Source of the DNA: a virus
DNA length: 64,000 nt
IMG/VR virus record: IMGVR_UViG_3300035169_000077
Coordinates: 1-64,000 of that record
Strand: one strand, 5' to 3'
How positions within the stretch are numbered: the stretch's first letter is position 1; the number at the start of each line of letters is the position of its first letter. The notes under the pieces are model-generated. The model searched no databases. It was not told where the DNA came from and saw only the letters and a list, made by a program, of their open reading frames with translations. This document shows, one piece after another, positions 1 through 64,000 of the stretch. The translations under genes and the position numbers were made by a program.

Positions 1-98
1 GGACACGCCGGCGAGACGGGCGCCTGAGCATCACCGGAACTTACGTGTAAGCTCACTGCCAGCGGTACCACTGTCCCTCCGGCCGGACCTTCGCGGGG

Positions 99-431
99 GT
101 GGGCATGCTGGTCACCCGCGCGGACGGCCTCATCGACCGCGACCAGGCCGCCGAGCTCTGCGGGGTCTCCCCGGACGCGATCACCATCTGGGCAACCCGC
201 GGGTACGTCGTCACGCTCCCGGACGGCAAGAAGGAACGCCGCTTCCTGCCCGTCGCGCTGCGCGAGGGACGCTCCCCGTACTACGACCCGGTTGAGGTCG
301 CGAAGGCCGAGCGCGCCACCCGCAAGCGCGGAAGGCGCCCACCGCCGCGCCCTCTCCTGCGCAGCGCCAACACCGCCGGCATCGAGGCCAGCGGGATAGA
401 CCCCAGGCAACTCCGGGGGCGGGCGGCCTGA
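99..431 (+). CDS. MerR/excisionase-like HTH DNA-binding protein
   Basis: IDRDQAAELCGVSPDAITIWATRG HTH pattern; sits just upstream of the terminase genes. Confidence 0.65.
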   Translation: MGMLVTRADGLIDRDQAAELCGVSPDAITIWATRGYVVTLPDGKKERRFLPVALREGRSPYYDPVEVAKAERATRKRGRRPPPRPLLRSANTAGIEASGIDPRQLRGRAA

Positions 432-449
432 GCCGCTAGCCTCTGCCAC

Positions 450-638
450 ATGACCACCCCGGCCGACCCGCCGCCCGGCAAGTCAATCGTGTCGTCCTGC
501 GCGGCCTGCGGGCGTCCCAAGGTCAGCGTCCACTGCATGGCGCTCGCCTGCACCTGGGCACGCTGCGACACCTGCCACGCCATCACCGGCACCGTGCGAG
601 GCCAGCCCCACGCGATGGGGACGCCGTTCCCCGCGTGA
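450..638 (+). CDS. small Cys-rich (zinc-ribbon-like) protein
   Basis: CAAC...C..LAC...CDTC; TAGCCT -10 box 7 nt before the ATG (leaderless). Confidence 0.5.
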   Translation: MTTPADPPPGKSIVSSCAACGRPKVSVHCMALACTWARCDTCHAITGTVRGQPHAMGTPFPA

Positions 639-671
639 CCCTCATGGAAACGGCGGCGGGAGGCGACCCTC

Positions 672-1274
672 ATGGATGAGGACAAGCCGAAGTGCGCCGG
701 GATGTCCAAGCAGACCGGCAAGCGCTGCAAGCGAGACCCGGCGATCGGCCTGGACAAGTGCGCCATCCACTGCGGGCTGTCGAAGGCCGAGCGCGACCGG
801 ATCGCCGCCGAGTACCTCGCCATGCAAGAGGCCCGCAGGGCCGTCATCACGTACGGGCTACCCCGGGACATCTCGCCCGGCGACGCCCTGCTTGAGGAAG
901 TGCGCTACACGGCCGGCCACGTCGCGTGGCTGCGCGAGCGGATCCGGGAGCTTGAGGACCGCGACCTAATCTGGGGCGTGACGGAGCAGGTTGAGAAGAA
1001 CGCCACCGAGTTCGAGGGCACCGACACGACCGAGGCCGCCAAGCCGAACGTGTGGCTTGACCTGTACTACCGGGAGCGCAAGCACCTAGTCGACGTCGCC
1101 AAGGCTGCCATCGCCGCCGGGATCGAGGAGCGCAAGGTTCGGCTCGCCGAGCAGCAGGGCGCGCTCGTCGCCATGGTGATCCGCGGAATCCTCGCTGACC
1201 TGAAGCTGACCCCGGACCAGCGGGAACTCGTCGCCGAGGTGGTGCCGCGCCGCCTCCGGGCGCTCGCGGGCTAG
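672..1274 (+). CDS. terS: terminase small subunit
   Basis: N-terminal C..K.TG.RC...C..H.G zinc motif, helical body, GGGAGG RBS, directly upstream of TerL. Confidence 0.75.
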   Translation: MDEDKPKCAGMSKQTGKRCKRDPAIGLDKCAIHCGLSKAERDRIAAEYLAMQEARRAVITYGLPRDISPGDALLEEVRYTAGHVAWLRERIRELEDRDLIWGVTEQVEKNATEFEGTDTTEAAKPNVWLDLYYRERKHLVDVAKAAIAAGIEERKVRLAEQQGALVAMVIRGILADLKLTPDQRELVAEVVPRRLRALAG

Positions 1275-1289
1275 CAGGGGAGGGCGGCT

Positions 1290-3677
1290 GTGGCCGCCGA
1301 CACGGAGTGGGTTGAGTACGCGGCCCGCGAGTTCGAGGTTGTGCAGCCGCCGGAGTGGCGCGAGATCGCCCGGCCGGAGCAGCTGCCCCCGGATGGCAAG
1401 TGGCTGACGTGGGCGTTCATCGCCGGGCGCGGCGCGGGCAAGACGCGCTCCGCGGCCGAGTGGGCGCATGCACGGGCGATGGAAAACCCTGGCTGCCGGA
1501 TCGCCCTCGTTGGCCGTACCCCGGCCGACGTGCGCGATGTCATGATCGAGGGCGAGTCGGGGATCCTCGCGATCGCGGGCGGCGACAAGCCCGTCTACCA
1601 GTCGACCAAGCGGCGGCTGACGTGGCCGAACGGGTCGATGGCTTATGCCTATTCTGCCGAGGTCCCCCCGCAGCTGCGAGGCCCCCAGCACCACTACGCC
1701 TGGGCTGACGAGGCCGCCAGCTGGACGGACGCCCGCAAGGGCGACGTGCTGGACACGGCGTGGAACAACCTCATGCTCGGCCTGCGGCTCGGCGCTGACC
1801 CGCGGTGCGTGGTCACGACGACGCCGAAGCCGAACGCGCTCACCAAGACGATCCTCGGCCGGAAGTCGACCGTCGTCACCAAGGGCACGACGTACGACAA
1901 CCTGGCGAACCTGGCCCCGTCGTTCCGCGAGGAAGTCCTCGCCGCCTACGAGGGCACCCGCATCGGCCGGCAGGAACTGCTCGGCGAGATGCTCGAAGAC
2001 GTCGAGGGCGCGCTGTGGACGCTCGCGCTGATCGACCAGGCCAGGGTCAAGGGCCACCCGGACCTGGCCCGCGTCGTCGTCGCGGTCGACCCCTCCGGCG
2101 GCGAAGGCCCGGACTCTGACGAGCAGGGCATCATCGTGGCAGGCCTCGGGGTCGACGCCGAGGTGTACATCCTGGCGGACAGGTCATGCAAGCTGTCCCC
2201 GCACGGCTGGGCGTCGCGGGCCGTGGCCGCTTACCGGGAGTTCGCCGCTGACCGGATCGTCGCCGAGGTGAACTACGGCGGCGCGATGGTGGCGTCAACG
2301 ATCGGGATGGCCGACTCCGCAGTTCCGGTGAAGGTGATCACCGCCTCGCGGGGAAAGGTGCAGCGGGCCGAGCCGGTCTCCCTGGCATACGAGCAGGGCC
2401 GCGTGCACCATGTCGGGCCGCTGGCCAAGCTCGAAGACCAGATGACCACCTGGACCCCGCTGGACGGGACGAGTCCAGACCGGCTGGACGCCTGCATCGC
2501 AGCCGGGACGCCAGTGCTCACGGCGCGCGGCGAGGTGCCGATTGAGGATGTCGTAACCGGAGACCTGGCGTGGACGCGCCAGGGCTGGAAGCCGGTCACG
2601 GCGGCTAGGCGCACCCGCAGGGACGCTGAGGTACTGACGGCCGTGCTGTCGTCCGGCAGGACACTGACGGCCACCCCGGACCACCGGGTATGGGTTGAGG
2701 GCATCGGCTGGACCCGGATGGATGCCCTCGTGTGGGCTGATAGACTTTCAGGGTGGAAGAATCCCCGGTCGCAGTCACCTACAGAGGCGTCACGTACAAG
2801 CGCAACCCCAGCGCTAAGCAGCGTGCCCACCGGGTCTACTACAACGCACCGAGAGGCAGCGGGCGCAGTTCGCTGCACCGTGACACCTGGCGCGACAACC
2901 ACCCCGGCGAGGACATCCCCGCAGGCTGGCACGTCCACCACAAGGACCACGACCCGTTCAACAACGACCCCGGCAACCTCGTCCTCCGGTCACCCAAGGG
3001 CCATGCCGCCGAGCACCCCGAAGTCGCCGGGATGCCAGCCGATCACCTCGCCGCCATACGCCCCCTCGCCGCCGACTGGCACGCAAGCGCCGAGGGCCGC
3101 GAGTGGCACGCCGAGCACGGCAAGCGCACCTGGGAAGACCGCGAGCCCGTGGCCCGCAAGGCATGCGGCCAGTGCGGCGAGCAGTTCGACGCGTGGTTCG
3201 ACCGGGCCGAGTACTGCTCTCGCACCTGCATCAACCGCGCCACTGAGCACAGGCTCCGCCGCAGTGCCGTCTGCGTCATCTGCGGATCGGAGTACGAGCA
3301 GGACCGCAAGGCCCGAGGTCAGACCTGCTCCCGCAAGTGTGGCGCGGCTCTGCGCAAGCAGCGAGCGGCGTGACGTCTACGACCTGACGGTGGCCGATGC
3401 CCATGAGTTCGTCGCGGCCGGGGTCATCGTCCACAACTGCGTCTGGGCGATCACCGAATTGACCGGGAACTTCGGAGCGGACGCCTGGCTGGCATGGGGG
3501 CGACGCAAGGCGCAGGAAGCCGCTGCGGCGCGAGGTGAAGCCCCCGCCCCCGCTCCTCGCCCGCCAGTGGCCCAGCCCGAGGCACCCCCCGAGCCGGAGC
3601 ATGTCCCGTTGGACCCGGTGACGGCACGGAAGCTGGCAAGGGACGCGGCGTTCAGGTCATCAGGTAACGGACGGTAG
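1290..3677 (+). CDS. terL: terminase large subunit, intein-containing (about 480 aa after splicing)
   Basis: Walker A AGRGAGKT, LRGPQ, Walker B WADE, TTTP coupling motif; nuclease VAVDPS, AEVNYGG, DRLDA/CVWAITEL. Confidence 0.95.
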   Translation: MAADTEWVEYAAREFEVVQPPEWREIARPEQLPPDGKWLTWAFIAGRGAGKTRSAAEWAHARAMENPGCRIALVGRTPADVRDVMIEGESGILAIAGGDKPVYQSTKRRLTWPNGSMAYAYSAEVPPQLRGPQHHYAWADEAASWTDARKGDVLDTAWNNLMLGLRLGADPRCVVTTTPKPNALTKTILGRKSTVVTKGTTYDNLANLAPSFREEVLAAYEGTRIGRQELLGEMLEDVEGALWTLALIDQARVKGHPDLARVVVAVDPSGGEGPDSDEQGIIVAGLGVDAEVYILADRSCKLSPHGWASRAVAAYREFAADRIVAEVNYGGAMVASTIGMADSAVPVKVITASRGKVQRAEPVSLAYEQGRVHHVGPLAKLEDQMTTWTPLDGTSPDRLDACIAAGTPVLTARGEVPIEDVVTGDLAWTRQGWKPVTAARRTRRDAEVLTAVLSSGRTLTATPDHRVWVEGIGWTRMDALVWADRLSGWKNPRSQSPTEASRTSATPALSSVPTGSTTTHREAAGAVRCTVTPGATTTPARTSPQAGTSTTRTTTRSTTTPATSSSGHPRAMPPSTPKSPGCQPITSPPYAPSPPTGTQAPRAASGTPSTASAPGKTASPWPARHAASAASSSTRGSTGPSTALAPASTAPLSTGSAAVPSASSADRSTSRTARPEVRPAPASVARLCASSERRDVYDLTVADAHEFVAAGVIVHNCVWAITELTGNFGADAWLAWGRRKAQEAAAARGEAPAPAPRPPVAQPEAPPEPEHVPLDPVTARKLARDAAFRSSGNGR
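2738..2752 (+). promoter_or_regulatory. internal extended -10 promoter for a leaderless HNH mRNA
   Basis: TGA-TAGACT followed by 6 nt and then GTG 2753. Confidence 0.65.
2753..3373 (+). CDS. HNH homing endonuclease with C-terminal zinc fingers, nested out of frame inside the intein
   Basis: LHRDTW...IPAGWHVHHKDHDPFNNDPGNL...H...H; CGQCG...YCSRTC and CVICG...TCSRKC; own GTG start and TGA stop. Confidence 0.9.
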   Translation: MEESPVAVTYRGVTYKRNPSAKQRAHRVYYNAPRGSGRSSLHRDTWRDNHPGEDIPAGWHVHHKDHDPFNNDPGNLVLRSPKGHAAEHPEVAGMPADHLAAIRPLAADWHASAEGREWHAEHGKRTWEDREPVARKACGQCGEQFDAWFDRAEYCSRTCINRATEHRLRRSAVCVICGSEYEQDRKARGQTCSRKCGAALRKQRAA

Positions 3678-3750
3678 CCGGAGACCGGCGCTGGTGCCAG
3701 GATTCGCGGGCTGAGACCCCAACACTGGCCGGTAACTTCACTGAGCGTGC

Positions 3751-3954
3751 TCACCGCCTGATCCTCCGGTCCCGCTCCCGCTCCGTCACGAGCTCCACCT
3801 GAGCGACCGGCTCCCCGTCGCCGAGCCACCACGTGACGCCCCAGGCGATCATCGGCTCCGCGCGGGGGAAGACAACCGCGTCGCCCGCTCGCGGCACCGC
3901 GTCAAGGTCGAACCCCCCGAGGCTGGCCACGCCGCGCCTGAACTCGACTCTCAC
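3751..3954 (-). CDS. hypothetical antisense moron
   Basis: Start re-picked at GTG 3954, 6 nt after TGG-GATCAT. Confidence 0.55.
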   Translation of the reverse strand: MRVEFRRGVASLGGFDLDAVPRAGDAVVFPRAEPMIAWGVTWWLGDGEPVAQVELVTERERDRRIRR

Positions 3955-3984
3955 CCGCCCATGATCCCATCCGAGAGGGGAGCC

Positions 3985-4254
3985 GTGGCAGACGCCGAGG
4001 CGACGCCGGTCTTCGAGTTCAGCGGCACCTGGCCCTTCAACGGCCAGGTGAAGATCGGCGGGCACCCCGTCTCCTCCGTCACCTCGTTTCACGTCGATGC
4101 GCTCGCTGACGGCATCCCGGTAGTCACCCTGACCCTCGTCGGCCCCGGCGCCCTCCGCCTCCTCCTCGCGGCGGGGGCGGCTGACGTGCGGATCCCGGAC
4201 GAGACCCGCCAGGCGCTGACGGCCCTCGGCTGGACGCCGCCGTCAGGTCCGTAA
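3985..4254 (+). CDS. hypothetical protein
   Basis: GAGGGGAG RBS before GTG; typical codon usage. Confidence 0.6.
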   Translation: MADAEATPVFEFSGTWPFNGQVKIGGHPVSSVTSFHVDALADGIPVVTLTLVGPGALRLLLAAGAADVRIPDETRQALTALGWTPPSGP

Positions 4255-4274
4255 CCGAGGAGGGCGACTGTTAG

Positions 4275-7200
4275 ATGAGCGTCGCCTCCCGCATCGCCGC
4301 CCCGGACGTGACGGTGGCGAAGACCTACGGGACCTCCGTCCCCCCGCAGATCACGGCGGCCGAGGAACGGTCCCAGATGACCCCGGCATCGCCGTTCAGC
4401 CCCGGCGAGCCGATCGGGCCGTACGACGGGTTTAGCCGCACGCCGCGCTCCCATGAGTTCGTCACCAGCGTCAACACCTCATCGCGGCCGAGGTCCCATG
4501 AGCGCGTCTCCTTCGAGACCCTCAAGGGCCTGATCCGCTCCTACGACGTGGCTCAGTTGTGCATCCGCCACCGCATCGCGTCCCTGCGGTCCCTGGACTG
4601 GAAGCTGATCGCCGCCGACGCGCACGATGGCGATGTCGCCAGCGCGATCGAAACGGGCATGGCCGCGCTGAAGCGCCCCGACCGCAAGACCCTGTTCAAG
4701 CCGTGGCTGGCCAAGTATTTGAGGGGCATCCTGTCCTTCGACGCCGGCACCCTGTACCGGATGCGGAACCGCGGCGGCCGGGTCGTCGGCCTCAAGGTCA
4801 TCGACGGCACCACCATCGCCCCGCTCATCGACTACTGGGGCGACTCCCCGGAGGCGGAAGCCCCCGCCTACGTCCAATACGTGAATGGATTGCCGTGGAA
4901 CTGGCTTACCCGCGATGACCTGATCTACGAGCCGTACGACCCGCAGGACGACTCAATCTACGGGCGGGCGCCGCTTGAGGACATCCTCCTCAACGCCAAT
5001 ACGGATATCCGATTTCAGCTGTACTTTTTGCAGCGCTTTACCGAGGGAAACCTCCCGCACGCTTTCGCGTCTGCCCCGGAAACCTGGACTCCCGATCAGA
5101 TCGAGCAATTCCAGGAGTACTGGGATGGCTTCATGCTGGGCGACCAGAGCCGGAAGCACCAGATTAGGTGGGTGCCCGGGGGCAGTTCCTTTGCATGGTC
5201 GGATGAGAAGGAATTCACCGACAATTTCTCGCTATTCTTGATGCGAAAGACCTGCGCAGCCTATAGCGTAGTCCCTTCGGACCTGGGCTTTACGGAGTCG
5301 GTCAACCGCTCCTCGGGCGAATCACAGGCTGACGTTCAGCACCGCGTAGGGGACCTCCCGCTCGCCCATCACGTAATGGACATCCTGTCGGCATTCCTCC
5401 AGGATGACCTCGGGCTGCCGCTGAAGTTCATCTTCGACCTCGGCGAGGAGCAGGACGACCGCGTCGACCAGGCGCAGGCAGACGACATCTACATGAAGAT
5501 GGGCGTCATCGGCCCCAGCGACATCCGGGAGATGCGCTACGGCCTGGCCGAGCCGGAGGGCAAGCCGGTACCGCGGTTCATCTACACGGAGCGCTCCGGC
5601 CCGATCCCGCTGTCGTCGCTGTTCGCGGTGGCCGGGGAGATCGACCCCGCGACCGCCGCCCCGCTCCCGGATGCCCCGCTGTCACGCGAGGTGTTCGGCG
5701 GCACAGAGGGCGTCCTGCCGAACCCGCCGATCCACGTGATGTCCCTGGCCGAGCAGATGTACGGCGAGTCCGCGATGCCCCCCGCGCCGCCGCCGCAGCC
5801 GGTCATGCAGCCGTCCGACGCGACAGGCGCCCCCGTGGCCAAGGAAGGCGAAGCCGCCGCCGCTGCGGGGATCACGGCCGAGACCGGGCTGTACAGTTAC
5901 GACCTCGTCCGCGCCCTTGACGATGACGAGGACTCCGACGCCGCATCGGTGGCCAAGGAGATGCGGGCGTTCCGCAACTTCGAGAAGGCACGGCGCAAGG
6001 CCGGCGAGTGGCGCGACTTTGAGTTCCGGGCCATCGGCCGGACGCGCGGCCACAACCTAAACGACTCCGGTCGGCTGGCCGTCCGCAAGGAAGCCGGGCA
6101 AGTCGCGGTCGCGGGCCTCGCAGTCCTCGCCGCGGACACGGGCCGGGTGCTGATGCTCCAGCGCGCCCTCGTTGACGACGACCCCGCGGCGGGCACCTGG
6201 GAATTCCCGGGAGGCCACCTTGAGGGCGACGAGTCGCCTCTCGCCGCAGCCTGGCGCGAATGGCAGGAGGAAACAGGCTCCGCCTGCGCCCCCGGCGTGC
6301 AGACCGGTTCGTGGACGTCCGGGATCTACCAGGGCATCGTGTGGACGATCGAGCGCGAGGCTATGGTCCCCGTGCGCTCGGACAGCGTGATCACGAACCC
6401 GGACGACCCAGACTCTGACCAGGTCGAGGCAATCGCATGGTGGGACCCGGAGACGCTGCCCGGCAACCCGGTAGTGCGCCCCGAGCTGCTCGCCGCGATC
6501 GACGACGTGATGACCGCGCTCGGCTGCACCGACGCTGAGCCGACGCAAGGCGATGAGTCAACCTGCCCGTGCGGGACGCCTGTCGTGTACGACGAGATGA
6601 ACGGCTGGCAGCACGCTGACGGGTCCGTCTCGCACGACAACGGCGAGTCGGTAAGCGACAAGATGGCGGGCATAGCCAAGGCGGCTGATGCTCGCCCAAA
6701 AGGCTGGCCCGGCTGGAAGCTTGACCTCCGGGCCGCTAGCTACTGGCAGCCGTTCGTCACCGCCTCGGCGCAGCAGTCGCTGACCCGGGACAAGCTGAAC
6801 GAGATCGGGACCGCGTACATCGCGGCCAATCCTGGCCAGGACGGCACTGCACCCGGGAAGCGGGACCGGAACGCCGCCGCCCTGGCCTGGCTGACAGCCC
6901 GGGGCGTCACCGTCCCGATGGGCGAGGTTGCTGAGGGGATCGCCACTGACGCGGCGATGATCGGCGGGGCCTCCGCGCAGGCCGCGGTGAACGGTGACGA
7001 CACGGCGGACACCGGGGACTGGGAGCCGGGCGACCCCGTCACGGCGCGGCAGGTCGCCGAGGGCCTGGGCGTCGCTGCGGTGCTGGCACTGATGCCCGGC
7101 GGTGACGGCTCAGGCTCCGGCGGCGGGGCTGCGGGCACTGTCGCCGGGGACATGGAAGACGGGTACCTGAACGTCGTCGCCCGGGTCCTCGCCGGGTGGG

Positions 7201-7520
7201 ACCCGGACGTGGCGGCCGAAGAGCTGACAGGCATGCTCTCGGACGCGGTCGCGGACGGGGCCTATGCCGAGGGCCTGACCGTCACGCAGATCACGACGGT
7301 CTCCGGCGATGCCGCCATGGACTACTACCTGGCCAACTCGCTGTCGGAGCTTCAGTGGCTGGTGGATGACTCGCCGAATGTGTGCCCGGTTTGCCTGGCG
7401 AACGAGCGGGCCGGGCCTATCCCGGCCCGGACGGCATGGCCCTCAGGTGCGCAGAACGTGCCGCAGCATCCAAGGTGCCGGTGCTCGATCGTGCCGGCCT
7501 GGTTCCTTACTGGCGGCTAG
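4275..7520 (+). CDS. portal protein fused to a NUDIX hydrolase and a MuF-like head morphogenesis domain
   Basis: Portal motifs (IDGTTI.P, IYGRAPLE, AYSVVPSDLGF); NUDIX box GTWEFPGGHLEGDESPLAAAWREWQEETG; C-terminal CPVC...PQHPRCRC. Confidence 0.9.
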   Translation: MSVASRIAAPDVTVAKTYGTSVPPQITAAEERSQMTPASPFSPGEPIGPYDGFSRTPRSHEFVTSVNTSSRPRSHERVSFETLKGLIRSYDVAQLCIRHRIASLRSLDWKLIAADAHDGDVASAIETGMAALKRPDRKTLFKPWLAKYLRGILSFDAGTLYRMRNRGGRVVGLKVIDGTTIAPLIDYWGDSPEAEAPAYVQYVNGLPWNWLTRDDLIYEPYDPQDDSIYGRAPLEDILLNANTDIRFQLYFLQRFTEGNLPHAFASAPETWTPDQIEQFQEYWDGFMLGDQSRKHQIRWVPGGSSFAWSDEKEFTDNFSLFLMRKTCAAYSVVPSDLGFTESVNRSSGESQADVQHRVGDLPLAHHVMDILSAFLQDDLGLPLKFIFDLGEEQDDRVDQAQADDIYMKMGVIGPSDIREMRYGLAEPEGKPVPRFIYTERSGPIPLSSLFAVAGEIDPATAAPLPDAPLSREVFGGTEGVLPNPPIHVMSLAEQMYGESAMPPAPPPQPVMQPSDATGAPVAKEGEAAAAAGITAETGLYSYDLVRALDDDEDSDAASVAKEMRAFRNFEKARRKAGEWRDFEFRAIGRTRGHNLNDSGRLAVRKEAGQVAVAGLAVLAADTGRVLMLQRALVDDDPAAGTWEFPGGHLEGDESPLAAAWREWQEETGSACAPGVQTGSWTSGIYQGIVWTIEREAMVPVRSDSVITNPDDPDSDQVEAIAWWDPETLPGNPVVRPELLAAIDDVMTALGCTDAEPTQGDESTCPCGTPVVYDEMNGWQHADGSVSHDNGESVSDKMAGIAKAADARPKGWPGWKLDLRAASYWQPFVTASAQQSLTRDKLNEIGTAYIAANPGQDGTAPGKRDRNAAALAWLTARGVTVPMGEVAEGIATDAAMIGGASAQAAVNGDDTADTGDWEPGDPVTARQVAEGLGVAAVLALMPGGDGSGSGGGAAGTVAGDMEDGYLNVVARVLAGWDPDVAAEELTGMLSDAVADGAYAEGLTVTQITTVSGDAAMDYYLANSLSELQWLVDDSPNVCPVCLANERAGPIPARTAWPSGAQNVPQHPRCRCSIVPAWFLTGG

Positions 7521-8038
7521 CCGCCGAGCCCGGCGAGCATCCCGGTTGACAGCGCGCCGTGAACGACCAGCAGCTTCTTCGCCCCGGGCTTGCCTGGTGC
7601 CCCCGGCACGTGCTCGGCGCAGACCAGCGTCCCGCCGACCATCGTGATACCGGGCTGCGGCTGCGGCATCCCATCGGGCTGGCCCGGGCGCAGCGGCTCG
7701 GGCAGGAACGCCTCGGGTGCCTGCTGCATCGGGACGCCAAGCCTGGTGGCCTCCTCGGCGGCCTGCTGGTACCCCTCGGATGCGGCGGCCATCTCCGCCT
7801 CGTGCTTGTGCTCCCAGCCGAGCCGGGCGAGGACGCACGGGGCGCAAAGCTGGCGCGGGACCCGGACGGCCTGCCCGATCGCCATGGGGAGCTGGCCGAG
7901 CAGGGTTCCGAACGCCTGCGCCATCTGGGGCAGCATCCCGGCGATAGCGGAGACGCCGTCCGCAGTCTGCCGGGCGGGCGATGTGGGGCTGTTGCCGTTG
8001 AGCCCTGCCGGGGCCTGCGGTGAGGGTTCCTGGGTCAT
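7517..8038 (-). CDS. hypothetical antisense moron
   Basis: ATG 8038 lies 7 nt after GATAAT; CAPC...CAEH motif. Confidence 0.6.
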   Translation of the reverse strand: MTQEPSPQAPAGLNGNSPTSPARQTADGVSAIAGMLPQMAQAFGTLLGQLPMAIGQAVRVPRQLCAPCVLARLGWEHKHEAEMAAASEGYQQAAEEATRLGVPMQQAPEAFLPEPLRPGQPDGMPQPQPGITMVGGTLVCAEHVPGAPGKPGAKKLLVVHGALSTGMLAGLGG

Positions 8039-8072
8039 GCGGACGATTATCGCGGAAAGGGGAGCGTGAGCG

Positions 8073-8261
8073 GTGAGCGCGCCGAAGTCCACCTGCCCCG
8101 ACTGCCGCCAGCTGAAATCCGAGTGCCCCTGCCTTGACGACGATGACCTGTACCAGGTCGGCGACGGCGACGACTACCACGGGGCCGAGGGCCTTGAGAT
8201 CCTGCGCGTCCCCGCCGAGGGCGCACCCGTCAACGACCAGCAAGGAGAGTCAGCCGGATGA
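8073..8261 (+). CDS. small Cys/acidic hypothetical protein
   Basis: AAGGGGAG RBS; CPDC...C.C; coupled to the next gene. Confidence 0.5.
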   Translation: MSAPKSTCPDCRQLKSECPCLDDDDLYQVGDGDDYHGAEGLEILRVPAEGAPVNDQQGESAG

Positions 8262-8773
8262 GCCTGCCGCAGATCGATGAGGAAGCCCTCCTTGAGGCAG
8301 TCCTCAAGGTCATCAGCGGCCACGCCGTGGTGAAGCCGGGCGAGACGCTCGTCATCCGGGTCAGGGACTGGACGCCGACGCAGGTCGACATGTACCAGGA
8401 GTACCTGGAGAACAGGCACGCCGGCGGCGAGATCCCGTTCCGGCCGATCGTGGTCATCGGCGACGAGCTGGCCATCGTGAAGCCCGAGACGGAAGCCCCC
8501 GCTAGCCTGCCGGGACTGCCGACCCATGCGGTAGTCGAGATCGAGTGGGCTCACGGCGGCGCCCCCGTGTCGCAGAAGTTCGGCCCGTGGATGATCGCCC
8601 CGGACGACTCGCACATGGCGGCGATCGGCGGGTTCGTTCAGGGCTGGAGCCGGGGTTCCGGGACCGAGCCGGCACAGGTCACGCTGACGGTCGGCGATGA
8701 GTCGATAGCCGAGGGGGCTACGTCCCCGTACCGGGACCAGCCGTCGGCTAGCAGCCAGGCCCGGCCGACATGA
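8258..8773 (+). CDS. hypothetical protein
   Basis: AAGGAG RBS, ATGA overlap. Confidence 0.65.
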   Translation: MSLPQIDEEALLEAVLKVISGHAVVKPGETLVIRVRDWTPTQVDMYQEYLENRHAGGEIPFRPIVVIGDELAIVKPETEAPASLPGLPTHAVVEIEWAHGGAPVSQKFGPWMIAPDDSHMAAIGGFVQGWSRGSGTEPAQVTLTVGDESIAEGATSPYRDQPSASSQARPT

Positions 8774-9134
8774 GCACGTGCTTCAGCCTCGGCGCCGGGT
8801 TGGCGTCGACGTTGTACCCGGGGTTATCTGAGGCAAGCGCGATCGTCGTGCACTCACCGGGACCTTGCCCTGCGGTACCGGGGAAATCGTCCAGGGTGGT
8901 CTTGCAGTCGGCGAGGTCAACCGGGCCGACTTCGCTGGCGAGAGTGGACGCCCCGGGGTCCATGTCCCGCACGATGTAGTCCGGTCCCTGGTCCTTCAAC
9001 TTGCATGCCGCCGAGGATGACGGCGCGGCGACCGCCGCCGGCGGGGCACCGCTGCTGGCGGCAGGGGTGCCGGAGGAGCACGCGGCGAGGGCAAGGAGTG
9101 CCGGGGCGATCACGGCGAGGGGCAGTCGTCTCAT
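8748..9134 (-). CDS. lipoprotein
   Basis: MRR plus hydrophobic stretch and LAAC lipobox, followed by an S/A/P linker. Confidence 0.75.
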   Translation of the reverse strand: MRRLPLAVIAPALLALAACSSGTPAASSGAPPAAVAAPSSSAACKLKDQGPDYIVRDMDPGASTLASEVGPVDLADCKTTLDDFPGTAGQGPGECTTIALASDNPGYNVDANPAPRLKHVLMSAGPGC

Positions 9135-9298
9135 GACCTGTTGGACGCGCGAACGAGCCGGAAGGCCGGCAATGGCCAGCGGATCGTTACCCGGGGCAAC
9201 ACCGCGCTACGGTCCCGCCAAGCCCTCCCCGGGAAAGGGTGAGAGATCCCTAGCTTGCAGCCCGTGCAGGTCGGGCCGGGGCCTGGCCTTACCTACGT

Positions 9299-9553
9299 CT
9301 ATGTGCGCGGCGCGAACACGAGGTCGGCCATCCACATCGTCGGCGGGTCAACACCGAAGCACGGATCGGCACTGACGACCTGGTAGCGGCTCGACTGGTT
9401 GCCATTCCGCATGATCAGGTAGTCGCCGGGTCGCGGGTTAATGCCATTCCAGCAGGAGATGTGACCCTGCTGGCCGTTGCCGACCGGGCGGAAAGCGTAG
9501 TCGTCGCGGGTCAGGTCGTAAGTCTGCGGCCCGGCACTAGAGGTCACGTCCAC
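9299..9553 (-). CDS. hypothetical protein
   Basis: Protein-like C-terminal part of track ORF 9299..9787; start re-picked at GTG 9553. Confidence 0.55.
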   Translation of the reverse strand: MDVTSSAGPQTYDLTRDDYAFRPVGNGQQGHISCWNGINPRPGDYLIMRNGNQSSRYQVVSADPCFGVDPPTMWMADLVFAPRT

Positions 9554-9609
9554 ACTCCCTATCTGTCGGGCCGCAGCCGATTTCTGACAGGCCTCGCCCG
9601 GTTTTTCGC

Positions 9610-10056
9610 TCACCGGAACCACGTCCCGCGCCCGTCCCAGTGCCAGCCGGTCCGGTGCCCCTCGTCCAGGGCGCACGCGGCAGGCTGCGGGCCTTGCACC
9701 GGGGCGAAGTACGGCACGTCCAGCGGATGCACAGGCTCTACGGGGACCGGCGCGCGGGGCGGCAGCGGGAACAGGAGCGCACCGCAAAGCGGCCGGGCCA
9801 GCTGGGCTAGGTACTCGTCAGGGTAGAGCGTCGGGGGTCCCGCGTTCCAGCGGCCAGCCCACAAGTCGTCAAGGGCACGGCCGATCATCTTGGGCGTCAG
9901 CGTGCCACCCTGCTCACGCTGTCCCGTGAACGCCTCTACCTCATCGGCGAACGCCGACGCGACAGGGGCTAGCGCCTCCTCGTTCGGCTCGAAGTGGTCG
10001 AAGCGCATCGTCTCCCCGTTGCCGTAGTAGACGTTCCAGCCGATCGGCTCGCTCAC
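9610..10056 (-). CDS. hypothetical protein
   Basis: GTGA-coupled to the upstream minus-strand gene; C-terminal C....GH...H motif. Confidence 0.55.
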   Translation of the reverse strand: MSEPIGWNVYYGNGETMRFDHFEPNEEALAPVASAFADEVEAFTGQREQGGTLTPKMIGRALDDLWAGRWNAGPPTLYPDEYLAQLARPLCGALLFPLPPRAPVPVEPVHPLDVPYFAPVQGPQPAACALDEGHRTGWHWDGRGTWFR

Positions 10057-10349
10057 GGTCGCATCATCCTGATCGTTCCCTCGTCGATGCCTGACGCTCG
10101 CAAGCTGGCCTCGCGCCTAGCCAGGGTCGCTCGCCGCTCGGGATCGCCGAACCGGACGATGGTCGCCGTGATCCCGAGCAGCCGCCGTCCCCGGAAGCTC
10201 ACCTTGCCCCTCAGCGGCGTGCATTCAGCTGCCCCCTCGGCATCTAGCCGGGCGATGAAGTCCCTGAGCTCGCCGAGCGTCAGGGTGGCGTCCCGGTTCG
10301 CTGCGAAGACGTGGCGCTCCCTGGTCGCGAGATCGCGGATCAAGTCCAT
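10053..10349 (-). CDS. hypothetical antisense moron
   Basis: ATG 10349 lies 7 nt after GACAAT. Confidence 0.55.
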   Translation of the reverse strand: MDLIRDLATRERHVFAANRDATLTLGELRDFIARLDAEGAAECTPLRGKVSFRGRRLLGITATIVRFGDPERRATLARREASLRASGIDEGTIRMMRP

Positions 10350-10382
10350 GCTCCTCATTGTCGCCGGAAGGCGGTGGGGCGC

Positions 10383-10934
10383 GTGTGCCTGTCGTGTGGC
10401 TGCCGCGAACCGGAGAACGCCCACCGCGACCCCCGGAACATCACCCTCGCCGATCTTGCCGCAGCCGCAGGCGCGGCCGGGATAAGCCTCGCCCAGGCAG
10501 CGGAGAACATTCTCGCTACCGCCTACGCCACCATTGGCGCCCCGGAGGACGAGCGTCCCGCCGAGCCGCAGAAGTTCGTCCTCGGCGTTGCTTACCAGGC
10601 GGGGCCTGACCCCAGGATCGCCAGGGGCCAGGACGGCGGCCGGGACTTCTTCACCCCCGCCGAGTTGGAGAAGGCAGCCTGGTCGTTCATGCTCAGCGGC
10701 CAGCAGCACGGCCTCCATCACGCGGACGGCACCGAGGGCGCGGCCAGGCCCGTCGAGTCGTACATCTACCGCAACCCCATCCCGTGGGTGGTGGCACCGG
10801 ACCTCGTGGTCCGCAAGAACGACTGGGTGCTCGGCTCCCTGCTCGACGACCACTCCTGGGAGCTTGCCACGGCCGGCCAGGTAACCGGCTGGTCGCCGCA
10901 GGGCATCGGCCACCGCCGCGCCCGGAGGGAGTGA
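10383..10934 (+). CDS. XkdF-like prohead serine protease
   Basis: FVLGVAY...D...ELEKAAWSFM...H...VESYI...W......G..TGWSPQG pattern; located between portal and scaffold. Confidence 0.75.
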   Translation: MCLSCGCREPENAHRDPRNITLADLAAAAGAAGISLAQAAENILATAYATIGAPEDERPAEPQKFVLGVAYQAGPDPRIARGQDGGRDFFTPAELEKAAWSFMLSGQQHGLHHADGTEGAARPVESYIYRNPIPWVVAPDLVVRKNDWVLGSLLDDHSWELATAGQVTGWSPQGIGHRRARRE

Positions 10935-10939
10935 GGCCC

Positions 10940-12811
10940 GTGGACGTGCCCGGCTTCAACGATGACGAGTTCACCGAGCTTTACGACGCGACGTTCCCGC
11001 GCGTGGACCTGGTCGGCAAGGCGGCGAACGGGATGCGGTTCCTGATCGCCAAGGAAGCCGATGAGAGCACCCCGGCGGGCATCCTCGGCGCGGACGTCGT
11101 CCGGAGCCTGATCGCCAAGGGAGAGGACGGCGACATGACCACTGCCCGCGAAAGGCAGCCGCTCCCGAACGGGATCACCCTGTCCGGCTCCCCGGCCCAG
11201 ATCGCCGCGTTCATCCACGCCGCGTCCGTCCGCAAGGCCGGCCCGGCCCCGGACCTCCCCGACAACGCCGACGGCTCCCCCGGGGACCCCGTCAGTAAGG
11301 ACGCAGCCATGGGACCTGAGCTTGACGGAGACCCGGACGCGATGGACTCCATGGACGTCACCGTCCCCCTCGCCGAACCGGAAGACATGGCACCCGGTGA
11401 CCCCGCCGACCCCGGCTCGCCCGCATGGGAGAGCATCGACGCGGCCTCCGCCCAGAAGTGGCTGTCCATCGCCGCGCGGCTGAAGAACGCCCTGTGCGTC
11501 CTGGCCGAGCGGGAGATGGTTGAGGCCGCCTCCGCCGACCCGGACGACATCGAGAACGCCTGGAACCTCGAAGACGCCATGTGCGCCGTCGACTACGCCA
11601 TCGAGCAGCTCGCCGTGTTCGCCGCCTGCGAGCAGGCCGAGGCCGAGCTGGGCGCCGAGATGGAAGCGATCGGCAAGGCGCTCGCCTCCTTCGACACCGC
11701 GCCGCTCGGCGTCATCGAGGGCCTGTCGGCCGTGCGGAAGGCCGGGCGTGTCCTGTCGTCGGCGAACGAGGCCGCGATCCGCGCTGCCGCCGAGTCGCTC
11801 CAGAAAGTCCTCGCCTCACTACCCGAGGCACCCATCGCCAAGGAGGGGGCAGCCATGCCCGCAACCACTGCAGCCAAGGCCCCCGCGACGGTGGCGAAGG
11901 AAACGGCCACGCCGGAAGCGCAGGCAGCCAGCACAGGCCCCGTGAACGCTGGCGGGACGACCGGGATGGGCGAGCCGCGCAAGACCGGCCCCGCCGAGTC
12001 CCTGCCCGCCGACGGCCCGCAGGCGGCCAAGCCAGGCGACGTCCCGGGCCGGACAGTGGTCAAGTCCGCGCTCAAGGTCGTCGTCTGGGACCGCTCCGGG
12101 CGCGCGTGCCAGGCGGACCCGGCCTCGATCCGGCAGCAGATCGCCAAGGCCGACGGGGACGGCGAGGGCAAGGTCACCATGCAGGCCGTCTTCGACGAGA
12201 ACGGCAACCTCGTGGGCATCGTCGACCCCGCCGACATCACCCCGGTAGCCGGGGCAGGGGGCAAGCCTGACGCCGATGAGGGCGAGCCGCAGGCAGGCCC
12301 TGCCGCAGCGGCGGCGGATGACATGACCCCCCAGCCGCCCGCCGAGGCCGGCACCCCCGCAGAAGACGTCGCCAAGTCCGGGACACCGGCTGGCGCGAGC
12401 ACCACCACCATCACCCTGGACGTGCTCAAGAGCATCATGCGCGAGACCGTGGCAGAGCAGATCGGCGCGCTGCGCCCCGCAGAGGATGCCGCGAACACCG
12501 CCGGCATCGCGGGGCTCAGCGCAGAGGTCGAGACGCTCAAGGCCCAGCTCGCCGTGGTGGCAGAGCACCCGGCGATGCCGAAGGTGTTCACCCACGGGGC
12601 GGTCCCGCCCCGCGGTGACGGGCCGGTCCCCCCGGCGCACCAGATGCGCGGACAGGACCACGGGGCGCCCATCATCGACGTGGCCAAGGCCAGGGCGATG
12701 AAGCAGCGCATGTACACGGCGGACCCCGCCGAGGCCAACGCGATCGCGACCGAGCTGAACCAGTCGGCCATCGCGACCCTTGAGGCCATCCACAGCGTGC
12801 GCCGCCAGTAG
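10940..12811 (+). CDS. capsid scaffolding/assembly protein
   Basis: RVDLVGKAANG.RFLIAK N-terminus, acidic low-complexity body with coiled coils, directly upstream of the MCP; start re-picked. Confidence 0.7.
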   Translation: MDVPGFNDDEFTELYDATFPRVDLVGKAANGMRFLIAKEADESTPAGILGADVVRSLIAKGEDGDMTTARERQPLPNGITLSGSPAQIAAFIHAASVRKAGPAPDLPDNADGSPGDPVSKDAAMGPELDGDPDAMDSMDVTVPLAEPEDMAPGDPADPGSPAWESIDAASAQKWLSIAARLKNALCVLAEREMVEAASADPDDIENAWNLEDAMCAVDYAIEQLAVFAACEQAEAELGAEMEAIGKALASFDTAPLGVIEGLSAVRKAGRVLSSANEAAIRAAAESLQKVLASLPEAPIAKEGAAMPATTAAKAPATVAKETATPEAQAASTGPVNAGGTTGMGEPRKTGPAESLPADGPQAAKPGDVPGRTVVKSALKVVVWDRSGRACQADPASIRQQIAKADGDGEGKVTMQAVFDENGNLVGIVDPADITPVAGAGGKPDADEGEPQAGPAAAAADDMTPQPPAEAGTPAEDVAKSGTPAGASTTTITLDVLKSIMRETVAEQIGALRPAEDAANTAGIAGLSAEVETLKAQLAVVAEHPAMPKVFTHGAVPPRGDGPVPPAHQMRGQDHGAPIIDVAKARAMKQRMYTADPAEANAIATELNQSAIATLEAIHSVRRQ

Positions 12812-12835
12812 CGCACCGCCCCGAAGACCGACCCC

Positions 12836-12868
12836 AGCCCCCCGTGAGGCACGCCTCCGGGGGCTTTC
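12836..12868 (+). promoter_or_regulatory. GC hairpin between scaffold and MCP
   Basis: AGCCCCCG-T-GAGGC AC GCCTC-CGGGGGCT. Confidence 0.45.
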
Positions 12869-12892
12869 GCATGCCCCCCGGAAGGAGGCATC

Positions 12893-14401
12893 GTGACCAC
12901 TCAGCAGGAGATCTCCGAGGAGACCCTGGAGGCCATGGCGGCCATCGCCAAGGCGCAGACCACCGGCATCACCACCGCCACAGGGATCACGTCCTACGAC
13001 CTGTCCAGCCTGGTCTCCCAGGTCCCGGTCGTCACCCCGTTCTTCGACATGATCCCGACGGAGAAGTCCACCGACGGTAACAAGTACGCGGTGTGGAGGG
13101 CGATCCTCAACAGCAACGCCGCCCAGCCCGACCCGGCCACCCCGTTCGACTTCGCCGGCTCCGAGCTGGTCTTCAGCGAGCAGGACTTCCAGGCCGCGTA
13201 CAAGGTGCTGTCCTTCGACACCATCGTCACCCAGGACTCCTATGACCTCGCCCTGGGTTACGCGGACCCCTTCGCGGTCGCGACGTTCAACCTGGTCAAC
13301 CAGATGCTGATCGCGAAGGACCGCAAGTTCATCGGCGCCCAGTCGTTCGCCCTCGTGCAGCCGTCCGCCCCGTCCCTCACCACCGCCGCGACGGGCGGCA
13401 CGATCACCTCGGGCACCACCGTGTACGTGGGCGTCGCCGCCCGCACCGGATCCGGCTACTACTACGGGTCCGGCAACAGCCGCGGCGCTTCGGCGAGCAT
13501 CACGGCGGGCACCACCACGTCCACGAACAAGGTCACCGCGACCGTCACCAGCGTCCGCGGCGGCGTCTGCTACGACTGGTTCCAGTCCGCCGATGGCACC
13601 ACCTGGTACTACTACACGACTACGACCGTGAACACGGTCGTGATGACCAAGGTCATCGCGGCCAACCAGGCGCTCCCGTCTGCCATCACCGTCCCTGACC
13701 TGGCGACAGGATGGAAGGGCACCCCGGGCACGGTCCCGACCTACAACGGCGCCGCCGACAACGGGTCGGCGAACGCCGCAGACATGGACGGGCTGCTCGC
13801 CACCCTGTCCGGCGACTACAACGCCACCGGCCAGTGGGTCACCACCGGCACCGGCACCGCCAACCCGTCGATCAACACGAGCCTCGACGGCGCGGCCCTG
13901 ACCCTCACGGGCGGGACGATCACGGAGATCGAGCAGTACCTGTTCCTCGCCCTGTGGCAGTCGATCAAGGTCTCCCCGACTGCGATCATGGTCAACGCGG
14001 CGCAGGCGCAGGAAATCGCGAACCTGATCCTGGGGTCGAACAGCGCGACGACCTTCCTCAACACCGACAAGAACGGCCGTGTCGACGTCGTGGCCGGCGG
14101 CCGGGTCGGTCACGTGCTCAACGCCCCCGCGGGCGGCATCCCCGTGCCGATCGAGGTCCACGTGTCGCTGCCCCCGGGCACTATCGCGGCGCGCAGCGAC
14201 CGGGTTCCGTTCCCGCAGGCCAACATTTCCTCAGTGCTCGCCTACCGCGCGCTGCGGGACATGACGCAGTTCGAGTACGCCGCCTCCCGGATCGCGAACA
14301 CCGCCGGCGGCGGCCCGCGCCGGGAAACGGAGCTGCGCTGCAACGGCGCCTTCGTGAACCGCGCGCCCCTGGCGATGTCTGTTTTGCAGAATGTCGGGTA
14401 G
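12893..14401 (+). CDS. major capsid protein with an inserted Ig/Fn3-like domain
   Basis: Position, strong GGAAGGAGG RBS, highly biased codons, DGLL and PTAIMVN capsid motifs; Thr-rich beta insert around 13358-13770. Confidence 0.8.
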   Translation: MTTQQEISEETLEAMAAIAKAQTTGITTATGITSYDLSSLVSQVPVVTPFFDMIPTEKSTDGNKYAVWRAILNSNAAQPDPATPFDFAGSELVFSEQDFQAAYKVLSFDTIVTQDSYDLALGYADPFAVATFNLVNQMLIAKDRKFIGAQSFALVQPSAPSLTTAATGGTITSGTTVYVGVAARTGSGYYYGSGNSRGASASITAGTTTSTNKVTATVTSVRGGVCYDWFQSADGTTWYYYTTTTVNTVVMTKVIAANQALPSAITVPDLATGWKGTPGTVPTYNGAADNGSANAADMDGLLATLSGDYNATGQWVTTGTGTANPSINTSLDGAALTLTGGTITEIEQYLFLALWQSIKVSPTAIMVNAAQAQEIANLILGSNSATTFLNTDKNGRVDVVAGGRVGHVLNAPAGGIPVPIEVHVSLPPGTIAARSDRVPFPQANISSVLAYRALRDMTQFEYAASRIANTAGGGPRRETELRCNGAFVNRAPLAMSVLQNVG

Positions 14402-14437
14402 CGTCGACCACTGTCGCACATCGGCCTAGACCCGGAC

Positions 14438-14474
14438 CGGGAAGCCGGGGGACTGCTCTGCCCCCGGCTTCCCG
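14438..14474 (+). terminator. hairpin after the MCP gene
   Basis: CGGGAAGCCGGGGG...CCCCCGGCTTCCCG inverted repeat. Confidence 0.6.
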
Positions 14475-14505
14475 CCCGGCCCGACCATCGCAAGGAGCGC
14501 CAGGA

Positions 14506-14967
14506 ATGGCCAAGCTGTACTCGCGCACGGGCGCGGACGCGCACAAGGACCCCGAGCACGGACTGTTCGAGCCGGACGGTGATGGCGCGTTCGGCTTCCC
14601 GGACGACCTGTCGGACGTACTGCTGCGCCAGCACGTCGGCAAGAAGCGCATGTGGGAAGACGAGGAGATGCGCGCCGAGCGCATGCACCAGGAGGCCGAG
14701 CAGCGGCACCGGGACCCCGCGGTCCTGTACGCCGCCGTCTCGGAGCTGGTTCAGCTGAGCAAGCAGGCGCAGGGCGCGGCGGCCGTCCCCGCAGACCTCG
14801 CGGCCGAGCTGGCCGAGTTGCGCCGGGAGATCGCCGAGCTTCGCGCCAGCGCCGCCCCCGTTACGGGAGGACCGGACGGCGAGGACGCGGACGGGGCTGG
14901 CGAGGCCAGGCCTGCGGATAAGCCAAGGCCGCCGAGGAAGCCCGCGGCGCCCAAGTCCGCCGCCTGA
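14506..14967 (+). CDS. hypothetical head-associated protein
   Basis: AAGGAG RBS, ATG 14506; coiled coil and basic tail. Confidence 0.65.
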   Translation: MAKLYSRTGADAHKDPEHGLFEPDGDGAFGFPDDLSDVLLRQHVGKKRMWEDEEMRAERMHQEAEQRHRDPAVLYAAVSELVQLSKQAQGAAAVPADLAAELAELRREIAELRASAAPVTGGPDGEDADGAGEARPADKPRPPRKPAAPKSAA

Positions 14968-15554
14968 TGCTCGCGGGCGCCAGCGTCACGGTCGTCATCC
15001 CGACCATCCCGCCGCGCGCCGCGATGCTGGAGCGGGCGATGGAGTCGGTGGCAGCCCAGACCGTCAGTGCCCGCCTGGTCATCGAGGCCGATGACGACCG
15101 GGCCGGCTCGGCCGCGACCCGGAACCGGGCGCTGGCCAGGGTGGAGACCGAGTGGGTCATCTGCCTTGACGATGATGACCAGCTGATGCCGAACGCGGTC
15201 CAGGTGCTCACCGAGGCGCAATCCGCGACGGGCGCGGACGTGGTGTCGGGCGCAGCCTGGATACCGCAGTCGCCTGGCCACCGGGAGCCGGTCGCCACCC
15301 CGGCCCCGGGATGGATTTCCCCGGAGGCCGTCATGGCCCGGTCGGTCCTGCATGTCACGTCCCTGGTCCGTGCTTCTCTCGCCCAGGCGGCGGGGTTCAC
15401 CCGGGCACATGACCCGGGCACCGGCATGGACCTGGACGATTACGGCTTCTACCGGGCGCTCGCTTCGGCGGGGGCCTCGTTCTGGCGGGTGCCCGAGACG
15501 GTGCTGATCTGGCATCACCACGGGAAAAACACATCGGGTCGGCCGGTTTGGTGA
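14967..15554 (+). CDS. glycosyltransferase family 2
   Basis: VTVVIPT, SVAAQT, GSAATRNRAL, WVICLDDDD (DxD motif). Confidence 0.9.
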   Translation: MLAGASVTVVIPTIPPRAAMLERAMESVAAQTVSARLVIEADDDRAGSAATRNRALARVETEWVICLDDDDQLMPNAVQVLTEAQSATGADVVSGAAWIPQSPGHREPVATPAPGWISPEAVMARSVLHVTSLVRASLAQAAGFTRAHDPGTGMDLDDYGFYRALASAGASFWRVPETVLIWHHHGKNTSGRPVW

Positions 15555-16183
15555 CCCTCCCGATCCGGCACTACTACCACGTTTACGCGGCCGGGGCGTG
15601 GATCAGGCCCGCGCAGGAGCACGTCACGGCGCTGGCCCTGTCCGGCCTGCGGGCGCCCATGGTCATCGGGCTGGTCGGCGTTCCCGGTGGCCGGCAGCAG
15701 GCCCGGGAGATGATCACGGCGATGCTCTCGGAGGCTGGCCTGCCCGCCCCGGAGCGGTGGGCGGAGGCCGATGAGGGCTGGGAGCAGGTAACCCTCGCCG
15801 AGATCCACGCCGACATTCACCGGATCCCGGCCGGGTTCGCGGTCATGTACGCCCACGCGAAGGGCTCGGCGAACCCGTCTCCGCTGAACGCGGCGTGGCG
15901 GCGGTCGATGACCCGGCACGTGGTGTGCGGCTGGGAGGAATGCGCTGGCCTGCTGGAGGACGGCTACGACACGGCGGGCTGCCACTGGGTGACGGCGCAC
16001 AAGAGCACCACCGCGTTCTACGCGGGGAACTTCTGGTGGGCGCGGGCCTCCTACCTGCGGGGGCTGCCGCCTCCGCCGTGCGATTCCCGGTGGCAGGCCG
16101 AGACGTGGGTGTCCTCCGTATCCGGCCCGAAGGCGGCCGACGTGCTGCCCGGATGGCCGCGCTACGCCCAGGCCGCCTCGTGA
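15551..16183 (+). CDS. putative glycosyltransferase-like protein
   Basis: E..TL, YAHAKG, FYAGNFWWARASYL, RW.AE.W motifs typical of viral GT-like proteins; operon context. Confidence 0.6.
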   Translation: MTLPIRHYYHVYAAGAWIRPAQEHVTALALSGLRAPMVIGLVGVPGGRQQAREMITAMLSEAGLPAPERWAEADEGWEQVTLAEIHADIHRIPAGFAVMYAHAKGSANPSPLNAAWRRSMTRHVVCGWEECAGLLEDGYDTAGCHWVTAHKSTTAFYAGNFWWARASYLRGLPPPPCDSRWQAETWVSSVSGPKAADVLPGWPRYAQAAS

Positions 16184-16677
16184 GGGTCTACTGCCCGTAC
16201 ACCGCGATCGCCGCGGCGACCCGCGCCGCCCTTGACGCCTCCGGGTACGAGTGGATAGAAGCCGAGGTGACCGGCGACGCCGGCTACTGGATGCTGCTCG
16301 CCTCGCTGTGGGAGCAAGGCGAGACGTTCGCCATCGTGGAGCATGACGTCATCCCGGCAGCCGGGGCGCTGGCCTCATTCGATGCCTGCGGCGGTGACTG
16401 GTGCTCATGCCCGTACCCGTACCTGGCCGGGACGTATGCCGGCCTCGGCTGCACGCGCTTCACCGCGGCGATTATGACTCGGTGCCCGGACCTGATGGAC
16501 GTCGTCGCCACCATGAGCAACGACAGCCACCCGCCGGGGCACTGGTGCACCCTTGACGCCTGGACGCGCGTCGTCCTCACCCAGCGGGGTGAGCGGCAGT
16601 GCACCGCCCACCCCGTGGCCGGCCACCCGTCCCGGTCGCCCGCCCACGGGTGCGTCCCCGGGTACGCGCCACGGTGA
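16180..16677 (+). CDS. minimal GT-A-like protein (paralog 1)
   Basis: IVEHDV (DxD-like), LGCTRF; GTGA coupling. Confidence 0.6.
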   Translation: MRVYCPYTAIAAATRAALDASGYEWIEAEVTGDAGYWMLLASLWEQGETFAIVEHDVIPAAGALASFDACGGDWCSCPYPYLAGTYAGLGCTRFTAAIMTRCPDLMDVVATMSNDSHPPGHWCTLDAWTRVVLTQRGERQCTAHPVAGHPSRSPAHGCVPGYAPR

Positions 16678-17153
16678 TCCTCCTGCCGTACACCCGCCTG
16701 CACCCCGCAACGGCGATGCTCGCCAGCCGTTACGCCCCGGGTCATGTCCGGGTGAAGCTGGACCCGGCCGACGATGCGGCCTACTGGCGGCTGCTGGCCA
16801 CCGCGTGGCGGGAGCCAGGCGACCTCACGGTGATCGAGCACGACATCGGCATCCGCGCCGGGGTCGCAGAGGGCTTCGCCTCATGCCGGGAGCCGTGGTG
16901 CGGCCACGAGTATCCCCTTGACCGCGGCGTCCTGCTGGCCTGCCTCGGCTGCACCAGGTTCACCAGCCAGCTGAAAGCGGCAGAGCCGGACCTCCTGGAC
17001 GTCGTCGGCGAGGTCGCCGGCGACGGGCTGCCCGCCAAGGACTGGCGCCGCCTGGACGTCCGGACTAGCGACGAGCTTAAGCGTCGCGGCTACGCCATGC
17101 ACGTCCACTCCCCGACCGTCCGGCATTACCACAAGTACGGAGGCACCCCATGA
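16674..17153 (+). CDS. minimal GT-A-like protein (paralog 2)
   Basis: VIEHDI, LGCTRF, PDLLDVV, W..LD shared with the preceding gene. Confidence 0.6.
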   Translation: MILLPYTRLHPATAMLASRYAPGHVRVKLDPADDAAYWRLLATAWREPGDLTVIEHDIGIRAGVAEGFASCREPWCGHEYPLDRGVLLACLGCTRFTSQLKAAEPDLLDVVGEVAGDGLPAKDWRRLDVRTSDELKRRGYAMHVHSPTVRHYHKYGGTP

Positions 17154-17518
17154 GCAACGTCCTCGCATCAGGTTCCCAGGGACTGGCCGGCGTTCCCGTC
17201 GATCCCGTGTCCTTCCCGGACGGCACGGCCACCGCCGCCTCTGCCCCGGTCCTGACGGCGCTCGGCGCGGTCAGCGGCACCGCCCTGCAGCTCGCGGATC
17301 TCACACGGGATTACATGGTCTACCTCGAGGTCACCACGTCGGGCACAGCGACAAGCGTGACCATCGGCCACACGTCCAGCGCGAACGACGCGACGATCAT
17401 GGCCAGCGCCGCGGCGACCGCGGGCGTCGTGATCAGCTTCCGCCTCCCGGCCGGCTGGTACTTCAAGTGGACGGGCACCACCACGGCGTTCGCCACCCAG
17501 AACGCCGTCGGCTGCTGA
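17150..17518 (+). CDS. small Thr/Ala-rich beta protein (possible virion decoration)
   Basis: GGAGG RBS; FRLPAGWYFK. Confidence 0.6.
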   Translation: MSNVLASGSQGLAGVPVDPVSFPDGTATAASAPVLTALGAVSGTALQLADLTRDYMVYLEVTTSGTATSVTIGHTSSANDATIMASAAATAGVVISFRLPAGWYFKWTGTTTAFATQNAVGC

Positions 17519-17527
17519 CCCAGCCTG

Positions 17528-18514
17528 GTGAAGGATCCCGCCACCCCGGGCCCGCTCCGGATCGCCGTCACCGGGGCGGCCGGGTACATCGGCGGCTGGC
17601 TGTGCCGGGAGCTGCAAGCGCGGGGCCATGAGGTTCACGCGCAGGACCGCCGCCAGCCCGGCGGCGTGAGCGACTGGGACACCTGGCACGGCTTCGACCT
17701 GTCCGACGGGCCGGCCCGTGCGACGTGGCTGCACCGGGTTAGGCCGGACGTCGTCGTCCACCTGGCCGCCCTTTACGGGCGCGTCTGGGGCGAGACGGAT
17801 CTGGCGGAGACAGCGCGGGTCAACGCGGGCCTGACTGCTGCCCTGGCGAGGGACTGCGCGGAGGCGGGTATCCGGCTCGCCTACGTGTCGTCCAGCGAGG
17901 TCTACGGCGCATCCGCGGCGGAGGGACCGGTCACTCACCGGTCGCCGCTCAGGCCCCTGAACATGTACGGGCTATCCAAGAAGTGGGGCGAGGAGGCCGC
18001 CCGGGCCTATCATCCGGACGGCCTCCTGATCGCCCGGCTGAACATGCCCTACGGGCCGCCAGTCGCGGACCCGGAACCGGGGTCGGTCCCGGGGACATCC
18101 GCGCGCGTCGGGCCGCTCGGGTACAACATGCTGCACACGATGCTCTGGCAGGCGAGCCACGGCATGGACATCACGGTCCACCGGGGCGCGGAGCGGTGCA
18201 TGACCTGGGTCGGCGATGCCGTCGCGGCCCTCGCGCTGGTCACCGAGAAGGTCCCGTCCGGCACCTGGAACATCTGCCGGGATGACGATCACCTGCCCGT
18301 CGCGGAGATCGCCTCCCGGGTGGTCGCGGCGGCGAAGTCGGCGTCACGGGTTACCGAGTCCGGCCTTCCCCGGGGAGCGACCGCCCGCAAGGAGATCAGC
18401 GCGCACATGCTGGGCGCCTTCGGCTGGCGGCCGTCGGTGAGCCTGGACGAGGGAATCACCCGCTCCCTGGCCCACTACTCCCGGTACGACGTGACCGGGG
18501 CATGGCGAGGGTGA
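17528..18514 (+). CDS. NAD-dependent epimerase/dehydratase (extended SDR)
   Basis: VTGAAGYIG, VVHLAA, SSSEVYG, YGLSK, YGP. Confidence 0.92.
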   Translation: MKDPATPGPLRIAVTGAAGYIGGWLCRELQARGHEVHAQDRRQPGGVSDWDTWHGFDLSDGPARATWLHRVRPDVVVHLAALYGRVWGETDLAETARVNAGLTAALARDCAEAGIRLAYVSSSEVYGASAAEGPVTHRSPLRPLNMYGLSKKWGEEAARAYHPDGLLIARLNMPYGPPVADPEPGSVPGTSARVGPLGYNMLHTMLWQASHGMDITVHRGAERCMTWVGDAVAALALVTEKVPSGTWNICRDDDHLPVAEIASRVVAAAKSASRVTESGLPRGATARKEISAHMLGAFGWRPSVSLDEGITRSLAHYSRYDVTGAWRG

Positions 18515-19167
18515 GCCTCCCGCTCATCAGCGTCATCGTCCCCACGGTGCCCGGCCGCGAGGGCCACCTGAGCAGGTGCGTGCGCGCCTACACGACGCAG
18601 GCCCCCGGGAACTACGGCCTCGACCTCGTCATCGAGCACGACCATGCCACGGTCGGCCTCGGCTGGCAGGCCGGCGCGGGGAAGGCCCGCGGCGACTTCC
18701 TGCACCTGACCAACGACGACATCGAGCCGCGCCCCGGCTGGCATGCCCCGGCGATTGAGGCTATCGAGCAGGGATTCCTGCCCGCCCCGCAGGTTTACGG
18801 GCCGGACGGCGATCCGCAGTCGTGGCCCGAGCCGGGGAAGGCCGGAGCCGACTGGGCACCGGTGCCCATGTCGAGCCTGCCTTTCATGTCCCGTGCCCAG
18901 TGGGAGCGCATAACCCCGCTGCTGACCTCGCACTACTACAGCGATGACTTCATCAGCTGGCGCGGCCGGCTTGCCGGGTGGCCGCCCGCTCTGCGCTCCG
19001 GGTATGCGTTCACCCACCACTGGGCGCAGGTGCGGCGCGGCGCGGGGATGACCGAGCAGGAACGGATGCGCCACGACCGGGGCCTGTACGACGAGGCCAT
19101 CCGGAGGGCCGCACGGGGCGAGTGGACGGTGCCGTGGCCGGCTAGCGGCAGCGGCATCCCGGCTTGA
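18511..19167 (+). CDS. glycosyltransferase family 2
   Basis: ISVIVPT, ARGDFLHLTNDD, YYSDD. Confidence 0.85.
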   Translation: MSLPLISVIVPTVPGREGHLSRCVRAYTTQAPGNYGLDLVIEHDHATVGLGWQAGAGKARGDFLHLTNDDIEPRPGWHAPAIEAIEQGFLPAPQVYGPDGDPQSWPEPGKAGADWAPVPMSSLPFMSRAQWERITPLLTSHYYSDDFISWRGRLAGWPPALRSGYAFTHHWAQVRRGAGMTEQERMRHDRGLYDEAIRRAARGEWTVPWPASGSGIPA

Positions 19168-19366
19168 CGTGGACGATGAACCCGGCCTCGGCCAGGTAGC
19201 AGCGGCTGGCGCGCGGGATGGCATCGCGGAGCGGCTTCCACGGCGACGGCTTGGGCCATGCCGGCAGGACCACGTCATAGCCGAGGAGCAGGGCCGCCAG
19301 CAGCTCCGGGGGCAGCAGCGGCGCTGACGGCTCCAGGTCGTAGGCGAAAAGGCCGGTCTCGGTCAC
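19142..19366 (-). CDS. hypothetical antisense moron
   Basis: GTG 19366 lies 6 nt after GATGAT. Confidence 0.5.
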   Translation of the reverse strand: MTETGLFAYDLEPSAPLLPPELLAALLLGYDVVLPAWPKPSPWKPLRDAIPRASRCYLAEAGFIVHVKPGCRCR

Positions 19367-19407
19367 CCGCTCATCATCGCGCAAGCGGCGAGGGGGATGA
19401 GCGCCTC

Positions 19408-20382
19408 GTGGCAACCCCGTACTGCACGCCGCAGACCGCCACTAACGCGCCAACGGGCGTCAGCTGGTCCCTGATCCCGGATCCGGACAGCGACGAGTCG
19501 GCGCAGCAGGCGGCACTTACCGATGTCTGCTGGCGTGCCACGTCGCGCCTTGACACCTGGTGCAACCAGGTCATCCGCGCCACGGCGGACACCGAGTACC
19601 TCAATGGCCCCGGCCAGCCCCGGTGCAACGTAGACCGGGACACGGGCAACGGCGTGCTGCAGATGCGCCGCTGGCCGGTGACGGAAGTGCTGGCGATCCA
19701 GGTCTCGCCCGCGCGGTCGTTCCCCCGCGTGTGGACGCCCGTCACGGCGGGGCAGTGGGACATCCGGCACCCGCTCATCTACAGCGGCGACTCGGCGAGC
19801 GCGACCGCCCCTGATGGCGGCTGGACGATCGACGTGGCCCCCGGCTGGATCTCGTGGTGCGGCCAGGGGCGGGGCGCTAACGGCGCCTGGAGCGGCGGGG
19901 GAGGCCGCGGCGGCCAGCGCGTCCAGGTGTCCTACATCAACGGGTGGCCGCACACGAGCCTCACGCAGGCAGCGCTAGCCGGGGCGACCGTCCTCCACGT
20001 GGATGACGTGACCGGCTGGGCGGGAGCGTCAGGCTTCGGCTACGACGGCTCGGCGACGGAGTCCCTTGCCGTTGCCTCCGTGGCGGCGACCAGCCCGTTT
20101 GCCCTCCCGAACGGCGCGGGCACCGCGCAGGCGGGCCCGGGGACGATCACCCTCACCGCGGGCCTGAAGTTCACGCACCAGCAGGGGACGCTGGTCTCCG
20201 CGCTCCCGGCAGTGCTCATTGAGGCAGCGATCTACGCCGCCTGCCTGCAGGCCCTCGATGCCGGAATCGACGCGATCGCCGTCCAGTCGCTGTCCGGCGA
20301 GCGGGTGTCGTCCGGTGAGGCGTCCAAGGACATCGCCACGGAAATGGAACTGATCCTCTCCTACTTCAAGCGGCATATCTGA
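19408..20382 (+). CDS. head-to-tail adaptor/connector
   Basis: TPYCT start, RATSRLDTWC, RWPVTEV, VSYINGW, LPAVLIEAA, L..FKR pattern; position. Confidence 0.7.
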   Translation: MATPYCTPQTATNAPTGVSWSLIPDPDSDESAQQAALTDVCWRATSRLDTWCNQVIRATADTEYLNGPGQPRCNVDRDTGNGVLQMRRWPVTEVLAIQVSPARSFPRVWTPVTAGQWDIRHPLIYSGDSASATAPDGGWTIDVAPGWISWCGQGRGANGAWSGGGGRGGQRVQVSYINGWPHTSLTQAALAGATVLHVDDVTGWAGASGFGYDGSATESLAVASVAATSPFALPNGAGTAQAGPGTITLTAGLKFTHQQGTLVSALPAVLIEAAIYAACLQALDAGIDAIAVQSLSGERVSSGEASKDIATEMELILSYFKRHI

Positions 20383-20401
20383 CCAGGCAGGAGGCCCTCT
20401 G

Positions 20402-20545
20402 ATGGCAGGCCCGTTCCAGCGCTACATCCCCTCCGGCGCCCGTGCGGCGGCGGCGGCGAAGCGGAAGCCGAGGAAGCCCAAGGACGTGCGCGTGAGCCAC
20501 GGCGGCCACAAGAGGCGCACCGTCAACGCGCCAAAGGCCTGGTAG
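20402..20545 (+). CDS. 47-aa basic microprotein (not in the ORF track)
   Basis: CAGGAGG RBS; MAGPFQRYIPSGARAAAAAKRKPRKPKDVRVSHGGHKRRTVNAPKAW; stop overlaps the next start. Confidence 0.6.
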   Translation: MAGPFQRYIPSGARAAAAAKRKPRKPKDVRVSHGGHKRRTVNAPKAW

Positions 20546-21045
20546 TGCTCGACTCGGTTCAGCGCTTCTGCCGGGACATCGCGGCTACCACCGTGCTCCC
20601 GGCCGGCCTCGGTGAGGTCGTGGCCAGGATCACGCCGCCGGTCGTCGAGAAGATGAGCTCCCCCCGCGTCCACGTGTGGGGCGGCCGGCTTGCGGGCGCA
20701 CGGCAGACGGCCCCTCGCGGGCCGGGGATGATGAAGCTCACCTGGGTAATCGACGTCTTCGTCTCCTCGCTCGACACGCCGGACAACGCCCTGGAGAACG
20801 AGCCTTTCCCGAAGATCGTCGACGCGGTGCTGAAGACTTTCATCACCGCCGTCATGCCCGTGTGGATCGACGAGAACGGCAAGCCGGTCGGGCCGAACCA
20901 GGGCAGCAAGACGGACACGCAGATCCAGGCGGTGGCCGAGTCGTTCACCGGCGACTACCCGGCCGAGCGCTCCGTGGCCGGCCCGAGGATGCTCTGGTAC
21001 GTCCAGCAGTTCGGGATCAACGTCGTGGAGGTGATCCAGGCGTGA
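20545..21045 (+). CDS. putative tail terminator/neck protein
   Basis: Size and position. Confidence 0.5.
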   Translation: MLDSVQRFCRDIAATTVLPAGLGEVVARITPPVVEKMSSPRVHVWGGRLAGARQTAPRGPGMMKLTWVIDVFVSSLDTPDNALENEPFPKIVDAVLKTFITAVMPVWIDENGKPVGPNQGSKTDTQIQAVAESFTGDYPAERSVAGPRMLWYVQQFGINVVEVIQA

Positions 21046-21491
21046 GCCTCACCATGACCGTCTCCCGTCCCGCAGCCAGCCCGTTCGCCCGGTTCAACTG
21101 GCAAGAGGCGTCCCGCGTGTGGGGGGATGAGGCTGCCCCGCTCGGCCAGTCGATGCTCCGCTCCCACGCCCCGTTCCGCACCGGGGCGCTCCGGCAGGAC
21201 ATCCGCTACCGGCAGGAAACCACTCCGGGCCTGCACCTGATCGTGTTCTACGCGACGGTGCCGCAGGCCAAGTGGGTCATCGACGGCACGCGCCCTCATC
21301 CGATCGTGGCGAGGAACGCGAAGGTGCTGCGGTGGCTCGGCCCCGGAGGCCTCGGCGGGGCGCGGTTCGCCAAGAGCGTCAACCACCCCGGCACCAAGCC
21401 CAACCCGTTCCCGGAGAAGGCCATCAAGCCGATCGGGCAGGCGATCTCCGCGATGTTCGCGAGGGCGGTTGAGGAGTCGATGCACCTGTGA
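21042..21491 (+). CDS. HK97 gp10-like neck protein
   Basis: APFRTGALR..I, V.DGTRPH.I, VNHPGTKPNPF. Confidence 0.8.
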   Translation: MSLTMTVSRPAASPFARFNWQEASRVWGDEAAPLGQSMLRSHAPFRTGALRQDIRYRQETTPGLHLIVFYATVPQAKWVIDGTRPHPIVARNAKVLRWLGPGGLGGARFAKSVNHPGTKPNPFPEKAIKPIGQAISAMFARAVEESMHL

Positions 21492-21793
21492 CCGTTCACC
21501 AGCTGAGGTACACCGGCTATCAGGCCGTGACGTTCCAGGAGCCGGGCGTCGGCTACGTGGAACCCAACGGGGAGTTCTCCGTGGACGAGTCCCGGCTGCG
21601 CGGGTTCATGCGCCGTGCGGACATCGAGCACGCCGGGGAGTGCCCGGCGCCCCCGTGCAAGTGCGGCGAGGAGCCGGAGGCGAGCGACGACAAGAGCGCA
21701 CGCCAGGACGGCGACACCAGCGGCGGCACCCGGTCAGGCAGGCGCGGGCGCGCTGGCTCGCCGAGCGGGAAGAACGGCACCGGAGAGCAGTAA
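21488..21793 (+). CDS. hypothetical protein
   Basis: GAGGAG RBS, GTGA coupling. Confidence 0.55.
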   Translation: MTVHQLRYTGYQAVTFQEPGVGYVEPNGEFSVDESRLRGFMRRADIEHAGECPAPPCKCGEEPEASDDKSARQDGDTSGGTRSGRRGRAGSPSGKNGTGEQ

Positions 21794-22125
21794 GTCCCGA
21801 ACGTTGGCAGCCTCTCAGCCGGGGTGCGCACGTCCACCAGGCGCGGGCGGGGAAGCGCGGGCAGCCACCCCGGAGGGCCGAGGCCTCCGGGCATTGACCC
21901 CACGACCGTCTCCCCGCTGAGGACCGCCTCCATGTCAGCAGGCCCTTGCCAGCCGCCTGGCGGCTCGTGCTCGTCCCCGCGAGGGCCGCGCTCGTCGCAC
22001 GGGCAGTCAAGGCAGACGCAGAAGCCAGCGCCCCGCATGATGCACTGATCGCAGGCGCACACGCAGAACCCGTCATCGTTGAAGTGCGGCACCGAGTGAG
22101 GCCCTGGAACGCCAACGTTGCTCAC
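21553..22125 (-). CDS. Cys-rich hypothetical protein
   Basis: CVCAC..C......CVC..C.C; coupled to the upstream gene; long convergent overlap makes the 3' part doubtful. Confidence 0.4.
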   Translation of the reverse strand: MSNVGVPGPHSVPHFNDDGFCVCACDQCIMRGAGFCVCLDCPCDERGPRGDEHEPPGGWQGPADMEAVLSGETVVGSMPGGLGPPGWLPALPRPRLVDVRTPAERLPTFGTYCSPVPFFPLGEPARPRLPDRVPPLVSPSWRALLSSLASGSSPHLHGGAGHSPACSMSARRMNPRSRDSSTENSPLGST

Positions 22126-22475
22126 GGCTTCTGCCTGTCCCGCTCTTCCTCTTCGTCCCATGCCTCCGGGGACTCCGCGCTCGCCTTCAGCGTGGCGAAC
22201 TGGTCATCGGTCAGCGGCTCGCCGTCGACCGTGAGGTACCGGAACTCGAGCGCGCCGCTCTCAACGCCCTCATGGTGCCCCTCGCCGCAACTGCCCATGC
22301 TCGGCCCTCGCCTCGCCAGCGGGTCAAGGGCGGCACGGAACACGAGCCTGCCGTCCTCCACCGTCCACGTGCCGGAAAGCGCCGTGGTGAACCGGCACCC
22401 GCCGCAGGTAGCCAGCGGGCTCTCGATCTCCAGCGTCTGACGGTAGTGCTTGCGCCAGTCCCACTTGGCTGTCAC
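22122..22475 (-). CDS. hypothetical protein
   Basis: GTGA-coupled chain. Confidence 0.55.
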   Translation of the reverse strand: MTAKWDWRKHYRQTLEIESPLATCGGCRFTTALSGTWTVEDGRLVFRAALDPLARRGPSMGSCGEGHHEGVESGALEFRYLTVDGEPLTDDQFATLKASAESPEAWDEEEERDRQKP

Positions 22476-22840
22476 GGCATCAGCAGGTCCAGCGTGACCC
22501 GCCCTTCCATCCGGCAGAACTCCTGGCCGCCGTCCATGCGGTGCTGGACCTCGCCCGCGATGAAGACCTGCGGATGCCGCTGCCAGCGCGCCCCGGCCGT
22601 CTCAAGGAGCGCGATCACCGCTTCAAGGGAGTCCAGGTAGGCCCTGCGCAGGGCTACCGGGCCGAGCGCCGCCGCCTCCGGTCCCGGCCACGGCGCGAGC
22701 GCCCCCTCGATCTGGAGCGTCATGTTCCACCCGTCGGCGAGCACGGAATCCACGCGCAGGTAACGGCCGAGCAGCGCGCTCCATGCCCCGGGTGCCGCCG
22801 GCTTCTCCGGCAGCGACGACCGAACCTCGATCTCGCTCAC
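22472..22840 (-). CDS. hypothetical protein
   Basis: GTGA-coupled chain. Confidence 0.55.
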   Translation of the reverse strand: MSEIEVRSSLPEKPAAPGAWSALLGRYLRVDSVLADGWNMTLQIEGALAPWPGPEAAALGPVALRRAYLDSLEAVIALLETAGARWQRHPQVFIAGEVQHRMDGGQEFCRMEGRVTLDLLMP

Positions 22841-23574
22841 AACGCCCACTCGTCCTTCCTGAACTCCGGGTGATCAGCCCACGCCGCGACCGCCGCACGC
22901 GCCACCCGGCACGGCCACGCGACCGGGATCGCTATCCCGAACTCGTGCGCCCCCTCATCGTCCTGCCAGTTGACGCAGGTGCGGCAGCACAGGCCGTACA
23001 TCGTCTCAACGGGGGCGTGGTCTGACTCCTGACTGCCGATGACCGCCCTCGCGGCCGCCAGTTCCCGCCGCGCGCGGGCCGTGTCGTATATGGCGAGCAC
23101 CGAGTAAGGGCGGGGGACTTCCTCGCCCATCGCCACCCACCCGTCATCGCCCCATTCCGCCGCGACGGTGGTGTAGAGCATCTGCCCCGCCTCGTCCTTG
23201 AGGGTGAGCCACGCCACCCGGTGCGCATCCCCGGTCGCCCGCACGCGCTCCTCGTCCTCGGCCAGCCGTGCGGCAGCGAACGCGACCAGCGGGTCATCGG
23301 CCAGCGTCGGCATGCGCTCAAAGCGCGGCGGCCTGCCCCCGGCGATCGTGGCCAGGATCGGCCGCCTGCCGTCTGCCTCGACGTCAACCAGCAGCCTGCC
23401 GTTCGGGGACACGCCGGTTACGGACGGCCACGGCTGGCCGCTCAGCGACGGCAGCAGCCCTGACTTCATCTCCACCGAGGCCTTCGCCGGCCAGTCGGCG
23501 GCGAACGTCCTGACCGTCCCGCCGGCACTGGTGACGGTCACCTCAACACGCGCGAACCGCGCCTCTTCGTCCAC
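22837..23574 (-). CDS. DUF6221-like protein with N-terminal extension
   Basis: LVAF..ARLAEDE...AR..RE..A.R...C..C...WPC......WADHP.F...W; leaderless, GATACT+6 nt. Confidence 0.65.
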   Translation of the reverse strand: MDEEARFARVEVTVTSAGGTVRTFAADWPAKASVEMKSGLLPSLSGQPWPSVTGVSPNGRLLVDVEADGRRPILATIAGGRPPRFERMPTLADDPLVAFAAARLAEDEERVRATGDAHRVAWLTLKDEAGQMLYTTVAAEWGDDGWVAMGEEVPRPYSVLAIYDTARARRELAAARAVIGSQESDHAPVETMYGLCCRTCVNWQDDEGAHEFGIAIPVAWPCRVARAAVAAWADHPEFRKDEWAL

Positions 23575-23615
23575 CCGCCCAGTATCCCGCCGTGCGCGGA
23601 GACAGGAGGCCGGCC

Positions 23616-24593
23616 TTGCCGTTCCCTACCGTAACCGAGCGGACCGGGGCACTCTCCGCCACGGGACTAGCCAAGGAGACCTCCTTCGGGGTCCCTGTCA
23701 GTGCGAGCACGTTCCTGCCCATGACCGGGAACACGATGGAGGCCGACCCCGGCTGGTTCTCCCCCCCGGTGATGATGGGCGTCCGGGACAAGCAAGTGTT
23801 CAACATGTACGGGGAGGCGAAGTTCGCCGGGGCGATCGACGGGCCGCTGTTCCCGTCCAACGCGATCGAGCTGCTCGTCGCGTCCATCGGCACCGACGCC
23901 GTGGCCGGCACGGTGGCCCCTTACACGCACACGATCAGCCAGGCGAACACGCTTCCGAGCCTGACCGTGGAGAAGAACCTCGGCGGCTTCCAGTCGCTCC
24001 AGTTCGCCGGCTGCCGGGTCAACAAGCTGGACATCAAGGCCCCGGTGGGCAACCAGCCGGTCGCGATCACGGCGGACATGATGGGCCAGTCCGTCCTGGT
24101 CCTCAACAGCCCCACGGCGGTCTCGGTCACCAACGAGATCCCGTTCGTTTTCGCCGAGGCCAGCGTCACCCTGATGACCCACGCCCGCGCCGACGTCAGC
24201 AACGTGCAGCTCACCATCGAGAACGGCGTCAAGGAGACCTACACCTACTCGGGGAGCCACGGGCCGAGCTACCTCACCCCGGTCACCGTCCACGTCTCCG
24301 GCACCATCGACGTCGTCTGGTCATCGCTGAACGACTCCACCTACGGCGACTTCAACACGATGGAGAACGGCACCCTCGGCGCCCTAGTAGTCGCGTTCGC
24401 CCACCCGGGCGGAGGCGGGTACTCCGTGACCCTGAACTGCCCGCAGGTGGCGCTGACCAAATTCGGCAGCACGGTCCAGGAGGAAGACGTGATCATGTCG
24501 AGCTTCACGTTCGAGAGCAGCAAACCCCTCACGGGCGGCAGCCAGTACTCCATTCAGGCCGTCGTGCTTAACGGGGTCAGCGCTGCCTACTGA
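23616..24593 (+). CDS. major tail (tube) protein
   Basis: CAGGAGG RBS and TTG; GLAKETSFG, YTHT, LPSLTVEK, GCRVNKL, LTIENG. Confidence 0.85.
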   Translation: MPFPTVTERTGALSATGLAKETSFGVPVSASTFLPMTGNTMEADPGWFSPPVMMGVRDKQVFNMYGEAKFAGAIDGPLFPSNAIELLVASIGTDAVAGTVAPYTHTISQANTLPSLTVEKNLGGFQSLQFAGCRVNKLDIKAPVGNQPVAITADMMGQSVLVLNSPTAVSVTNEIPFVFAEASVTLMTHARADVSNVQLTIENGVKETYTYSGSHGPSYLTPVTVHVSGTIDVVWSSLNDSTYGDFNTMENGTLGALVVAFAHPGGGGYSVTLNCPQVALTKFGSTVQEEDVIMSSFTFESSKPLTGGSQYSIQAVVLNGVSAAY

Positions 24594-24689
24594 GCCGTGC
24601 CCGTGCCCCTTTACGCAATCCTGCACGACGTCGTTATCGCCGCCGTGGCGATCGCGCTTTACCGCTCCCTTACCGCGAAACGGAGATCA

Positions 24690-25178
24690 ATGCCCGGCTT
24701 TCTTGAGGCGTCCGGCTACGAGGGCACTCAGCGGATCGACCTCGGCAACGGCTACTGGGCCGACGTCAAGAAGTGCCTCACGACCGAGGAGAAGGCCCGC
24801 GTCGATGACCTGCTCGGCGGCAAGCAGCAGGTCGACGTCAGCGCGCAACGGCAGCTCGCCACCCTCGACTACAGCGCCATGCGCGCCGAGATGGTCGTCC
24901 AGTCCCTCGTCGCCTGGAACATCGACGACGAGAAGGGCGACACGTGGCCGCTGCTCCCCGAGGCCCCGCCGCCCGGCAGGCCGTACCCCGCTAACTCGGT
25001 GCGGCGCATCTCGGTCGCCCGCCTGCCGTCTCCGGTGTTCGACCAGATCTACCTGGTGTGCGACGAGCTGAACTCGCCGCGCAAGGGCGCTGATGCGGTG
25101 ACGTTTCCTGACGGGCCTGTCGGCGGCGATCAGGATGGGGACCCCGGGGCCGCCGGTCCTGGACCAGTTCCTGACTGA
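24690..25178 (+). CDS. tail assembly chaperone (G)
   Basis: Between MTP and TMP; LVAWNIDDE.G motif; GGAG RBS. Confidence 0.8.
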   Translation: MPGFLEASGYEGTQRIDLGNGYWADVKKCLTTEEKARVDDLLGGKQQVDVSAQRQLATLDYSAMRAEMVVQSLVAWNIDDEKGDTWPLLPEAPPPGRPYPANSVRRISVARLPSPVFDQIYLVCDELNSPRKGADAVTFPDGPVGGDQDGDPGAAGPGPVPD

Positions 25179-25314
25179 GCGGGAGCTCTGGCAGCAGCTA
25201 GGCCTCACCAGGGAGGAAGCCCGGAAGCGGCCTCACCGCGAGATCGCCGACTACAAGCGGATCATCTCGATGATCCGCCGCGAGGAAGCCGCGCAGGCCA
25301 GCAGGCGCCGCTAG
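25105..25314 (+). CDS. tail assembly chaperone GT extension (+1 frame)
   Basis: Open +1 frame FLTGLSAAIRMGTPGPPVLDQFLTERELWQQLGLTREEARKRPHREIADYKRIISMIRREEAAQASRRR ending just before the TMP. Confidence 0.65.
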   Translation, partial: FLTGLSAAIRMGTPGPPVLDQFLTERELWQQLGLTREEARKRPHREIADYKRIISMIRREEAAQASRRR

Positions 25315-25334
25315 GGCGGGACGGGGGTTCCCCC

Positions 25335-28300
25335 GTGTCCGCTGAGTCGTTCACCGTCCTGGCGATCCTGGAAGCCAGGGACCGCGCCAGCGAGATCTTC
25401 GCCAAGGTCGACGAGTCCCTCGACAAGTTCAGCGAGACCGCGACCAAGGCCGGGGAGACCGCCAAGGTAGCGGGGACCTCGATCGACGAGTCGCTCCTGA
25501 AGACCGCCTCCGGCGCTGACGCCCTGGACGTCGCCTCAGCCCGGGTCGCCGGGGCGCAGGAGAAGGCCACCCGGTCGGCCGAAGCGCAGGCCGAGGCCGA
25601 GAAGAACCTCGTTGAGGTCCACAAGGCCTCAGCCGCAGCCGCCGATGACGACGTCGCCGCCCAGTACCGGCTCATGGAAGCCGACCAGAAGATGACCCTC
25701 GCGGCCAGGGAGAACGCCAAGGCGCAGAAAGAGCTGAGCAGCGCCCAGAAACTCCAGGCCGACACCGCGGCAGCAGCAGCGGCTAAGGACAACCTCGCGG
25801 CGGCCGGGCAGAAGAAGGTCAGCGACTCGGCCAAGTCGAGCGCGATCGGCCTCGGCACTGTCGGGAAGGTCGCCGGGGTCACGGCCCTCGCCATGGGCGT
25901 CGCCGGGGCGCTGATGGTCAAGGCGGCAGGCAACTTCCAGGACTCGACCACCCACCTCGTGACCGACGCGGGCGAGTCCGCGAAGAACCTGGGCATGGTG
26001 CAGGCCGGGATCCTGCAGGTCTCCACCGCGACCGGGACCTCAGCCGCGAGCATCACGGACGCGATGTACCACATCGAGTCCGGCGGCTTCCACGCGGCGA
26101 GCGGCCTGGCGCTGCTGAAGACCGCCGCTGAGGGCGCGCGAGTCGGCGGGGCCGACCTGGACACGGTCAGCAAGACCCTGGTCTCCACGATGAACGCCTA
26201 CGGGCTGTCGAGCAAGAACGCCACGGTCCAGCAGCAGATGGCCACCGGCGTCATGAACCAGCTCATCGCGACCGTGTCTCGCGGTGACATGCGGATGCAG
26301 GATCTCGCGTCGTCGCTGTCGTCAGTGGCGCCCCTGGCCGCAGCGGCGCATATCCAGTTCTCGCAGGTCGGCGGCGCTATCGCGACGATGACCGCGCAGG
26401 GCATGACCGCCCAGCAGGCCACCCAGGACCTGAGCAACACCATCCGGAACCTCAGCAACCCGAACAACGTGGCGATCGCCGAGATGAACCAGCTCGGGAT
26501 CAGCAGCAACGACGTCGCCCAGCACCTCGGGCAGCGGGGCCTGACGGGGACGATCGGGATCCTGACTAAGGCGATCTTGGACCACATGGGCAAGTCGGGC
26601 CAGGTCATGATGTCCGCCTTCACCCAGAGCACGACGGCCGGCCAGGACCTGCAGGTGATGCTGCAGTCGATGCCCGCCCCGTTCAGGGCCATGGCCCAGG
26701 GGTTCGCGGCCGGCAAGGTGTCGGCTGCCGACTGGGCCAAGGAGCTGAAGGCCCAGACCCCGGTCAACGCCCACCTGATGAGCCAGTTCGCCACCCTGTA
26801 CGAGAAGTCGCACTCGTTCAACTCGATCCTCGCCAAGGGCGGCCCGGCAGCCCAGACTTACACTGCGGCGCTGGCGAAAATGATGGGCGGCGCTACCGGC
26901 CTCAACACCGCGCTGATGCTGACCGGGAAGAACGCCTCGGTGTTCGCCGGGAACGCAGCCGCGATCGCCGCAGCCGCGAAGAAGGGCGGCACGGAGGTCG
27001 ACAACTGGTCGACGATCCAGGGAACGTTCAATTTCAAGCTAGCGAGCGCCAAGACCGCGGCCGAGAACACCGGGATCGCGATCGGGTCTGCGCTCCTCCC
27101 GGCGGCGACGGCGCTCCTGTCGGCGATCACCAGCATCGTGGAGCCGATTGCCGAGTGGACCGCGAAGCACAAGACCCTCACTGAGGTCCTGTTCGCCGGG
27201 GTAGCGGCGCTCGCCGCGACCGTCGCGATACTCATCGGGCTGAAGAAGGCGTACGACGCCGTCAAGACCGCGGTCACCGTCGTCACGGACACCTACAAGG
27301 CAGTAGAGAAGTGGGCGACCCGGGCTGCGGCGACCCAGGAGGCCGCAGCCGGGGAAGCTGCTGTCGCGCAGGAGACCGCGGCCGAGGAGTCGGCGACCGC
27401 GCAGGAGGGAAGCGCGCTCCGCTCGTCAGCGGCATGGGTGGCGTCCGGTGCCCGCGCTGTAGCCTCAGCGGTCGCCAGTGCCGCAACGACTGCTGCCGCA
27501 TGGGCTGCCTCAGCCGCCTCCGGGGTCGCCTCCGCCGCCGTGTGGGTAGCCGGCGCGATAGCCAAGGTGGCCATCATGGTGGCCGCGAACGTAGCGGGCG
27601 CGGCCGTGACCATGGCCGCCTGGATCGTGGCGAACGCGGCCATGCTGCTCGGGATCGGCCTGCTCATCGCCGTCGTGGTCGCCGCCGTGATCCTGATCGT
27701 GAAGAACTGGTCGAAGATCTCGGCCTTCGCCAAGAAGGCGTTCGATGACGTGGTCGACGCGGTGAAGGTCGCGATCAACTGGGTGAAGTCCCACTGGCCG
27801 CTCTTGCTCGCGATCCTGACCGGGCCGATCGGCCTGGCCGTCTACGCGATCATCAAGTACTGGCACGACATCACCGCCGGGATCGCCGCGGTCGTCAACT
27901 GGGTCAAGTCCCACTGGCCGCTCCTGCTGGCGATCATCACCGGGCCGATCGGCCTGGCGACCCTGTTCGTGGTCCGCCACTGGGACCAGATCGTGGGCGG
28001 CGCCCGGTCGATGATCGGCGATGTCACCGGGTTCTTCACCTCCCTCCCGGGCCGCATCCTGCATGCGCTCGGCGACCTCGGCAACCTGCTGTACGGGGCA
28101 GGCGGGCGGATCGTGCAAGGCCTGATCAACGGCGTCATGTCGATGGTCGGCGCCCTGGCTAACACGGTGAGCAGCGTCGTTAACACGATCAAGTCGTACT
28201 TGCCGTTCTCCCCGGCGAAGAAAGGCCCGCTGTCCGGGTCGGGCGCACCTCGCAACTCGGGCCTGTCGATCGGCCGGCAACTCGCCGAGGGACTCGCCGC

Positions 28301-28559
28301 CGGGACCTCCATGGTGGCCTCGGCGTCGCACAGGCTCGCCGGCGCGGTATCCCTCGGAGCGGGAGGCGGGATCGGGAGCGTCCCGGCACTGTCGGCGATC
28401 TCGGCCGGCCGCGGCGCCGGGGGCGGCGGGAACATCATCATCGACGTCCACGACAACACGGTGATGTCGGACGCGGACATCAACAAGCTGGTCGCCAAGG
28501 TCGGCACGGTCGTCGCCAGCAAGACGCTGCCCCAGGCGGGCGTTCGTGTCAGGTACTGA
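25335..28559 (+). CDS. tape measure protein
   Basis: 1074 aa, Ala-rich helical, TP901-type core, W-spaced repeats, LPFSPAKKGPLSG. Confidence 0.95.
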   Translation: MSAESFTVLAILEARDRASEIFAKVDESLDKFSETATKAGETAKVAGTSIDESLLKTASGADALDVASARVAGAQEKATRSAEAQAEAEKNLVEVHKASAAAADDDVAAQYRLMEADQKMTLAARENAKAQKELSSAQKLQADTAAAAAAKDNLAAAGQKKVSDSAKSSAIGLGTVGKVAGVTALAMGVAGALMVKAAGNFQDSTTHLVTDAGESAKNLGMVQAGILQVSTATGTSAASITDAMYHIESGGFHAASGLALLKTAAEGARVGGADLDTVSKTLVSTMNAYGLSSKNATVQQQMATGVMNQLIATVSRGDMRMQDLASSLSSVAPLAAAAHIQFSQVGGAIATMTAQGMTAQQATQDLSNTIRNLSNPNNVAIAEMNQLGISSNDVAQHLGQRGLTGTIGILTKAILDHMGKSGQVMMSAFTQSTTAGQDLQVMLQSMPAPFRAMAQGFAAGKVSAADWAKELKAQTPVNAHLMSQFATLYEKSHSFNSILAKGGPAAQTYTAALAKMMGGATGLNTALMLTGKNASVFAGNAAAIAAAAKKGGTEVDNWSTIQGTFNFKLASAKTAAENTGIAIGSALLPAATALLSAITSIVEPIAEWTAKHKTLTEVLFAGVAALAATVAILIGLKKAYDAVKTAVTVVTDTYKAVEKWATRAAATQEAAAGEAAVAQETAAEESATAQEGSALRSSAAWVASGARAVASAVASAATTAAAWAASAASGVASAAVWVAGAIAKVAIMVAANVAGAAVTMAAWIVANAAMLLGIGLLIAVVVAAVILIVKNWSKISAFAKKAFDDVVDAVKVAINWVKSHWPLLLAILTGPIGLAVYAIIKYWHDITAGIAAVVNWVKSHWPLLLAIITGPIGLATLFVVRHWDQIVGGARSMIGDVTGFFTSLPGRILHALGDLGNLLYGAGGRIVQGLINGVMSMVGALANTVSSVVNTIKSYLPFSPAKKGPLSGSGAPRNSGLSIGRQLAEGLAAGTSMVASASHRLAGAVSLGAGGGIGSVPALSAISAGRGAGGGGNIIIDVHDNTVMSDADINKLVAKVGTVVASKTLPQAGVRVRY

Positions 28560-28568
28560 GGGGGGCGC

Positions 28569-29960
28569 ATGGTCGCCCGCCCGAGCCTGACGCTCACCAT
28601 CACCCCGCCCGGCGGCTCCCCGTCTACCTACCAGCAGTACCTCGCCTATGACGGCGCCGAGCAGTCGATGAGCATCACGCAGAACTTCGGCCGCCAGGGC
28701 GACACCGCGACGCTGCCGCTGGTCGACGAGTACTCGGGCAGCCCGCACGTCCGGATCCAGGTCCTGTCCCGGCTGAGCCTGTTCGACAACGTCTGCTCGA
28801 AGACGCTGTTCGCCGGGGTGGTCACCGATCCTGTCCTCTCGGTCACCGGGCCGAACCGCAACGAGTGGGCGCTGTCGTGCACCGACAACACCTTTTACGC
28901 GGACAACGCGATCGTGCACGGCGTGTGGTTCGGGTTCACCGTCGACCAGATCATCATCGCGCTGACCAGGCAGGCGAACTGCGGGATCAGCGCGGTGGCG
29001 GTGCGGGACGGCGGGTTCGTGGCCCCCGGGCCGCAGCTCTCCAGTTTCGTCTTGAACTACACCACGCTCAGTGACGCGTGGCGGAAGCTGGCGACCCTGG
29101 CCGGCCAGGTGACCCCCTACGGGTGGTTCGTGGACGAGTCCCTGAACCTGCACTTCTTCGACGCCAGCAGCGCGGTCGACTCGGGCGTCACCTTCACCAC
29201 CGCCCCCACCGTGGGCGGGTCGACTACCGAGGGTCATATCGTCCTCGACAGCCAGAACGCCTACGAGTGGGACGGCACCAGCATCAGGAACAGGATCCTG
29301 GTGCAGGGCGCGACCCAGACGGTCACCAACGCCTTCACGGCCACTAAGACGCCCAGCCCGACGGATACCTGGCGGGCTGACGGCACCCAGATGGCGTGGC
29401 CGCTGCGGGGCAGCCTGTCCGGCTCGCCGACGCTGAAAGCCGGCGGCGTGCTCACCAGCGTCACCGTGGTCACCGGGGGCGGCACCGCGTCCGGGCCGTG
29501 GGTCGCCGAGCAGAACGCCATCGGGCAATGGTTCCTGGTCGCCTCGTCACCGCCAGGCGCGGGAACGCTGCTCCAGTTCTGGTACAACTACCAGGTCCCG
29601 GTCGTGGCCGCCGCGAACGACTACGCGAGCCAGTCAACGTACGCGGGGCCGAACAACGGGATCTTCTCCGAGTTCATCAGCGACACGTCCCTGACCACGG
29701 CGCCGATGGCACTGGCGAGGGCGCAGCAGTCACGCGCCGAGTACGCGTTCGCCGCCGAGCGGGCCACGTTCAACAGCTCCGAGGACTTCCTCGGCTGGGT
29801 CCGCGCGGGGGACACCTTCACCTACGTCAACCAGTTCATCCCGGACAGCCAGCGGTCATGGGCGCTCGGGGTGAATGACACGTTCATCGTGACGGCCAAT
29901 CAGGTCGCCTTCGGCACGGGCGGCTACCGGGAGATGCAGGTAACCGCCGTGCGGCTGTGA
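28569..29960 (+). CDS. minor tail protein (hub/baseplate)
   Basis: Follows the TMP; LFAGVV, WFVDE.L.LHFF, IRNRILVQG. Confidence 0.75.
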   Translation: MVARPSLTLTITPPGGSPSTYQQYLAYDGAEQSMSITQNFGRQGDTATLPLVDEYSGSPHVRIQVLSRLSLFDNVCSKTLFAGVVTDPVLSVTGPNRNEWALSCTDNTFYADNAIVHGVWFGFTVDQIIIALTRQANCGISAVAVRDGGFVAPGPQLSSFVLNYTTLSDAWRKLATLAGQVTPYGWFVDESLNLHFFDASSAVDSGVTFTTAPTVGGSTTEGHIVLDSQNAYEWDGTSIRNRILVQGATQTVTNAFTATKTPSPTDTWRADGTQMAWPLRGSLSGSPTLKAGGVLTSVTVVTGGGTASGPWVAEQNAIGQWFLVASSPPGAGTLLQFWYNYQVPVVAAANDYASQSTYAGPNNGIFSEFISDTSLTTAPMALARAQQSRAEYAFAAERATFNSSEDFLGWVRAGDTFTYVNQFIPDSQRSWALGVNDTFIVTANQVAFGTGGYREMQVTAVRL

Positions 29961-29969
29961 GGGGGCGCG

Positions 29970-30179
29970 ATGCCCGGCGTGTACCGCCCGTATTCGCTAG
30001 CTGATGTTCTCGGCACGATGCAGCAGCAGGCCCTCGGCAACACCGACACCAGCGTCAGCGGCCTCGGGTCCCTCGCCGAGGCCGATGAGACGGTAGCGCT
30101 CGCCGATTCGGCGACCGGTACGGCAGCGGTAAACCCTGCGTACGATGCGGGTACCTGGGGGGCGGTCGTTTGGAGCTAG
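29970..30179 (+). CDS. small tail protein
   Basis: Ends YDAGTWGAVVWS; operon context. Confidence 0.55.
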   Translation: MPGVYRPYSLADVLGTMQQQALGNTDTSVSGLGSLAEADETVALADSATGTAAVNPAYDAGTWGAVVWS

Positions 30180-30697
30180 CCGCCAGCGATGGCCTCCGCA
30201 TCAGGGGGCGCCTGTCCCTGGCCGCGATCCGCCCGGACGGCACCATCCGCGACCAGCGCAGCGGCGGCAACGTCATGTGCACGAACGGCTTCTCGGTCCT
30301 CGCCGCGGCCCTCGTGTGGTCCGGGATGCAGGACCAGGCGGCCAGCCTGGGCGTGACCAGCCCGGTGTACCTCACGCCGCTTTACGGGGCGGTCGGCTCC
30401 GGCGGCGGCACCCCGCTGAAGTCCGACACGGCCTTGTTCGCCGAGCTGGGACGCCAGACGGTAGGCGCGGGGGCGTCCAGCCCGGCGACCCCGAGCATCG
30501 CGGCTGAGGCCACGTGGCTCTTTTACTTCCCGCAGCCGTCCGTCACATGGACGGTGACCGAGGCGGGGCTGTTCGCCGGCGCGACCTCGGCCGCCGGGTC
30601 CGGGACCATGGTCGATCACTGGGCGTTCTCGCCCTCCATAACAGTGCCCACCACGGACACGCTGCTTTGCCAGGTGTCGCTGGCGCTCGGGCCTTAG
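30170..30697 (+). CDS. minor tail/baseplate protein
   Basis: N.MC.NG, AVGSG, DTALFAELGR, VTEAGLF motifs. Confidence 0.7.
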   Translation: MELAASDGLRIRGRLSLAAIRPDGTIRDQRSGGNVMCTNGFSVLAAALVWSGMQDQAASLGVTSPVYLTPLYGAVGSGGGTPLKSDTALFAELGRQTVGAGASSPATPSIAAEATWLFYFPQPSVTWTVTEAGLFAGATSAAGSGTMVDHWAFSPSITVPTTDTLLCQVSLALGP

Positions 30698-30710
30698 GCG
30701 GGGTGACCTT

Positions 30711-31439
30711 ATGCCCCCCTCCTGGCAGGCCGCCACCGCAGGCTTCAGCGCCCTGGCCGGCCACGTCAACCAGTTCCTGGCCACTCACGCCGTCACCTAC
30801 GTGTACACGGGGTCGCAGACGGCGGCCCAGTCCACTGCCGGGTCCGGCGGGGTGGCGAGCAACGGCACCTGGATAGCCCAGTCGTTCAGCACGGCAGGCG
30901 GGCAGACGACAACCGGGTACGTGATCGTGACCGCGAAGGTCACCCTCAGCCCGGCCCCGTGGGTGGTCAGCATCCAGGCGAACAGCGCGGGTGCTCCTTC
31001 CGGGACGCCGCTGGTCTCGGCTGCGGTCCCGAAGGAGTTCCTCACCTCGAGCGCGGCTGCGCAGGCGGTCATGCTGCCGGTAACCGGGCTGACCGCGTCC
31101 ACGACGTACTGGATTGTCGCCAATGCCGTGGGCGATGCCAGCAACTTCTTCACCTGGAGCAAGTCCAACCAGGTCACGGGGACCTCTACCAGCACGAACG
31201 GCTCGACGTGGACCCCGCAGGCGTTCGGGATGCTCTACAAGGTCTTCGACGCCACCCCGGTCATGCCGCTGGCCGGCACGTGGGAGGACTCCGCCGCCCG
31301 CTGGACGGCCCTCGGCTACAACGGCTCCGGGGCGCTGACCAGCATCGAGGAGTACACGGCAGGCCAGGCGGCGAACGGCTACACGGCATCCTCCCGCGCC
31401 CTCACCTACGCGAATACCCTGCTGACGGGAGTGGCCTGA
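30711..31439 (+). CDS. minor tail protein
   Basis: IAQSFST, LTASTTYWIV beta-sandwich pattern. Confidence 0.65.
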   Translation: MPPSWQAATAGFSALAGHVNQFLATHAVTYVYTGSQTAAQSTAGSGGVASNGTWIAQSFSTAGGQTTTGYVIVTAKVTLSPAPWVVSIQANSAGAPSGTPLVSAAVPKEFLTSSAAAQAVMLPVTGLTASTTYWIVANAVGDASNFFTWSKSNQVTGTSTSTNGSTWTPQAFGMLYKVFDATPVMPLAGTWEDSAARWTALGYNGSGALTSIEEYTAGQAANGYTASSRALTYANTLLTGVA

Positions 31440-31440
31440 G

Positions 31441-31923
31441 ATGGCGTCGTCGCTTGAGCTGCTGCTCCTCGCGCAGCAGTCGGTAACCGACACGCAGGTC
31501 CTGAACTCCGTCACCCTCGTCAACTCGGCGACCATGGCGACGCTGCTGACGGCCCCGGTAGCGGCCGGGGCCGGCGGGTACTACCTGCGTGCCCTCGTCG
31601 GCGCGGATGCCCTCGCGGCGGCGGGCACCATGCAGATGGAGCTGACCACCGGGGGGTCCGGGGCGGTCGTGTCGCAGGCCGGGTACGGGTTCTATTACCT
31701 CGGCGGGGCCGTCGACCCCGCGACGACGTGGAAGACGACGACCGGGGTCACGTTCAACGGCCCGACGATGGCGGGCAGCGGCACGTTCTACCAGCTCGTC
31801 CTGGAGGGGTGGATCGCCTTCTCCACGGGCGGGTCGCTGTCCCTGCAGGTGGCGACGTCGAACGCGTCGGACACGTGGAACGCCCAGCCGGGATCGCTGT
31901 TCACGCTGCGGCCCCTCCCGTGA
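31441..31923 (+). CDS. minor tail protein
   Basis: Beta-rich; GSLSLQ.A...PGS ending. Confidence 0.6.
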   Translation: MASSLELLLLAQQSVTDTQVLNSVTLVNSATMATLLTAPVAAGAGGYYLRALVGADALAAAGTMQMELTTGGSGAVVSQAGYGFYYLGGAVDPATTWKTTTGVTFNGPTMAGSGTFYQLVLEGWIAFSTGGSLSLQVATSNASDTWNAQPGSLFTLRPLP

Positions 31924-33797
31924 CCACCCCGATCGCTGACCCCTCGTGGCTCGCGGCGCGCTGCGGGCTGCCGGGTGACACGACGGCGGTCAACCATGCC
32001 GCGCAGGTGGCGCAGTTCCTCGCCGCCCACGGCATCACCTGCGTCTACGCGGGGAACCGGGCGTGGACGGTCGCGTCAACGGGAAGCTCAGCCGGCACCC
32101 AGTTCTTCTGGATCGACCCGGCGAACCTGGGCAGTGCCATCGGCTGGCTGCCGGATTACGACGTCGACCAGCCGGTGATCCTGCCGGGCGGCGTCACCGC
32201 GATAGGCCGCGTCGAAGTCGCCGTGCAGGCTATCGGGGCTGGCGCGGACCTGAAGGTCACCCTGTACCCGGACAACGGCTCCGGCGCCCCCGATACGGGC
32301 AGCCCGATTGTCAGCGCGACGGTTCCCGCCGCGCACCTGCTCGCCCTGGCCGCGGCGGGCAGCCTCGCCTCCGCCGGGCCGCTGGCCACCTCACGGTCCA
32401 ACACGGTGCTGCCCGGCCCCGACACGACCTTCGCGTGGACGCAGCCCGCGGTGTCCGTCAACGGCGCCGCGACGTTCGCGACCCCGGTCACGTCGGGGAA
32501 CTGGACGCTGTTCCTCGGCGGGTTCGACGCGACGGCCACCGCGGCGTCCGCGATGGTCTCCTCCGTGCAGTACCTCGGAGGCGGGGCGGTCTCCGGGGCG
32601 ATCCCGCAGCAGTCCCTGCCGCAGGCGGCCTGGTACTCGGCGGCGTGCGCTACCGCGGACGCCATCGTGGTGGCCGGCGGCACCAACCAGGCCTCGGCGC
32701 ACTTCGCGTCCGTGTGGACGGCGCCGTGGGATCCCGTGGCGGGCACCCTCGGGGCGTGGTCGGCTCAGCAGTCCCTCCCGGCGGCGTCCGTCAATGCCGG
32801 GATGGCCGCATGGAACGACACGGTCTACGTGGCCGGCGGGTCGACGGACGGCACGAACGCCAGCGCCGTGAACACCGTGTGGTGGGCCGCCGAGCAGAAC
32901 GGGCAGGTCACCGCCTGGTCGCAAGGGCCCCCGCTCCCCGTGCCGGTCATCAAGCCGTACGTCGCCGTCGTCGGCGACTGGCTGATCGCGGCTGGCGGCC
33001 TGAACGCGGCGGGCACCGCGCTCACCGCCACCTGGTACTCGGCTATCGCCGCCGACGGCACCCCGGGGGCATGGCAGCCAGGCCCGGCGCTCCCCGATCC
33101 CGCCTACGCGTTCGCCCCGAACTGGAACCTCCTCGCCACCGACAGCGCCGTCATCATCATCTCCGGGACCACCACCGGGGGCGCCGCGTCGTTCTGCACG
33201 CAGGTCCTGTCGGTTAGCGCGGACGGCCCGGCGCCGGAGTGGCAGCTGCTGGACTACACGCTGGCGACGTCCTTCGGCGAGTACCAGGTCGCCGCCTACC
33301 CGTCGGGCGGCGCCGGGGAGTGGGAGGCGTTCGGCTTCCAGCCGGCGTCCTACTCGTCCGCGGCCCTGCTCCCGGTGCCGCTGATCTCGGTCCCGCTGCC
33401 CGCCTCCGGCCTCACCCCCGGGAGCACCTACCACCTGGTGTTCCATCAGTCCGGCGGCGACGCGCTGAACAACTACGTTCAGCTCGGCGAGCTGGGGGCC
33501 GCGACGCCCCCCGCGCCGTGGCTGTACTCCGTCCGGGGCTCCGGCGGCCCGTGGGTGTCCCACGCTAACCGGGCGGTCTGCCTGAGCGTCTACGACCAGG
33601 CCCCCGGGGGGCCGGTGCTGCACCTGCACGAGGACGCCGGGGCGAAGGTCACGACCCTCGTGAACGCCTCAGCGTCGGGGTACCTGATCGGGGCGTGCGA
33701 GGGCACGGCGTTCGCGGACGGGACGATCCTCGCCGCCGTCACCCAGGTCACCTATGACACGGCGGGGCTTCCGTCCGGGACCGTCCAGCTCGCCTGA
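31920..33797 (+). CDS. Kelch-repeat (beta-propeller) tail protein, candidate receptor-binding protein
   Basis: Repeats LFLGG, IVVAGG, VYVAGG, LIAAGG, IIISG, mostly followed by W....LP. Confidence 0.75.
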   Translation: MTTPIADPSWLAARCGLPGDTTAVNHAAQVAQFLAAHGITCVYAGNRAWTVASTGSSAGTQFFWIDPANLGSAIGWLPDYDVDQPVILPGGVTAIGRVEVAVQAIGAGADLKVTLYPDNGSGAPDTGSPIVSATVPAAHLLALAAAGSLASAGPLATSRSNTVLPGPDTTFAWTQPAVSVNGAATFATPVTSGNWTLFLGGFDATATAASAMVSSVQYLGGGAVSGAIPQQSLPQAAWYSAACATADAIVVAGGTNQASAHFASVWTAPWDPVAGTLGAWSAQQSLPAASVNAGMAAWNDTVYVAGGSTDGTNASAVNTVWWAAEQNGQVTAWSQGPPLPVPVIKPYVAVVGDWLIAAGGLNAAGTALTATWYSAIAADGTPGAWQPGPALPDPAYAFAPNWNLLATDSAVIIISGTTTGGAASFCTQVLSVSADGPAPEWQLLDYTLATSFGEYQVAAYPSGGAGEWEAFGFQPASYSSAALLPVPLISVPLPASGLTPGSTYHLVFHQSGGDALNNYVQLGELGAATPPAPWLYSVRGSGGPWVSHANRAVCLSVYDQAPGGPVLHLHEDAGAKVTTLVNASASGYLIGACEGTAFADGTILAAVTQVTYDTAGLPSGTVQLA

Positions 33798-33962
33798 CGC
33801 CGGGGAAGGGCCGGGGCCGGGCAGATCGCGGCCTCAACGCCGGTCCTCGCGGGCGTCCACCCGCGCACCCGCCTTCTGCCGTGGGGCGTAACGGCCACGG
33901 CCCCTGGCCGCGACGTGGACGCGCCGGGGCCACGGAAAGCTTACGCGGGAGGTGCCCGCCCC

Positions 33963-34214
33963 GTGGACTCCGCCCTGATGAGCGTGCTCACGGGCAGCGG
34001 GGTAGCGGGCCTGTTCTGCATCCTTTTCATCATCGGGCTGGTCATACCGAAGCATGTCTATGACGACCTGCGGGCCGAGAACGCGGAGCTGAAGGCCGAG
34101 CGGAAGGCCGAGCGGGACCGGGCCGACGCCGCAGTCGCAGCGGCTGAGGCGACCCGGAACATCATGGCGTCGTTCCAGGCCGGCCGGAGCCTCACAGGCG
34201 GCCCTCCGCCGTGA
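33963..34214 (+). CDS. membrane protein with coiled coil (lysis cassette)
   Basis: GGGAGG RBS; one TM, LVIPK.VYD, coiled coil. Confidence 0.65.
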   Translation: MDSALMSVLTGSGVAGLFCILFIIGLVIPKHVYDDLRAENAELKAERKAERDRADAAVAAAEATRNIMASFQAGRSLTGGPPP

Positions 34215-34444
34215 TCCGCGTCATTGCCGTTACCCGGAGGGCCATGAGCGCCTTGTTCCCGTGGCCTGCCCGGAGCGAGCGGAAGGCCGCCATAGCGAAG
34301 GCCCGCGACGGGCGGGAACAGGCCGAGGCCAGGGCCGCCGAAGCGGTCGGCGTAGAGGCGCAGATCAGGCAGATGGCGGCGCAGAACCACTTCGCCCAGG
34401 TGATCGCCGAGCAACTGACGCAGCATCACCGCCGGGAAGCGTAA
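34211..34444 (+). CDS. small lysis-cassette protein
   Basis: QNHFAQ.I motif common in actinophage lysis cassettes; start may be ATG 34244. Confidence 0.55.
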   Translation: MIRVIAVTRRAMSALFPWPARSERKAAIAKARDGREQAEARAAEAVGVEAQIRQMAAQNHFAQVIAEQLTQHHRREA

Positions 34445-34458
34445 GGCAACAGGGGGAA

Positions 34459-34896
34459 ATGAAATTGCTTCGTCGCGTCACATGGCGCAGCTGGGCCGGG
34501 CTTGCCCTGGTCCTCGCCGCCTATATCGGCATGGGCTTCTGGTGGGGATCCAACGGCAACGTAGAGGCTCTCATCTACAAGTGGGGCTTGCTGGCCGCGT
34601 CCGTGGCCCCGTTCGCCCTGATAGCCGTTTACACGGCGTCCCGGAACAAGTGGTGGTCGAACGACCTCGGAACGGCGCTGGTGCAGACGGCGCTGTGCAT
34701 GGTCCCGATCGCGGGCCCGCTGGCTTACGTCTTCTGGGTCGACAACGGGATGCTCACGTCGTCGCTGCTGGCCTGGGTTGAGGTGTCCGGCCCGGTGCTG
34801 TCCACGCTGGCGATGCTGCGGCTCTGCTGGGTGTTCGCGCGTATCCACCGGGACGGCAACGGGCACGGCGGGCCTCGGGGCAACGGTGACGGGTGA
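34459..34896 (+). CDS. putative holin
   Basis: Four hydrophobic segments, Y....KWW.N.LG.AL motif. Confidence 0.65.
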   Translation: MKLLRRVTWRSWAGLALVLAAYIGMGFWWGSNGNVEALIYKWGLLAASVAPFALIAVYTASRNKWWSNDLGTALVQTALCMVPIAGPLAYVFWVDNGMLTSSLLAWVEVSGPVLSTLAMLRLCWVFARIHRDGNGHGGPRGNGDG

Positions 34897-34999
34897 TGCC
34901 CGCCGGGCACTGTGGCCCTTGCTCATCGCCGCCATCACCGTGACAGCGGTAGGGGTGGCAGTCCTCATCGCACTCGTCAGCCACTAGCAAAGGGGCCTG

Positions 35000-35545
35000 A
35001 TGGCACTCGCGGACCTGTCCGTCCTCGCCGCGCGGAAGAACGGCGGCTCGTTCCCCACGGGCTACCCGTCGTCGCCGCTCACGTTCTACAGCCCGGTCGA
35101 CGATCTCCATGGCGCGCTCCTCGACGTGATGAACGCCGCGACGTCCAGCCTGGTCGTGGTGATGTACGGGCTGGATGATGACGAGCTGGTGAAGCTGCTC
35201 CACGAGAAGCTCGACGATGAGCACTGCTTCGTGCAGCTCACCCTCGACTCCTCCCAGGCTGCCGGGAAGCACGAGGCGGCGCTGCTCGCCAAGGACGTCT
35301 TCCCGTCGAACACGGTCGCCATAGGTCGCAGCGAACGGGGCGCGATCATCCACCTGAAAATGGTGGTCGCGGACGGAATCGACGTGATCACGGGGTCGAC
35401 GAACTGGTCAGAGTCCGGGGAGTCGCTACAAGATAATGCCCTGATCATCATCAGGGACGCCCATGTCGCGGCAGAGGCTCGCACTAGAGCGGACATCATT
35501 CACCAGACGATTCTCACGAGGGCCGCTGCCCTGCACGCCTCCTAG
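35000..35545 (+). CDS. phospholipase D-family single-HKD enzyme
   Basis: HLKMVVAD...TGSTNWS (HxKxxxxD...GSxN); SL.V.MY; LTLD. Confidence 0.9.
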
Positions 35546-36026
35546 CAACTGCCCGCCGCTCGTTCTCCCGCTTGGTCACCGGGTCAAGGTGCTCGGGATT
35601 CACGCATGCCCGGACGCAGCAGAGGTGATCTAGGTGCTTCCCGGTCGGGATCGGGCCGACGTGCTGTTCGTACATCCAGCGGTGCGCCCGGAGGGTCTTG
35701 CCGTCTCGCCGTAGGGCGCCGTAACCGGTTTTGAGCATCGCTCGCGCCCAGATCCAGCAGGGCGTTTCGTAGCCCATGTCTTCGACTCGGTACAGCGGCT
35801 TGGTGTGGATACGCAGGAGTCCTTCGGATATAGCCCGGCGCGCCTCAGGCGAAAAGACCCTGCCGGTACCGGCGTCAGCGATAGCTGCCCGGTGCTCCGG
35901 CGTCAGCGATCGCCCGCGCATCTTCGATGCGCGGAGTTCCCGGATCTCTGGATTGGTCCACTGATGTCCTCGCAGGTAACGACCGCGAGTCGGATGTCCG
36001 CCGCAACCGCAAAGGCAATCTGACAT
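35514..36026 (-). CDS. HNH homing endonuclease (CxCGCG, NUMOD3-like repeats, HNH)
   Basis: CLCGCG; [10 protein letters not shown] and [10 protein letters not shown]; CWIW...GYG...[34 protein letters not shown]. Confidence 0.92.
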
Positions 36027-36041
36027 GTCAAAAGCATACCA
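36027..36041 (-). promoter_or_regulatory. extended -10 leaderless promoter of the HNH gene
   Basis: TGG-TATGCT followed by 6 nt and then ATG 36026. Confidence 0.65.
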
Positions 36042-36042
36042 G

Positions 36043-37056
36043 CTAGCCGTCATTCGCAATGCCTTGGTGATCATCAGGGACCCGCACGTGGCCGCTGAGG
36101 CGCGGACGCGGGCGGACATGATCCACCAGCATGTCCTGACGGCCGCGCGCCGGTAACTCCGCCTTGGGCTGCCTGCCCGAAGCCATCAATGCCCGGTCAA
36201 GGCACTCCGCGTAGTCGGGGGCGATCAGGTCGAACGCGGACAGGCCATTGCCGAACCAGTAGTCGTCCCAGTTCGCCGGGTCCATGCGCAGGCCGCCTAG
36301 GCTGCCGCGAAGGCCGGCCATCCCCAGTTCCCACTGCACGGGGCGGGGAAGGCCCCAGAACAGGTCCCGCGCCTCCTGCTCGCGGTGCTCGTCGCGGGCT
36401 TCCTCGTCATGCTGCGCCCATTCTTCCGGGGCCTCCCGCGCCCATTTCGGCCTCAGGTCGGTGCCCTCGGGCGGCTGCCATGCGGCCGCCCTGGGGTTCG
36501 GGAACTGATCGGCCGCCGAGTAGGACAGGACAACCGGCTCGTCATCGCGGGACCGGAGGAACGCGGTCACGTCCTCCCATGACTCATGGCTTGGCCGGCC
36601 GCACCGCTCGCGGTAGCCGGTGTTGCGGCGGAACGTCCCCGCGTCCAGGCCCTCGTCGATCATCTCGGCGAGCCATGCCCGGTCGGCCCCCTCGCACCAG
36701 CAGTGGATCTCAGCCTGCCCGGCGATGCGGGCAGCGAGCCTCAGTGGGTTGTTACTGCCGGCGGCTGCCATCGCGGTGTTCAGCAGCAGCGTGAGCGAGT
36801 CGATCTCGCAGCCCTTCCACCACAGGACAGGCTCCGAGATGCGCAGCAGCGTCTCTACCGACTTCAGCCACGCGTCATCGTCACGGAACCGCAGCCCCGG
36901 GTAGGGGTCGGGGGCGAGTTCGCGGCACAACGCGATGTGGCTCGGCATGTCGAGCACCGCAAGGGCGGCGTCCTTCACCAGGTTGTGCAGGTGATGGTGC
37001 TCGCCGCCCCAAAGCTCCGCGTCGCCCGACGGCGAGTGAAAGTAGACCCTGCTCAT
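36043..37056 (-). CDS. hypothetical protein
   Basis: ATG 37056 lies 7 nt after TAGGCT; globular sequence. Confidence 0.7.
36058..36156 (+). pseudogene. orphaned second copy of the PLD 3' end
   Basis: [32 protein letters not shown] versus [31 protein letters not shown]; no start codon. Confidence 0.85.
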
Positions 37057-37212
37057 GCCGGCAAGCCTAGGCGTTGAGAAGCGCGTTCGGACGGCTGCGA
37101 CTGCGGGAAGAAGGCGGCACCGGGTGAGCCTCGCTGACGTCCTGTGGGCCGGTGCCGCTCTCCTGGCCCTCGCGGTCCTGACGGCGGTAGCCGACTGGCT
37201 CCGGGGTGGCCT

Positions 37213-37353
37213 GTGACCGCGAACGGCCAGTGGTGGCTCTGCCCCAACGAGCCGCGATGCCCTCACGCCGCCGTGGTGCACGACATCGAGGACTTCGACG
37301 ACGAAACCCCGCGCTGCTGCGCCGAGGGCTGCGACTGCGGAAAGCGGGCCTAG
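37213..37353 (+). CDS. small Cys/His protein
   Basis: C....CPH...HD...CC.EGCDC; coupled starts and stops. Confidence 0.5.
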   Translation: MTANGQWWLCPNEPRCPHAAVVHDIEDFDDETPRCCAEGCDCGKRA

Positions 37354-37583
37354 TGTCGATCCTCCGGGACCTGTTCGGCCCGGGGACGTGGGGTGCGGGT
37401 GGCAATCTCGCCGCCGCGCCGATCCTCGCGGTGATCAGCGGCGGCGTGGCGTGGCTGCTGCGGCACAAGATCGGCCGGGGACTCGCCGCCTGGTGGGCAA
37501 AGCACCACGGGCCGCACGCCATAGCCCAGCACCGTGAGGCGCTGCGGCAGCACGAGGAAGCCAAGCGGAGGGACGCGCAGTGA
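37353..37583 (+). CDS. small membrane protein
   Basis: One TM; coupled to the endolysin. Confidence 0.55.
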   Translation: MSILRDLFGPGTWGAGGNLAAAPILAVISGGVAWLLRHKIGRGLAAWWAKHHGPHAIAQHREALRQHEEAKRRDAQ

Positions 37584-38338
37584 GCATCACGATGTTCGAC
37601 ACGATCACCGAGTCCGCGTGGCCATCTGACCCGCAGGCGGTCCTCGGCTACGTGGACGGCCACGTAGGGGACCAGCCGGACTGGGCTTATGTTCAGCACC
37701 GGTTCCCGAACGCCTTCCACCTGTCGATCGCCCTGGACCCCGCGCACGACGCGATGGCCCTGGACATCGAGACGGGGGCGGCTTCCCCGTCGTCGGCGGT
37801 CGCCTGGTACGAGCGGCAGAAGGCCAGGGGTGTCGCCCGCCCTTGCCTGTACGCCTCCGCCTCCCTGATGGAGGCCACCATCATCCCGGTAGTCCGCGCG
37901 GCCAGGTTCCCCCGTGACCAGGTGCGGCTGTGGTCGGCGCACTACACGCACTCGGCTCACATTTGCGGGCCGTCATCCTGCGGGCTGACGTCGGTCGCCG
38001 TGGACGGCACCCAGTGGACTGACCGGGCGTACGGCCGGAACCTCGATCAGTCGCTCCTGCTCGGCGACTTCTTCGGCGCGGCACCCAAGCCCCCGCCCGG
38101 GCATCCGTCGCCGTGGCCCGCTGGCACGGTACTCCGTGAGGGGGACTCCGGCGCTGCCGTCCGCGCCTTGCAGACGGCACTGAGCGACTCCGGCATCAGG
38201 GGAGTACGGGGCATCACCGTTGACTCGGTGTTCGGGCAGCAGACCCTGACCGCTGTCCGGAACTTCCAGGCGGATAAGGGGCTGGCGGTAGACGGCATCG
38301 CCGGGCCTCAGGTTCGCGCAGCTCTCGGCATCCGGTGA
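37580..38338 (+). CDS. endolysin: GH25-like muramidase plus PG_binding_1 domain
   Basis: LDIETG, PCLYAS, LWSAHYT, TQWTD...NLD.S; LREGDSGAAVRALQ, VDSVFG..T..AVRNFQ..GLAVDGIAGP. Confidence 0.88.
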   Translation: MSITMFDTITESAWPSDPQAVLGYVDGHVGDQPDWAYVQHRFPNAFHLSIALDPAHDAMALDIETGAASPSSAVAWYERQKARGVARPCLYASASLMEATIIPVVRAARFPRDQVRLWSAHYTHSAHICGPSSCGLTSVAVDGTQWTDRAYGRNLDQSLLLGDFFGAAPKPPPGHPSPWPAGTVLREGDSGAAVRALQTALSDSGIRGVRGITVDSVFGQQTLTAVRNFQADKGLAVDGIAGPQVRAALGIR

Positions 38339-38619
38339 TCCCCGCCGCCGAGCGCGTCCTGGTCCAGCTGTGGTGGACGGACGCGACGAACGTCGCCGGA
38401 GGCTGGCACGACGCCGAAGACCTCGGCGAGTTCGCCACTAACGGCGCATGGGAGTGCTCAAACACCGGCTGGCTGGTCCATGAGGACGAGAAGTGCTACG
38501 TGCTGGCCGGGCGCATGACCGACGACGGGCGCAACGTCGGCCTCATCGAGCGGATCCCCAAGGCGGCGGTAACCCGAAGGGCCGACTTCACCAGGCCGCA
38601 AGCTGGGGAGGCGCGCTGA
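38335..38619 (+). CDS. hypothetical protein
   Basis: W.DA....GW, C...GWLV.ED, IPK..V phage motif. Confidence 0.6.
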   Translation: MIPAAERVLVQLWWTDATNVAGGWHDAEDLGEFATNGAWECSNTGWLVHEDEKCYVLAGRMTDDGRNVGLIERIPKAAVTRRADFTRPQAGEAR

Positions 38620-39185
38620 TGACCGGAATCCCGCTCCGGATCGCCGAGCCGACAGGCCGCTACCAGCGGAGGCTCCGCCGGTTCACCTACGGGTCGAAGT
38701 CGGAATGCCCCGGATACCGGTACGGCCATGACGGGTCCGCCGTGATCGGCGAGGTACCCGGGGCTGAGCATGAGCCGGTTCGCGGCGACAGCTGGCCGCA
38801 CGACGATCCCCGCTGGCCTGCCGCGTGCGAGCGGTGCGGCCACCAGTTCGCGGACGCCGATGAGTGGCAGCGCAGCGACGACGAGGTGTTCAGGCTCCCC
38901 GACGGCACTGAGTTCGCCTTCACGGGCTCCCTCGGGATGGTCGCGCCTCCCGGGACGATGGTCCGCGCCGCCTGGTACGACGGGCACGCTGGCCAGCCGG
39001 GCGAGTCCTGGCTGATCGCGCTCCCCGACGGCGGCGACTGGATAACCACCCAGGTCGCCAAGGGCGGGGGCTTCTGGACCGTGACGGGCACGGCACCGAA
39101 CCTGACCGCGACGCCCTCGATCTTCCACAACGCCCCAACTGGGTGGCACGGCTGGCTGAGGGAAGGGGAGCTGGTTAGCGCATGA
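38619..39185 (+). CDS. DUF6527-like domain protein
   Basis: WTVTG..PNLTATPSI......WHGWLREGEL. Confidence 0.55.
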   Translation: MTGIPLRIAEPTGRYQRRLRRFTYGSKSECPGYRYGHDGSAVIGEVPGAEHEPVRGDSWPHDDPRWPAACERCGHQFADADEWQRSDDEVFRLPDGTEFAFTGSLGMVAPPGTMVRAAWYDGHAGQPGESWLIALPDGGDWITTQVAKGGGFWTVTGTAPNLTATPSIFHNAPTGWHGWLREGELVSA

Positions 39186-39622
39186 GGCAGGCAGCACCGG
39201 ATCCGGCACCGCTCGCCTACCTGGTGGAGCGGCTCTCGTACCGGCCCGGCTGGACGTTCAAGCTCGCGGACATCGACCGGGGGCAGGGCAGCGAGGGGCT
39301 GACCCTGATCATCACCACGCGCGGGTACGACAGCTACCACCCCGGTCGCGGCGAGAACTACCGGGTCAATCACTACATGCCAGTGCCGCCGGCCGCGTTC
39401 GATCACCGATCCTGGCAGCGATGGCTATTCGACCAGCTCCTCCTTGTCGAGCGGCACGAGGCCATGGAGTTCTTCCGCGTGCACGACTCCCCGGGCAGCG
39501 AGCATGTCGTCCGCCCCTATGCGCCGTCGCATGGGCCGGGAAATGACCCGTACATCGTCCGGGAGATCGGCACCGGCATGGACCAGCGGACGTCGTTCCG
39601 GGGCGACGTCAACCCCCCGTGA
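39182..39622 (+). CDS. hypothetical protein
   Basis: YRPGW.F, ERHEAMEFF, P.HGPG.DPY; coupled. Confidence 0.65.
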   Translation: MRQAAPDPAPLAYLVERLSYRPGWTFKLADIDRGQGSEGLTLIITTRGYDSYHPGRGENYRVNHYMPVPPAAFDHRSWQRWLFDQLLLVERHEAMEFFRVHDSPGSEHVVRPYAPSHGPGNDPYIVREIGTGMDQRTSFRGDVNPP

Positions 39623-39864
39623 CCATCACCCTGGCCCGCCGGGTAGCAGGCCCCGAGGACCTGGAACTACCGGGCGACTACTGCGGGCCGCTCCCTGAGC
39701 TTGAGGGCCCTGACCTCACCCCGTCCGGCAGGACCGCCGTGTGGCTGGTGGCCCCGGACGGGTCACCGGTACGGCTCGCCTCCCCGCCGTGGGAGTTCAC
39801 CGAGGCTGAAGACGGGTCGCTGGAGATCACCGTGGCGGCCGGAACGCCCTCCCCGGCAGCCTGA
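39619..39864 (+). CDS. hypothetical protein, possibly a truncated DUF6527-like paralog
   Basis: PGDY, W...PDG, WEFTE.EDGSL, then no PSI/WHG end. Confidence 0.45.
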   Translation: MTITLARRVAGPEDLELPGDYCGPLPELEGPDLTPSGRTAVWLVAPDGSPVRLASPPWEFTEAEDGSLEITVAAGTPSPAA

Positions 39865-40112
39865 GCCAGGACGATCTCGCGCCCGCAGCAGATGGCGTGA
39901 TCTTGCAGCGGAAGCCGGCCGGAGCGCGTCGACCACCAGCCGCGCGGATGAGTGCCCGCCGTGAACTCGATCCCGCACGCCGCCACCCGCACTTCCCCGC
40001 GAAAGCCGCCGTCGAAGCGGCGCACGATCAGGTGAGCAGATGTCGGCAACGCGGGGCCACCCGGATACATGGGGCTGAGGCCCATCGCCCACAGGTTGGG
40101 ATCGTCGCTCAT
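39678..40112 (-). CDS. hypothetical antisense moron
   Basis: ATG lies 6 nt after TAGGCT. Confidence 0.5.
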   Translation of the reverse strand: MSDDPNLWAMGLSPMYPGGPALPTSAHLIVRRFDGGFRGEVRVAACGIEFTAGTHPRGWWSTRSGRLPLQDHAICCGREIVLAQAAGEGVPAATVISSDPSSASVNSHGGEASRTGDPSGATSHTAVLPDGVRSGPSSSGSGPQ

Positions 40113-40135
40113 CCCGCCAGCCTAGGGCTACCTCG

Positions 40136-40242
40136 CAGGCCGGGCGGGACTTGAACGCCGCTCCTCAGGGCCTGGGCCGCCTCCGCTAGCGCGCTATCGC
40201 TCGGGCGCGGTTACCTGCGCTCTGCCGTTGAGCTACCGGCCT
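40136..40242 (-). ncRNA. tRNA-like RNA with expanded anticodon arm
   Basis: AGGCCGG/CCGGCCT acceptor stem, TA-GCTC-AACGGCA-GAGC D arm, GTTCAAGTC T loop; 44 nt between CAGG and CCTG; TAGGGT 6 nt upstream. Confidence 0.7.
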
Positions 40243-40265
40243 GAGCCGACCCTACCCGGCCGGGG

Positions 40266-40679
40266 CTAGTCGACTAGCTTTCTTGAGGCCTCGCGTCGCC
40301 GCCATTCGCAGCGCCGCAGCGTGTGCTTGCGGAACAGCCGGTCCTCCCAGATGGCCCGCGCCCAGCGCCGCTCTCCCTTAACAGGCGATTCAGGCACGGC
40401 GACCACGTCCGTCCCGCACGACTCGCACCGGCTCGGCCCTTCCCTCTCGCCAGTGCGGATGAGGAACGGCGCGGACTCGGCCAGCGACGCCAGGTCCTCG
40501 GCGACCAGCGGCCCCTTGACGGGGTCAGCCTCCAGTTGCCGGAGCACGGCGGCGTAGTCCACGGCCGGGATGATCCCCTGCTCCAGGCCAGAGCGCAGGA
40601 ACACGCCTCCTGGCGGGGCGTCCGGGTCCACGACGATCTTGAAGCCACTGAAAGCCCAGCCCTCATCCCCGGCGGTCAC
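40266..40679 (-). CDS. hypothetical antisense moron
   Basis: GTG lies 6 nt after TACGTT; CESC...H...C. Confidence 0.55.
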   Translation of the reverse strand: MTAGDEGWAFSGFKIVVDPDAPPGGVFLRSGLEQGIIPAVDYAAVLRQLEADPVKGPLVAEDLASLAESAPFLIRTGEREGPSRCESCGTDVVAVPESPVKGERRWARAIWEDRLFRKHTLRRCEWRRREASRKLVD

Positions 40680-40710
40680 CCGCCCAACGTACCCCGGGAG
40701 GTGACGGCGC

Positions 40711-42093
40711 TTGACCTCACTCGTTTACGTCACCATCACGGGCCAGTTCCTCGGCGGCGATGAGACGCCCCTCTCCGGAACGGTGACCTTCACCGCAAGC
40801 CAGGCTGTCTACTCGGCAGGCCAGGAGATCGTCACCCCTGATGTCCCGGTCGCCGCGCAGATCACGGACGGCGTCCTCCTGGCCGAGTCGGGCGGCGCGC
40901 TGCAGCTGCTCGCGACGGACCAGAGCGGCCTGACGTTCCTGACCTTGAGCGGGTTCTTCTACTGGACCGTGCGGGTAGTGGCCGGCGGAGTCACTGAGCC
41001 GTCATGGTCGTTCGGCCTGCCGTCGTCGCCATCGAGCGTCGACTTGTTCGCCCTCGCGAACAGGCCCTTCACCGCAGGCGGCGTCACCTCGGTCACGGCA
41101 GCGGACACCTCGGTTGTCATCGGGGGAACGGGCACGGCCCCGACGGTGCGGACGGGCACGCTGGACGTGATCGCCACCCAGCATGCGCCGGCGGGTAACT
41201 GGTCGAACAACAGCCACAAGATCACGTCGCTGGCAAACGGGGCCTCCGCGCAGGACGCGGCGGCGTTCGGGCAGGTCCCCACCTCAGCGGGGAGCATCGG
41301 CGGCCTCCTCGCCGCAAGCAACCTCTCCGACGTCGCCAATGCCGGCACGGCCCGGACCAACCTGGGCCTGGGCAGCGCGGCGACTCAGGCTAGCAGCGCG
41401 TTCGACGCGGCCGGGGCGGCCTCCGCAGTGCTGGCGCTTGCCGCGCTGCGCGCCAATAACCTGTCGGACCTGGCCAGCGCGCCGACGGCCCGGACCAACC
41501 TGGGCCTCGGCGGGGCGGCCGTGATCGGCGTCCCGGTCTCCATCGCCAACGGCGGCACCGGGCAGACTGCCCAGCAGGCGGCACTCGACGCGCTCGCGGG
41601 AGCGGTCACCACGGCCCAGTTCCTGCGGGGCAACGGCACGCACGTCGTACTGGGCGCGATCCAGGCCACCGACGTCCCCACCCTCAACCAGAGCACCACG
41701 GGGACGGCCGCCAACTTCACCGGCGGGGCGACCGTGCCCGCCTATGTGGCCCCGCACGTGGCGACGCTCACCGACGCGGCGACGGTCGCGGTCAACGCGG
41801 CCCTCGGCAACGACTACCGGCTCCTCACCACGAGCGGGGTAGGCGCATCGCGGACAATCGGCGCACCCTCTAGCCCGGTCGACGGGCAGGCCATCACGAT
41901 CGACGTCCAGCAGGCATCCAGCGGGGGCCCGTACACGGTCACCTGGGCATCAGGGGCGGGCGGCTACTCGTTCGGCACCGACGGCGCGCCGACGCTGAGC
42001 ACCGGTGCTAACGCGGTCGACACGATCGGCTTCCGCTACCACGCCGGCCTCGGCAAGTGGATATGCCTCGGGTGGAAATTGGGATTCGCGTGA
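40711..42093 (+). CDS. fibre-like virion protein
   Basis: GGGAGG RBS; NLSD...ARTNLGLG twice, KITSLANG...QDAA, SIANGGTG; TLTDAATV..NA C-terminal module. Confidence 0.75.
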   Translation: MTSLVYVTITGQFLGGDETPLSGTVTFTASQAVYSAGQEIVTPDVPVAAQITDGVLLAESGGALQLLATDQSGLTFLTLSGFFYWTVRVVAGGVTEPSWSFGLPSSPSSVDLFALANRPFTAGGVTSVTAADTSVVIGGTGTAPTVRTGTLDVIATQHAPAGNWSNNSHKITSLANGASAQDAAAFGQVPTSAGSIGGLLAASNLSDVANAGTARTNLGLGSAATQASSAFDAAGAASAVLALAALRANNLSDLASAPTARTNLGLGGAAVIGVPVSIANGGTGQTAQQAALDALAGAVTTAQFLRGNGTHVVLGAIQATDVPTLNQSTTGTAANFTGGATVPAYVAPHVATLTDAATVAVNAALGNDYRLLTTSGVGASRTIGAPSSPVDGQAITIDVQQASSGGPYTVTWASGAGGYSFGTDGAPTLSTGANAVDTIGFRYHAGLGKWICLGWKLGFA

Positions 42094-42791
42094 CGATCAG
42101 CTTCCCCGCGACCAGCGGCGACCACAGCGTCACGGCGGAGGCGAATCCGCTGGTGATCGCGCCGCCGGCGAATGTCGCCAACGGCGACTTGCTCGTCGCA
42201 TGGGTCATCGCCAGGACCGGGATCAGCAGCGCGCCGGGCAGCTGGACGGCGCTGCAGTCGTTCACCACCAACGGGACGTTCGCGGCGTACTCGCTGAAGG
42301 TCCCGACCGCGTCGGCGCTGCCCGCTAACTGGACGTGGACCCCGGCGTCGGCGCGGGCGAGCGTGATCATCCAGCGGGTGACCGGCACCGACCTCACCGC
42401 CTCCGTCACCGTCGGCGGGACCTGCGGGGCGGGCACTGACGCCGGGTTCGGGACGACGTACTCGTCATTCCTGCCGATGCAGCTGCCCGGCATCACGCCA
42501 CCGGACGCGTGGGCCGCCTGCGTCGGGACGTTCTTCACCGGGGACGCCAACACTCCCTCGGCGGACCTCGTGCCGGGCGGGACGCTGCTGGCGACGGCGA
42601 CGACCACGAGCGCCGGGGCTGGCCGGTCGTCGTCGGGGATCTACGGCGCTGTCGCGGCCGGGCCGACCGGCACGATCGTGTGCGCGAACGACTGGCCGGG
42701 CGCGCCCGGCGGCCAGGACGGCATCCTGCTCGGCTTCACCGCCGTGCGCGCCCCCGTGAAGAGCGGGCTGCTGATGGCGGGGGTCATATGA
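42090..42791 (+). CDS. fibre-associated beta-sandwich protein
   Basis: P.NV.NGDLLVA, P..WT pattern; coupled. Confidence 0.6.
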   Translation: MTISFPATSGDHSVTAEANPLVIAPPANVANGDLLVAWVIARTGISSAPGSWTALQSFTTNGTFAAYSLKVPTASALPANWTWTPASARASVIIQRVTGTDLTASVTVGGTCGAGTDAGFGTTYSSFLPMQLPGITPPDAWAACVGTFFTGDANTPSADLVPGGTLLATATTTSAGAGRSSSGIYGAVAAGPTGTIVCANDWPGAPGGQDGILLGFTAVRAPVKSGLLMAGVI

Positions 42792-45328
42792 CGAGCCTGT
42801 CGTACGTCACGATCACTGGCCAGTTCACCGGGGGCGGCAACACGCCCCTGTCGGGCAGCGTGACCTTCACGCCGAGTCAGGCTGTCTACGCCGGGGGCGT
42901 CCCCGTCGTCACTCCCGGGGTGCCGATTACCGCCCAGGTGATCGCCGGGCAGCTGTTGTCCGAGCACGGGGGGCCGCTCCGGCTCCTGGCGACCGACAAC
43001 GACGGCCTGACCTTCCTGACCCTGACGGGCTTTTTCTGGTGGTCGGTTGAGGCGGTCATCGGCGGCGTCACTCAGCCGGCGTGGTCTTTCGGCTTGCCTT
43101 CCAGCCCGACAAGCGTCGACTTGTTCGCCCTCGCGAACACGCCCTTCGGTGGAGGCGGCGGCGGCAACCTCCCGCCCGCGATCATCACCTCCAGCGGCCC
43201 CCTTGGCCCTGAGTCAACGGCGATCCTCGCCGCCCCCGGCCTGACCGTCTCGCTGCCCGACGCGACCGCGGCACCGGGCAGGGCGATCACGGTCAAGCTC
43301 GACTCGCCGTTCACCACCGGGACGGTCGAGACGATCAACGGGCAGCTCATCGACGGCTACCCCTCGTACCAGATGGCCGCCCGGTACCAGTGGTGCACGC
43401 TCCAGTCGGACGGGACCAACTGGCAGGTCATCAGCGCCAAGCCCGGCGGCCTCCTGAGCATCCCCGTGCCAGTGCTGCCGGCCGGGACCGCCAACGCGCC
43501 GTACAGCGCCCAGCTCACGGCCAGCGGCGGGTGGCCCGGGTACACGTGGAGCGTCAAGTCAGGGAGCCTGCCCGACGGCGTGACCCTGTCCACCTCAGGC
43601 GCCCTCTCAGGCACCCCGACAGTGGCGACGACCAGCGGCTTTACCGTCCAGGTGACCGACTCGATCGGCTCCATCGCGACGATCGCCCTGACTATCACGG
43701 TCGGCGGGGGCATCGTCCTCGTCCAGCAGGGCGCCGTGATTAACGCCTCGAACGGGGCCTCGGCGGCTCCCGTCTTCCTCAACGCCACCGCGGCCGGGAA
43801 CCTGCTCATCGCCCATGTCGGCGGCAACGGCTCCGGGGCCATCACCACGACCGCTTCCGGCTGGGTTGTCGTCGGCGCCGGCGGCCATGCGATCGCCTAC
43901 AAGGAGAACTGCGGGGCCGGCGAGACGCCTCCCGTCTTCTCTCGCGGCAGCACCAGCGACATGTGGGCGTACCTGGAGGAGTGGACCGGGGCCGCCACCT
44001 CAGGCGCGGCAGACCAGTCCGTGTCATCCTCCGCCGGGTCGTCGGCATGGACAGCGGTATTCCCGGCGCTGAGCACCGTGCCGGGGGAACTGCTGGCCTG
44101 CGCGGGCTACTGGAACGGCAGCAACACGGGCGGCAGCGTCGCGCTGACCAGCTTCCTCGACAACACCGGCGACACGATCACCGGCACGTTCCTCCAGGGC
44201 GGGAATAGCTTCGGCCAGTACTTCGCCGGGGTCTCCGGGGTCGCCGGCCCGACCGGCAGCACGCATGACCAGGTCGGGATGACCCTCAGTGTCTTCGCGG
44301 GCGGCGACGGCACCCTGGTCTCGTTCCAGCCCGGCAACCAGGGGCCGCCCGGGAACCCCGTCGTCACCACCGCGTCCCCGCTGCCATCAGCGTCCACGCT
44401 GCAGCCGTACACGGTGATCCTCGCCGCAGAAGACGGGGTCCCGCCCTACACGTGGTCGATCGCGTCCGGCACGCTCCCGGCAGGCCTCGCGCTCTCCGCG
44501 GACGGCGTCATCTCCGGCTCCCCCGTGACCGCCGCCGTGTACTCGTTCACCGTCCGGGTCACCGACAGCATCAGCGACTCCGGCACCATGCCGCTGGGCC
44601 TCACGGTCGCGCAGACTCCCACCCCGACGTTCGTGACGTCGGCCTTCACGGAGGCCACCGGAAGCCGCAGCCAGCCGTATCCCGGCATAGCCGCCATCAC
44701 CGGGCCCACTCAGGACCCGACCGTCAACAACAACGTGTGGTCGCCGGTGACCGGGACGGCGTCCGAGCTATTCGTGGTCGATCCCACCCGCTTCTGGGTA
44801 GTCGCCAACATGCCACCCGGGAACACTCAGGTGCTGGCATTCCAGAGCAATGACCTGCGGTTCGGCGAGTTGCCGCTCAGCAGCTTCACTAAGGTCGTCA
44901 GCTCGTTCAGCGAGGAAATGAACCCGACTCCCGGCACGCAAGCCTGGGCGGCCTATGACATCTGGCTGAATAACTGGAACAACGAGATCATGATCCATCA
45001 TGATCTCGCCAGGTTCAATCCTTACGACTCCACGCCCCTGGCCAGGGGAATCTCGTTCGGCGGGAGCAACGGCGTGCCAGTCCTGGCCTGGGACCTGCAC
45101 CTTTACGGCACCAGTGAATATGTCTGGCAGCCAGCGAATAACGCGTTCAATATCCAGTCGGGCAGCGTTGACATTTTGCAAATGCTTCAGTGGATGATTG
45201 ACAATGCGTTCCTGCCGGCGGTTAACACCTTCACGGCAGTCGGCTACGGCTGGGAGATGTGCAGCACCGGCGGCCTTGATGAATTCTTCCAGGTGACCGC
45301 TTTCACCCTTGACGCCGAGTACGGCTAA
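42788..45328 (+). CDS. modular fibre protein: anchor domain, two He_PIG Ig domains and a C-terminal GH12-like glycoside hydrolase
   Basis: LP......Y...L.A.GG..PYTWS...G.LP.G..LS..G..SG.P twice; VNNNVW, AAYDIW, NEIMI, SGSVDI, GYGWEM. Confidence 0.8.
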   Translation: MTSLSYVTITGQFTGGGNTPLSGSVTFTPSQAVYAGGVPVVTPGVPITAQVIAGQLLSEHGGPLRLLATDNDGLTFLTLTGFFWWSVEAVIGGVTQPAWSFGLPSSPTSVDLFALANTPFGGGGGGNLPPAIITSSGPLGPESTAILAAPGLTVSLPDATAAPGRAITVKLDSPFTTGTVETINGQLIDGYPSYQMAARYQWCTLQSDGTNWQVISAKPGGLLSIPVPVLPAGTANAPYSAQLTASGGWPGYTWSVKSGSLPDGVTLSTSGALSGTPTVATTSGFTVQVTDSIGSIATIALTITVGGGIVLVQQGAVINASNGASAAPVFLNATAAGNLLIAHVGGNGSGAITTTASGWVVVGAGGHAIAYKENCGAGETPPVFSRGSTSDMWAYLEEWTGAATSGAADQSVSSSAGSSAWTAVFPALSTVPGELLACAGYWNGSNTGGSVALTSFLDNTGDTITGTFLQGGNSFGQYFAGVSGVAGPTGSTHDQVGMTLSVFAGGDGTLVSFQPGNQGPPGNPVVTTASPLPSASTLQPYTVILAAEDGVPPYTWSIASGTLPAGLALSADGVISGSPVTAAVYSFTVRVTDSISDSGTMPLGLTVAQTPTPTFVTSAFTEATGSRSQPYPGIAAITGPTQDPTVNNNVWSPVTGTASELFVVDPTRFWVVANMPPGNTQVLAFQSNDLRFGELPLSSFTKVVSSFSEEMNPTPGTQAWAAYDIWLNNWNNEIMIHHDLARFNPYDSTPLARGISFGGSNGVPVLAWDLHLYGTSEYVWQPANNAFNIQSGSVDILQMLQWMIDNAFLPAVNTFTAVGYGWEMCSTGGLDEFFQVTAFTLDAEYG

Positions 45329-45446
45329 GCGGCCCGCTCCTCCCCCATCACCTGACCCCCCTCCCGCAAGTTACGGCGCCCTTAGCGCAACCACGGCCGC
45401 GCACCCGCGGCACGCCTGGCCAATTTCAACGAGAAGGAGAACCGTC

Positions 45447-45737
45447 ATGACCACTCCCGCCCCCGAGCCAACTTCCGCCCACGAGGGCTTCCTCGGCCAC
45501 GTCCGCGACTGGTTCGAGCGCGACATCGCCCCCGAGATCGCCGTCGTGAAGGCAGACCTGGAGAAGGTCAAGGCCCTCGCCCCCCAGCTGTCCAGCGTGG
45601 CGACCACGCTTGAGACGCTGGTGAAGGCCCTCGCGCCCAGTGCGGCCCCGGAAGTCGCCACGCTCGTCGAAGACGCGGAGAAGGCCGCCGCGATCATCGC
45701 GCGGATCGCGGCGGAGCTGGGCGCGGCCGGCCTGTAG
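45447..45737 (+). CDS. small helical protein
   Basis: GAAGGAG RBS. Confidence 0.65.
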   Translation: MTTPAPEPTSAHEGFLGHVRDWFERDIAPEIAVVKADLEKVKALAPQLSSVATTLETLVKALAPSAAPEVATLVEDAEKAAAIIARIAAELGAAGL

Positions 45738-45788
45738 GCTTTTGCCCGGCAGAGGCCACGCTCGGTTCCACGGGAGGCGCTGAGCAGC

Positions 45789-45832
45789 AGAGAGGCCCCG
45801 GTCACCTGTGGGTGGCCGGGGCCTCTCTTTTT
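45789..45832 (+). terminator. intrinsic terminator ending the late operon
   Basis: AGAGAGGCCCCGGTCACC-TGTG-GGTGGCCGGGGCCTCTCT followed by a T run. Confidence 0.85.
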
Positions 45833-45957
45833 GCGTTCCCGGGGTCCGGTGGCCCGGGCGGGGCGCGGCGGCGGGTGGCCAGGTCCCGCCCCGGGCTTCA
45901 GGTCGCCGCGCCCGGTTCAACGATAGGCTCTGTCCCGCTGCACGACGGGTAACACCG

Positions 45958-45991
45958 CGCCCCGCCCCTCAAGCGAGGGGCGGGGCGTTCT
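45958..45991. terminator. hairpin downstream of the CCA-enzyme gene
   Basis: CGCCCCGCCCCTC-AAGC-GAGGGGCGGGGCG. Confidence 0.7.
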
Positions 45992-45996
45992 TCGCG

Positions 45997-47364
45997 TTAT
46001 CCTCGCTCGGCCAGCCAGCGGAGCGCCCCGGCCTCATCCCCGAACTCCCCGGCATCCTGTGCCTCCAGGGCCTCGGCGAGGATGGGCTTGAACGACGGCC
46101 CCGGCTTCATCCCCGCCGCGATCAGGTGGTCCCCGGTCAGCAGTCCCTTCGCGGGGCGTTCCTCAACCTTCAGGTCCCGGCCCAGGTCGAACCACGCGCC
46201 TGCCGTGCTCCACGCGTCCGGGTCGCCGCGCCCCTTCGCGTCGGCCGCGCACACAAGCGCGAGTTCGGTCAGGGTCGCGGGCTCCAGCCTGCGCACCAGC
46301 CGCCGCACCGCCGGCTTCGTCGGCCGCCCGAAGCAGTTCATGTGCTCCCGGATCAGCGGGACGATGCGGGCGATGATGCCCTCAGGGCAGCCGATCGACC
46401 GGAGGAACGCCGTCGCAGGCTCTACGCCGGCCTCCGCGTGGCCATGGGAGGTGATCCGGCCCTCGGTGAGCTGGCTGTGAGTGACCTTGCCGACGTCGTG
46501 CAAGAGCGCGGCGAAGACGATGACCAGCCGGTCTGTTCCGGTCAGGCCCGCCTCATCGGCAAGCCGGGCAGCCTGGTCAGCGGCTAGCCCGGCGTGGGTC
46601 CACACGTCGCCCTCCGGGTGCCATTCGGGGTCCTGCTCGACGCCGTGCATGTACGCGAGTTCGGGGTAGCGCGCGTCCCACCAGGTGTCATGCAGGACCG
46701 CCAGCGCCCGGCTGACGTGCGTGCCGCGCGTGCCGATCTTCTCCCACTCGCCCCAGATGCGCTCGGCCGGCAGTTCCCGGTACGAGCCCAGGAGATCCCG
46801 GCACAAGATGGCCGTCTCGGGGACCATGGTGAAGCCGAACCGGGCCGCGAACTGGACGCCGCGCAGGACGCGCAGCGGGTCCTCGCTGAACGCGTCCGAC
46901 GTGTGGCGCAGGATCCCGGCCCGGATGTCGGCCAGGCCCCCGTGAGGGTCGATCAGCCCCCCCGTTGCCGGGTCGAGCATGATCGCGTTCATCGTGAAGT
47001 CCCGCCGGGCGCTTGCCTGGGCGAAGCTGATGTCCATGTCCGGCGAGACCTCGAAGCCCCGGTGGCCCGCGCTGACCTTCCGCTCGCGGCGGGGGACGTT
47101 GATGTCCAGGTCGGTGTCCCCGGCGCGGACCTTCAGCACGCCGTAGCTCTTGCCGACCTCATCCACGCGGCCTGCGCGGCTGAGGGCTTCCGTCAGCGCG
47201 GCGAACGTCAGGCCGTAGACCTCAACGTCAACGTCCTTGCTCTCGGCCCCGCCCATGAGGGCATCACGCACGAAGCCGCCTACGAGCAGCGGGTGGCCGC
47301 CAGCTTGGCGGATCGCGGCCAGCACTCGCTCAACGTCCGGCGACAGGCGGGGCAGCGTGATCAC
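45997..47364 (-). CDS. cca: CCA-adding enzyme (class II tRNA nucleotidyltransferase) with HD domain
   Basis: VGGFVRD, DVD, RRDFTMNAI, DP.GG..D, EDPLRVLR..QFAARFGF, ERIW.E..K, HPEGDVWTH, LLHDVGK, GHAE.G. Confidence 0.92.
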   Translation of the reverse strand: MITLPRLSPDVERVLAAIRQAGGHPLLVGGFVRDALMGGAESKDVDVEVYGLTFAALTEALSRAGRVDEVGKSYGVLKVRAGDTDLDINVPRRERKVSAGHRGFEVSPDMDISFAQASARRDFTMNAIMLDPATGGLIDPHGGLADIRAGILRHTSDAFSEDPLRVLRGVQFAARFGFTMVPETAILCRDLLGSYRELPAERIWGEWEKIGTRGTHVSRALAVLHDTWWDARYPELAYMHGVEQDPEWHPEGDVWTHAGLAADQAARLADEAGLTGTDRLVIVFAALLHDVGKVTHSQLTEGRITSHGHAEAGVEPATAFLRSIGCPEGIIARIVPLIREHMNCFGRPTKPAVRRLVRRLEPATLTELALVCAADAKGRGDPDAWSTAGAWFDLGRDLKVEERPAKGLLTGDHLIAAGMKPGPSFKPILAEALEAQDAGEFGDEAGALRWLAERG

Positions 47365-48074
47365 GGGCGGTCCCAGTAGGCGCGGCGGACTTCTTGCAGC
47401 CACGCCTCGGCGGCAGCCTCGTCCGGGCGATCCGGGAGCACGCCGGGCTTGTCGAATGCCTCCTCGGCGCGGGCGAGCACGTCCCTCGCCACCTCTACGC
47501 CCCGCGTGGCGACGTCCTCGCCGAACTCACGGCACGCCGCAGCCTGCGCAAGGCTCAGGCGCACGCTCAGCCGGCCGCTGACGTGCAGTGCCGTCCCCTG
47601 GTGGATCAGCCTCCACAGATGGCGGGCGTGCTTCTCGGTACGCTTCCTGGTGTCGGCCGAGAACGACCCGTCACCCCGGTTCTCCAGCCGGCGGAACTGC
47701 TGGGTGGCATACCCGAGGTAGGCGTTCCGGACCGCCGGCCGCGACAGGAGCGACTTGCGGATATCTACCAGCAGGTAACCCTCGCGCGTCGCCGTCTCGT
47801 ACCTGTCAAGCCACAGCAGCTCCGCGACGGTCGGATTGCACTTCAGGAGGAGCGCGGCCAGCTTTCCCGCCTCGTGGTACGTCGCGTCCGGCTTGGTGCT
47901 GACCCGGCTCGCGGCCTTCCCGAGCGGCGGGTGCAGCCCGTGGAACGCCACGGTGGGCGCGGCGTAGCAGCCGATCCGGTCCACGTCGGAGTCCTCGGTC
48001 GCCAGCCCGTATGCCGTTGAGCCGTTGATGCCCGCGAGGAGCACGTTCGGCGGCGGCTTCATCTCAGCGTCCAC
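47361..48074 (-). CDS. RlaP/YcgL-like Pol-beta nucleotidyltransferase
   Basis: GSTAYGLATEDSDVD, E..K...LLLKCNP.V.ELL, Y.GYA..Q, K.ARH..RL. Confidence 0.85.
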   Translation of the reverse strand: MDAEMKPPPNVLLAGINGSTAYGLATEDSDVDRIGCYAAPTVAFHGLHPPLGKAASRVSTKPDATYHEAGKLAALLLKCNPTVAELLWLDRYETATREGYLLVDIRKSLLSRPAVRNAYLGYATQQFRRLENRGDGSFSADTRKRTEKHARHLWRLIHQGTALHVSGRLSVRLSLAQAAACREFGEDVATRGVEVARDVLARAEEAFDKPGVLPDRPDEAAAEAWLQEVRRAYWDRP

Positions 48075-48256
48075 GCTTTCCCCTCTTCCGTCGCGCCCCG
48101 TCCCGCTTCCTGGCATGGTGCCCGGGTCGCGGGGCGGGGCGCACCTCGTTTTAGCCAGGGGCCTAACAGCGGCACTCCCGGTCGGCTAGTCTCCTCCTGC
48201 GTGAGTTGAATGCTCCCGGCCGCGTCCCACGCCACGGCCGGGCGCCTACCAGGCTT

Positions 48257-49099
48257 TTAGCCGGCGTTGACCTGGACGGCGGTTACCGTCAGGTCATCAA
48301 GGACGTAGGTGCCGGCACCCTGGTCGCTGTCGTAGCCGAACGCGTAAACGTGGAGCGTCGTGTCCTGCGCCAGCGTGACCACGGTCGACCCGCTGAAGTA
48401 GGAGTCGATCGTCGTGTGCCCTCCGGACTCCAGCGCCCCGCTTCCCACGTTGAGCAGGTCCCCGGTGAAGGACGAGTTCTTGGCCTCGTCGTAGGCGAAG
48501 AACTGGGGGAACACCTGCACGTCGCTGGTCATCAGCGGCGTCGCCTTGGCGGTCATGGACAGCAGGTAGGTGCCCGCCTTCAGGCTGACCGTCCCGACTT
48601 CCGTGGAGTTCGCGACGAACCCGCCGCCCGTGGCCACGCTCGCCACGCTGCCCAGGTCATGAGCGCCCGCGCTGACGACCCCGGACGGCCCTTGCGGTCC
48701 CGCCGCGCCGTCCGCCCCGTCCGCGCCAGCCGGGCCAGCCTGCCCCTGGCTGCCGGTTGCGCCAGCCGGTCCCTGCGCTCCTGCCGCCCCGGTCGCTCCC
48801 TTCGCCCCCGCGGGCCCTGCCGGCCCGGCCGAGTCCCACGCCAGCGCCGTCGTCCCCGCCGGGCACCCGCCCGACGCCTGGTAGTCCGCAGCGTGCCAGT
48901 ACACCCGGGTCAGCACCCGGGCGGACGGGGTACGCGAGTTCGCCACGCACCCGTACAACGTCGCCGACGTCGCCTTCGGCGGGGTGACCGCGCTCGTGCT
49001 CGCAGACGCCGCGGTCATCAGCCCGAACGCCGCAGCGCTCACCGCCACGCCCGTCACGACCGCTACGGCCCACGGCCGCCTGATCCATCCGACCCTCAT
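48257..49099 (-). CDS. secreted collagen-like protein
   Basis: Signal peptide ending ASA; about 16 G-X-Y triplets; beta-rich C-terminal domain. Confidence 0.8.
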   Translation of the reverse strand: MRVGWIRRPWAVAVVTGVAVSAAAFGLMTAASASTSAVTPPKATSATLYGCVANSRTPSARVLTRVYWHAADYQASGGCPAGTTALAWDSAGPAGPAGAKGATGAAGAQGPAGATGSQGQAGPAGADGADGAAGPQGPSGVVSAGAHDLGSVASVATGGGFVANSTEVGTVSLKAGTYLLSMTAKATPLMTSDVQVFPQFFAYDEAKNSSFTGDLLNVGSGALESGGHTTIDSYFSGSTVVTLAQDTTLHVYAFGYDSDQGAGTYVLDDLTVTAVQVNAG

Positions 49100-49124
49100 T
49101 GACTGCCCTTTCGTAGCCCCCGCC

Positions 49125-50060
49125 CTAGCGGCGGGGGAGGTTCACGCGGGCCGGGCTCTCGCGGTCGAAGATGCCGCCCTCAACCGCGTCAAGGCAGCGA
49201 CGGCACTTCTCCGCCCCCATCCCGATGACCGGCAGGACCGCCCCGTTGCCCGTCCGGTAGAACTGGTGCGAGATCCCGTTGCGGTGGTACGCCCCAGGCC
49301 CCGGGCACTCCGGCTCCGCCTGGCATTCGGTGCCGTCCACGTGCCGGACAACGTGACCGGGGCACGACAGCCGCCACCTGCGGCCCTCCGCAGCGGGAAC
49401 CCAGCGCTCCTCGTACGCCATCGCGGCAGACGGGCATGACCGGCCGCCCTTTGACCGCCGGCGAAGGTGGAACGCGGGAGGCGGGGCACCGGGAAGCAGC
49501 AGGTTCTCGCCCCCGAAGCTGACGGACTTGTGCCGGGAGGTGACCGGCTCCCCGCACGCCCAGCAGCACCCCGGCATGATCCCCTCAAGGCGGGCCATCT
49601 CCGCCGCGCCCTTGTCCAGCTCCCGCTTGATGTCAAGCTCCGGGCACGGCCACGGCTCCCCGCACTCACGGCACACCGGGTAGTGGGGGTGGAGGACGAA
49701 CACCCTCCGCCCCGCGTACGGGCGGACCTTCACGTGCCTGCGCTTCCCGCCGCTGGCCGGCACCACGATCAGGTACAGCGGGCGGCCGTCCCATTCCTCC
49801 TCGCTGCCGGGGTTCAGCCGGCCATCCGGGGGGAACGGCCTGCCTGCCCGCGCGGCCCTCGCCGCCCGGTCCCGCTCGGCCTCGTACCGCCCCCGGTCCG
49901 CCTCGTCCCAGTCGATGACCCGGACAAGCCGTGCCTCACGGACCACCCAGACCTTCCGGCCGTTGGCGACCAGGTCCCCGGGCTTCAGGTCGCGCCACTG
50001 ACGGTGCTCACCGCCCTGCGGCTCCCACATGTCACCGCGAGGTCCCCAGAAGACGCTCAC
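49125..50060 (-). CDS. Cys-rich hypothetical protein
   Basis: CRECGEPWPC, CWAC, further C/H pairs. Confidence 0.65.
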   Translation of the reverse strand: MSVFWGPRGDMWEPQGGEHRQWRDLKPGDLVANGRKVWVVREARLVRVIDWDEADRGRYEAERDRAARAARAGRPFPPDGRLNPGSEEEWDGRPLYLIVVPASGGKRRHVKVRPYAGRRVFVLHPHYPVCRECGEPWPCPELDIKRELDKGAAEMARLEGIMPGCCWACGEPVTSRHKSVSFGGENLLLPGAPPPAFHLRRRSKGGRSCPSAAMAYEERWVPAAEGRRWRLSCPGHVVRHVDGTECQAEPECPGPGAYHRNGISHQFYRTGNGAVLPVIGMGAEKCRRCLDAVEGGIFDRESPARVNLPRR

Positions 50061-50109
50061 CGCGAACGTCCCGTGAGCTGGGCGGCCAGCGCGGCCCAGG
50101 TGAGCGGGG

Positions 50110-50406
50110 TCACGCGGCGTCCTTGCGACGCCTCGGAGGCCGGGACTCCAGGACGGGAACGCTCTCGGCAGCCTGCGCCCTCCGTCGCGACGGAGGGCGG
50201 GACGAGAGCTGGCTTGACGGCTTGACCTCGTTCGCCCGCAGGTAGGCGAGCAGGTGCTCTGGCAGGAACACGGTGTCCCGCCCCACCTTGGAATGGCCGA
50301 TCCGGCCGGCGCGGGCCTCTTCCATCATCCACTCGCCGGACTTCCCGCCGAGGGCCTCCCCGGCGTCCTCCGGTGTGTAGATGATCGGGGGGCGCGTCTC
50401 GGTCAT
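50110..50406 (-). CDS. xis: excisionase-like HTH protein
   Basis: YTPEDAGEALG...ARAGRIGHSKVGR...F..EHL..YL; coupled to the cro-like gene. Confidence 0.75.
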   Translation of the reverse strand: MTETRPPIIYTPEDAGEALGGKSGEWMMEEARAGRIGHSKVGRDTVFLPEHLLAYLRANEVKPSSQLSSRPPSRRRAQAAESVPVLESRPPRRRKDAA

Positions 50407-50624
50407 GCCGCCACCGCCCAGTCCAGGGGAGCGGCGAGTATCCCGGCGAGGACGGCCATCTCGTCGCTCGGCACGGCGCGGCGGCCGGCCTCGACCTTCG
50501 ACACGGTGGGCTGCCACCACGGGTGCCCGGCACCGCGCATCTTGTCGGCTAGCTGCTCCTGCGTCAGCCCGGCTGCCTTCCGCAGCGCGGAGAGCCTGTC
50601 CCCGACGCGCTGTTCCTCGGTCAT
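50403..50624 (-). CDS. Cro-like XRE HTH regulator
   Basis: RLSALRKAAGLTQEQLA....W.QPTVSKVEAGRR. Confidence 0.85.
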   Translation of the reverse strand: MTEEQRVGDRLSALRKAAGLTQEQLADKMRGAGHPWWQPTVSKVEAGRRAVPSDEMAVLAGILAAPLDWAVAA

Positions 50625-50638
50625 GCCAGACATGATGC

Positions 50639-50715
50639 CATACCAATCCGGTATGCGATGCAAGACTCTTGGAGTCGCGACTGAAATGGTCGCGCGAGCA
50701 TACCGACTTGGTATA
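50639..50715. promoter_or_regulatory. immunity switch: two 17-bp operators and divergent leaderless promoters
   Basis: CATACC-aatcc-GGTATG (50639-50655) and CATACC-gactt-GGTATA (50699-50715); TATCGT+6 nt to GTG 50726. Confidence 0.75.
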
Positions 50716-50725
50716 TCGTCCGGGG

Positions 50726-51217
50726 GTGACCCCACCGCACCCCGACGTGCTCCGCATAGGCGAGAACGTCCGCATAGCCCGGGAGCGCAAGGGCCTGTCC
50801 CAGGCCGCGCTCGCCGAGGAGATGCGCGCCCGCGGCTTCACCGCATGGCAGCAGCCCGCCGTGTATAAGACCGAGAAGGGCGTCCGCGAGCCCAGCGGCC
50901 GGGAGATGGCAGCCCTCGCCGCGATCCTCGGCACCACGATTGAGCGGTTCTTCTGGCTCCAGGGGGAGGCCGCCGAGTCCGACGCCGCAGACGCCGCCAT
51001 CGTCGCCGTCCGCCAGTCATGGCAGGGCGCCTCCGACGCTGTCCTGCGCCTGGAGGCCGCGCTAGCCTCGGGTCGGCACCGGCTCGCGCAGGCGAAGGCC
51101 AGCAAGTACAAGCGGGTACGCGAGGTCGCCGGGGAGCTTGAGGCGGAACTCGGCGAGTCCACCCTGGAGGCCGCCGTAGGCGACGGCCTCGCCCGGCTCG
51201 AGGACGGGGACACCTGA
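50726..51217 (+). CDS. immunity repressor (XRE HTH)
   Basis: IGENVRIARERKGLSQAALA...W.QPAVYKTEKG.REP; divergent from cro and coupled to int. Confidence 0.85.
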   Translation: MTPPHPDVLRIGENVRIARERKGLSQAALAEEMRARGFTAWQQPAVYKTEKGVREPSGREMAALAAILGTTIERFFWLQGEAAESDAADAAIVAVRQSWQGASDAVLRLEAALASGRHRLAQAKASKYKRVREVAGELEAELGESTLEAAVGDGLARLEDGDT

Positions 51218-52890
51218 TGGGGTACGCGGAGCTCGTCCGGTCGCCGAGGGGGAACTACTGGCGCGCCCGGTTCAAGGGAGCGGACGGCAAGCTCGTGACC
51301 GTCGTTGACGAGGCCGGCGCCGTCCTCCGGTACGACGGGAAGCGCAAGGCCAAGAAGGCGGCAGACGACCGGGAGAAGGACGCCCGCCAGGGCCGGTGGC
51401 ATGACCCGGCAGCGGGGATGATGCTCGTCAAGCCGTGGGCGCAGGAATGGTACGCGGGCCTGAGCCTCGCGCCGAAGACCATGGCCAACATCAAGAGGCA
51501 CCTGGAGCATCACATCATCCCGTTCTTCGGCGAGGACGAGCTGAGAGCGGTCGACGCCGCGCGGATCGCCGAGTGGAAGGCGGAGGAGAAGGCCGCGGGG
51601 ATGTCGCCGAACAGCATCAGGACGTGGCACGGCACCCTGCACACGCTGCTAGAGGACGCCAGGCTGACCGGGAGGATCAGCGTCAACCCGGCGACGGCCA
51701 GGCGCGGCCGGGGACGGCGGGACGGCGGGGCGCGAAGGTCGCAGGTACAGCAGGAGCGCGTCATCACGTCACCCCTCGGCATCCTGCTGATCGCCGAGCG
51801 GATGTCGGTCCTGTCCGGCCGCGATGACGAGTTCGCCATGGTGGAGGCGGCCTACGGCTGCGCCCTGCGCCTCGGCGAGCTGACCGGCCTCGAGGTGCCG
51901 TCCGTCCGGGCGGGCGGCCTCAACCCCCGTAACCCGCTCCGCAAGGTCGCCGGCGAGCTGCGGGACGAGGCCATGCGAGTGGAATGGCAGCTTACCGAGG
52001 TTGAGGGGGAGCTGCTGCGGGAGCGGCCGAAGAACGGCTCCACCGGCGACCTTGACCTGCCCCCGTACCTGTCCCGGCTGATCGGGGAGCATGTTGCCGC
52101 GGCCGGCCCGCGGGAGTGCCCGTGCCACGGGACCGTCCACGCGTTCCGGGGGATGGGCGCGGCGAGCGCGAGGCCCGTGGTGCCCTTGCGGGTCGTCGCG
52201 GGGTACGCGGGCGTCTCGGAGGCCGCGGCGTACGTGGCGCTCGGCGGCAAGGGGCGGGTGTCGGACGCGACCCGCGAGAAGGTGGCGGCGGCGGCCCGGG
52301 AGGTCGGGTGGGTGCGGCCGGCGCGCCTGGACGGCCCGGCATGGCACTGGCGGCAGTCGGCGTTCGAGGCGATGTTCACCGCCGCGGTGTCGGGCTGGCT
52401 TCCGCCGGACGCGCCGCGCCCGCGCCGGCCGGTGCCGCTGGCGGGGGAGTGGCCCGGGACGCGGCTGCGCGGGCGCAACGCCCAGGGGCGGGCGTCGCTG
52501 CGGTGGGAGCCGGTCGCGGAGGGGATGACCCCGCACGGGCTGCGCCACTCGCTGAAGACCAGGATGGAGGAGGCCGGGATACCGGAGGTCGCCTCCGAGG
52601 CCCGGCTGCGGCACGAGATCCCCGGGGTGTCCGGCGCCTACCGGCACGTGACCCCCGAGATGCGCGCCCAGGTGACCCGGCTGCTACAACAGGACTGGGA
52701 GGCGGCGCTGGACGAGCGGCTCGCGATGTCGCCCCGGTCGCCCGTCGCGGTGCTCGGCCGGCTGCTCCAGGAGCGGGCTGAGGCCCGCAAGCCCCGCCTT
52801 GTCTCCAGTGCGTCTCCAGAAGCAGCAGGGCCGGCTTCCCTCCCGAGGGTGGAAACCGGCCCTGACCTGCGTCGGGGTGACTGGATTTGA
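51217..52890 (+). CDS. int: tyrosine integrase with an internal LacI-type HTH
   Basis: Catalytic residues R (ALRLGEL), K (PKNGS), HGLRH, RLRH, Y (AYRHV). Confidence 0.92.
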   Translation: MGYAELVRSPRGNYWRARFKGADGKLVTVVDEAGAVLRYDGKRKAKKAADDREKDARQGRWHDPAAGMMLVKPWAQEWYAGLSLAPKTMANIKRHLEHHIIPFFGEDELRAVDAARIAEWKAEEKAAGMSPNSIRTWHGTLHTLLEDARLTGRISVNPATARRGRGRRDGGARRSQVQQERVITSPLGILLIAERMSVLSGRDDEFAMVEAAYGCALRLGELTGLEVPSVRAGGLNPRNPLRKVAGELRDEAMRVEWQLTEVEGELLRERPKNGSTGDLDLPPYLSRLIGEHVAAAGPRECPCHGTVHAFRGMGAASARPVVPLRVVAGYAGVSEAAAYVALGGKGRVSDATREKVAAAAREVGWVRPARLDGPAWHWRQSAFEAMFTAAVSGWLPPDAPRPRRPVPLAGEWPGTRLRGRNAQGRASLRWEPVAEGMTPHGLRHSLKTRMEEAGIPEVASEARLRHEIPGVSGAYRHVTPEMRAQVTRLLQQDWEAALDERLAMSPRSPVAVLGRLLQERAEARKPRLVSSASPEAAGPASLPRVETGPDLRRGDWI

Positions 52891-52914
52891 ACCAGCGGCC
52901 TCTTCGTCCCGAAC
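52871..52914 (-). other. attP: attP core: 3' half of tRNA-Pro(CGG)
   Basis: Minus strand reads GTTCGGGACGAAGAGGCCGCTGGTTCAAATCCAGTCACCCCGAC; 5' half absent; overlaps the int stop. Confidence 0.85.
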
Positions 52915-53089
52915 AAGCCAGCCCGCCAATTTATGCTCCAGTGGTCGCGCAGGTCAAACCGTTGCGGTCTCGGATTCCAAGGTCGGGCAATAGGTGCCCG
53001 GCCCGTTTCAGCCTTCCCCGGCAGGCGTCGGCGGGGTAGCTGTCTCCAGGAATTCTCCAGAAAGGATGAGGCGAGAGTGGCGCGGGGGA

Positions 53090-53389
53090 TCACGCCTCCC
53101 GGATGCGCTCCGGCACCACGACGTACGCCCCGGACCACATCGTCAGGGCGGCGCTCCACTCAAGCTGCACGACGGGACGGCCGCGGCGGTCCTCCCACCG
53201 GGCGGCCACGGTAACCAGCCTCCAGGACCCGCCACCGAACAGCACCTCGCACGGGGAGCCGTCAGCGCGCCACGTCCCGTCAGGGATGTCATCGACGGGA
53301 AGGGCTTCCTCGAGCGCGGGGCACTCGCGGGGGTCACGGGGAGGCACGAGGGCAGGAGTACCCGCAGGGGCCGGCATAAAATCCGGCAT
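53090..53389 (-). CDS. hypothetical protein
   Basis: W....V.ARW.DR.GR..VQLEW pattern. Confidence 0.55.
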   Translation of the reverse strand: MPDFMPAPAGTPALVPPRDPRECPALEEALPVDDIPDGTWRADGSPCEVLFGGGSWRLVTVAARWEDRRGRPVVQLEWSAALTMWSGAYVVVPERIREA

Positions 53390-53433
53390 GAAATCGCGCC
53401 CCTCGTCGGAAGCCCCCCGGCTAGGCTTGCGGC

Positions 53434-53610
53434 ATGCGGATGCCCTTCGAGAGGCTCATGGAACTGGTCGCCGCTGTCGGCCCGGACGAGGCGCGGCTTC
53501 CGCTCGGGGCTTTCGCGGAGCGATGGGGCGAGCCTTCGGAGCGGATCGCCGACGCGATCGACGCGGTGCGGGTGCTGAACGGGGAACGGACGTACATCAC
53601 GGTGACGTGA
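53434..53610 (+). CDS. 58-aa leaderless protein (not in the ORF track)
   Basis: TAGGCT+6 nt+ATG; MRMPFERLMELVAAVGPDEARLPLGAFAERWGEPSERIADAIDAVRVLNGERTYITVT. Confidence 0.6.
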   Translation: MRMPFERLMELVAAVGPDEARLPLGAFAERWGEPSERIADAIDAVRVLNGERTYITVT

Positions 53611-53611
53611 G

Positions 53612-53649
53612 CGCGAGGCCCGGCAAACCTTAGCCTGCCGGGCCTCGCG
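53612..53649. terminator. 14-bp hairpin between convergent units
   Basis: CGCGAGGCCCGGCA ... TGCCGGGCCTCGCG. Confidence 0.7.
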
Positions 53650-53870
53650 GTATCGCCGGCCCTTGCGTCCGGCAGTGCGGTTCGGGGGAGCTGGAAACCG
53701 CCTTCACAGCCTCGGCCGCTGGCCGGCAAAGCCCTCACGGGGTGCCGGGCATCCCTTTCCAGTGCGCTCCCCCTATACGGGAGTCCTGCGTAAGCCTGAT
53801 CCCGCGACGGTTCCAGCGCGGATACCCACTGCGGTCAGGCGGTGGTCAAGCCCTTGCCGTAGCCCGGCTG
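53650..53870 (-). ncRNA. candidate structured ncRNA
   Basis: No credible ORF; nested stems 53684-53697/53756-53773 and 53794-53799/53835-53840; a GNRA loop on the minus strand. Confidence 0.45.
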
Positions 53871-53897
53871 GCGTGAACCGTTAACTGGGCGAATCCG

Positions 53898-53971
53898 TGG
53901 CGCGAGCCGGATTTGAACCGGCGACCTACGGGTTATGAGCCCGCCGAGCTACCGAGCTGCTCCATCGCGCT
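53898..53971 (-). tRNA. initiator tRNA-fMet(CAT), CCA not encoded
   Basis: Full cloverleaf; CTCATAA loop; GGG/CCC anticodon stem; A1xC72 mismatch; A11:U24. Confidence 0.92.
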
Positions 53972-53986
53972 GGGTCAAGCTTAGCG

Positions 53987-54316
53987 TTACGACAGGATCT
54001 TTCGCGCGAGGCGCTTCCGCCAGTTCGGGACGGGTTCCCGCGCGTCGTGGACGGTGGCGGTGGTTCCGTTGCCGGTGATGGTGTTCGCCAACTCCCATTC
54101 CTCGTCCCACCGCCGGCCGCCCTGGTAGTGCTCCAGCCAGCGCTCGTACTGGTGGCCATAGCCGCTGGAGGACTCGTGCGCGAGCTTCTCGGCGATGCGC
54201 CGCAGCGCGACCCGGCGCTTCATCCGGGGCTGGAACCAGCCGAACCACTTCGTGCCGACCGCGCCGATGAGGAGCGCCAGGGTCGGCCCGAGCCACAGTC
54301 CAAGGGTGTCCCACAT
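53987..54316 (-). CDS. membrane-anchored hypothetical protein
   Basis: ATG lies 7 nt after TAAGGT; N-terminal TM. Confidence 0.6.
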   Translation of the reverse strand: MWDTLGLWLGPTLALLIGAVGTKWFGWFQPRMKRRVALRRIAEKLAHESSSGYGHQYERWLEHYQGGRRWDEEWELANTITGNGTTATVHDAREPVPNWRKRLARKILS

Positions 54317-56215
54317 GGGCGGAACCTTAGCGGACGTGCTGCCTTTAACTCCGGGCCGGATAATATCCCCGCCCTGGCAAAGGGCGAGGGGGCGGCTCTT
54401 CCACCAGCCGCCCCCCGGAGTGCCCGCCATCCGTTCCGAGACAGGTGAGCAGTTCCCCATGCTGCCACGGGATGGGACCGGGTGAGGCCCCCGTACGGAA
54501 GTGGACGGAACTGAACGAGATCTCTTACAGCAGCAGCGCGATGACCACCGCGACTGGGACGAGCGCGGCCAGCAACAGGGCCGCGCGGGCGAGGATGCCC
54601 AGCAGCCTCCGGCGCTGCACCGGACCAGACCGCCGCCACAGCCCCCGCCACGTCCGGGGGGCGTCCCTCACGGGGGCGCCTCGCCGTGGAAGACCTGGAC
54701 GTTCGGCCCCGTCCGCATGCCGAGCGCGTAGTTGTGCGCCTCCACGGCTTCCCTGGCCAGCTCCGGGGAGTCCATTACCCCTATCGGGGGGTGGCCCTTC
54801 CAGTCCCCGCCGGCATCCGCGTACAGGTTCCTCGGGTTGGAGCGGCCGACTCGCCACGGGACGTCCCTCAGCTCTCCCATCGCAGCGTGGTAGCGGGCCG
54901 TGGCCTCCGAGATCATCGCCCGGCCGCCGTCGCCGAGGTCACTCATCGTCGTCACCCTCCAGCGTGATCCCGTGTTCCGCGAACGCGGCCACGATCGCAG
55001 GGTCGCCCTTGAACTCCTCAAGCGAGTAGTCCGCGGTGTCCCAGTCCTCGCCGAGGAGCTTGCCGATCAGCGGGCCGAGGACGCGGCGCTTGATCTCATC
55101 GCTTGCCCCCGCGTCGATCAGCCCCTGCGCTACCGGGTCGAAGATCTCCGCCGCGCTTGCCCATCCCATAACAGGTCATCCTCTCTCAGGTCGCAGGCGA
55201 TGTACCTGCCGTCGGCGATGGCCTGCGCGGCTTCCCGTAGCTGGTCTTCGCGGGTACTGAACGCCCCGGCCGCGATCCGGGCGGCGATCCCGAAGTGCCG
55301 GTGCCAGGTGCGCCAGCGGTCAGGCTGGCCGGGGACCCTGGCGGGGTCGGACTTCGGGAACTGCCGGCCGGCGTGGGCTTGGATCTTCCGCGCGACCGCC
55401 TCGGCCAGGACCGGCGCGGCGGCCTCCAGGATCTCGCGGGCCGGGCCTGTGAAGTCCCGCCACGTCAGGTGAGGCGCGCTGTACTCGCTCTCGTACTGGC
55501 GCAGCAGGACTTCAGCCGCGGCTTGGACGGCGTTGTCAGGAACTCTCGGCATCGCGGCCTCCTGCCTCGATCGCGGCCTGCTCCCGGGCGCGGTACGCCC
55601 GCCAGAGGGTGCGCTCGCCGTCGACGAGCAGGTACGGCAGCATGACCTCGGTTACCGTGGCCATCCCGGCGGCGACGAGCGCGAGCTGGGCCTCAAGCCA
55701 GTCGCGTGCCACCCGCCAGGCGACGTCCGCCGCGTGCTTCCGGGTGGCGAGCTTCGCCAGCGCGGGCCGGGTGAGCTTCGGCGGGTTGTCCCGCAGCATC
55801 GCCATGATGACCGCGTGGGCGCCGCCGACGTTCACCGGCAGGTCGAACGCGCGAGGCCCGTGCGGAGTGTCCAGCCGGAACGACAAGCCCGCAGGCTCCC
55901 GGTTCTCGTAGTGGACGGCGACCGATGCCGCGCCCGCGTCGGCGAGCATCGCCTGGCACTCGGCCGCCGTCTTCGCGGCCGGGACCGTCGTCGAGTAGTT
56001 TGTGGGCCTAGCCACCGCTTTCCTCCTCTAGCCGCACCACGGCGGCTACCTCGTGCAACTCGCCCCTGCCTACCGCTTTCGTCTGCGCACGGCGCTCGTC
56101 CCGCTCAATGAACGCGGTGTCCCGGTCGTCAAGGCCGGGAGCGTCAATGTCGGGCTGGCCGCTGGCCTGATTCCAGGTCACGACGACGAACCCGAGAACC
56201 TCGCCTCCCGCGTAC

Positions 56216-56767
56216 TCAGGCACCATCGCCACCCTTCCCGGCGGGCCGCCGGCTGGTGATCGCGAGGGGAAGCGTTGCGCCGTAGGAGCGGAACCGCGCC
56301 ATGTCGCTGGCGCCCTTCCCGGCGAGCTCCGCGGCGAGAGCGGCCACCACGGCGGGGTCGTCCAGCTTCCCGAACGCCTCCGGGTCAACAGGGTGACCGG
56401 TTCCGCCGAGTTGCATCGACTCAAGCAGCAGGCGGAACGCCACCTTGTCCGGCATCCATCCGCCCTCGGGCTTGCAGCCCCACGGGCACGGCAGCCACTC
56501 GACTACTCCCCACAGCCTGCAGATCAGGGGCCGCAGGTCGTAGGCGAGGCACCGGCCGTCCGGTCCGAGCGCCTCGCACCAGTAGTCGCAGGGCTTCTTG
56601 CGGGCCTCATCCTCGGGCGTGAGCGGGTGGCCCGCCAGGGCGAGGCGACGGCGCTCCCACGGGGTCATGCTGGCAGGCCCGCAGGATATCCAGCAGTTGC
56701 CAAGGCAGCCCGGTATCGCGGGGACCTGGTCGTAGATGGCCTGCATCCGCTCGGCCCGGTCAGCCAC
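56216..56767 (-). CDS. YkgJ-like cysteine-cluster protein
   Basis: C..NC..SC...C..L..DGRC..Y..RPLICRLWG. Confidence 0.75.
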   Translation of the reverse strand: MADRAERMQAIYDQVPAIPGCLGNCWISCGPASMTPWERRRLALAGHPLTPEDEARKKPCDYWCEALGPDGRCLAYDLRPLICRLWGVVEWLPCPWGCKPEGGWMPDKVAFRLLLESMQLGGTGHPVDPEAFGKLDDPAVVAALAAELAGKGASDMARFRSYGATLPLAITSRRPAGKGGDGA

Positions 56768-59700
56768 GGCTAGCCTCCCCGGTCAGGTGCCGGGTGATCA
56801 GCGGCCTCACCATGCACTCGTCCGCTGGCACCGGGTCGCCCGTGTCGTCCCCGGTCGCCTGCTGGACGATCTCCGTGCAGCCAGGGCAGGCCATCGACAG
56901 GGGCCGCTCCTCGCAGTACCGGCCGGGATCGTCGCCGCCCTTCACGGCCGGCGAGCCGTCCGGGTGCGCCTCATCCCACTCGTCCCAGGCCTCCAGCTCG
57001 TCTCCGGTCGCGCCAGGGTGGATCTCAGGGCGCGGGTGGGGGCAGTCGTCAGCGGAGCCGTAAAGCTGCGCGGGACGGTGGGCCAGCGCCAGGGCGTCCA
57101 CGGTCCTGGCGAGCTTTAGCGTGGTCCCGAGCAGCAGGCCGGCCGTGAACGTCTGGTCGACCGGACGGGAATCGCTCTTGCTGAACACGGCGCGCGCTGT
57201 CGTGACGATCTCCCGGACCCCGGCCAGCGCGAGAGCGATCTTGTCGTCAGCCATTCGGCTTCTCCTCTCCCAGCAGGGCGCGGGTGATGGCCTCGCGCAG
57301 TTCGGCCGCGCGGCGGTTCCCTGCGGCGGGAGTGCCGGCCGCCTCCACGGCCTCGGGCATCCCGGCCTCCGCGAGCAGGGCGGTTATCTTCCCGGACGCG
57401 GCATCCCAGGCGCCGGCCAGTTTCAGTACCTCCTCCACGGCGTCAGCCAACCGGGGGACGTCACGGGCCTGCTCCCGGGCACGGATCGCGGTGAGCTCAG
57501 CGGCAACGGCGTCAGCCATAACTGGCCATCAGCAGGAGCCGCACATTCTGGGGCCAGTCGATGTTCCAGTGCGCCCAGACCTTCCCGAACGCTTCCAGCT
57601 CGGCAGGCGTCGGCTCCGCGAGGGTGGCCTGGTCGACCTCCTCGCAGCCCCACTCGACCGAGGTGAGGCTCCGCTTCAGGATGAGGGCATCGCCGCCGAG
57701 CTCGTACCCGTAGGAGCGGAAGTCCAGCGGGACCGCCGCGTCCCGGCGCTTGTTGTACGGCTCGCGGAACTCGGCGAACCAGGCGCGGCGCTCGTCCAGC
57801 GTGATCGCATCGAAGTCCGGCGTGTCCGGCTCCTGCTCAGTGAAGCCGAACAGCGCCGGGAACCGCTCTTCCATGTTGAACGTGTCAAGGTCGCGCTCCG
57901 CGAAGTCGAAGCCCTCGTCGTTCTCGCTGTCGCCGAAGTCGACGCCCCACGCCAGGTACGCGTCGGCACTTGATCCCATATCGATTCCTCTCGTTGTCGC
58001 AGGTCAGAAGGGAGGTTCATCCTGGTAGCCGCCTGGCGGCTCCGGGTTCATCGGCTCTCGCGGGCAGTCGCACGGCTTCCCGTCGTGCTCTTTGTCCTCG
58101 TGGTCCTGCCGCTCCCATTCGGCGATCTGGTCGAAGTCGGGCTCCTCCTGGGGGAGGGTGGACTCGACGTCTTTTTCCCACTCGCCGTCTTCGTTGATCA
58201 CTCGCCGGGCACCCCCGTCACGCCGAGCCTGATGAACGTGATCGCCCGCCCGGCCCGGTCGCAGGTCTCCTTCGTCTTGCCGCTGCAGTCGTCGCACAGC
58301 AGGCGCAGCACGTGGCCCGGCGCGGGGCTTCGGTCGGCGTTGGCGCGGCCCATCGCCGCCATCCACACGGCCGCCGCGTGCGAGCACCCATCGCAGGTCA
58401 GCGGCATCTCTGGAGGCTCTCCGGCAGCGCGCCGGCATGCTTCCCGGTAGGCCCTGCCGAACCGCTCGCGAAGGTCCGGGGTATCGAGGATGCCGGGCGA
58501 CCCCTGGACCCCGACCAGGACCGCGTCCCGCAGCCTGCCGACCCTGACCTTGTCGCCCATCGCGTCGGTGATGACGTCGATGATCTCGGCCTCGTCGAGG
58601 TCCGCCACGAGAGCGTCACGCCTTTCCTCGGCTGCCTCGAACTGGTCCATCAGTTCCCTCCTCCTGCCGCCGTGGCGGCGTCTGCCGTGCCCGGGAAATG
58701 CGCGCCGAGGGAAGCGACGAACGCGCTCAGCAGCCGCTCCGCCTCCGGCTTCAGCTCCCCCGGGCCGTCTCCGTAGCGGCGCACGGCCTGCATGCCGGGC
58801 AAGTCAGTGGTCAGCACCCACTCGCCGCTTGCCTGCAGAGATCGCCAGATCGAGAACAGGCACGCCTCCACGGTGCCGACGTGGCCGCCGATCATGCCGA
58901 GGGGAGTCTCCTGCCAGCGGATGCGCTCAGCCACGCTCATTTCAGTTCTTCCTGTCCTGCCGCCGTGGCGGCCCTGTTGATCCTGTCCGCGTGCTCCCTG
59001 TACGCGGCTGACGTGTCGCAGCCGATCAGGAAGTTCATCCCGTCGTGGCGCGGGAAGTGGGTACGCCATGCCAGCCAGCGGGGGACGTCGTACTCCGGCA
59101 TCCGGTGCGGGGGCACGGTCAGCAGCTCGTACTTCTCGCCCGGCTCGATCGGCTGGTCGCAGTCGTTGCATGCGTGCGTCGTGCGGGCGGTGCGGACCCT
59201 GACGGCGATCGGGTAGTCAGTCACGGCGCTTCCTCCCCGAGGATCTCGCGGGCCACGGCCAGTGCCCCGTCCCAGTGCTTGCAGGCGCCGCCCAGGTAGC
59301 CGCACCCGCAGTGCCACCACGGGCCGGGATCGTCCTTGACCTCCTCGGCGCACCGCCCCGCCGTCTCCTCCAGCCACCCGGCCAGAGGCTCGCGGGCATT
59401 GCCGAGGAGAACGATCAGCGTGGCGTCGGCCTTCTGGCGCCCCTCGTGCGCCGGGTCGCCGCACCGGTACATCTCCGCGACCATGTGACCGTCTGGCATG
59501 CCGGGGCCGTCAACCGCAGGGTCAACGCCGTCCAGGTACGACACCCTCCACGGGGCCGGGGTAGCGGTGCTCCCGGCCTCCCTCAGGAGGTTGGCGGCAC
59601 GGCGGAGGGTCTCGGCGGGGTGCTCGGCGCTCACTGCGGCCCTTCCTCGTCGCTCAGGTAGGCGCGGGCAACCGCGATCGCCTCGTCAACGCCGACGCGG

Positions 59701-59980
59701 CCGGCCAGCTCGGCGTCCATGCCGACCATCCACGCGATCTTGTCCAGAAGGGCCGCGACCGCCCGGGACGTGGCCAGGTCCCAGGGGGCGGCCATCTCGC
59801 CAGCGGGGCCGCCGAGGCCGTTCGCCACGCCTGCGCGGTACCTCGTGTTGGCGTCGGCGGCCGTCTCGAACCGCCAGTAGGAGCGGAACGGGTCGGCCAT
59901 CTCGGCTTCCATGGCATCGGCGCGCTGCCGGATGTACTCGGCGGCACGGGCCATCAGGTGGGCGGGGTGCTCAGCCGTGG

Positions 59981-60145
59981 TCACCGTGACCGCCTCCGCC
60001 GCTTAGGCGTGGCCGTGACTCCCAGCCAGCCGAACGGCGTCCGCGTCCCCGCAGACACCCGCACCCGGCCACGGCCGAGCGGCTCTGAGATGCGGAGCCG
60101 GAAAGGGCCAACCCGCACCGACTGGGAAACCCTCAAGCCCCTCAC
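59981..60145 (-). CDS. 54-aa basic DUF4236-like protein (not in the ORF track)
   Basis: MRGLRVSQSVRVGPFRLRIS... Confidence 0.5.
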   Translation of the reverse strand: MRGLRVSQSVRVGPFRLRISEPLGRGRVRVSAGTRTPFGWLGVTATPKRRRRSR

Positions 60146-62637
60146 GTCAGTTCACCGGCCCTAGCACGATGACGCGCTCGGCGTTGCCGCCGGGCTCGTA
60201 CAGGTCGTCCGCGTCAGACTGCGTCCAAGCCCCTGTGCGCACCCACCCGGCGACGTCCTCCGCCGTGGGGTACACCTCGCCGGAGTAGGTGCTGTCCGGC
60301 TCGTACACCGCCTCCCACGCTTCGGCGAGGGGTGAGTGGCCGTTGCCCTCCGCGTCCTTCCGCAGGACCACCTTGCGGTCCCTCGGCTGCGTGGCGAGGT
60401 AGTCGAGCAGGTCGCCCACGGTGCTCATCTTGTTGTCGGTCAACGTTCCGGTCCTCTCGCCAGAAGGCCGGCAACGGCGGCCTCGTCGCCGGGATAGTCA
60501 GGGTCGGGGAAAGAGTCCAGGCGGGCGCGGTCGTCCGCCTCGGCCAGCGCCCGCGCCTCCCGGCGGACGGCAGGGTAGCCGTCAACGTGGCCGCAGGGGT
60601 TCTTCCAGCCGTCGCAGCCCAGCTGCCGCGAGCCGTCGTAGGAGGTCGTCTCGAAAGGCTCGCCGCGCGGGCCGTCGCACTGCGGGCACGTCCACGGGAG
60701 CGTCACCCGGATGCTGTGGAATCCCTCGTGCTGCTGGCTTCCGGGGATGGTGACTGTCCTCACCGAGGGTGCCTCGCCGACGCGCGATGGCATCGCCTCC
60801 GCCGCCGCCGGCTCGGCGTCGGCGAGGCGGCACGACTCCATCCACGCCTTAGCGAACGCCTCCCGCTCGGCCGGGCTGGAAATGTGCGCCGACGTCGTCT
60901 TGCCGTGCTCGTCCCTGATCAGGAACTGGACCGCGCCGCCGTCCTCGTCGTCCTCGGGCGGGTAGGCGCCGATCGTGAGCTCCTCGCCGAAGAAGCCGCG
61001 CACGGTGTGCGTGAAGGCGGCGTCGGGCATCTCGTCACTGGCCACTGACCGTCACCCCGTGGCACCGCTCGCACGTCCGGAACCCTGCAGCCCACTCTGA
61101 GCGGGCAACCCGGTGAGCGCACAGGCCGGTCACGTAGCCGTCCTCGAAGCCGGGGAAAGGCTCGCCGACAGGGAAGGGCTCCGCGTCCAGGACCGTGACC
61201 GTGATTCCGTCACTTAGCCGCTGGCCTCCCTTCAGGGCCTCGGCCACGGGACCGGAGACCTCCGCGCCCAGGAGGCAGGCGGCCACCCCCGCTGGCGTGG
61301 CGTCGTCAAACTCGCAGTCCTCCGCGAACTGCGCCGCCTGCGCCTCCGTCATCCAGACCACTACCGGCACCAGCACCGCCACCACGGGCGGATCCGGCCG
61401 CTTGTCCTCTTCCTGCTCCACTGGCTCAGCCACGGTTCAGCCCTCCTCTTCGTCGCTGTTGATGACCGGGAACACGTGCCCGGCGAACTCGCACACATCG
61501 GCTAGCAGCCCGTCCGGCCCGGCTCCCTCTACGTTGAAGACCCGGTCCCGCCCTAGGCGCGAGTCGTCGTTGCCGCTGGCGCTGCACGTGGGGCAGTAGC
61601 GGGGCTCGTCCTGCCCGGCTGCCTCCGCCTCGGCTAGCGCCTGCTCCCAGCAGGCGCGCAGCACCGGGTACCAGCCGGGCATCTCACGGAGGACCCGGGA
61701 GACGCTCGCCCACTCCTCGCCTGTCATCGCGTCCACTGCGGGTGCCTGGTCCGGGAACGGGAACGTCCCGGCGACGTCGGCGGCGAAGTCGCCCGGCACC
61801 CGGCCCCCGGACTCCCCCGCGATCCCCGCAGCCCTCCGCCCCAGCATCCCGGCGAGCAGCGCGGCCCCCTTCGCGGTCAGCGCCTCCCACTGCGACGGCG
61901 TGAAGTACGACCACGCGCCCGCGTCAAGCAGCACGCTCCCGTAGTCGCCCCGGATCCTCGCCTGCCCGTCCTGGGTGTCCACCGGCACCCACTGGGTTAC
62001 CTGCCCGGTCATCCCGCTCCCCCTTCGCTGGTCACTGCCGTCTTCTCCGCCCTCTCCGCGCACAGCAGGCACCGGGACGGGTCAAGGCCGTCCTCGCACA
62101 CGTCATCCACCGCCTCCGCGTACATCCAGTTCGTCACCGGGTCACCCCTTCCCGGCCGGCGTGGCCAGCCAGACCGCGTTCGCCTTGTCCTCCGTGGCCG
62201 TCAGGGTCACGGGGGTGAAGTCCGGCAGGCTGAGCGCCCCGGACATGCCGCCCGGTGCCTCCCAGTCCAGCCGGGTCGACTCGTACCGGTCACCGAGGCC
62301 GGCATCAGTCACCGTCACCGCGCCGGGGAACACGGGGAGCGTCACCGTGTCGCCGGGGCGGATACGCCATGCCTCCACGTCAGGCCGCCTCCGCCGCGAG
62401 ATCGGCCAGCAGGACGTTCCGCGTCACGAGGTCAGTCCCGGCGCGCTCGTCTGCGGCGGGGAACTCAACCGTGGCGAAGCGCTCGCCGCACTGGCTGAAC
62501 AGCCGCAGGACGCGGCCCTCATCGCTGTACCCGAGCGCGTCGTGCTCGGGGTCAAGCTCGCCCGTGAAGCGGACGGCGCCGCCAGCCTGGATCGTCATCG
62601 GGGTCCCTCCCTGGGATGCCGGGTCAGTCATCGGGGG

Positions 62638-63048
62638 TCAGGCCGCCTTCCGCAGCGAGGACTGCGCCGGGCCGTCCGCGATGAGGACGATGACGGCCGC
62701 GCAGCGGTGGTAGCAGGGGCGCTTTGCGGTCAGTCCCCGGCTCGCGTCGCAGTTGCAGCCCTTCGGGGTGGTGACGTGGACGTCGCTGCCGTCCTCGGAC
62801 ACCGCGCGGAACACGTCGGGGCGCTGGCCGGCGCGGACGATGCCGCCGTCCTCGATCAGCTCGCGGGCCTTCTCGACCTGCGCCGGGGTCCACTGCGACA
62901 GGTCCGCGACCTTCGCGGCCTTGCGGAGCTTGGCGCGGCAGCCGGATCCGCGCATCACGGCGAGGCTCTCCGGGCTGCTGATCTTGCGCCCGCAGCCGAG
63001 GCACCGGGCCTCTTGGCTGGTCTCAGTGGTCACCGCGTCGTTGCTCAT
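62638..63048 (-). CDS. DUF6011-like plus SWIM zinc-finger protein
   Basis: CLGCGRKISS.ES....GSGC; CNC...CYH; leaderless start. Confidence 0.7.
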   Translation of the reverse strand: MSNDAVTTETSQEARCLGCGRKISSPESLAVMRGSGCRAKLRKAAKVADLSQWTPAQVEKARELIEDGGIVRAGQRPDVFRAVSEDGSDVHVTTPKGCNCDASRGLTAKRPCYHRCAAVIVLIADGPAQSSLRKAA

Positions 63049-63112
63049 GCTTATAGTATGTGCCAAGACCGTTGGCATTGTCAAGACTGTTGGCACATAG
63101 TATTGTCGCGGT
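63049..63112. promoter_or_regulatory. back-to-back SigA-type promoters with tandem 17-bp operators
   Basis: Plus: TTGTCA-17-TATTGT-6-GTG; minus: TTGACA-18-CATACT-6-ATG; TGCCAA-gaccg-TTGGCA and TGTCAA-gactg-TTGGCA. Confidence 0.85.
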
Positions 63113-63328
63113 GTGGACCACGAAACGCTGAAGGCCCTCGCACGGGCCGACGCCCGCGCCAAGGCAAGATCCAACGACACGCACAAGGCCCTCGTCGCGG
63201 CCATCTGGGAAGCGGCAGACCAGGGAATGCCGCAGGTCGAGATCGTCCGGGATACCGGGCTGACCCGCGAGCGCATCCGGCAACTCTGCGACCCCGTATA
63301 CCGGGAGAAGCACGGTGGTGAGAAATGA
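63113..63328 (+). CDS. small HTH regulator
   Basis: AI.EAADQGMPQVEIVRDTGLTRERIRQL. Confidence 0.8.
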   Translation: MDHETLKALARADARAKARSNDTHKALVAAIWEAADQGMPQVEIVRDTGLTRERIRQLCDPVYREKHGGEK

Positions 63329-63585
63329 GTGACTTCCCGAACCGCGAGCACGCCAACGAGGACAGGACCGCCCGGCAGCAGGCGATCGAGGCACTGGACG
63401 CCATCGCCAGGGACGCTGAGGTCCTGAAGCGCAGGCTCAGCAACGGCAGCTACGCCGACGTGACCGACGCCGAGTCGCTCGTCGCCAAGGCGGGGCAGGT
63501 CGCGCGGCGCCTCGCGGTGCTCGACACTCTCCGGCATGTCCGCGAGTGGCACGCGGCCGACGTCGCCGCCCCGAAGGGGCAGTGA
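63325..63585 (+). CDS. hypothetical protein
   Basis: ATGA coupling. Confidence 0.6.
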   Translation: MSDFPNREHANEDRTARQQAIEALDAIARDAEVLKRRLSNGSYADVTDAESLVAKAGQVARRLAVLDTLRHVREWHAADVAAPKGQ

Positions 63586-63588
63586 CCT

Positions 63589-63888
63589 GTGAGCGTCAGC
63601 GGCCCGCTCCCCCGGTGGACGATGCTCAAGCCCGGAGGCCCGTACGAGGCGACCGACCCTCACGGCGTCGCATGGCGCCTCTGGGCTGCCGGCTCGCCTC
63701 CCGCCGATGACCCGTTCCCCGCTGGCTACCGGCTCGCGCCCCGCGATGACCTGGCAAACGTCAACTTCATCAGCGACCATGGCGGCCTCTACCACGCGCT
63801 CGACATGGCGGGCCTGCGCATCGCTGGTGACGCTGTCCGGGCCGATCCGGGCGGGGCGCGGCGGCAACTCGGGCTTGAGGACGGCTAG
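63589..63888 (+). CDS. hypothetical protein
   Basis: Follows in the operon. Confidence 0.55.
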   Translation: MSVSGPLPRWTMLKPGGPYEATDPHGVAWRLWAAGSPPADDPFPAGYRLAPRDDLANVNFISDHGGLYHALDMAGLRIAGDAVRADPGGARRQLGLEDG

Positions 63889-64000
63889 CCCGCTCACGCT
63901 TCCCCGCACTCCCCGCACTGCCAGCCGTCGTCACCATCGGAGCGGATCACCGTCCCGGCCTCGAACGACTCGCCGCAGCCGGAGCACTTACCGCCCCAGC

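Follow-up and report, generated by a model that had tools for sequence, protein, structure and literature searches.

The terminase gene terL of a metagenome-derived virus contig (IMG/VR record IMGVR_UViG_3300035169_000077) carries a class-1 intein, and the DNA of this intein is overprinted with a free-standing-type HNH nuclease gene that is probably expressed separately from TerL. The probability of this explanation as a whole is put at roughly 0.78. The window is the whole stretch of DNA analysed, 64,000 nucleotides covering positions 1 to 64,000 of the record. The anatomy of the locus is conserved among relatives, the HNH frame is under selection, and stops in the intein frame are selected against.

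The terL intein and the nuclease gene within it

The locus comprises the following features.

1290-3677, plus strand: TerL precursor ORF of 795 aa, made up of N-extein, intein and C-extein (Terminase_6N at aa 43-247, Terminase_6C at aa 265-405, Hint_2, Intein_splicing)
1290-2492, plus strand: TerL N-extein, ending in the nuclease-domain motif ...SPDRLDA (alignment with intein-less TerL up to the junction)
2493-3437, plus strand: class-1 intein of 315 aa, from Cys1 to His-Asn, with the +1 Cys at 3438-3440 (sequence, Pfam, alignment)
2493-2752, plus strand: N-terminal splicing domain of the intein, with block A Cys1 and block B TPDH, ending in ...ALVWADRL (Hint_2 at aa 402-488; alignment)
2738-2746, plus strand: putative extended -10-like element TGaTAGACT, ending 6 nt before the HNH start and including two tandem HNH-frame stops
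2753-3373, plus strand: HNH homing-endonuclease ORF of 206 aa, with GTG start and TGA stop (HNH_3; frame +2/-1 relative to TerL)
2754-3371, plus strand: read-through linker in the intein frame, about 207 aa, 77% S/T/P/A/R, stop-free, not conserved as protein
2876-3016, plus strand: HNH catalytic core, residues 42-88 (H62, H63, N70, N71, N75 and H84 invariant, H88 nearly so)
3164-3229, plus strand: zinc ribbon 1, C138, C141, C155 and C159 (invariant in 66 sequences)
3272-3340, plus strand: zinc ribbon 2, C174, C177, C192 and C196 (at least 90% conserved)
3372-3437, plus strand: C-terminal intein blocks F and G, DVYDLTVADAHEFVAAGVIVHN (Pfam, sequence)
3438-3677, plus strand: TerL C-extein (CVWAITEL...) plus stop (ORF, alignment)

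Both Pfam Hint_2 and Intein_splicing score above cut-off on the TerL ORF, the C-terminal Intein_splicing match covering aa 685-716. The class-1 blocks are present as TPDH (block B, TxxH), VYDLTV...HEF (block F) and VIVHN-C (block G with the +1 Cys). TGC at 2493 encodes the Cys1 nucleophile, and the AAC ending at 3437 is the last intein codon. With the intein removed in silico, TerL aligns gap-free to intein-less homologs at SPDRLDA-(C/L)VW; the comparators at the N-extein junction are the TerLs of Mae-JY09 and DSL-LC01, and alignment places the insertion point identically in diverged TerLs. The ORF at 1290-3677 is uninterrupted across the whole intein, as it is in 61/61 embedded relatives. Because the blocks are intact and TerL is essential, the intein most probably splices. 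Folding of the 315-aa intein in the TerL frame without an alignment gives a mean pLDDT of 38, a value that does not show linker disorder.

The ORF at 2753-3373 matches HNH_3 (PF13392) with E=6e-8, above cut-off, and this is its sole Pfam match at E<=0.01. Across 66 aligned sequences the catalytic HNH residues and zinc ligands show no or almost no variation, and the predicted structure of the protein has a pLDDT of 95. In the HNH frame, tandem stops TGA TAG at 2738-2743 lie 9-15 nt 5' of the start. The stop codon TGA at 3371-3373 overlaps the Arg-Asp codons CGT-GAC immediately ahead of VYDLTV. The first-pass annotation of this DNA had described a full set of intein splicing blocks, a stop-free low-complexity linker of about 200 aa, a complete HNH with two zinc fingers in another frame, and a nuclease stop overlapping the Arg-Asp codons. 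The Pfam matches and motifs bear out the first of these, the measured length and composition of the linker the second, HNH_3 and the conserved residues the third, and the sequence itself the fourth.

The best solved match of the nuclease is I-HmuI (PDB 1U3E), with a profile E=7e-4 and a structural Z of 7.1 (rmsd 3.1 Å over 75 residues). The model is elongated and multi-domain and matched I-HmuI through VIA-align only; Foldseek against the PDB returned nothing for it at E<=0.001. In the structure comparison, no solved protein clearly matches the C-terminal helical region or the two zinc ribbons. The HNH gene always lies inside or adjoining terL. Packaging-accessory HNHs of the HK97 gp74 or N.phiGamma type adjoin terminase genes as well (PMC3592412, which contains nothing on intein-embedded nucleases). 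The HNH_3/I-HmuI-like core nevertheless points to a probable homing enzyme, and the protein is expected to nick or cut intein-free terL and to home.

Selection on the two frames and distribution among relatives

Codon bias, conserved catalytic and zinc residues, the high-confidence model and third-position-biased substitutions point to the HNH frame as the selected one, while the intein frame is simply kept stop-free. GC3 in the window reaches 0.86 in the HNH frame, compared with 0.68 at intein-frame third positions. Substitutions at HNH codon positions 1/2/3 number 88/49/199 in six pairs, which include one phiCDHM19 comparison twice; with the duplicate dropped, the counts are 82/48/188. The same DNA gives an amino acid identity of 0.92 when read in the HNH frame and 0.82 in the linker frame.

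These data bear on whether the HNH ORF is a decaying, unexpressed relic, the intein surviving, in effect, as a mini-intein whose linker is junk. Some relatives do look degraded, such as L115 and L117, which have a truncated HNH, an altered catalytic motif and a different offset. In the window, by contrast, every catalytic and zinc residue is intact, the nuclease is modelled with the high pLDDT given above and GC3 tracks the HNH frame, and among relatives the substitutions concentrate at HNH third positions. A relic is highly improbable on this evidence.

The open intein frame is informative mainly in the relatives. The window has 70% GC, and 33% of synonymous shuffles leave its second frame open; an open second frame in the window alone is thus not significant. 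In two AT-rich phages the second frame is open in 0.025% of such shuffles. Intein-frame stops number 0 in 61/61 embedded representatives, against a median of 5 in free-standing relatives. The -1/+2 offset is the only alternative frame of the terL intein gene that is able to stay stop-free.

An identically offset overprint is found in 69/80 of the best IMG/VR relatives, with GC from 0.30 to 0.68, and in those 69 loci the HNH is always at +2 to the long ORF. It is also present in 21/38 genome/MAG loci, in a scan with alignment A1 as query, and in three cultured phages, Tetrasphaera phage TJE1, Acinetobacter phage Highwayman and Clostridium phage phiCDHM19. In these three, terL is annotated as a single long CDS with no feature for the underlying nuclease gene. 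The HNH/intein family has at least 527 IMG/VR relatives and spans phages and prophages of Actinomycetota, Bacillota, Pseudomonadota, Bacteroidota and Planctomycetota, with some contigs binned as archaeal. A blastn search of the region against phage records gave no match. In a quick, weakly supported tree of the HNH proteins, free-standing and embedded forms are scattered. One relative, L071, has a split-intein layout with the same HNH family between the halves.

As the source contig is metagenome-derived, assembly or sequencing indels could in principle have pushed a normal in-frame HNH intein out of frame. The offset, however, recurs in the independent IMG/VR contigs, isolate genomes and genome/MAG loci just listed, and its conservation makes this explanation untenable, with a probability close to nil. 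The HNH frame also has its own start, nearby upstream stops and its own stop, no homopolymer longer than 3 nt was found at either frame boundary of the window, and an in-frame reading would terminate TerL at the HNH stop. The original description of the nuclease as truly out of frame in an intact TerL intein is accordingly upheld, with the offset shared by relatives and not a sequencing artefact.

Start signals and proposed expression of the nuclease

The window has TG at 2738-2739, TAGACT at 2741-2746 and GTG at 2753, without a Shine-Dalgarno sequence. Leaderless genes of the actinobacterial type have TANNNT about 6-8 nt before an ATG or GTG that is the first codon of the transcript, and no Shine-Dalgarno. 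Extended -10 and actinobacterial promoters often have no -35 hexamer. The DNA around GTG 2753 has the sequence features of this leaderless, -10-only layout. The -10 motif occurs only 8 times in the window, 5 of these at gene starts, including that of an HTH regulator. In the TerL frame, GCT GAT AGA CTT TCA is the sole run of five A/T-ending codons, and AGA makes up 0.8% of the Arg codons in the window. The first-pass annotation had placed an extended -10 ending 6 nt before the HNH start and had seen it as forcing the rare codons AGA CTT TCA; both points agree with the sequence.

Among 71 representative loci, TAnnnT lies exactly 6 nt 5' of the start codon in 15, against 0.71 expected (about 20-fold), with 0 loci at 5 nt and 1 at 7 nt. 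A Shine-Dalgarno is found in 0/15 of these loci versus 39/56 of the others. Two of the 15, L007 and L031, are intein-free, free-standing genes with TAnnnT-6 nt-GTG in intergenic DNA. Most loci outside the six-nt group have a -10-like hexamer further upstream together with a Shine-Dalgarno, and a hexamer matching TATAAT at 5/6 positions or more within 45 nt upstream is present in 37/71 loci (7.8 expected). In the independent genome/MAG set the six-nt layout is seen in 1/30 loci, a high-GC actinobacterial one. The putative leaderless layout is thus limited to one subset, mostly GC-rich, and is not family-wide. The initial proposal of a leaderless promoter belonging to the nuclease gene itself gains comparative support from the excess at 6 nt, yet it applies to this subset only.

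Part of the signal is imposed by the protein, since the intein N-domain ends in a conserved Gly/Ala-Asp-x-hydrophobic motif whose Asp and Gly/Ala codons account for the T and in part for the TG of the -10 element, and whose hydrophobic codon supplies the last T. The -10-like motif might accordingly be a by-product of that protein motif, with no internal promoter and with low-level internal initiation on the terL mRNA. Consistent with this, the hexamer overlaps the Asp-x-hydrophobic codons in 12/15 six-nt loci, and the Shine-Dalgarno of leadered relatives could act on a long mRNA. A sigma-70 scan needing both hexamers, run with a terminator scan over window positions 1-8000, also called nothing, the -10 site included. 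Against it, L007 and L031 share the arrangement without any intein context, and the spacing is sharply 6 nt. The absence of a Shine-Dalgarno from 15/15 six-nt loci leaves no initiation signal on the long mRNA. In addition, the TATAAT of leadered loci stands in differing amino acid contexts (D-I-I, S-I-I, A-I-I, Y-N), and five rare codons are consecutive at the window site. A by-product without promoter function is considered unlikely.

Relative to terL, nearly all loci have the HNH in the -1 frame, and in a few GC-rich loci this frame is open far upstream, for example over 270 nt in TJE1. Programmed -1 ribosomal frameshifting, yielding an HNH fused to the N-extein and intein N-domain, is nonetheless extremely improbable. 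In most loci a conserved Met or Val start is preceded at 0-48 nt by HNH-frame stops, with two in tandem in the window, and no slippery heptamer is found between the window stops and the start. Free-standing homologs begin at the same residue, and a Shine-Dalgarno or -10 element is located right at the start. The conserved start, the upstream stops, the free-standing homologs and the two classes of signal all favour the earlier idea of a free nuclease protein with a start of its own. Transcription of the HNH gene probably begins, and its translation with it, at GTG 2753.

The preferred explanation, an overprinted and separately expressed nuclease gene, would involve the following steps. A class-1 intein would have invaded the window terL at the conserved nuclease-domain motif, and the gap between its splicing domains would have been filled by a free-standing-type I-HmuI-like HNH gene in the -1/+2 frame, retaining its own start, stop and expression signals. 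Ribosomes on terL would translate the intein frame into a Ser/Thr/Pro/Ala/Arg linker, stop-free and unstructured, and protein splicing would excise the whole intein, giving mature TerL with ...DRLDA-CVWAITEL... and the junction peptide DRLDACVWAITEL. The nuclease would be made apart from TerL, the likely route being a leaderless mRNA from GTG 2753 driven by the TGaTAGACT element 6 nt upstream. This route is likely also in the mostly GC-rich subset of relatives, while most other relatives have a -10-like element about 19-36 nt upstream of a Shine-Dalgarno site. In co-infection, the free nuclease would nick or cut intein-less terL alleles, and repair would copy the intein and nuclease gene together.

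A broader interpretation, for which the chances appear about even, is that all these loci form one old, widespread lineage in which overprinting is a stable selected state and not a passing accident. The nuclease would then be an independent cassette whose signals are re-tuned in each host (leaderless in GC-rich ones, Shine-Dalgarno-led elsewhere). It would move repeatedly among three states, free-standing beside terL, lodged between the halves of a split intein, or overprinted on a contiguous one, with the frame set by which alternative can stay stop-free.

Significance and comparison with known systems

How hidden out-of-frame homing endonucleases are made is a question posed in PMC11855218 (section 4.3), and broadly distributed examples are described as few (bioRxiv 10.64898/2026.09.14.751524). 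The main interest of the HNH/intein family is its breadth across phages and its bearing on this question. It supplies hundreds of natural replicates over a wide GC range, with TJE1, phiCDHM19 and Highwayman in culture, which makes expression testable. A concrete answer is offered, namely a -10 element of the nuclease gene's own combined with a leaderless start or a Shine-Dalgarno site. The analysis also explains why one alternative frame serves and others do not, and the family links free-standing HEGs, split-intein fractured genes and contiguous inteins within one nuclease family.

Out-of-frame intein endonucleases are already known (Gorbalenya 1998 as cited; Gosselin et al. 2025; Phillips et al. 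2026). The first-pass annotation had correctly cautioned that the architecture might not be new. The cyanobacterial DnaX intein carries an out-of-frame LAGLIDADG HE (Gorbalenya 1998 as cited; bioRxiv 10.64898/2026.09.14.751524). It resembles the window in having an overlapping-frame HE in a contiguous intein, where selection is purifying in the HE frame but relaxed in the intein frame (Phillips et al.). It differs in its cellular host gene, dnaX, and in its LAGLIDADG nuclease, and the preprint does not analyse expression signals.

The fractured genes of Dassa et al. 2009 (PMC2677866) have a free-standing-type HEG with its own regulatory region between intein halves, and the HEG 3' end overlaps the downstream intein part; a phage terminase provides one such case. 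The split layout of L071 is exactly of this kind, but with an HNH of the window family in place of the GIY-YIG or Vsr-like HEGs of the fractured genes. In the latter, host gene and intein are broken into two ORFs and trans-splicing is required, while the intein frame of the window continues through the HEG to give a single polypeptide precursor. The methylase of mycobacteriophage ShiLan (Arsenault et al. 2025, PMC11855218) likewise has an out-of-frame HNH with a GTG start inside an open host ORF, and leaderless initiation was raised there as a possible route. Unlike the window, ShiLan has no intein, so that the insertion remains in the host protein, and its authors present no evidence for a promoter. 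Among solved structures, the best relative for the catalytic half of the window nuclease is I-HmuI, which differs in being a group I intron-encoded nicking HE of Bacillus phage SPO1 with different DNA-binding modules.

The cases of Gosselin et al. 2025, a survey confined to PhagesDB, also have contiguous inteins, many of them in TerL, with the nuclease between the splicing domains in 'reading frame 3', which is the offset of the window HNH. Those authors propose an origin from a free-standing HEG invading an intein, and their text does not mention promoters or ribosome binding. Their nuclease is of the small T4 endonuclease VII type, a shorter CxxC...DHDH-type protein whose intein spans about 795 nt, as opposed to the 206-aa I-HmuI-like HNH_3 protein with two zinc ribbons in a 945-nt intein. 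The window nuclease is not of the Endonuclease_7/IPR004211 family, Pfam giving HNH_3 only. A tblastn search with the window HNH found no match to any phage named in that study or its supplement, among them Keitabear, Angelicage, Sedona, Affeca and Nordenberg, and its sole match with an actinobacterial host was Tetrasphaera phage TJE1. The published TerL cases carry endonuclease VII, whereas the family of the window has an I-HmuI-like HNH and is spread over phages of many bacterial groups.

The TerL intein and its HNH frame

The presence of an overprinted HNH endonuclease in the TerL intein of the window is confirmed, and the sequence features described in the first-pass annotation are correct in all details. 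It had described an intein with splicing blocks and a stop-free middle rich in Ser, Thr, Pro, Ala, and Arg. Domain matches bear this out, and the linker between the splicing domains has 207 aa in the TerL frame, 77% of which are these five residues. The complete HNH that it had placed in another frame has an HNH_3 match, starts 6 nt after TGA-TAGACT, and ends in a TGA overlapping the Arg-Asp codons directly before block F (VYDLTV). With the intein removed, the joined exteins align without gaps at SPDRLDA-(C/L)VW with the intein-less TerLs of Microcystis phage Mae-JY09 and Actinomycetia phage DSL-LC01. A 200-aa ORF (672-1274, +) lies directly 5' of terL, with a gap of 15 nt, in the position of the small terminase subunit.

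Features of the terL region in the window
1290-3677, +: TerL precursor ORF, 795 aa (Terminase_6N and Terminase_6C matches)
TerL ORF aa 402-488, +: Hint N-terminal domain (domain match)
2493-3437, +: intein, 315 aa, TGC 2493 to AAC 3437, +1 Cys next (sequence)
2738-2743, +: tandem stops TGA TAG in the HNH frame, just 5' of the HNH start (sequence)
2753-3373, +: HNH ORF, 206 aa, GTG to TGA, offset +2 to TerL (Pfam HNH_3 match)
TerL ORF aa 685-716, +: C-terminal intein splicing blocks (domain match)

Embedded, free-standing and split relatives

A tblastn search with the HNH found relatives at 31-35% identity within terL of Tetrasphaera phage TJE1, Acinetobacter phage Highwayman, and Clostridium phage phiCDHM19. 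In all three, the terL ORF (~740-800 aa, with intein ends) continues through the HNH at the same offset. In public records their terL is annotated as a single long CDS, without an intein feature or a nuclease gene; the hidden HNH ORFs have 215-221 aa. A pattern scan of IMG/VR gave at least 527 relatives, and among the best 80 loci (GC 0.30-0.68) a long ORF spans the HNH in 69, with the HNH always at +2. By alignment, very different TerL families carry the insertion at one and the same conserved nuclease-domain motif, with intein blocks F and G preserved throughout the relatives.

One-genome-per-species data contain the same layout in 21 of 38 loci, with titles naming Corynebacterium, Bacteroides, Prevotella, Clostridia, Allohahella, Planctomycetales, Kineosporiaceae, and several archaeal-labelled MAGs. 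The archaeal-labelled contigs may be mis-binned viral contigs. Five loci from Woesearchaeota, Thorarchaeota, Halobacteriales, and 'archaeon' bins (L093, L094, L097, L099, and L109) carry the same overprinted terL intein, and may represent either archaeal viruses or wrongly binned phage contigs. The complete chromosome of Allohahella sp. A8 has two overprinted copies (L095 and L096) at ~750 kb and 803 kb, ~52 kb apart, presumably two prophages or a duplication. Only two of the 38 loci, L115 and L117, have the other offset, with a truncated HNH in which one zinc ribbon is left and the catalytic HxHH stretch is changed to IIDHID; these HNHs may be decaying.

Free-standing members occur directly 3' of an intein-less terL (L031, L048, and L063), and 5' of terS in phage BP10. 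The neighbours of the listed free-standing loci are always packaging genes. In L071, terL ends right after the intein N-domain and is followed by the HNH and then by a separate ORF with the intein C-blocks and C-extein; 9 stops interrupt the former linker frame. The arrangement resembles a terL broken in two at a split intein, and has the 'fractured gene' layout that Dassa et al. 2009 (PMC2677866) described. A quick HNH tree with weak support intersperses free-standing and embedded forms, and places the free-standing L007 nearest to the window HNH.

Variant, free-standing and split loci
L115:1599-3659: Vampirovibrio MAG, HNH at +1 to terL
L117:605-2665: bacterial MAG, HNH at +1 to terL
L031:2986-3630: free-standing HNH, intein-less terL/portal gap
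L048:2977-3663: free-standing HNH, intein-less terL/portal gap
L063:2950-3564: free-standing HNH, intein-less terL/portal gap
L004:2489-3127: free-standing HNH, just 5' of terS
L071:1450-3600: apparently fractured terL, IMG/VR contig 3300026088_000051

Selection on the two frames

The open second frame of the window, taken alone, is unremarkable: when synonymous codons of the HNH gene are shuffled (70% GC), it stays open in 33% of cases. In the two AT-rich phages among TJE1, Highwayman, and phiCDHM19 it stays open in just 0.025% of shuffles, and the comparative picture is judged decisive against artefact or chance.

Several lines of evidence place the HNH frame under purifying selection, with the intein frame only kept open. 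In the window, third-position GC reaches 0.86 for the HNH frame and 0.91 for the N-extein, versus 0.68 for the intein frame. The HNH residues and the two Cys4 zinc ribbons show little or no variation in 66 diverged homologs, and an AlphaFold2 model built with that alignment has a mean pLDDT of 95. Among solved structures, the phage homing endonuclease I-HmuI (1U3E) is the best relative (profile E-value 7e-4), with a structural match (Z 7.1, rmsd 3.1 A, 75 residues) clearly apart from the next row. Six pairs of related loci, which count one phiCDHM19 comparison twice, give 88/49/199 substitutions at HNH codon positions 1/2/3 (82/48/188 with the duplicate removed). Identity over the same nucleotides is 0.92 in the HNH frame versus 0.82 in the linker frame.

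The intein frame has no stops in all 61 embedded representatives, whereas the median in free-standing relatives is 5, a contrast that shows selection to keep it open. In the same comparison the median for the third frame is 15-17 stops, which explains the use of one frame and not the other.

Start signals and comparison with known systems

The Met-Glu N-terminus of the HNH aligns among homologs, and most loci have a same-frame stop 0-48 nt 5' of the start; both argue for independent initiation and against frameshifting. Actinobacterial leaderless genes usually have TANNNT ~7 nt 5' of a 5'-terminal ATG or GTG. In a set of 71 representatives with HNH identity below 80%, the spacing from the end of TAnnnT to the start codon is exactly 6 nt in 15 (0.71 expected), 5 nt in none, and 7 nt in one. 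The leaderless and leadered layouts do not overlap: no Shine-Dalgarno was found in these 15, and one is present in 39 of the remaining 56. Across both types, a hexamer with at least 5/6 matches to TATAAT lies within 45 nt 5' of the start in 37/71, versus 7.8 expected. The leaderless class includes two free-standing intergenic genes, L007 and L031, which makes the signal part of the nuclease cassette rather than of the intein.

The window falls in the leaderless class (TGaTAGACT, 6 nt, GTG). The TerL frame spells the site GCT GAT AGA CTT TCA, the ORF's only run of five A/T-ending codons, and the window uses AGA for 0.8% of its Arg codons, in line with the earlier claim of forced rare codons. 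A conserved Gly/Ala-Asp-x-hydrophobic motif at the intein N-domain end also accounts for a T and the final T of the hexamer and for part of the TG. TAnnnT-N6-(A/G)TG occurs 8 times on both strands of the window, and 5 of the 8 precede the first start codon of a codon-biased ORF, one encoding an HTH_3 regulator. A generic two-hexamer promoter scan called nothing at the HNH start region. Four other window genes start 6 nt after TAnnnT without a leader, at 40112 (-), 40679 (-), 50726 (+), and 63113 (+); one is an HTH_3/HTH_31 regulator (50726-51217) and one a 71-aa protein with a weak sigma-70 region-4-like match. The proposal that the nuclease is made from its own leaderless start gains comparative support from the 15 loci, but these are mostly GC-rich, and the independent genome/MAG set has the 6-nt layout in just 1 of 30 loci, a high-GC Kineosporiaceae locus. 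The evidence supports that interpretation for the window, where the HNH would be expressed independently.

The architecture is already known, as the first-pass annotation had cautioned. Out-of-frame intein endonucleases date back, as cited, to Gorbalenya 1998, and a DnaX case is analysed in Phillips et al. (bioRxiv 2026, 10.64898/2026.09.14.751524). The TerL inteins of Gosselin et al. 2025 (~795 nt) encode a small endonuclease VII-type protein, a different family from the window HNH, and that text says nothing of promoters or ribosome binding. The ShiLan paper (Arsenault et al. 2025, PMC11855218) asks how hidden nucleases get translated. The literature search found no paper linking an intein with TJE1, phiCDHM19, phiCD119, or Highwayman. 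Compared with these systems, novelty lies in the nuclease family and how broadly it is distributed, in a fixed frame for which a reason is given, and in expression signals that are conserved.

Follow-up and report, generated by a model that had tools for sequence, protein, structure and literature searches.

Genes and features of the locus

The DNA analyzed here (the window, 64,000 nucleotides) is the first 64 kb of a 98.7-kb virus record from IMG/VR (IMGVR_UViG_3300035169_000077). This record has a G+C content of 70%, is about 94% complete according to CheckV, and its phage genes show a GC3 of 0.87 ± 0.04. The neighborhood of interest is of a lysis type and comprises a holin-like match, a PLD gene and an endolysin. 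Within it, an antisense HNH gene and a second copy of the PLD gene's end follow the PLD gene. The features are as follows:

34261–34896, holin-like match, weak and below threshold (profile search)
35000–35545, plus strand, complete, in-use PLD/Nuc-like gene of 181 aa with a single HKD motif (PF13091, 49 bits)
35000–35320, plus strand, 5' part of the PLD gene, native (GC3 0.93; dS to the viral contigs L003/L004 0.63/0.61)
35321–35425, plus strand, possible co-conversion tract from a donor, spanning the HKD motif and uncertain (A/T-ending codons, dS)
35426–35545, plus strand, recoded junction (CTA CAA GAT AAT) and in-use tail, a replacement with its own stop codon (dN 0.12 and dS 2.3 against the orphan; GC3 0.75)
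35514–36026, minus strand, HNH_3 homing-type endonuclease gene of 170 aa (PF13392, 55 bits; phrog_826, E = 4e-31; GC3 0.725)
35514–35545, both strands, convergent overlap of 32 nt between the 3' end of the HNH gene and that of the in-use PLD tail, including its stop and last codons (gene coordinates)
36027–36039, minus strand, short spacer 5' of the HNH start with a -10-like TATGCT (36038–36033) 6 nt before the ATG
36040–36057, plus strand, putative 18-nt fossil, the start of a different (NQLTVIRD-type) PLD tail (match to the empty alleles L172 and L098)
36058–36156, plus strand, PLD tail of 32 codons and a TAA stop, native and now an orphan (identity to P0002, L003 and L004; GC3 0.91)
37580–38338, endolysin

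The product of the PLD gene belongs to the PLD superfamily: it is matched by PF13091 with 49.3 bits (Pfam cut-off 27) and carries the motifs HLKMVVAD and GSTNWS, which follow the pattern HxK(x)4D ... GSxN. With a family profile, matches to the single-HKD nucleases Nuc (1BYR, E = 2.6e-7) and NucT were obtained, and the closest of the 1622 homologues are 176–183 aa long. No relative of the region was found in the phage GenBank collection; DNA searches returned weak HNH matches only, and a search with the PLD protein gave no match. The open reading frame ORF-X was without match in the protein atlas, Pfam or PHROGs.

The HNH gene runs from its start codon at 36026–36024 to its stop codon at 35516–35514, and its homologues start at the same methionine. 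The protein falls into HNH_3, being matched by PF13392 over residues 113–157 with 55.3 bits (cut-off 24.8), as well as into phrog_826, an HNH endonuclease family. It comprises an N-terminal cysteine cluster, two NUMOD3-like repeats and a C-terminal HNH_3 domain, while the profiles PF05551 and NUMOD3 matched it below their cut-offs only. D133, H134, C136, C141, H146 and N155, which correspond to the catalytic His/Asn and the zinc-binding Cys/His residues, are invariant among seven homologues, and from its sequence the enzyme looks intact. The closest proteins (P0121, P0122, and P0124) are 70–78% identical, and a scan of viral contigs with the HNH alignment yielded no further full-length relative.

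The earlier note on this DNA had proposed that the HNH gene is served by its own leaderless promoter. The hexamer 6 nt from its ATG conforms to TANNNT and may belong to such a putative promoter, and similar hexamers precede the HNH start in two of the occupied loci described below (TAGACT at 10 nt in L175, TACCAT at 5 nt in L024). However, a consensus scan revealed no sigma-70 promoter at the HNH gene, nor was a ribosome-binding site detected.

A duplicated PLD tail

From codon N146 onwards, the tail of the PLD gene is present twice, at 35435–35545 in frame with the gene and at 36058–36156 downstream. Both copies start with AATGCC. If 35435–35518 and 36058–36141 are compared codon by codon, 23 of 28 residues are identical and 11 of these are spelled with different codons, exactly as the earlier note had stated for two copies flanking an antisense HNH gene. 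The copies are 71% identical in DNA. When all open frames of the 98.7-kb genome were compared with one another, the pair reached E = 1.4e-11 and was among very few local duplicates. The duplication is real and far beyond chance.

Which copy belongs to the gene was addressed by comparison with its relatives. The orphan shares 29 of 29 residues with P0002, the closest PLD protein (91% identity overall), and all 25 closest PLD proteins carry a tail of the orphan type. The same holds true for the HNH-free viral contigs L003 and L004, whose PLD proteins are 88 and 86% identical to that of the window. At the DNA level, the orphan is 86% identical to the tails of these two contigs, compared to 69–71% for the in-use tail; a closer match of HNH-free relatives to 36058–36156 had been predicted. 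The dS of the orphan to L003/L004 (0.75/0.60) equals that of the PLD 5' part (0.63/0.61), with a dN of 0.03–0.08. In contrast, the in-use tail is saturated, with a dS of 2.3 against the orphan and 2.2 against L003, while its dN against the orphan is only 0.12. Thus, judged by the tails of the relatives, the matching dS and the DNA identity, the downstream copy is the original end of the PLD gene.

The composition of the locus points in the same direction. GC3 amounts to 0.93 in the first 107 PLD codons and 0.91 in the orphan, and to 0.75 in the in-use tail and 0.725 in the HNH gene, which bears out the view that the in-use copy has atypical codons and the orphan those typical of the phage. The in-use tail retains all residues that are invariant in the tails of the family. 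Taken together, the pattern of substitution and composition identifies the translated tail as foreign and under constraint at the protein level. A donor with the exact in-use tail was not found, and apart from the window, no confirmed viral contig contained a match to the peptide pattern ADIIHQTI. The nearest empty relatives (dS approximately 0.6) are too distant for dating the insertion.

The claim that the orphan lacks a start does not hold strictly, as an in-frame ATG at 36025 opens a frame of 43 aa. This ATG makes up one half of the palindrome ACATGT, in which the HNH start is located as well, and the sequence gives no sign of its use.

Where the atypical codons begin is ambiguous. A/T-ending codons account for 7 of 107 codons before 35321. 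Their share is higher in 35321–35434 (9 of 38; Fisher test versus the 5' part, p = 0.007), a segment that extends 9 nt past the tract 35321–35425, and in the in-use tail (9 of 36; p = 0.005). A likelihood profile of the left limit peaks twice, with an LLR of 5.8 (permutation p = 0.014) at 35321 and of 5.1 at 35426, while the sharpest codon switch occurs at CTA CAA GAT AAT (35426–35437). Foreign DNA had been proposed to extend to about 35320. In favor of this, A/T-ending codons are enriched in 35321–35434 and dS to L003/L004 rises to 1.29/1.31, twice that of the 5' part. However, DNA identity to L003 is not lowered (0.82). The segment 35321–35425 is a possible co-conversion tract from the donor.

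A structure model of the PLD protein was of low confidence (mean pLDDT 59) and served for the secondary structure of the tail only, while the profile alignment to Nuc 1BYR covers only the first part of the tail. With low confidence, the model suggests that the tail consists of a core beta-strand and the C-terminal helix. Based on the Nuc alignment and this model, truncation at codon 145 would probably inactivate the PLD gene, and the carried tail would rescue it.

Occupied and empty alleles

The window allele is known from a single metagenomic contig in IMG/VR. Among approximately 100 related PLD loci, taken from viral contigs and from genomes of actinobacteria, we found a presence/absence polymorphism at one site: 62 alleles are empty, while three lineages are occupied, all inside or next to codon N146. 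The occupied PLD genes other than that of the window are approximately 63–65% identical to it.

The first of them, L175, is a 47-kb contig of an actinomycete MAG and has the same build as the window, although its PLD and HNH proteins are only 63 and 57% identical to those of the window. GC3 of its PLD gene falls from 0.94 to 0.63 exactly at Q144, and that of its HNH gene is 0.68. The HNH gene is antisense and overlaps the PLD stop; then follows a full orphan. The TGA of the orphan and the ATG of the subsequent gene overlap, as they would in an operon without insertion, so that the L175 orphan stands in its native context. Its dS to the nearest empty allele, L172, is 0.75 compared to 0.80 in the 5' part; the in-use tail, in contrast, has reached saturation. 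An in-frame stop lies 3 codons upstream of this orphan, and it has no start.

A third lineage is represented by L024, L005, and L025, which come from three samples among the matches listed. Its HNH protein is 60% identical to that of the window and shows the same convergent overlap with the PLD gene. The tail is recoded (GC3 0.66 vs. 0.86) and the orphan is reduced to a remnant of 18 nt. The interlock between HNH 3' end and PLD stop spans 25 nt in L175 and 62 nt in L024, and roughly 18 nt of tail-derived sequence adjoin the HNH start in all three elements. The codon for Q144 is CAA in three of three occupied alleles, whereas the 62 empty alleles have CAG in 59 cases and CAA in three. Since L175 and L024 are independent alleles occupied at the same codon, what could have been a single oddity is supported by sequence as a family of site-specific elements, the HNH cassettes of this PLD site.

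The in-use tails of the three lineages are approximately 70% identical in DNA, both to each other and to other tails, and each tail protein resembles the local PLD lineage. This speaks against one travelling sequence shared by all three. The pattern would be explained if cassette and target gene have co-diverged for a long time, or if the tail was repeatedly captured or occasionally renewed.

The right junction

Thirteen nucleotides after the HNH start (in PLD orientation), the window contains the sequence CAGCTAGCCGTCATTCGC (36040–36057), which reads QLAVIR. It agrees at 15 of 18 positions with columns 1–6 of the NQLTVIRD-type tails that occur in empty alleles such as L172 and L098, and only 0.02% of random 18-mers from the window score as well. 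The match is in frame and sits exactly where the orphan of L175 begins, which starts with CAG CTG ACC at 23 nt after the HNH start in the same orientation; the dinucleotide AC precedes both. The window's own orphan, which is of the NALVIIRD type, directly abuts this stretch from AAT onwards. We also considered a local tandem duplication of the orphan start, which was rejected, as only 7 of 18 positions match in register (hand count) compared to 15 of 18 for the NQLTV-type consensus.

Because these 18 nt in the spacer are of another tail type, they are probably a fossil, the remnant of an earlier host's orphan, and point to a right joint in the window that is non-homologous. From the position of the fossil, the right end of the element lies at the same nucleotide inside codon N146 in the window and in L175, with nucleases that are 57% identical.

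Alternative explanations

A one-off mosaic joint would require no dedicated element: illegitimate recombination between divergent phages might have duplicated the tail, with the HNH gene as a passenger. Phage genomes are mosaic, the right joint of the window (18-nt fossil, then native tail) is apparently non-homologous, and in locus L125 a different, larger HNH gene lies directly behind an intact PLD gene without any duplication. However, L175 shares both the build and the exact nucleotide of insertion, and L024 shows the build with a remnant of the orphan, while the HNH proteins are only 57–60% and the PLD proteins only about 63–65% identical. Furthermore, Q144 is encoded by CAA in all three elements, and in all three the PLD stop is interlocked with the HNH 3' end. 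We thus consider a one-off joint unlikely. More improbable still is that the downstream copy is functional itself instead of being a leftover, be it by coding for the 43 aa that start at 36025 or by contributing to the promoter region of the HNH gene. The in-frame ATG would permit the former, and the tail-derived nucleotides beside the HNH start of all three elements could serve HNH expression. Yet the L175 orphan is preceded by an in-frame stop and has no start, the L024 lineage lost all but 18 nt of it, and neither a ribosome-binding site nor a promoter was detected.

Since the window allele stems from one IMG/VR contig, two strain variants of the tail might also have been stitched together during assembly. 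This is very improbable: the copies, being only 71% identical, are too different to confuse an assembler, a complete and conserved gene separates them, and the layout is found in independent assemblies, namely L175 and the three samples of L024, L005, and L025. Hardly any weight is left for a spliced element, in which 35435–36057 would be removed from the RNA and the downstream copy would be the real 3' exon. The orphan is indeed intact and in frame, and the low dN of 0.03–0.08 to L003 and L004 reveals no excess of amino acid changes. However, an Rfam search of 34800–37400 on both strands (E ≤ 1) matched no family, group I and II introns included. In addition, the in-use tail is in frame and complete, has its own stop, keeps the invariant residues and shows a dN far below dS, while 18 extra nucleotides of the other tail type precede the orphan of the window. 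An intein is ruled out because the HNH gene lies on the strand opposite to PLD. The absence of both intron and intein agrees with what the earlier note had proposed.

Proposed mechanism

In our view, the locus is probably occupied by an HNH homing cassette that inserts site-specifically and brings along a new 3' end for its target gene. In phages, it would correspond to the mORF gene hybrids of fungal mitochondria. The best explanation of the sequence is a cassette of approximately 630 bp, roughly 35426–36057, inserted inside codon N146, nine codons past the GSTNWS end of the HKD motif block. It would consist of the replacement for the last 36 codons, in frame with the native 5' part and with its own stop, of the HNH gene on the opposite strand, the 3' end of which overlaps that stop, and of a short spacer upstream of the HNH gene. 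The native tail would remain just downstream as an untranslated orphan.

From this anatomy we infer the following course of homing. During mixed infection, the HNH enzyme would cut or nick an empty allele near CAG GAC AAC, between the A and the AC of the last codon. Its target is predicted to be the QDN codons of empty alleles, which are the most conserved DNA near the junction. Repair would then copy the cassette from the occupied genome. As the beta-strand and C-terminal helix that the PLD protein would otherwise lack come with the cassette, the function of the protein would be preserved, and splicing would not be needed. In the case of the window, the simplest history is that copying ran 18 nt beyond the element into a donor's orphan of a different tail type, and that this end was then joined without homology at AAT to the broken end of the recipient, within 1–2 nt of the canonical site. 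This proximity suggests that the break was placed at GAC/AAC.

The occupied allele is predicted to escape cutting, as the insertion splits the site and the left junction differs from the target (CAA instead of CAG at Q144, followed by the diverged tail). Putative self-immunity through synonymous divergence is logically needed and fits the shared CAA and the diverged tail. However, much of the tail divergence may be explained more simply by foreign origin and the cassette's own composition; the tail shares the lower GC of the cassette in all three lineages. If the recognition site lay wholly within the tail, the orphan would be left cuttable. In addition, the two tails have diverged to 71% DNA identity, which should make it harder for recombination between them to delete the cassette.

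Comparison with known systems

In synthetic cleave and rescue or home and rescue drives, a nuclease targets a gene while a linked, recoded and cleavage-resistant copy rescues its function. These drives are engineered, RNA-guided and used in diploid animals. The element of the window shares their design logic, a nuclease and a recoded 3' part of the target gene at the same locus, but is natural, presumably protein-guided and resides in a phage. The phage HNH homing endonucleases I-HmuI and I-BasI are encoded in group I introns and have an N-terminal HNH domain. Like them, the window encodes a phage HNH nuclease with NUMOD-type DNA-binding repeats (here below threshold), although its HNH_3 domain is C-terminal and no intron is present.

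The closest parallel in layout is found in fungal mitochondria. Gene hybrids with mORFs have been described for atp6, atp9, cox2, and nad3 of Glomus (PMC3630166), and for atp6 of Allomyces macrogynus (Paquin et al., 1994, as cited in PMC3630166), while in Endoconidiophora, the C-termini of atp6 and cob are partially duplicated next to endonuclease ORFs (PMC6279837). Both here and there, a gene contains an endonuclease ORF in its 3' portion, a foreign C-terminus continues the reading frame of the native 5' part, and the native C-terminus is found downstream and is closer to the relatives (91 vs. 63.5% for Glomus atp6, PMC3630166; 86 vs. 69–71% here). However, the host is a phage instead of a mitochondrion and the enzyme belongs to HNH_3, not to the LAGLIDADG or GIY-YIG types. 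Moreover, the phage HNH gene is antisense, convergent and overlaps the replacement stop, whereas the Glomus mORFs lie within the transcript of the host gene, some of them in phase.

Among phages, the free-standing endonucleases SegF, SegG, MobE, and MobA of T4 spread by intronless homing (PMC2988022). They resemble the window in that a homing-type endonuclease gene, of the HNH type in the case of the Mob enzymes, is present without intron or intein. Further likenesses would be the spread through break repair with co-conversion of flanking markers and the protection of the occupied genome by target differences, which in the window we deduce from the sequence. In contrast, the genes of the T4 enzymes occupy intergenic positions or break a gene up into two polypeptides, with cleavage sites hundreds of bp away (PMC2988022). 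The window insertion interrupts a coding sequence at a fixed nucleotide, and owing to the replacement end that it carries, the gene remains undivided. Genes in pieces result from mobA in the topoisomerase gene of T4 and from mobE in nrdA of phage Aeh1 (PMC2988022). There, function is kept through assembly of the split polypeptides (and, in gene 60, through translational bypassing), not through a duplicated and diverged gene end. A carried replacement end is not described in this account of the T4 endonucleases (PMC2988022), and our literature searches found no published phage case of an endonuclease with a replacement gene end.

Significance

Three further loci out of approximately 120 with HNH_3 contain copies of the end of the neighboring gene, fused to or flanking the HNH gene. 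Based on these, we lean slightly toward a wider reading, in which a diverged replacement end is a general and so far undescribed route of phage HNH endonucleases into coding sequences, making such elements natural home-and-rescue drives. The PLD family would then be an old lineage with a site defined to one nucleotide, which co-diverges with its target and drags along fossils of former hosts.

The locus would represent another way in which a selfish nuclease can occupy a viral protein-coding gene cheaply, since the interrupted gene receives a spare end from it, and a natural parallel to engineered gene drives of the rescue type. For annotation, such cassettes yield hybrid genes and small orphan fragments, which distort gene calls, pangenomes and single-gene phylogenies. 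For phage evolution, the orphan would mark the recipient and the in-use tail the donor lineage, while nested fossils would record serial transfers. Finally, if the HNH enzyme cuts empty alleles in mixed infection, the inheritance of the neighboring lysis genes would be skewed.

Ends of the cassette and the gene downstream

At the downstream end of the cassette, the fossil (18 nt of another PLD tail type) and the orphan, the native PLD tail, are joined in one small open frame, and the orphan is followed by a larger frame on the opposite strand:

window 36025-36156, plus strand: open frame of 43 aa comprising fossil and orphan, with an in-frame ATG at 36025
window 36160-37053, minus strand: ORF of about 298 aa, whose open frame extends to 36046

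The ATG at 36025(+) forms one half of the palindrome ACATGT, which on the opposite strand holds the start of the HNH gene. A further, near-perfect palindrome of 18 nt is located where the in-use tail begins (window 35439-35456). It is partly a product of the V-to-I change, and the scan lists it, for the minus strand, as a hairpin resembling a terminator.

The reading frame of the 36160-37053(-) ORF crosses the orphan antisense and meets its first stop in the spacer of the cassette. The ORF has a phage-typical codon pattern (GC3 0.84–0.90) and is without match in Pfam, PHROG or the protein atlas. It is missing in the HNH-free relative L003, where the PLD stop is directly followed by the next conserved gene.

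Duplications beside other HNH_3 genes

Copies of the end of a neighbouring gene, either fused to the HNH gene or beside it, were found in three other HNH_3 loci:

L254:1168-2396
L020:2863-4346
L072:321-1458

In L254 and L020, a diverged copy of the first 20–25 residues of the downstream gene opens the HNH frame; in L072 the last ~35 residues of the upstream gene are copied at the end of the HNH frame. Within the genome of the window itself, a second HNH_3 domain was detected:

window about 2897-3007, plus strand: HNH_3 domain, 36 bits

No protein-level duplicate was found in its flanks. Other parts of the window comprise two further local protein-level duplications, one in adjacent frames (15775-17150; 36% identity over 129 aa) and one as an N-terminal module common to two neighbouring genes (40705-45325; 121 aa, 70%).

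Other arrangements at the PLD 3' end

In the third occupied lineage, L024, the 150 nt which separate the HNH remnant from the next, epimerase-like gene (L024:1527-1682) contain several GCCGTGAC/GCCGTCAC-like repeats. A different endonuclease gene follows PLD in another locus:

L125:2501-4043: PLD gene and behind it, convergent, the gene of a 334-aa HNH protein

This protein differs from the HNH of the window, and its gene is separated by 4 nt from the PLD gene, which is intact, ends in a native-type tail and shows no duplication. For endonucleases of several types, the PLD 3' end may represent a hot spot.

Follow-up and report, generated by a model that had tools for sequence, protein, structure and literature searches.

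The 107-nt element described here is a tRNA-derived gene in which the acceptor, D and T arms are kept and the anticodon loop is replaced by 44 nt. It is tentatively read as a putative expressed, non-decoding tRNA mimic (probability about 0.4). This reading draws on the flawless tRNA body, the promoter geometry, the recurrence of such a body with varied arms in other phages, the selection acting on the RNA of the phiC31 group and the presence of RlaP and CCA/HD enzymes in the same phage. The alternatives are given with the evidence that bears on them.

Source genome

The window is the whole stretch of 64 kb that was analysed. It corresponds to the first part of a high-GC phage genome of 98,687 bp (70.8% G+C; IMG/VR virus record IMGVR_UViG_3300035169_000077, completeness estimate 94%). 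Genes for an endolysin and tail-fibre-like proteins are present, as are genes for a CCA-adding enzyme with an HD domain, for RlaP and for an integrase-like protein. A single tRNA, tRNA-Met(CAT), was found by default ARAGORN (whole 98.7-kb genome) and by Rfam. Two of its features are of the initiator type, the A1xC72 mismatch and a run of three G-C pairs at the base of the anticodon stem; its gene does not encode the CCA. The CCA and RlaP enzymes, which the preliminary description had named as possible partners of the element, were both located. The corresponding features are:

53897..53971, minus strand: tRNA-Met(CAT), initiator-like, called by ARAGORN and Rfam; the only canonical tRNA
45997..47403, minus strand: CCA-adding enzyme with an HD domain
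47361..48116, minus strand: RlaP nucleotidyltransferase (PF10127, 66.6 bits)

Architecture of the element

The features of the element are given below in their order along the RNA, after the whole gene. Nucleotide n of the element is at coordinate 40243-n.

40136..40242, minus strand: tRNA-bodied RNA gene, 107 nt (Rfam tRNA 33.5 bits, model positions 1-71)
40236..40242, minus strand: acceptor 5' strand AGGCCGG, paired with 40137-40143 (CCGGCCT), 7/7 Watson-Crick
40219..40233, minus strand: D arm GCTC-AACGGCA-GAGC, with A14, G18 G19 and A21
40214-40217 with 40166-40169, minus strand: 4-bp CAGG/CCTG stem
40170..40213, minus strand: 44-nt insert in place of the anticodon loop, inside the CAGG/CCTG stem
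40144..40161, minus strand: T arm GCGG(C)G-TTCAAGT-CCCGC with one bulged C, according to the Rfam model alignment
40136, minus strand: discriminator G, followed by CGA, so that CCA is not encoded

Direct reading places U8 A9 between the acceptor and the D arm; G26 precedes the CAGG/CCTG stem, and AGGA lies between CCTG and the T arm. The cloverleaf parts announced by the preliminary description (7-bp acceptor, D arm, T arm with a bulged C, discriminator G, no CCA) were recovered by direct reading and by the Rfam alignment. All stem pairs of the body are Watson-Crick (20/20, no mismatch or G-U pair). The conserved tertiary bases are kept: U8, A14, G18 G19, A21, G53, T54 T55 C56, A58 and C61. 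The insert and one bulged base are the only departures from a canonical tRNA. The element begins 23 nt downstream of the stop of one gene and ends 23 nt upstream of the start of the next. Third-position G+C periodicity is absent across the region, which is thus non-coding.

The element could also be a recently disabled tRNA gene, which is possible but less favoured. A 35-44-nt insertion or duplication in the anticodon arm and a 1-nt insertion in the T stem would have inactivated the gene, maybe the last remnant of a tRNA cluster, and promoter and body would survive as the event is young. The lack of an anticodon and the bulged T stem fit this explanation, and the bulge, a defect in a true tRNA, also counts against a mimic. 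The unblemished stems and complete set of tertiary bases argue the other way, since neutral decay would be expected to leave substitutions too, beyond the insert and the bulge; the compactness of the phage genome also argues against a disabled gene. Decay, the null hypothesis of the preliminary description, is thereby weakened but is kept as a rival.

Detection of the element

In a search limited to 131 nt, the Rfam tRNA model (RF00005) aligns over all its 71 positions with 33.5 bits (E 7e-6; gathering cut-off 29 bits). In this alignment, the 44 nt stand locally for nine positions of the loop, and the T stem has one inserted C. The element was missed by default ARAGORN and Rfam runs on 64 kb and on 601 nt, because the insert evidently splits the match and the speed filters drop it. 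Relaxed ARAGORN (-ps90 -i) calls the 107-nt element, but it makes 40 calls in 98.7 kb at that setting, so the call is no proof. A second search used R1, a tRNA-body model built from other tRNA-bodied phage RNAs (the phiC31 group, see below), with filters off. Over the 64 kb it gives two outliers, tRNA-Met (37.1 bits) and the 107-nt element (29.7 bits), and the next match has 15.4 bits. The tRNA likeness of the element is therefore not due to chance.

Promoter geometry

Four -10-like boxes are found at the same distance from the start of a gene or of a mature RNA:

40249..40254, minus strand: TAGGGT, 6 nt upstream of nucleotide 1 of the element
53978-53983, minus strand: TAAGCT, 6 nt upstream of nucleotide 1 of tRNA-Met
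40686-40691, minus strand: TACGTT, 6 nt upstream of the GTG of the 137-aa gene
40119-40124, minus strand: TAGGCT, 6 nt upstream of the ATG of the 144-aa gene

The TAGGGT box and the geometry shared with tRNA-Met had been pointed out in the preliminary description and hold in both respects. TANNNT occurs 160 times on both strands (197 kb), i.e. about 8e-4 per position, and TAGRRT twice in the 98.7-kb genome. Given this rarity and the exact 6-nt spacing, the element is likely transcribed as a unit of its own, its RNA beginning at the mature 5' end. The TAGGGT box would drive this transcription and, with a start at nucleotide 1, there would be no 5' leader to remove. Each of the upstream gene, the element and the downstream gene has its own -10 box, which makes them three consecutive units.

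Genome-wide, 17 ORFs have TANNNT 5-8 nt upstream of their start codon (examples at 40686-40691, 40119-40124, 37064-37069, 36033-36038 and 2741-2746). Judging from these motifs, leaderless transcripts seem to be heavily used by the phage, which also has an initiator-like tRNA-Met of its own.

A cis-acting role in an operon is quite unlikely: the tRNA shape would be either a signal for RNase P/Z cleavage, a 5' stabiliser or an insulator between three close transcription units, and the element would not be a free RNA with a separate function. The 23-nt spacing to the genes on both sides is consistent with such a role. So is the context of two tRNA-bodied genes of other phages (L155 and L156a, see below), where TANNNT likewise comes within 4-8 nt after the gene and is itself separated from an ATG by 6-7 nt. 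No terminator was found after the element, as would suit a cis-acting element. However, each flanking gene is preceded, at leaderless spacing, by a -10 box of its own, which would make processing unneeded, and the box of the element puts the transcript start at nucleotide 1.

The 44-nt insert

Under the cloverleaf constraint, the insert forms an imperfect hairpin with the helices CCGC/GCGG, CCG/CGG and AGCG/CGCT (-43.0 kcal/mol, against -44.2 for the minimum free energy structure). The extended hairpin of the preliminary description can thus form, but its stability is that of shuffled sequence: no excess over shuffles was found for the insert (z -0.33) or for the whole element (z +0.92). The absence of a structural signal in the insert favours a disabled tRNA gene, and folding like shuffles, of both insert and whole RNA, counts against a mimic. 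The apex of the insert carries a perfect palindrome, seen by direct reading and as a self-match to the opposite strand:

40187..40196, minus strand: 10-nt palindrome TAGCGCGCTA, with an estimated probability of about 0.07 by chance

The genome holds no second copy of the insert, and an origin from a mobile repeat was rejected on this ground. An origin by internal duplication was also rejected, the internal repeats being at chance level (equalled in 50/200 shuffles). The lack of a donor copy and of internal repeats above chance speaks against an insertion or duplication that disabled a tRNA gene. The element was also considered as an attP site and rejected as such: the only integrase-like gene is 11 kb distant from it.

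Decoding ability

No 5-bp anticodon stem, 7-nt loop with U33 or readable anticodon was found in the element, either by direct reading or in the Rfam alignment. As the anticodon loop is replaced by 44 nt, the element is unable to decode. About 500 single excisions were scanned; 18 give tRNAs that ARAGORN can call, with 8 different anticodons and none with a canonical loop. The claim of the preliminary description that the element cannot decode is borne out by the missing loop and by the lack of a consistent anticodon among the excision products.

The scan bears on a further explanation, an interrupted but functional tRNA whose extra 35-44 nt would be removed or tolerated to give a decoding tRNA, e.g. 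Trp(CCA). Introns that lack an explanation have been described in phage tRNAs (PMC6784885). The scan itself includes one Trp(CCA) product: once nt 30-64 are excised, a perfect 5-bp stem closes the 7-nt loop GCCCAGG, and the anticodon reads CCA. A1-U72/G73 is the identity set of bacterial tRNA-Trp, which this product would fit. It carries C33, however, against the near-universal U33, and the spread of the 18 callable products over 8 anticodons also tells against a functional tRNA. Compared with 558 phage tRNAs or with the 34 tRNAs of L133 (see below), no ancestral isotype is prominent, and in the former comparison tRNA-Trp is not the closest. Direct reading gives no bulge-helix-bulge motif, with a 3x7 internal loop instead of 3-nt bulges. 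The insert, at only 44 nt, is far below the size of a group I intron, whose core takes at least 200 nt, and no intron family of Rfam matches in the region of the element. An interrupted functional tRNA is accordingly very improbable.

Flanking genes and search for relatives

The element lies between two genes on the same strand:

40266..40679, minus strand: upstream 137-aa gene with a CxxC...HTxRRC motif; GTG start; apparently leaderless
39678..40112, minus strand: downstream 144-aa gene; ATG start; apparently leaderless

The family of the 137-aa protein has invariant C-E-x-C-G and K-H-T-x-R-R-C-E motifs (alignment A2), which suggest a zinc-binding site. The protein has no match in Pfam or PHROG, a comparison with the protein atlas gave no clue, and its AlphaFold model (pLDDT 45) is unusable. 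Three relatives (P0002-P0004; 71-91% identity) are found on short Logan/ENA contigs.

At the DNA level, queries of 1.2 kb and 20 kb gave no relatives in the phage collection, and tblastn with both flanking proteins gave no homologue in cultured phages. No close copy of the element was found in IMG/VR by an exact-pattern scan, and the matches listed there for the insert core and for the D arm plus CCGAGC were unrelated DNA or ordinary tRNAs. With no clear orthologue found in cultured phages or IMG/VR, the element is a singleton. This is what a disabled tRNA gene would predict; it also weighs against a mimic. Nor is the element found beside distant homologues of either flanking gene, another point against a mimic.

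One distant homologue of the 137-aa gene lies on a MAG contig with a phage-like end (locus L133; CAVRGA010000002.1, Actinomycetota), about 400 nt from a 33-tRNA array; the 10-kb locus contains 34 tRNAs including this array (region 5788-9444 of L133). As the window phage has only one tRNA, the adjoining array fits the loss of an array and thus a disabled gene. Near the end of the same contig, two tandem YrlA-like RNAs (L143 1440-1690; Rfam 36.7 and 33.3 bits, cut-off 69) are found about 2 kb from the homologue of the 137-aa gene. This gene keeps company with RNA genes.

tRNA-bodied RNAs in other phages

A tRNA body with a replaced anticodon arm is also found in the phiC31 group, reached by a weak BLAST match. 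The RNA, of 86-89 nt, lies between gp13 and gp14 in phiC31 and at least 11 relatives (copies at loci L003-L010, L021, L035, L053 and L078). It is not annotated in phiC31 and most relatives, and is annotated as tRNA-Gly in Lilbooboo. The phiC31 copy is:

L002 1498-1584, i.e. about 31424-31510 of NC_001978.3

The design is fixed: the 4-bp 'anticodon' stem is combined with a 9-nt strand that contains a 6-nt palindrome, with a hairpin of 3-4 bp capped by a GNRA or UUCG tetraloop, and with YGCAC. Among 12 distinct sequences, 98.4% of the cells are paired and both sides change in 10/26 pairs (0/500 shuffles). The palindrome covaries (CCCGGG, TCCGGA, CCTAGG, CCATGG). This is proof that the RNA of the phiC31 group is under selection, and it provides a precedent for such RNAs. 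A shorter form of 74 nt is found in phiBT1, where ARAGORN calls a tRNA-Thr(cgt) with an odd loop.

A pattern scan gave three further elements in two IMG/VR contigs:

L155: 103 nt, Rfam tRNA 42.7 bits, 44 nt in place of the loop
L156a: 73 nt, Rfam tRNA 43.1 bits, the first 25 nt being nt 2-26 of the 107-nt element
L156c: 98 nt, Rfam tRNA 46.7 bits, including a 12-nt palindrome

The L155 and L156 elements share the GGCCGG acceptor and the D arm of the 107-nt element, with different replacements of the anticodon arm. Their gene contexts are unrelated to that of the element in the window, and the flanking genes have no homology to neighbour genes in phiC31, L155 or L156. The insert resembles that of L155 over 21/27 nt (p about 0.04), a marginal likeness, the phiC31 insert scoring equally; it is counted against the mimic. 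The recurrence of similar bodies with other arm replacements in unrelated phages speaks against a gene that was merely disabled.

L156 is a 103.6-kb phage contig (IMGVR_UViG_3300035117_000094). At L156 6035-6453, the anticodon arms of two tRNA-bodied genes are aberrant, and a third, degenerate gene lies between the two; a repeated ACGYGAAGACCG motif precedes two of the three. The contig also encodes an RlaP (42747-43487) that is 29% identical to that of the window phage. No CCA enzyme of the PolyA_pol type was found on this contig and no portal match between the two phages. RlaP and an aberrant tRNA body thus apparently co-occur a second, independent time; with two phages in all, the small number is a point against the mimic.

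Odd tRNA-like genes are common in phages: the scan of IMG/VR for long D-to-T spacings gave more than 100 with 7/7 acceptor stems. Among these genes (loci L012, L017, L051 and others), many are tRNAs with a UAU anticodon and a long extra arm. Another (L051) is a tRNA with an anticodon stem of about 17 bp and a normal-looking loop, GTTACGA. In Gordonia phage VanLee, an annotated Ro-like gene is closely preceded by unannotated YrlA-like RNAs (L151 667-743 and 832-895; 47 and 33 bits). The tRNA-Arg(tct) annotated between them has 26.9 bits and is overlapped by the second YrlA-like match.

Proposed role and significance

The transcription, processing, CCA addition and decoy role of the element are proposed from its sequence and gene setting. 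The kept half (acceptor stem, T arm, D arm and elbow) would be the part recognised by enzymes that process or modify tRNA ends. The 3' end would be trimmed and CCA-tailed as in a tRNA, either by the host or by the CCA/HD enzyme of the phage. The mimic, which has no anticodon loop and does not decode, would work via its acceptor end and elbow. The likeliest role would be that of a decoy or preferred substrate in a conflict over tRNA 3' ends, also hinted at by the RlaP and CCA/HD pair. The setting also speaks for a mimic, as the sole true tRNA of this phage is accompanied by RlaP and a CCA/HD enzyme.

A broader proposal is doubtful. The element would be a member of a class of stand-alone RNAs of high-GC actinophages that combine a shared tRNA body (GGCCGG acceptor, standard D and T arms) and, in place of the anticodon arm, unrelated and often self-complementary hairpins. 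Such RNAs would act at the tRNA 3' end with RlaP-type enzymes, e.g. as decoys for host toxins that modify or clip acceptor ends.

Phage tRNAs counter host defences that cleave tRNAs. If the mimic reading is true, the retention of only the non-decoding half of a tRNA in a phage RNA would point to the acceptor end as a different battleground. If, instead, the tRNA is dead, the element shows in a clean snapshot how phage tRNA sets are lost. Such genes escape standard annotation pipelines, and an element of this kind is unannotated in the model phage phiC31.

Comparison with known systems

The element differs from each known system in a defining feature: the anticodon loop for tRNAs, the arm order, score and Ro gene for YrlA, the features of tmRNA, and the design of the phiC31 family. 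No published description of such a phage RNA was found by a literature search.

Canonical tRNA (RF00005). The element shares the acceptor, D and T arms, the arm order and the tertiary nucleotides, and scores above the cut-off. Unlike a canonical tRNA, it has neither a 7-nt anticodon loop nor U33, and it carries the 44-nt insert and the bulged T-stem C.

tRNAs with introns. Lak megaphage tRNAs have 'enigmatic' short introns in the anticodon region that belong to no known class (PMC6784885). Their anticodon is recognisable once the insert is removed (PMC6784885), whereas removal gives no consistent anticodon for the element.

tmRNA. The tRNA-like domain of tmRNA shares with the element ends that form an acceptor stem, an intact T arm and a long helix that replaces the anticodon arm. 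The element differs from it by the lack of G3:U70 (it has G3-C70) and of a tag reading frame. ARAGORN, run over the whole genome with its tmRNA option, returned tRNA-Met and no tmRNA.

YrlA (RF02553). A tRNA-like module of acceptor, T and D arms and a long imperfect helix at the place of the anticodon arm are common to both. The modules of actinophage YrlA RNAs (VanLee, L143) have a D arm, a T loop and a GGCCGG/CCGGCC acceptor helix near-identical to those of the element. The two are nevertheless circular permutations: the element has an open acceptor and a closed long helix, whereas YrlA has a closed acceptor and a long helix that bears the ends. Along the element, the parts run acceptor 5', D, helix, T, acceptor 3'; in YrlA, the T arm, the closed acceptor hairpin and the D arm follow each other inside the long terminal helix. 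The YrlA model gives 10.8 bits on the element (cut-off 69), and no match to a Ro/Rsr (TROVE) gene was found in the phage record (94% complete).

phiC31-group RNA. The fixed design of this group (palindrome strand, tetraloop hairpin, YGCAC) is unmatched by the element, where it is skipped as a local end. Membership of the group was rejected, the R1 score of the element (29.7 bits) being below that of a true tRNA-Met (37.1). Both are nonetheless intergenic in high-GC actinophages, and in both a tRNA body is combined with a 4-bp 'anticodon' stem and a replacement that is not an anticodon; the D arm of the copy found in Heather is identical to that of the element.

Follow-up and report, generated by a model that had tools for sequence, protein, structure and literature searches.

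A translationally coupled RlaP-like nucleotidyltransferase and CCA-adding/HD enzyme in a temperate actinophage: a candidate ligase-independent module for tRNA 3'-tail repair

Background

What would a temperate phage gain from an RlaP-family nucleotidyltransferase whose gene is coupled to that of a CCA-adding enzyme with an HD domain? The characterised RlaP enzymes all come from Pseudomonas, where they are encoded in RtcB operons. They add one or two NMP to RNA 3'-OH ends in a Mn2+-dependent manner and with little NTP specificity, they prefer damaged tRNA, and they refuse 3'-phosphate ends (10.64898/2025.12.29.696909), so that RlaP needs a phosphatase partner.

Cleavage of tRNA tails is increasingly recognised as an immune strategy of broad use. 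The HEPN protein of a HEPN/MNT system removes 4 nt from tRNA 3' ends (PMC11610964), and Cas12a3 trims tRNA by 2-4 nt, up to the discriminator; according to the authors of the latter study, viral resistance mechanisms are unknown (PMC12851939). Since the CCA end is common to every tRNA, phage-encoded tRNAs cannot evade this type of attack. A preliminary description of the phage sequence had proposed that the two coupled genes repair tRNA ends in counter-defence. In this work we analysed the two genes, their surroundings and their distribution among other phages, and weighed this proposal against other explanations.

Methods

The DNA analysed (the window) comprises the first 64 kb of the 98.7-kb virus record IMGVR_UViG_3300035169_000077, which is approximately 94% complete. 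Genomic contexts were taken from IMG/VR and GTDB loci, and the neighbours of RlaP genes were assigned by Pfam checks on selected ORFs, as high-GC shadow ORFs confounded clustering. RNA ligases and kinases were searched for using five Pfam families and local HMMs trained on related actinophage loci. In profile searches with PF09511 and PF25109 the controls remained silent, and local HMMs with a positive control were used instead. This control, the genome G009, scored 552 and 423 bits, and G000 and G001-G004 gave no match.

Results

The source of the record is a high-GC actinophage, and the record itself is a free phage genome that begins at the terminase. Genes for an integrase, for repressor-like proteins and for a single tRNA-Met lie in the window. 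The phage had been described as temperate, and this is borne out by the tyrosine integrase (51217-52890), by HTH repressor-like genes in divergent orientation and by a tRNA 3' fragment resembling attP (52883-52935). The tRNA-Met gene was considered as the host attB tRNA and rejected, because the genome is that of a free phage and the att-like fragment lies elsewhere. An 18-bp GC-rich hairpin (45789..45828, no strand assigned), probably a two-way terminator, separates the converging late operon on the plus strand from a leftward block on the minus strand (50735-45997), of which the CCA gene forms the end. A scan of positions 45300-51300 for sigma-70 promoters gave no match. The two genes adjoin the immunity region and lie on the same strand as the repressor. 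In the temperate actinophage LeBron, the RlaP gene product gp32 is encoded at the same place, with the lysis genes on one side and the integrase on the other. The earlier statement that genes of this kind are mostly associated with large lytic phages is therefore only half right, RlaP being common in temperate actinophages such as LeBron.

The first gene of the pair (47361..48074, minus strand) encodes a predicted RNA 3'-end nucleotidyltransferase of the RlaP family (PF10127), 237 aa long when read from the GTG at 48074. Its ORF spans 47361..48116; the likely start is this GTG or the ATG at 48062, with the ATG at 48116 as an alternative. The assignment is based on matches to PF10127 (E = 3.5e-18; 66.6 bits, above the curated cut-off of 23) and to phrog_388 (E = 1e-24), on motifs and on an AF2 model. 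The Pol-beta nucleotidyltransferase motif is intact, with G18-S19, D30, D32 and D63 as the third carboxylate, and these residues are invariant in 59 sequences including that of the window, the relatives showing 37-69% identity. The AF2 model (pLDDT 96) consists of a beta-sheet nucleotidyltransferase domain followed by a helical domain. The crystal structure of PfRlaP comprises an N-terminal nucleotidyltransferase domain and a C-terminal helical domain, the last helix of which packs back. The nearest solved folds found by Foldseek were KNTase and HalB, which are generic nucleotidyltransferase folds only (TM <0.5), and a sequence search of the PDB with RlaP gave no match.

The second gene (45997..47364, minus strand) encodes a protein of 455 aa which, judged by its sequence, is a class II CCA-adding enzyme of the E. 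coli Cca type with a C-terminal HD phosphohydrolase domain. The nucleotidyltransferase head domain (46906..47286, minus strand; GGFVRD, DVDVE, RRDFTMNA) was recognised by PF01743 (PolyA_pol head; E = 2e-16, residues 40-166 of the 468-aa reading) and by alignment with E. coli Cca. The HD domain (46237..46605, minus strand; WHPEGDVWTH, LLHDVGK, HGH, AADAKGR) was recognised by PF01966 (E = 4e-10, residues 267-389) and by TIGR00277 (HDIG). The protein also matched phrog_2244 (tRNA nucleotidyltransferase) with E = 3e-67. Head motifs A-D (GGxVRD, DxD, RRD, EDPLRVLR) and the HD residues (WHPEGD..H, LLHDxGK, GH, ..D) are present; motifs A-D are invariant in 24 relatives, as are H257, H289-D290, H309 and D375. 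The TGA stop codon of RlaP (47361-47363) overlaps the GTG start codon of the CCA gene (47362-47364), which gives a GTGA at 47361..47364 on the minus strand of the sequence. This start is supported by the presence of the 455-aa product in the public protein collection (P0001, 100% identity). Both ORFs, the overlap and the invariant residues in relatives thus confirm the initial observation of two GTGA-coupled genes with intact catalytic motifs.

No RNA ligase had been visible in the window. Inspection of the rest of the genome extended this absence to the whole 98.7-kb record, in which neither Rnl1, Rnl2, RtcB, an ATP-dependent ligase or a 2'-5' ligase nor an AAA_33 kinase or PNKP was detected. 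RNA ligases, kinases and PNKP were equally absent from four pair-bearing relatives (G001-G004), which are 92-100% complete. A ligase gene could lie in the 6% missing from the approximately 94%-complete record, and the host ligase RtcB could serve RlaP. The RNA-ligase neighbourhood to which RlaP owes its name is missing from the present record, whereas relatives from its subfamily do have it.

The preliminary description had also proposed a survey of co-occurrence. RlaP genes are present in 150 and CCA genes in 458 of 50,697 phage records, and RlaP lies within 6 kb of CCA in 14 of 80 CCA-anchored viral loci, in 13 of these 14 adjoining it on the same strand. This adjacency is far above the chance expectation. 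The pair is transferred as a cassette among phages that are otherwise unrelated, and both gene orders occur. The four relatives share the pair (CCA identity 69-77%, RlaP identity 56-78%) and have few or no other genes in common with the present phage, and the order of the genes is reversed, with adjacency kept, at four loci (L011, L013, L014 and L166). The pairwise identities of RlaP and CCA are correlated over all pairs (r = 0.86, Mantel p ~ 0.0005) and within the close clade (r = 0.33, p = 0.04). A quick IQ-TREE run placed at least four gains or losses of the pairing on the RlaP tree. At least four or five RlaP lineages, among them that of coliphage Av-05, contain the pairing, which is also seen in Klenkia genomes and in one Planctomycetota contig. 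No carrier of the pair was found among isolated actinophages.

The partners of RlaP were then compared at 91 unique loci. A ligase together with PNKP was found at 15 of them, a PNKP-like gene only at 22 (approximately 13 of these being strong matches), CCA at 14 and none of these at 40, and at no locus among the 91 did CCA occur together with ligase or PNKP. Such mutual exclusion suggests alternative partners for one step more than unrelated neighbours. Elsewhere, members of the actinophage subfamily to which this RlaP belongs adjoin a T4-type PNKP, with or without an Rnl1 ligase, and in close RlaP relatives (P0196, with 68% identity, P0242 and P0255) the only part of PNKP that is fused to RlaP is the phosphatase domain. 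The fusions point to 3'-dephosphorylation followed by extension as the probable core chemistry.

The two enzymes may nevertheless be independent members of a loose 'RNA maintenance' island, in which their coupling would reflect co-expression only. The CCA enzyme would then boost CCA turnover, for example by undoing MenT/AbiEii-type 3'-extensions through pyrophosphorolysis and re-addition, as PcnA does, and RlaP would assist a ligase of the host, such as RtcB, in anticodon-loop repair. Indeed, over-expression of the CCA enzyme PcnA on its own counters the toxin MenT3 and rescues M. smegmatis from it (PMC11541572), and published models place RlaP ahead of a ligation step. Moreover, neither enzyme needs the other, since RlaP is missing from the vicinity of 66 of the 80 phage CCA loci, and most RlaP loci are without CCA. 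However, the adjacency survives swaps of gene order and transfer of the cassette between unrelated phages, the pairing is found in several lineages of RlaP, and the CCA and PNKP/ligase contexts exclude each other over the 91 loci. We consider independent action rather unlikely.

The pair may also tail RNA for another purpose, as a poly(A) polymerase and an RlaP tailing enzyme that mark host transcripts for decay or modify a signalling or primer RNA, or it may be a defence system of the NTase-plus-HD type carried by the prophage. Sequence does not readily distinguish class II CCA enzymes from bacterial poly(A) polymerases, and the NCBIfam equivalog cut-offs were not reached: the best model, PRK10885 ('multifunctional CCA addition/repair protein'), scored 192 bits against a cut-off of 451, and TIGR02692 scored 130 bits against 439. 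The protein is hence a member of the family for which equivalog status is not warranted by the scores. Compared with these 192 bits, the PcnB model reached only 90. Full-length alignment with E. coli Cca (33% identity over 381 aa, E = 6e-44) matches the head and HD motifs, and identity to the cellular Cca enzymes of Verrucomicrobiota and Zetaproteobacteria is approximately 45%. The protein carries an HD domain, which to our knowledge is lacking in bacterial poly(A) polymerases. These comparisons favour CCA addition over a PcnB-type poly(A) activity as its probable function. As to defence, the fold of RlaP is similar, with a low TM of approximately 0.46, to that of HalB from the Hailong defence system, and the slot lies beside the immunity region on the strand of the repressor. 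In PADLOC, RlaP matched no defence system and the HD domain gave only marginal matches to Cas3-HD, and the defence-system reading was rejected on this result. Taken as a whole, tailing or defence appears very improbable.

The preliminary description had further stated that both tRNA-shaped RNAs of the window lack an encoded CCA. This holds for tRNA-Met (53897-53971, minus strand), in which CGG follows the discriminator A. The second element (40135-40242) is a weak call, recognised as a tRNA with a 37-nt insert by relaxed ARAGORN only, and neither Rfam nor default ARAGORN gave a match at this position. Nor is a missing CCA a clue, as only 13 of 45 tRNA genes encode it in M. tuberculosis and 14 of 46 in M. 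smegmatis (PMC11541572). The supposed teamwork of the two enzymes with the phage fMet tRNA and a 'tRNA mimic' was not supported: both elements are absent from all four pair-bearing relatives, three of which have no tRNA gene at all, the fourth (G003) having a tRNA-Pro gene. The pair is therefore not there for the maturation of phage tRNAs, and with zero to one tRNA gene in these relatives its substrates must be host RNAs. That it matures or maintains the phage's own CCA-less tRNA-Met and tRNA-like element, as the tRNA-Met itself and the position of the G003 tRNA-Pro approximately 270 bp from RlaP might suggest, is largely refuted by this distribution and hardly credible, CCA-less tRNA genes being the norm in actinobacteria, which have an essential CCA enzyme of their own (PMC11541572).

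Discussion

We propose, with moderate confidence, that the pair is a mobile, ligase-independent module that repairs the 3' tails of host tRNAs. A nuclease would first clip all or part of the single-stranded tail, formed by the discriminator N73 and CCA, and leave a 2',3'-cyclic or 3'-phosphate end. The HD domain of the CCA enzyme would then take off the phosphate. The HD domain of E. coli Cca reportedly removes such a phosphate, and we know of no work establishing, even for that enzyme, HD phosphatase action on RNA ends as opposed to mononucleotides. RlaP, which requires a 3'-OH and adds one or two untemplated nucleotides, would next restore the nucleotide or nucleotides preceding CCA, which a CCA-adding enzyme is unable to replace, and the CCA-adding head domain would finally rebuild CCA. 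As the damage would be terminal, sealing would be unnecessary, which would explain the absence of both ligase and 5'-kinase.

From these observations we infer which substrate is repaired, in which order the steps follow and which defence is targeted. During infection the module may act in counter-defence, or it may protect the lysogen; in either case its opponents would be tRNases that attack the tail or toxins that block the end. Candidates are HepT-type HEPN toxins, Cas12a3-like nucleases, acceptor-end tRNases of the CDI/colicin type and MenT-type nucleotidyltransferases. [quoted passage not shown] More specifically, but only tentatively, the cassette might be a dedicated viral counter to tRNA-tail-clipping immunity of the HepT-type HEPN or Cas12a3-like kind, a ligase-free pathway of three activities in which RlaP would restore the discriminator base. 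If so, a compact mobile cassette of two genes that rebuilds N73 and CCA from a phosphorylated stump would constitute a viral resistance mechanism against Cas12a3-type immunity. RlaP would gain a second physiological role, distinct from the filling of gaps before ligation, and its activity a natural substrate needing no ligase.

Among known systems, E. coli multifunctional Cca (PRK10885) has the same domain order as the phage CCA protein, and the head motifs and HD residues of the two align. Unlike it, the phage protein is translationally coupled to RlaP, remains under the PRK10885 equivalog cut-off, and continues at its C-terminus in a conserved extension of approximately 60 aa (LLTGDHLIAAGMxPGPxF).

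With the RlaP repair systems, that is, the RtcB-RlaP-RtcA operons of Pseudomonas and the phage systems combining RlaP with Pnkp and Rnl-type ligases, the present RlaP shares PF10127, the three catalytic aspartates and a predicted function in replacing the nucleotides that a damaged RNA 3' end has lost. Actinophage RlaP relatives at 40-60% identity adjoin an Rnl1-type ligase and PNKP. In the present phage, in contrast, the genome has no ligase, kinase or PNKP and the partner is a CCA-adding/HD enzyme, so that repair would be terminal, by rebuilding of the tail, and not the sealing of a break. Phage T4, whose NrdC.11 is an RlaP, likewise answers a host tRNA nuclease, the anticodon nuclease PrrC, with phage-encoded enzymes, Pnkp and Rnl1, that heal and restore, and there too healing of the end by a phosphatase precedes restoration. 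However, T4 seals an internal break with its ligase, whereas in the present phage both kinase and ligase are absent and repair would presumably be directed at the 3' tail.

In jumbo and rV5-like phages, CCA-adding enzymes and RlaP have been listed as tools that restore missing RNA bases, and the occurrence of RlaP in jumbo phages is described as parallel to that of RNA ligases (Iyer et al. 2021, PMC7824862). Escherichia phage Av-05 carries CCA, a PTH2-like gene and RlaP within approximately 2 kb on one strand. The present phage differs from these as a temperate actinophage of approximately 100 kb without a ligase, in which RlaP overlaps the CCA gene with no PTH2-like gene in between. We regard the pair as a candidate variant of the RNA repair already known in phages. 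The link between RlaP and CCA may already stand in Burroughs and Aravind 2016; new here are the absence of ligase and PNKP, the tRNA-poor relatives, the mobility of the cassette and the alternative partners. The latter, a CCA/HD enzyme, PNKP with ligase or a fused phosphatase for a single RlaP subfamily, represent a natural experiment on the modular assembly of RNA repair.

Results

The source virus record (IMG/VR), whose opening 64 kb make up the window, is linear, 98,687 bp long, with 71% G+C, and 94% complete according to CheckV. It belongs to a tailed phage whose late genes lie on the plus strand, the last being tail-fibre genes at 40711-45328, and are followed by a strong hairpin (45789-45828). 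A leftward minus-strand block converges on this hairpin; it starts with an XRE-type HTH repressor-like gene (50403-50735) and continues with a phrog_26381 gene (49125-50060), a collagen-repeat gene (48257-49099), the gene of an RlaP-family nucleotidyltransferase (PF10127; 47361-48074) and, in last position, that of a CCA-adding enzyme with an HD domain (CCA/HD; 45997-47364). The collagen-repeat protein has a hydrophobic N-terminus, and it matches tail-fibre PHROGs via its Gly-X-Y repeats only. To the right of the block lie a second HTH gene and, on the plus strand, the gene of a 557-amino-acid tyrosine integrase (51217-52890). This integrase is unusually long, with a LacI-type HTH match at residues 327-366 between the SAM-like N-terminal part and the catalytic C-terminus, and its full length is conserved at 48% in the relative phage genome G002. 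The 3' end of its gene is overlapped on the minus strand by a sequence resembling the 3' half of a tRNA (52883-52935; T-arm GGTTCAAATCC and acceptor 3' strand), which has no second copy elsewhere in the record and is probably an attP core matching a host tRNA gene. Given the integrase, the HTH repressor-like genes and this probable attP core, the label 'temperate' used in the preliminary description is reasonable.

The RlaP and CCA/HD genes were confirmed as first described, and both family assignments are solid. They are coupled, the TGA stop codon of the RlaP gene overlapping the GTG start codon of the CCA gene, whose product of 455 amino acids is the form on record. The AF2 model of RlaP is confident (pLDDT 96), and its catalytic motif is intact, with G18, S19, D30, D32 and D63 invariant in an alignment of 59 relatives with identities down to 37%. 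The CCA/HD protein is 33% identical to E. coli Cca over 381 residues (E = 6e-44); its motifs GGxVRD, DxD, RRD and EDPLRVLR and its HD residues align with those of E. coli Cca and are invariant in 24 relatives.

The absence of an RNA ligase, noticed earlier for the window, holds there and extends to the rest of the record. No match to the Pfam families RtcB, RNA_ligase, RNA_lig_T4_1, DNA_ligase_A_M and 2_5_RNA_ligase2 or to the AAA_33 kinase family was found in the whole 98,687-bp record. Because the controls of two Pfam searches were silent, HMMs of the Rnl1-type ligase and of polynucleotide kinase/phosphatase (PNKP) were built from related actinophage loci. They detected nothing in this record or in the pair-bearing relatives G001-G004, and gave 552 and 423 bits in G009, the control genome.

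These four relatives (108-132 kb, 92-100% complete) were compared with the window, to which they show 69-77% identity in CCA and 56-78% in RlaP. Beyond the pair, what G001 has in common with the window phage is confined to the structural genes, and in G002 to the integrase/immunity region. In G003 the remaining similarity amounts to weak matches covering parts of the two tail-fibre genes, and in G004 to portal and capsid matches that are weak too (22-26% identity). Judged from these comparisons, the RlaP-CCA/HD cassette is mobile. In G004, a complete genome with direct terminal repeats, the CCA gene (90510-91998) is split near its 5' end into two overlapping ORFs, through a frameshift or because of an assembly error.

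Metagenomic relatives of the CCA/HD protein number in the hundreds at 65-93% identity, and many of them come from contigs 100-145 kb long. Among 80 CCA-anchored IMG/VR loci, 14 carry RlaP within 6 kb of the CCA gene, as the immediate same-strand neighbour in 13. RlaP precedes CCA in loci L003, L007, L008, L009 and L012 and follows it in L011, L013, L014 and the MAG contigs L166 and L167; distant CCA genes (30-41% identity) adjoin a distant RlaP in L033, L046, L049, L073 and L081. The two genes are also adjacent on a Planctomycetota contig and in two Klenkia genomes, where they are divergent. Escherichia phage Av-05 (L277, 34292-41326) has, within about 2 kb of a single strand, a CCA gene, an ORF weakly resembling PTH2 and RlaP (E = 4e-13); the latter two are annotated as hypothetical proteins. 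The RlaP of G002 (L259:5634-6818) and the relative protein P0124, both of about 395 amino acids, match the family in their N-terminal NTase half only and have about 250 amino acids without family match in place of the usual helical domain; a CCA gene still adjoins them.

In a quick tree, seven CCA-paired genes, among them the window RlaP, form a supported clade within a group of actinophage RlaPs that have other partners; the CCA label requires at least four changes. Pairwise identities of RlaP and CCA are correlated over all pairs (r = 0.86, Mantel p ~0.0005) and less so inside the close clade (r = 0.33, p = 0.04), these figures being inflated by shared ancestry.

Elsewhere, RlaPs of this subfamily have other partners. 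When 91 unique RlaP loci were sorted by the genes within 6 kb, 15 had an Rnl1-type ligase with PNKP, 22 a PNKP-like match only (about 13 of them strong), 14 a CCA gene, and 40 none of these; CCA occurred together with ligase or PNKP in none of the 91. Among cultured phages, RlaP adjoins a polynucleotide kinase in Streptomyces phage Alone3 and an RNA ligase in Gordonia phage DatBoi, and in Mycobacteriophage LeBron RlaP (gp32) stands alone, in the lysis-to-integrase slot that it also occupies in the window phage. In the close relatives P0196 (68% identity), P0242 and P0255, RlaP is naturally fused to the phosphatase domain of PNKP (HAD_PNKP), and the kinase domain is lacking.

The tRNA-Met (53897-53971), found by ARAGORN to the right of the integrase gene, is initiator-like: positions 1:72 are mismatched, and the anticodon stem has three G-C pairs at its foot. 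It indeed lacks an encoded CCA, which is normal for actinobacterial tRNA genes (PMC11541572). The second RNA for which this had been stated, at 40135-40242 (minus strand), is itself doubtful as a tRNA: it matched neither Rfam nor default ARAGORN, and only relaxed ARAGORN returned a tRNA-Gly(ACC) with a 37-nt insert. Both RNAs are absent from all four relatives; ARAGORN found no tRNA in G001, G002 and G004, and one in G003, a tRNA-Pro (TGG) at 12396-12470, some 270 bp away from RlaP. The proposal that the pair works with these two RNAs is thus unsupported, and the pair is not there to serve phage tRNAs.

Discussion

Biochemical data on the family come from a single preprint, according to which Pseudomonas RlaP extends RNA 3'-OH ends by one or two NMP, requires Mn2+, does not accept 3'-phosphate ends and favours the broken end left in a cleaved tRNA (10.64898/2025.12.29.696909). 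These properties imply a 3'-phosphatase upstream and a finishing activity downstream. If the damage lies at the tRNA tail, the HD domain of the window phage could act as the phosphatase and the CCA-adding head of the same coupled protein could finish the end, RlaP in between restoring the discriminator base, which is beyond the reach of a CCA enzyme and within that of an enzyme adding one or two nucleotides. We infer this order of steps; tRNA-end repair by the pair is plausible and now more sharply framed.

The proposed order fits attacks known to be directed at tRNA tails. In the HEPN/MNT system, the HEPN toxin cuts 4 nt from tRNA 3' ends (PMC11610964); Cas12a3 shortens them by 2-4 nt, as far as the discriminator (PMC12851939); and extra CCA enzyme by itself rescued M. 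smegmatis from MenT3, a toxin that extends tRNA ends (PMC11541572). According to the authors of the Cas12a3 study, phage tRNAs offer no escape from tail trimming and viral resistance is unknown (PMC12851939). What makes the pair valuable above all is that it offers a concrete candidate, simple to assay, for a viral means of resisting the cleavage of tRNA tails.

Iyer et al. 2021 (PMC7824862) list RlaP and CCA-adding enzymes separately among the means by which phages restore RNA bases, and state that in jumbo phages RlaP tracks RNA ligases. A literature search, which did not extend to the founding RlaP paper, found no description of a coupled, ligase-free RlaP-CCA/HD unit. At RlaP loci with a ligase, PNKP and Rnl1 fill the phosphatase and finishing roles, whereas here both would fall to the CCA/HD protein. 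The pair would be a variant of known phage RNA repair.
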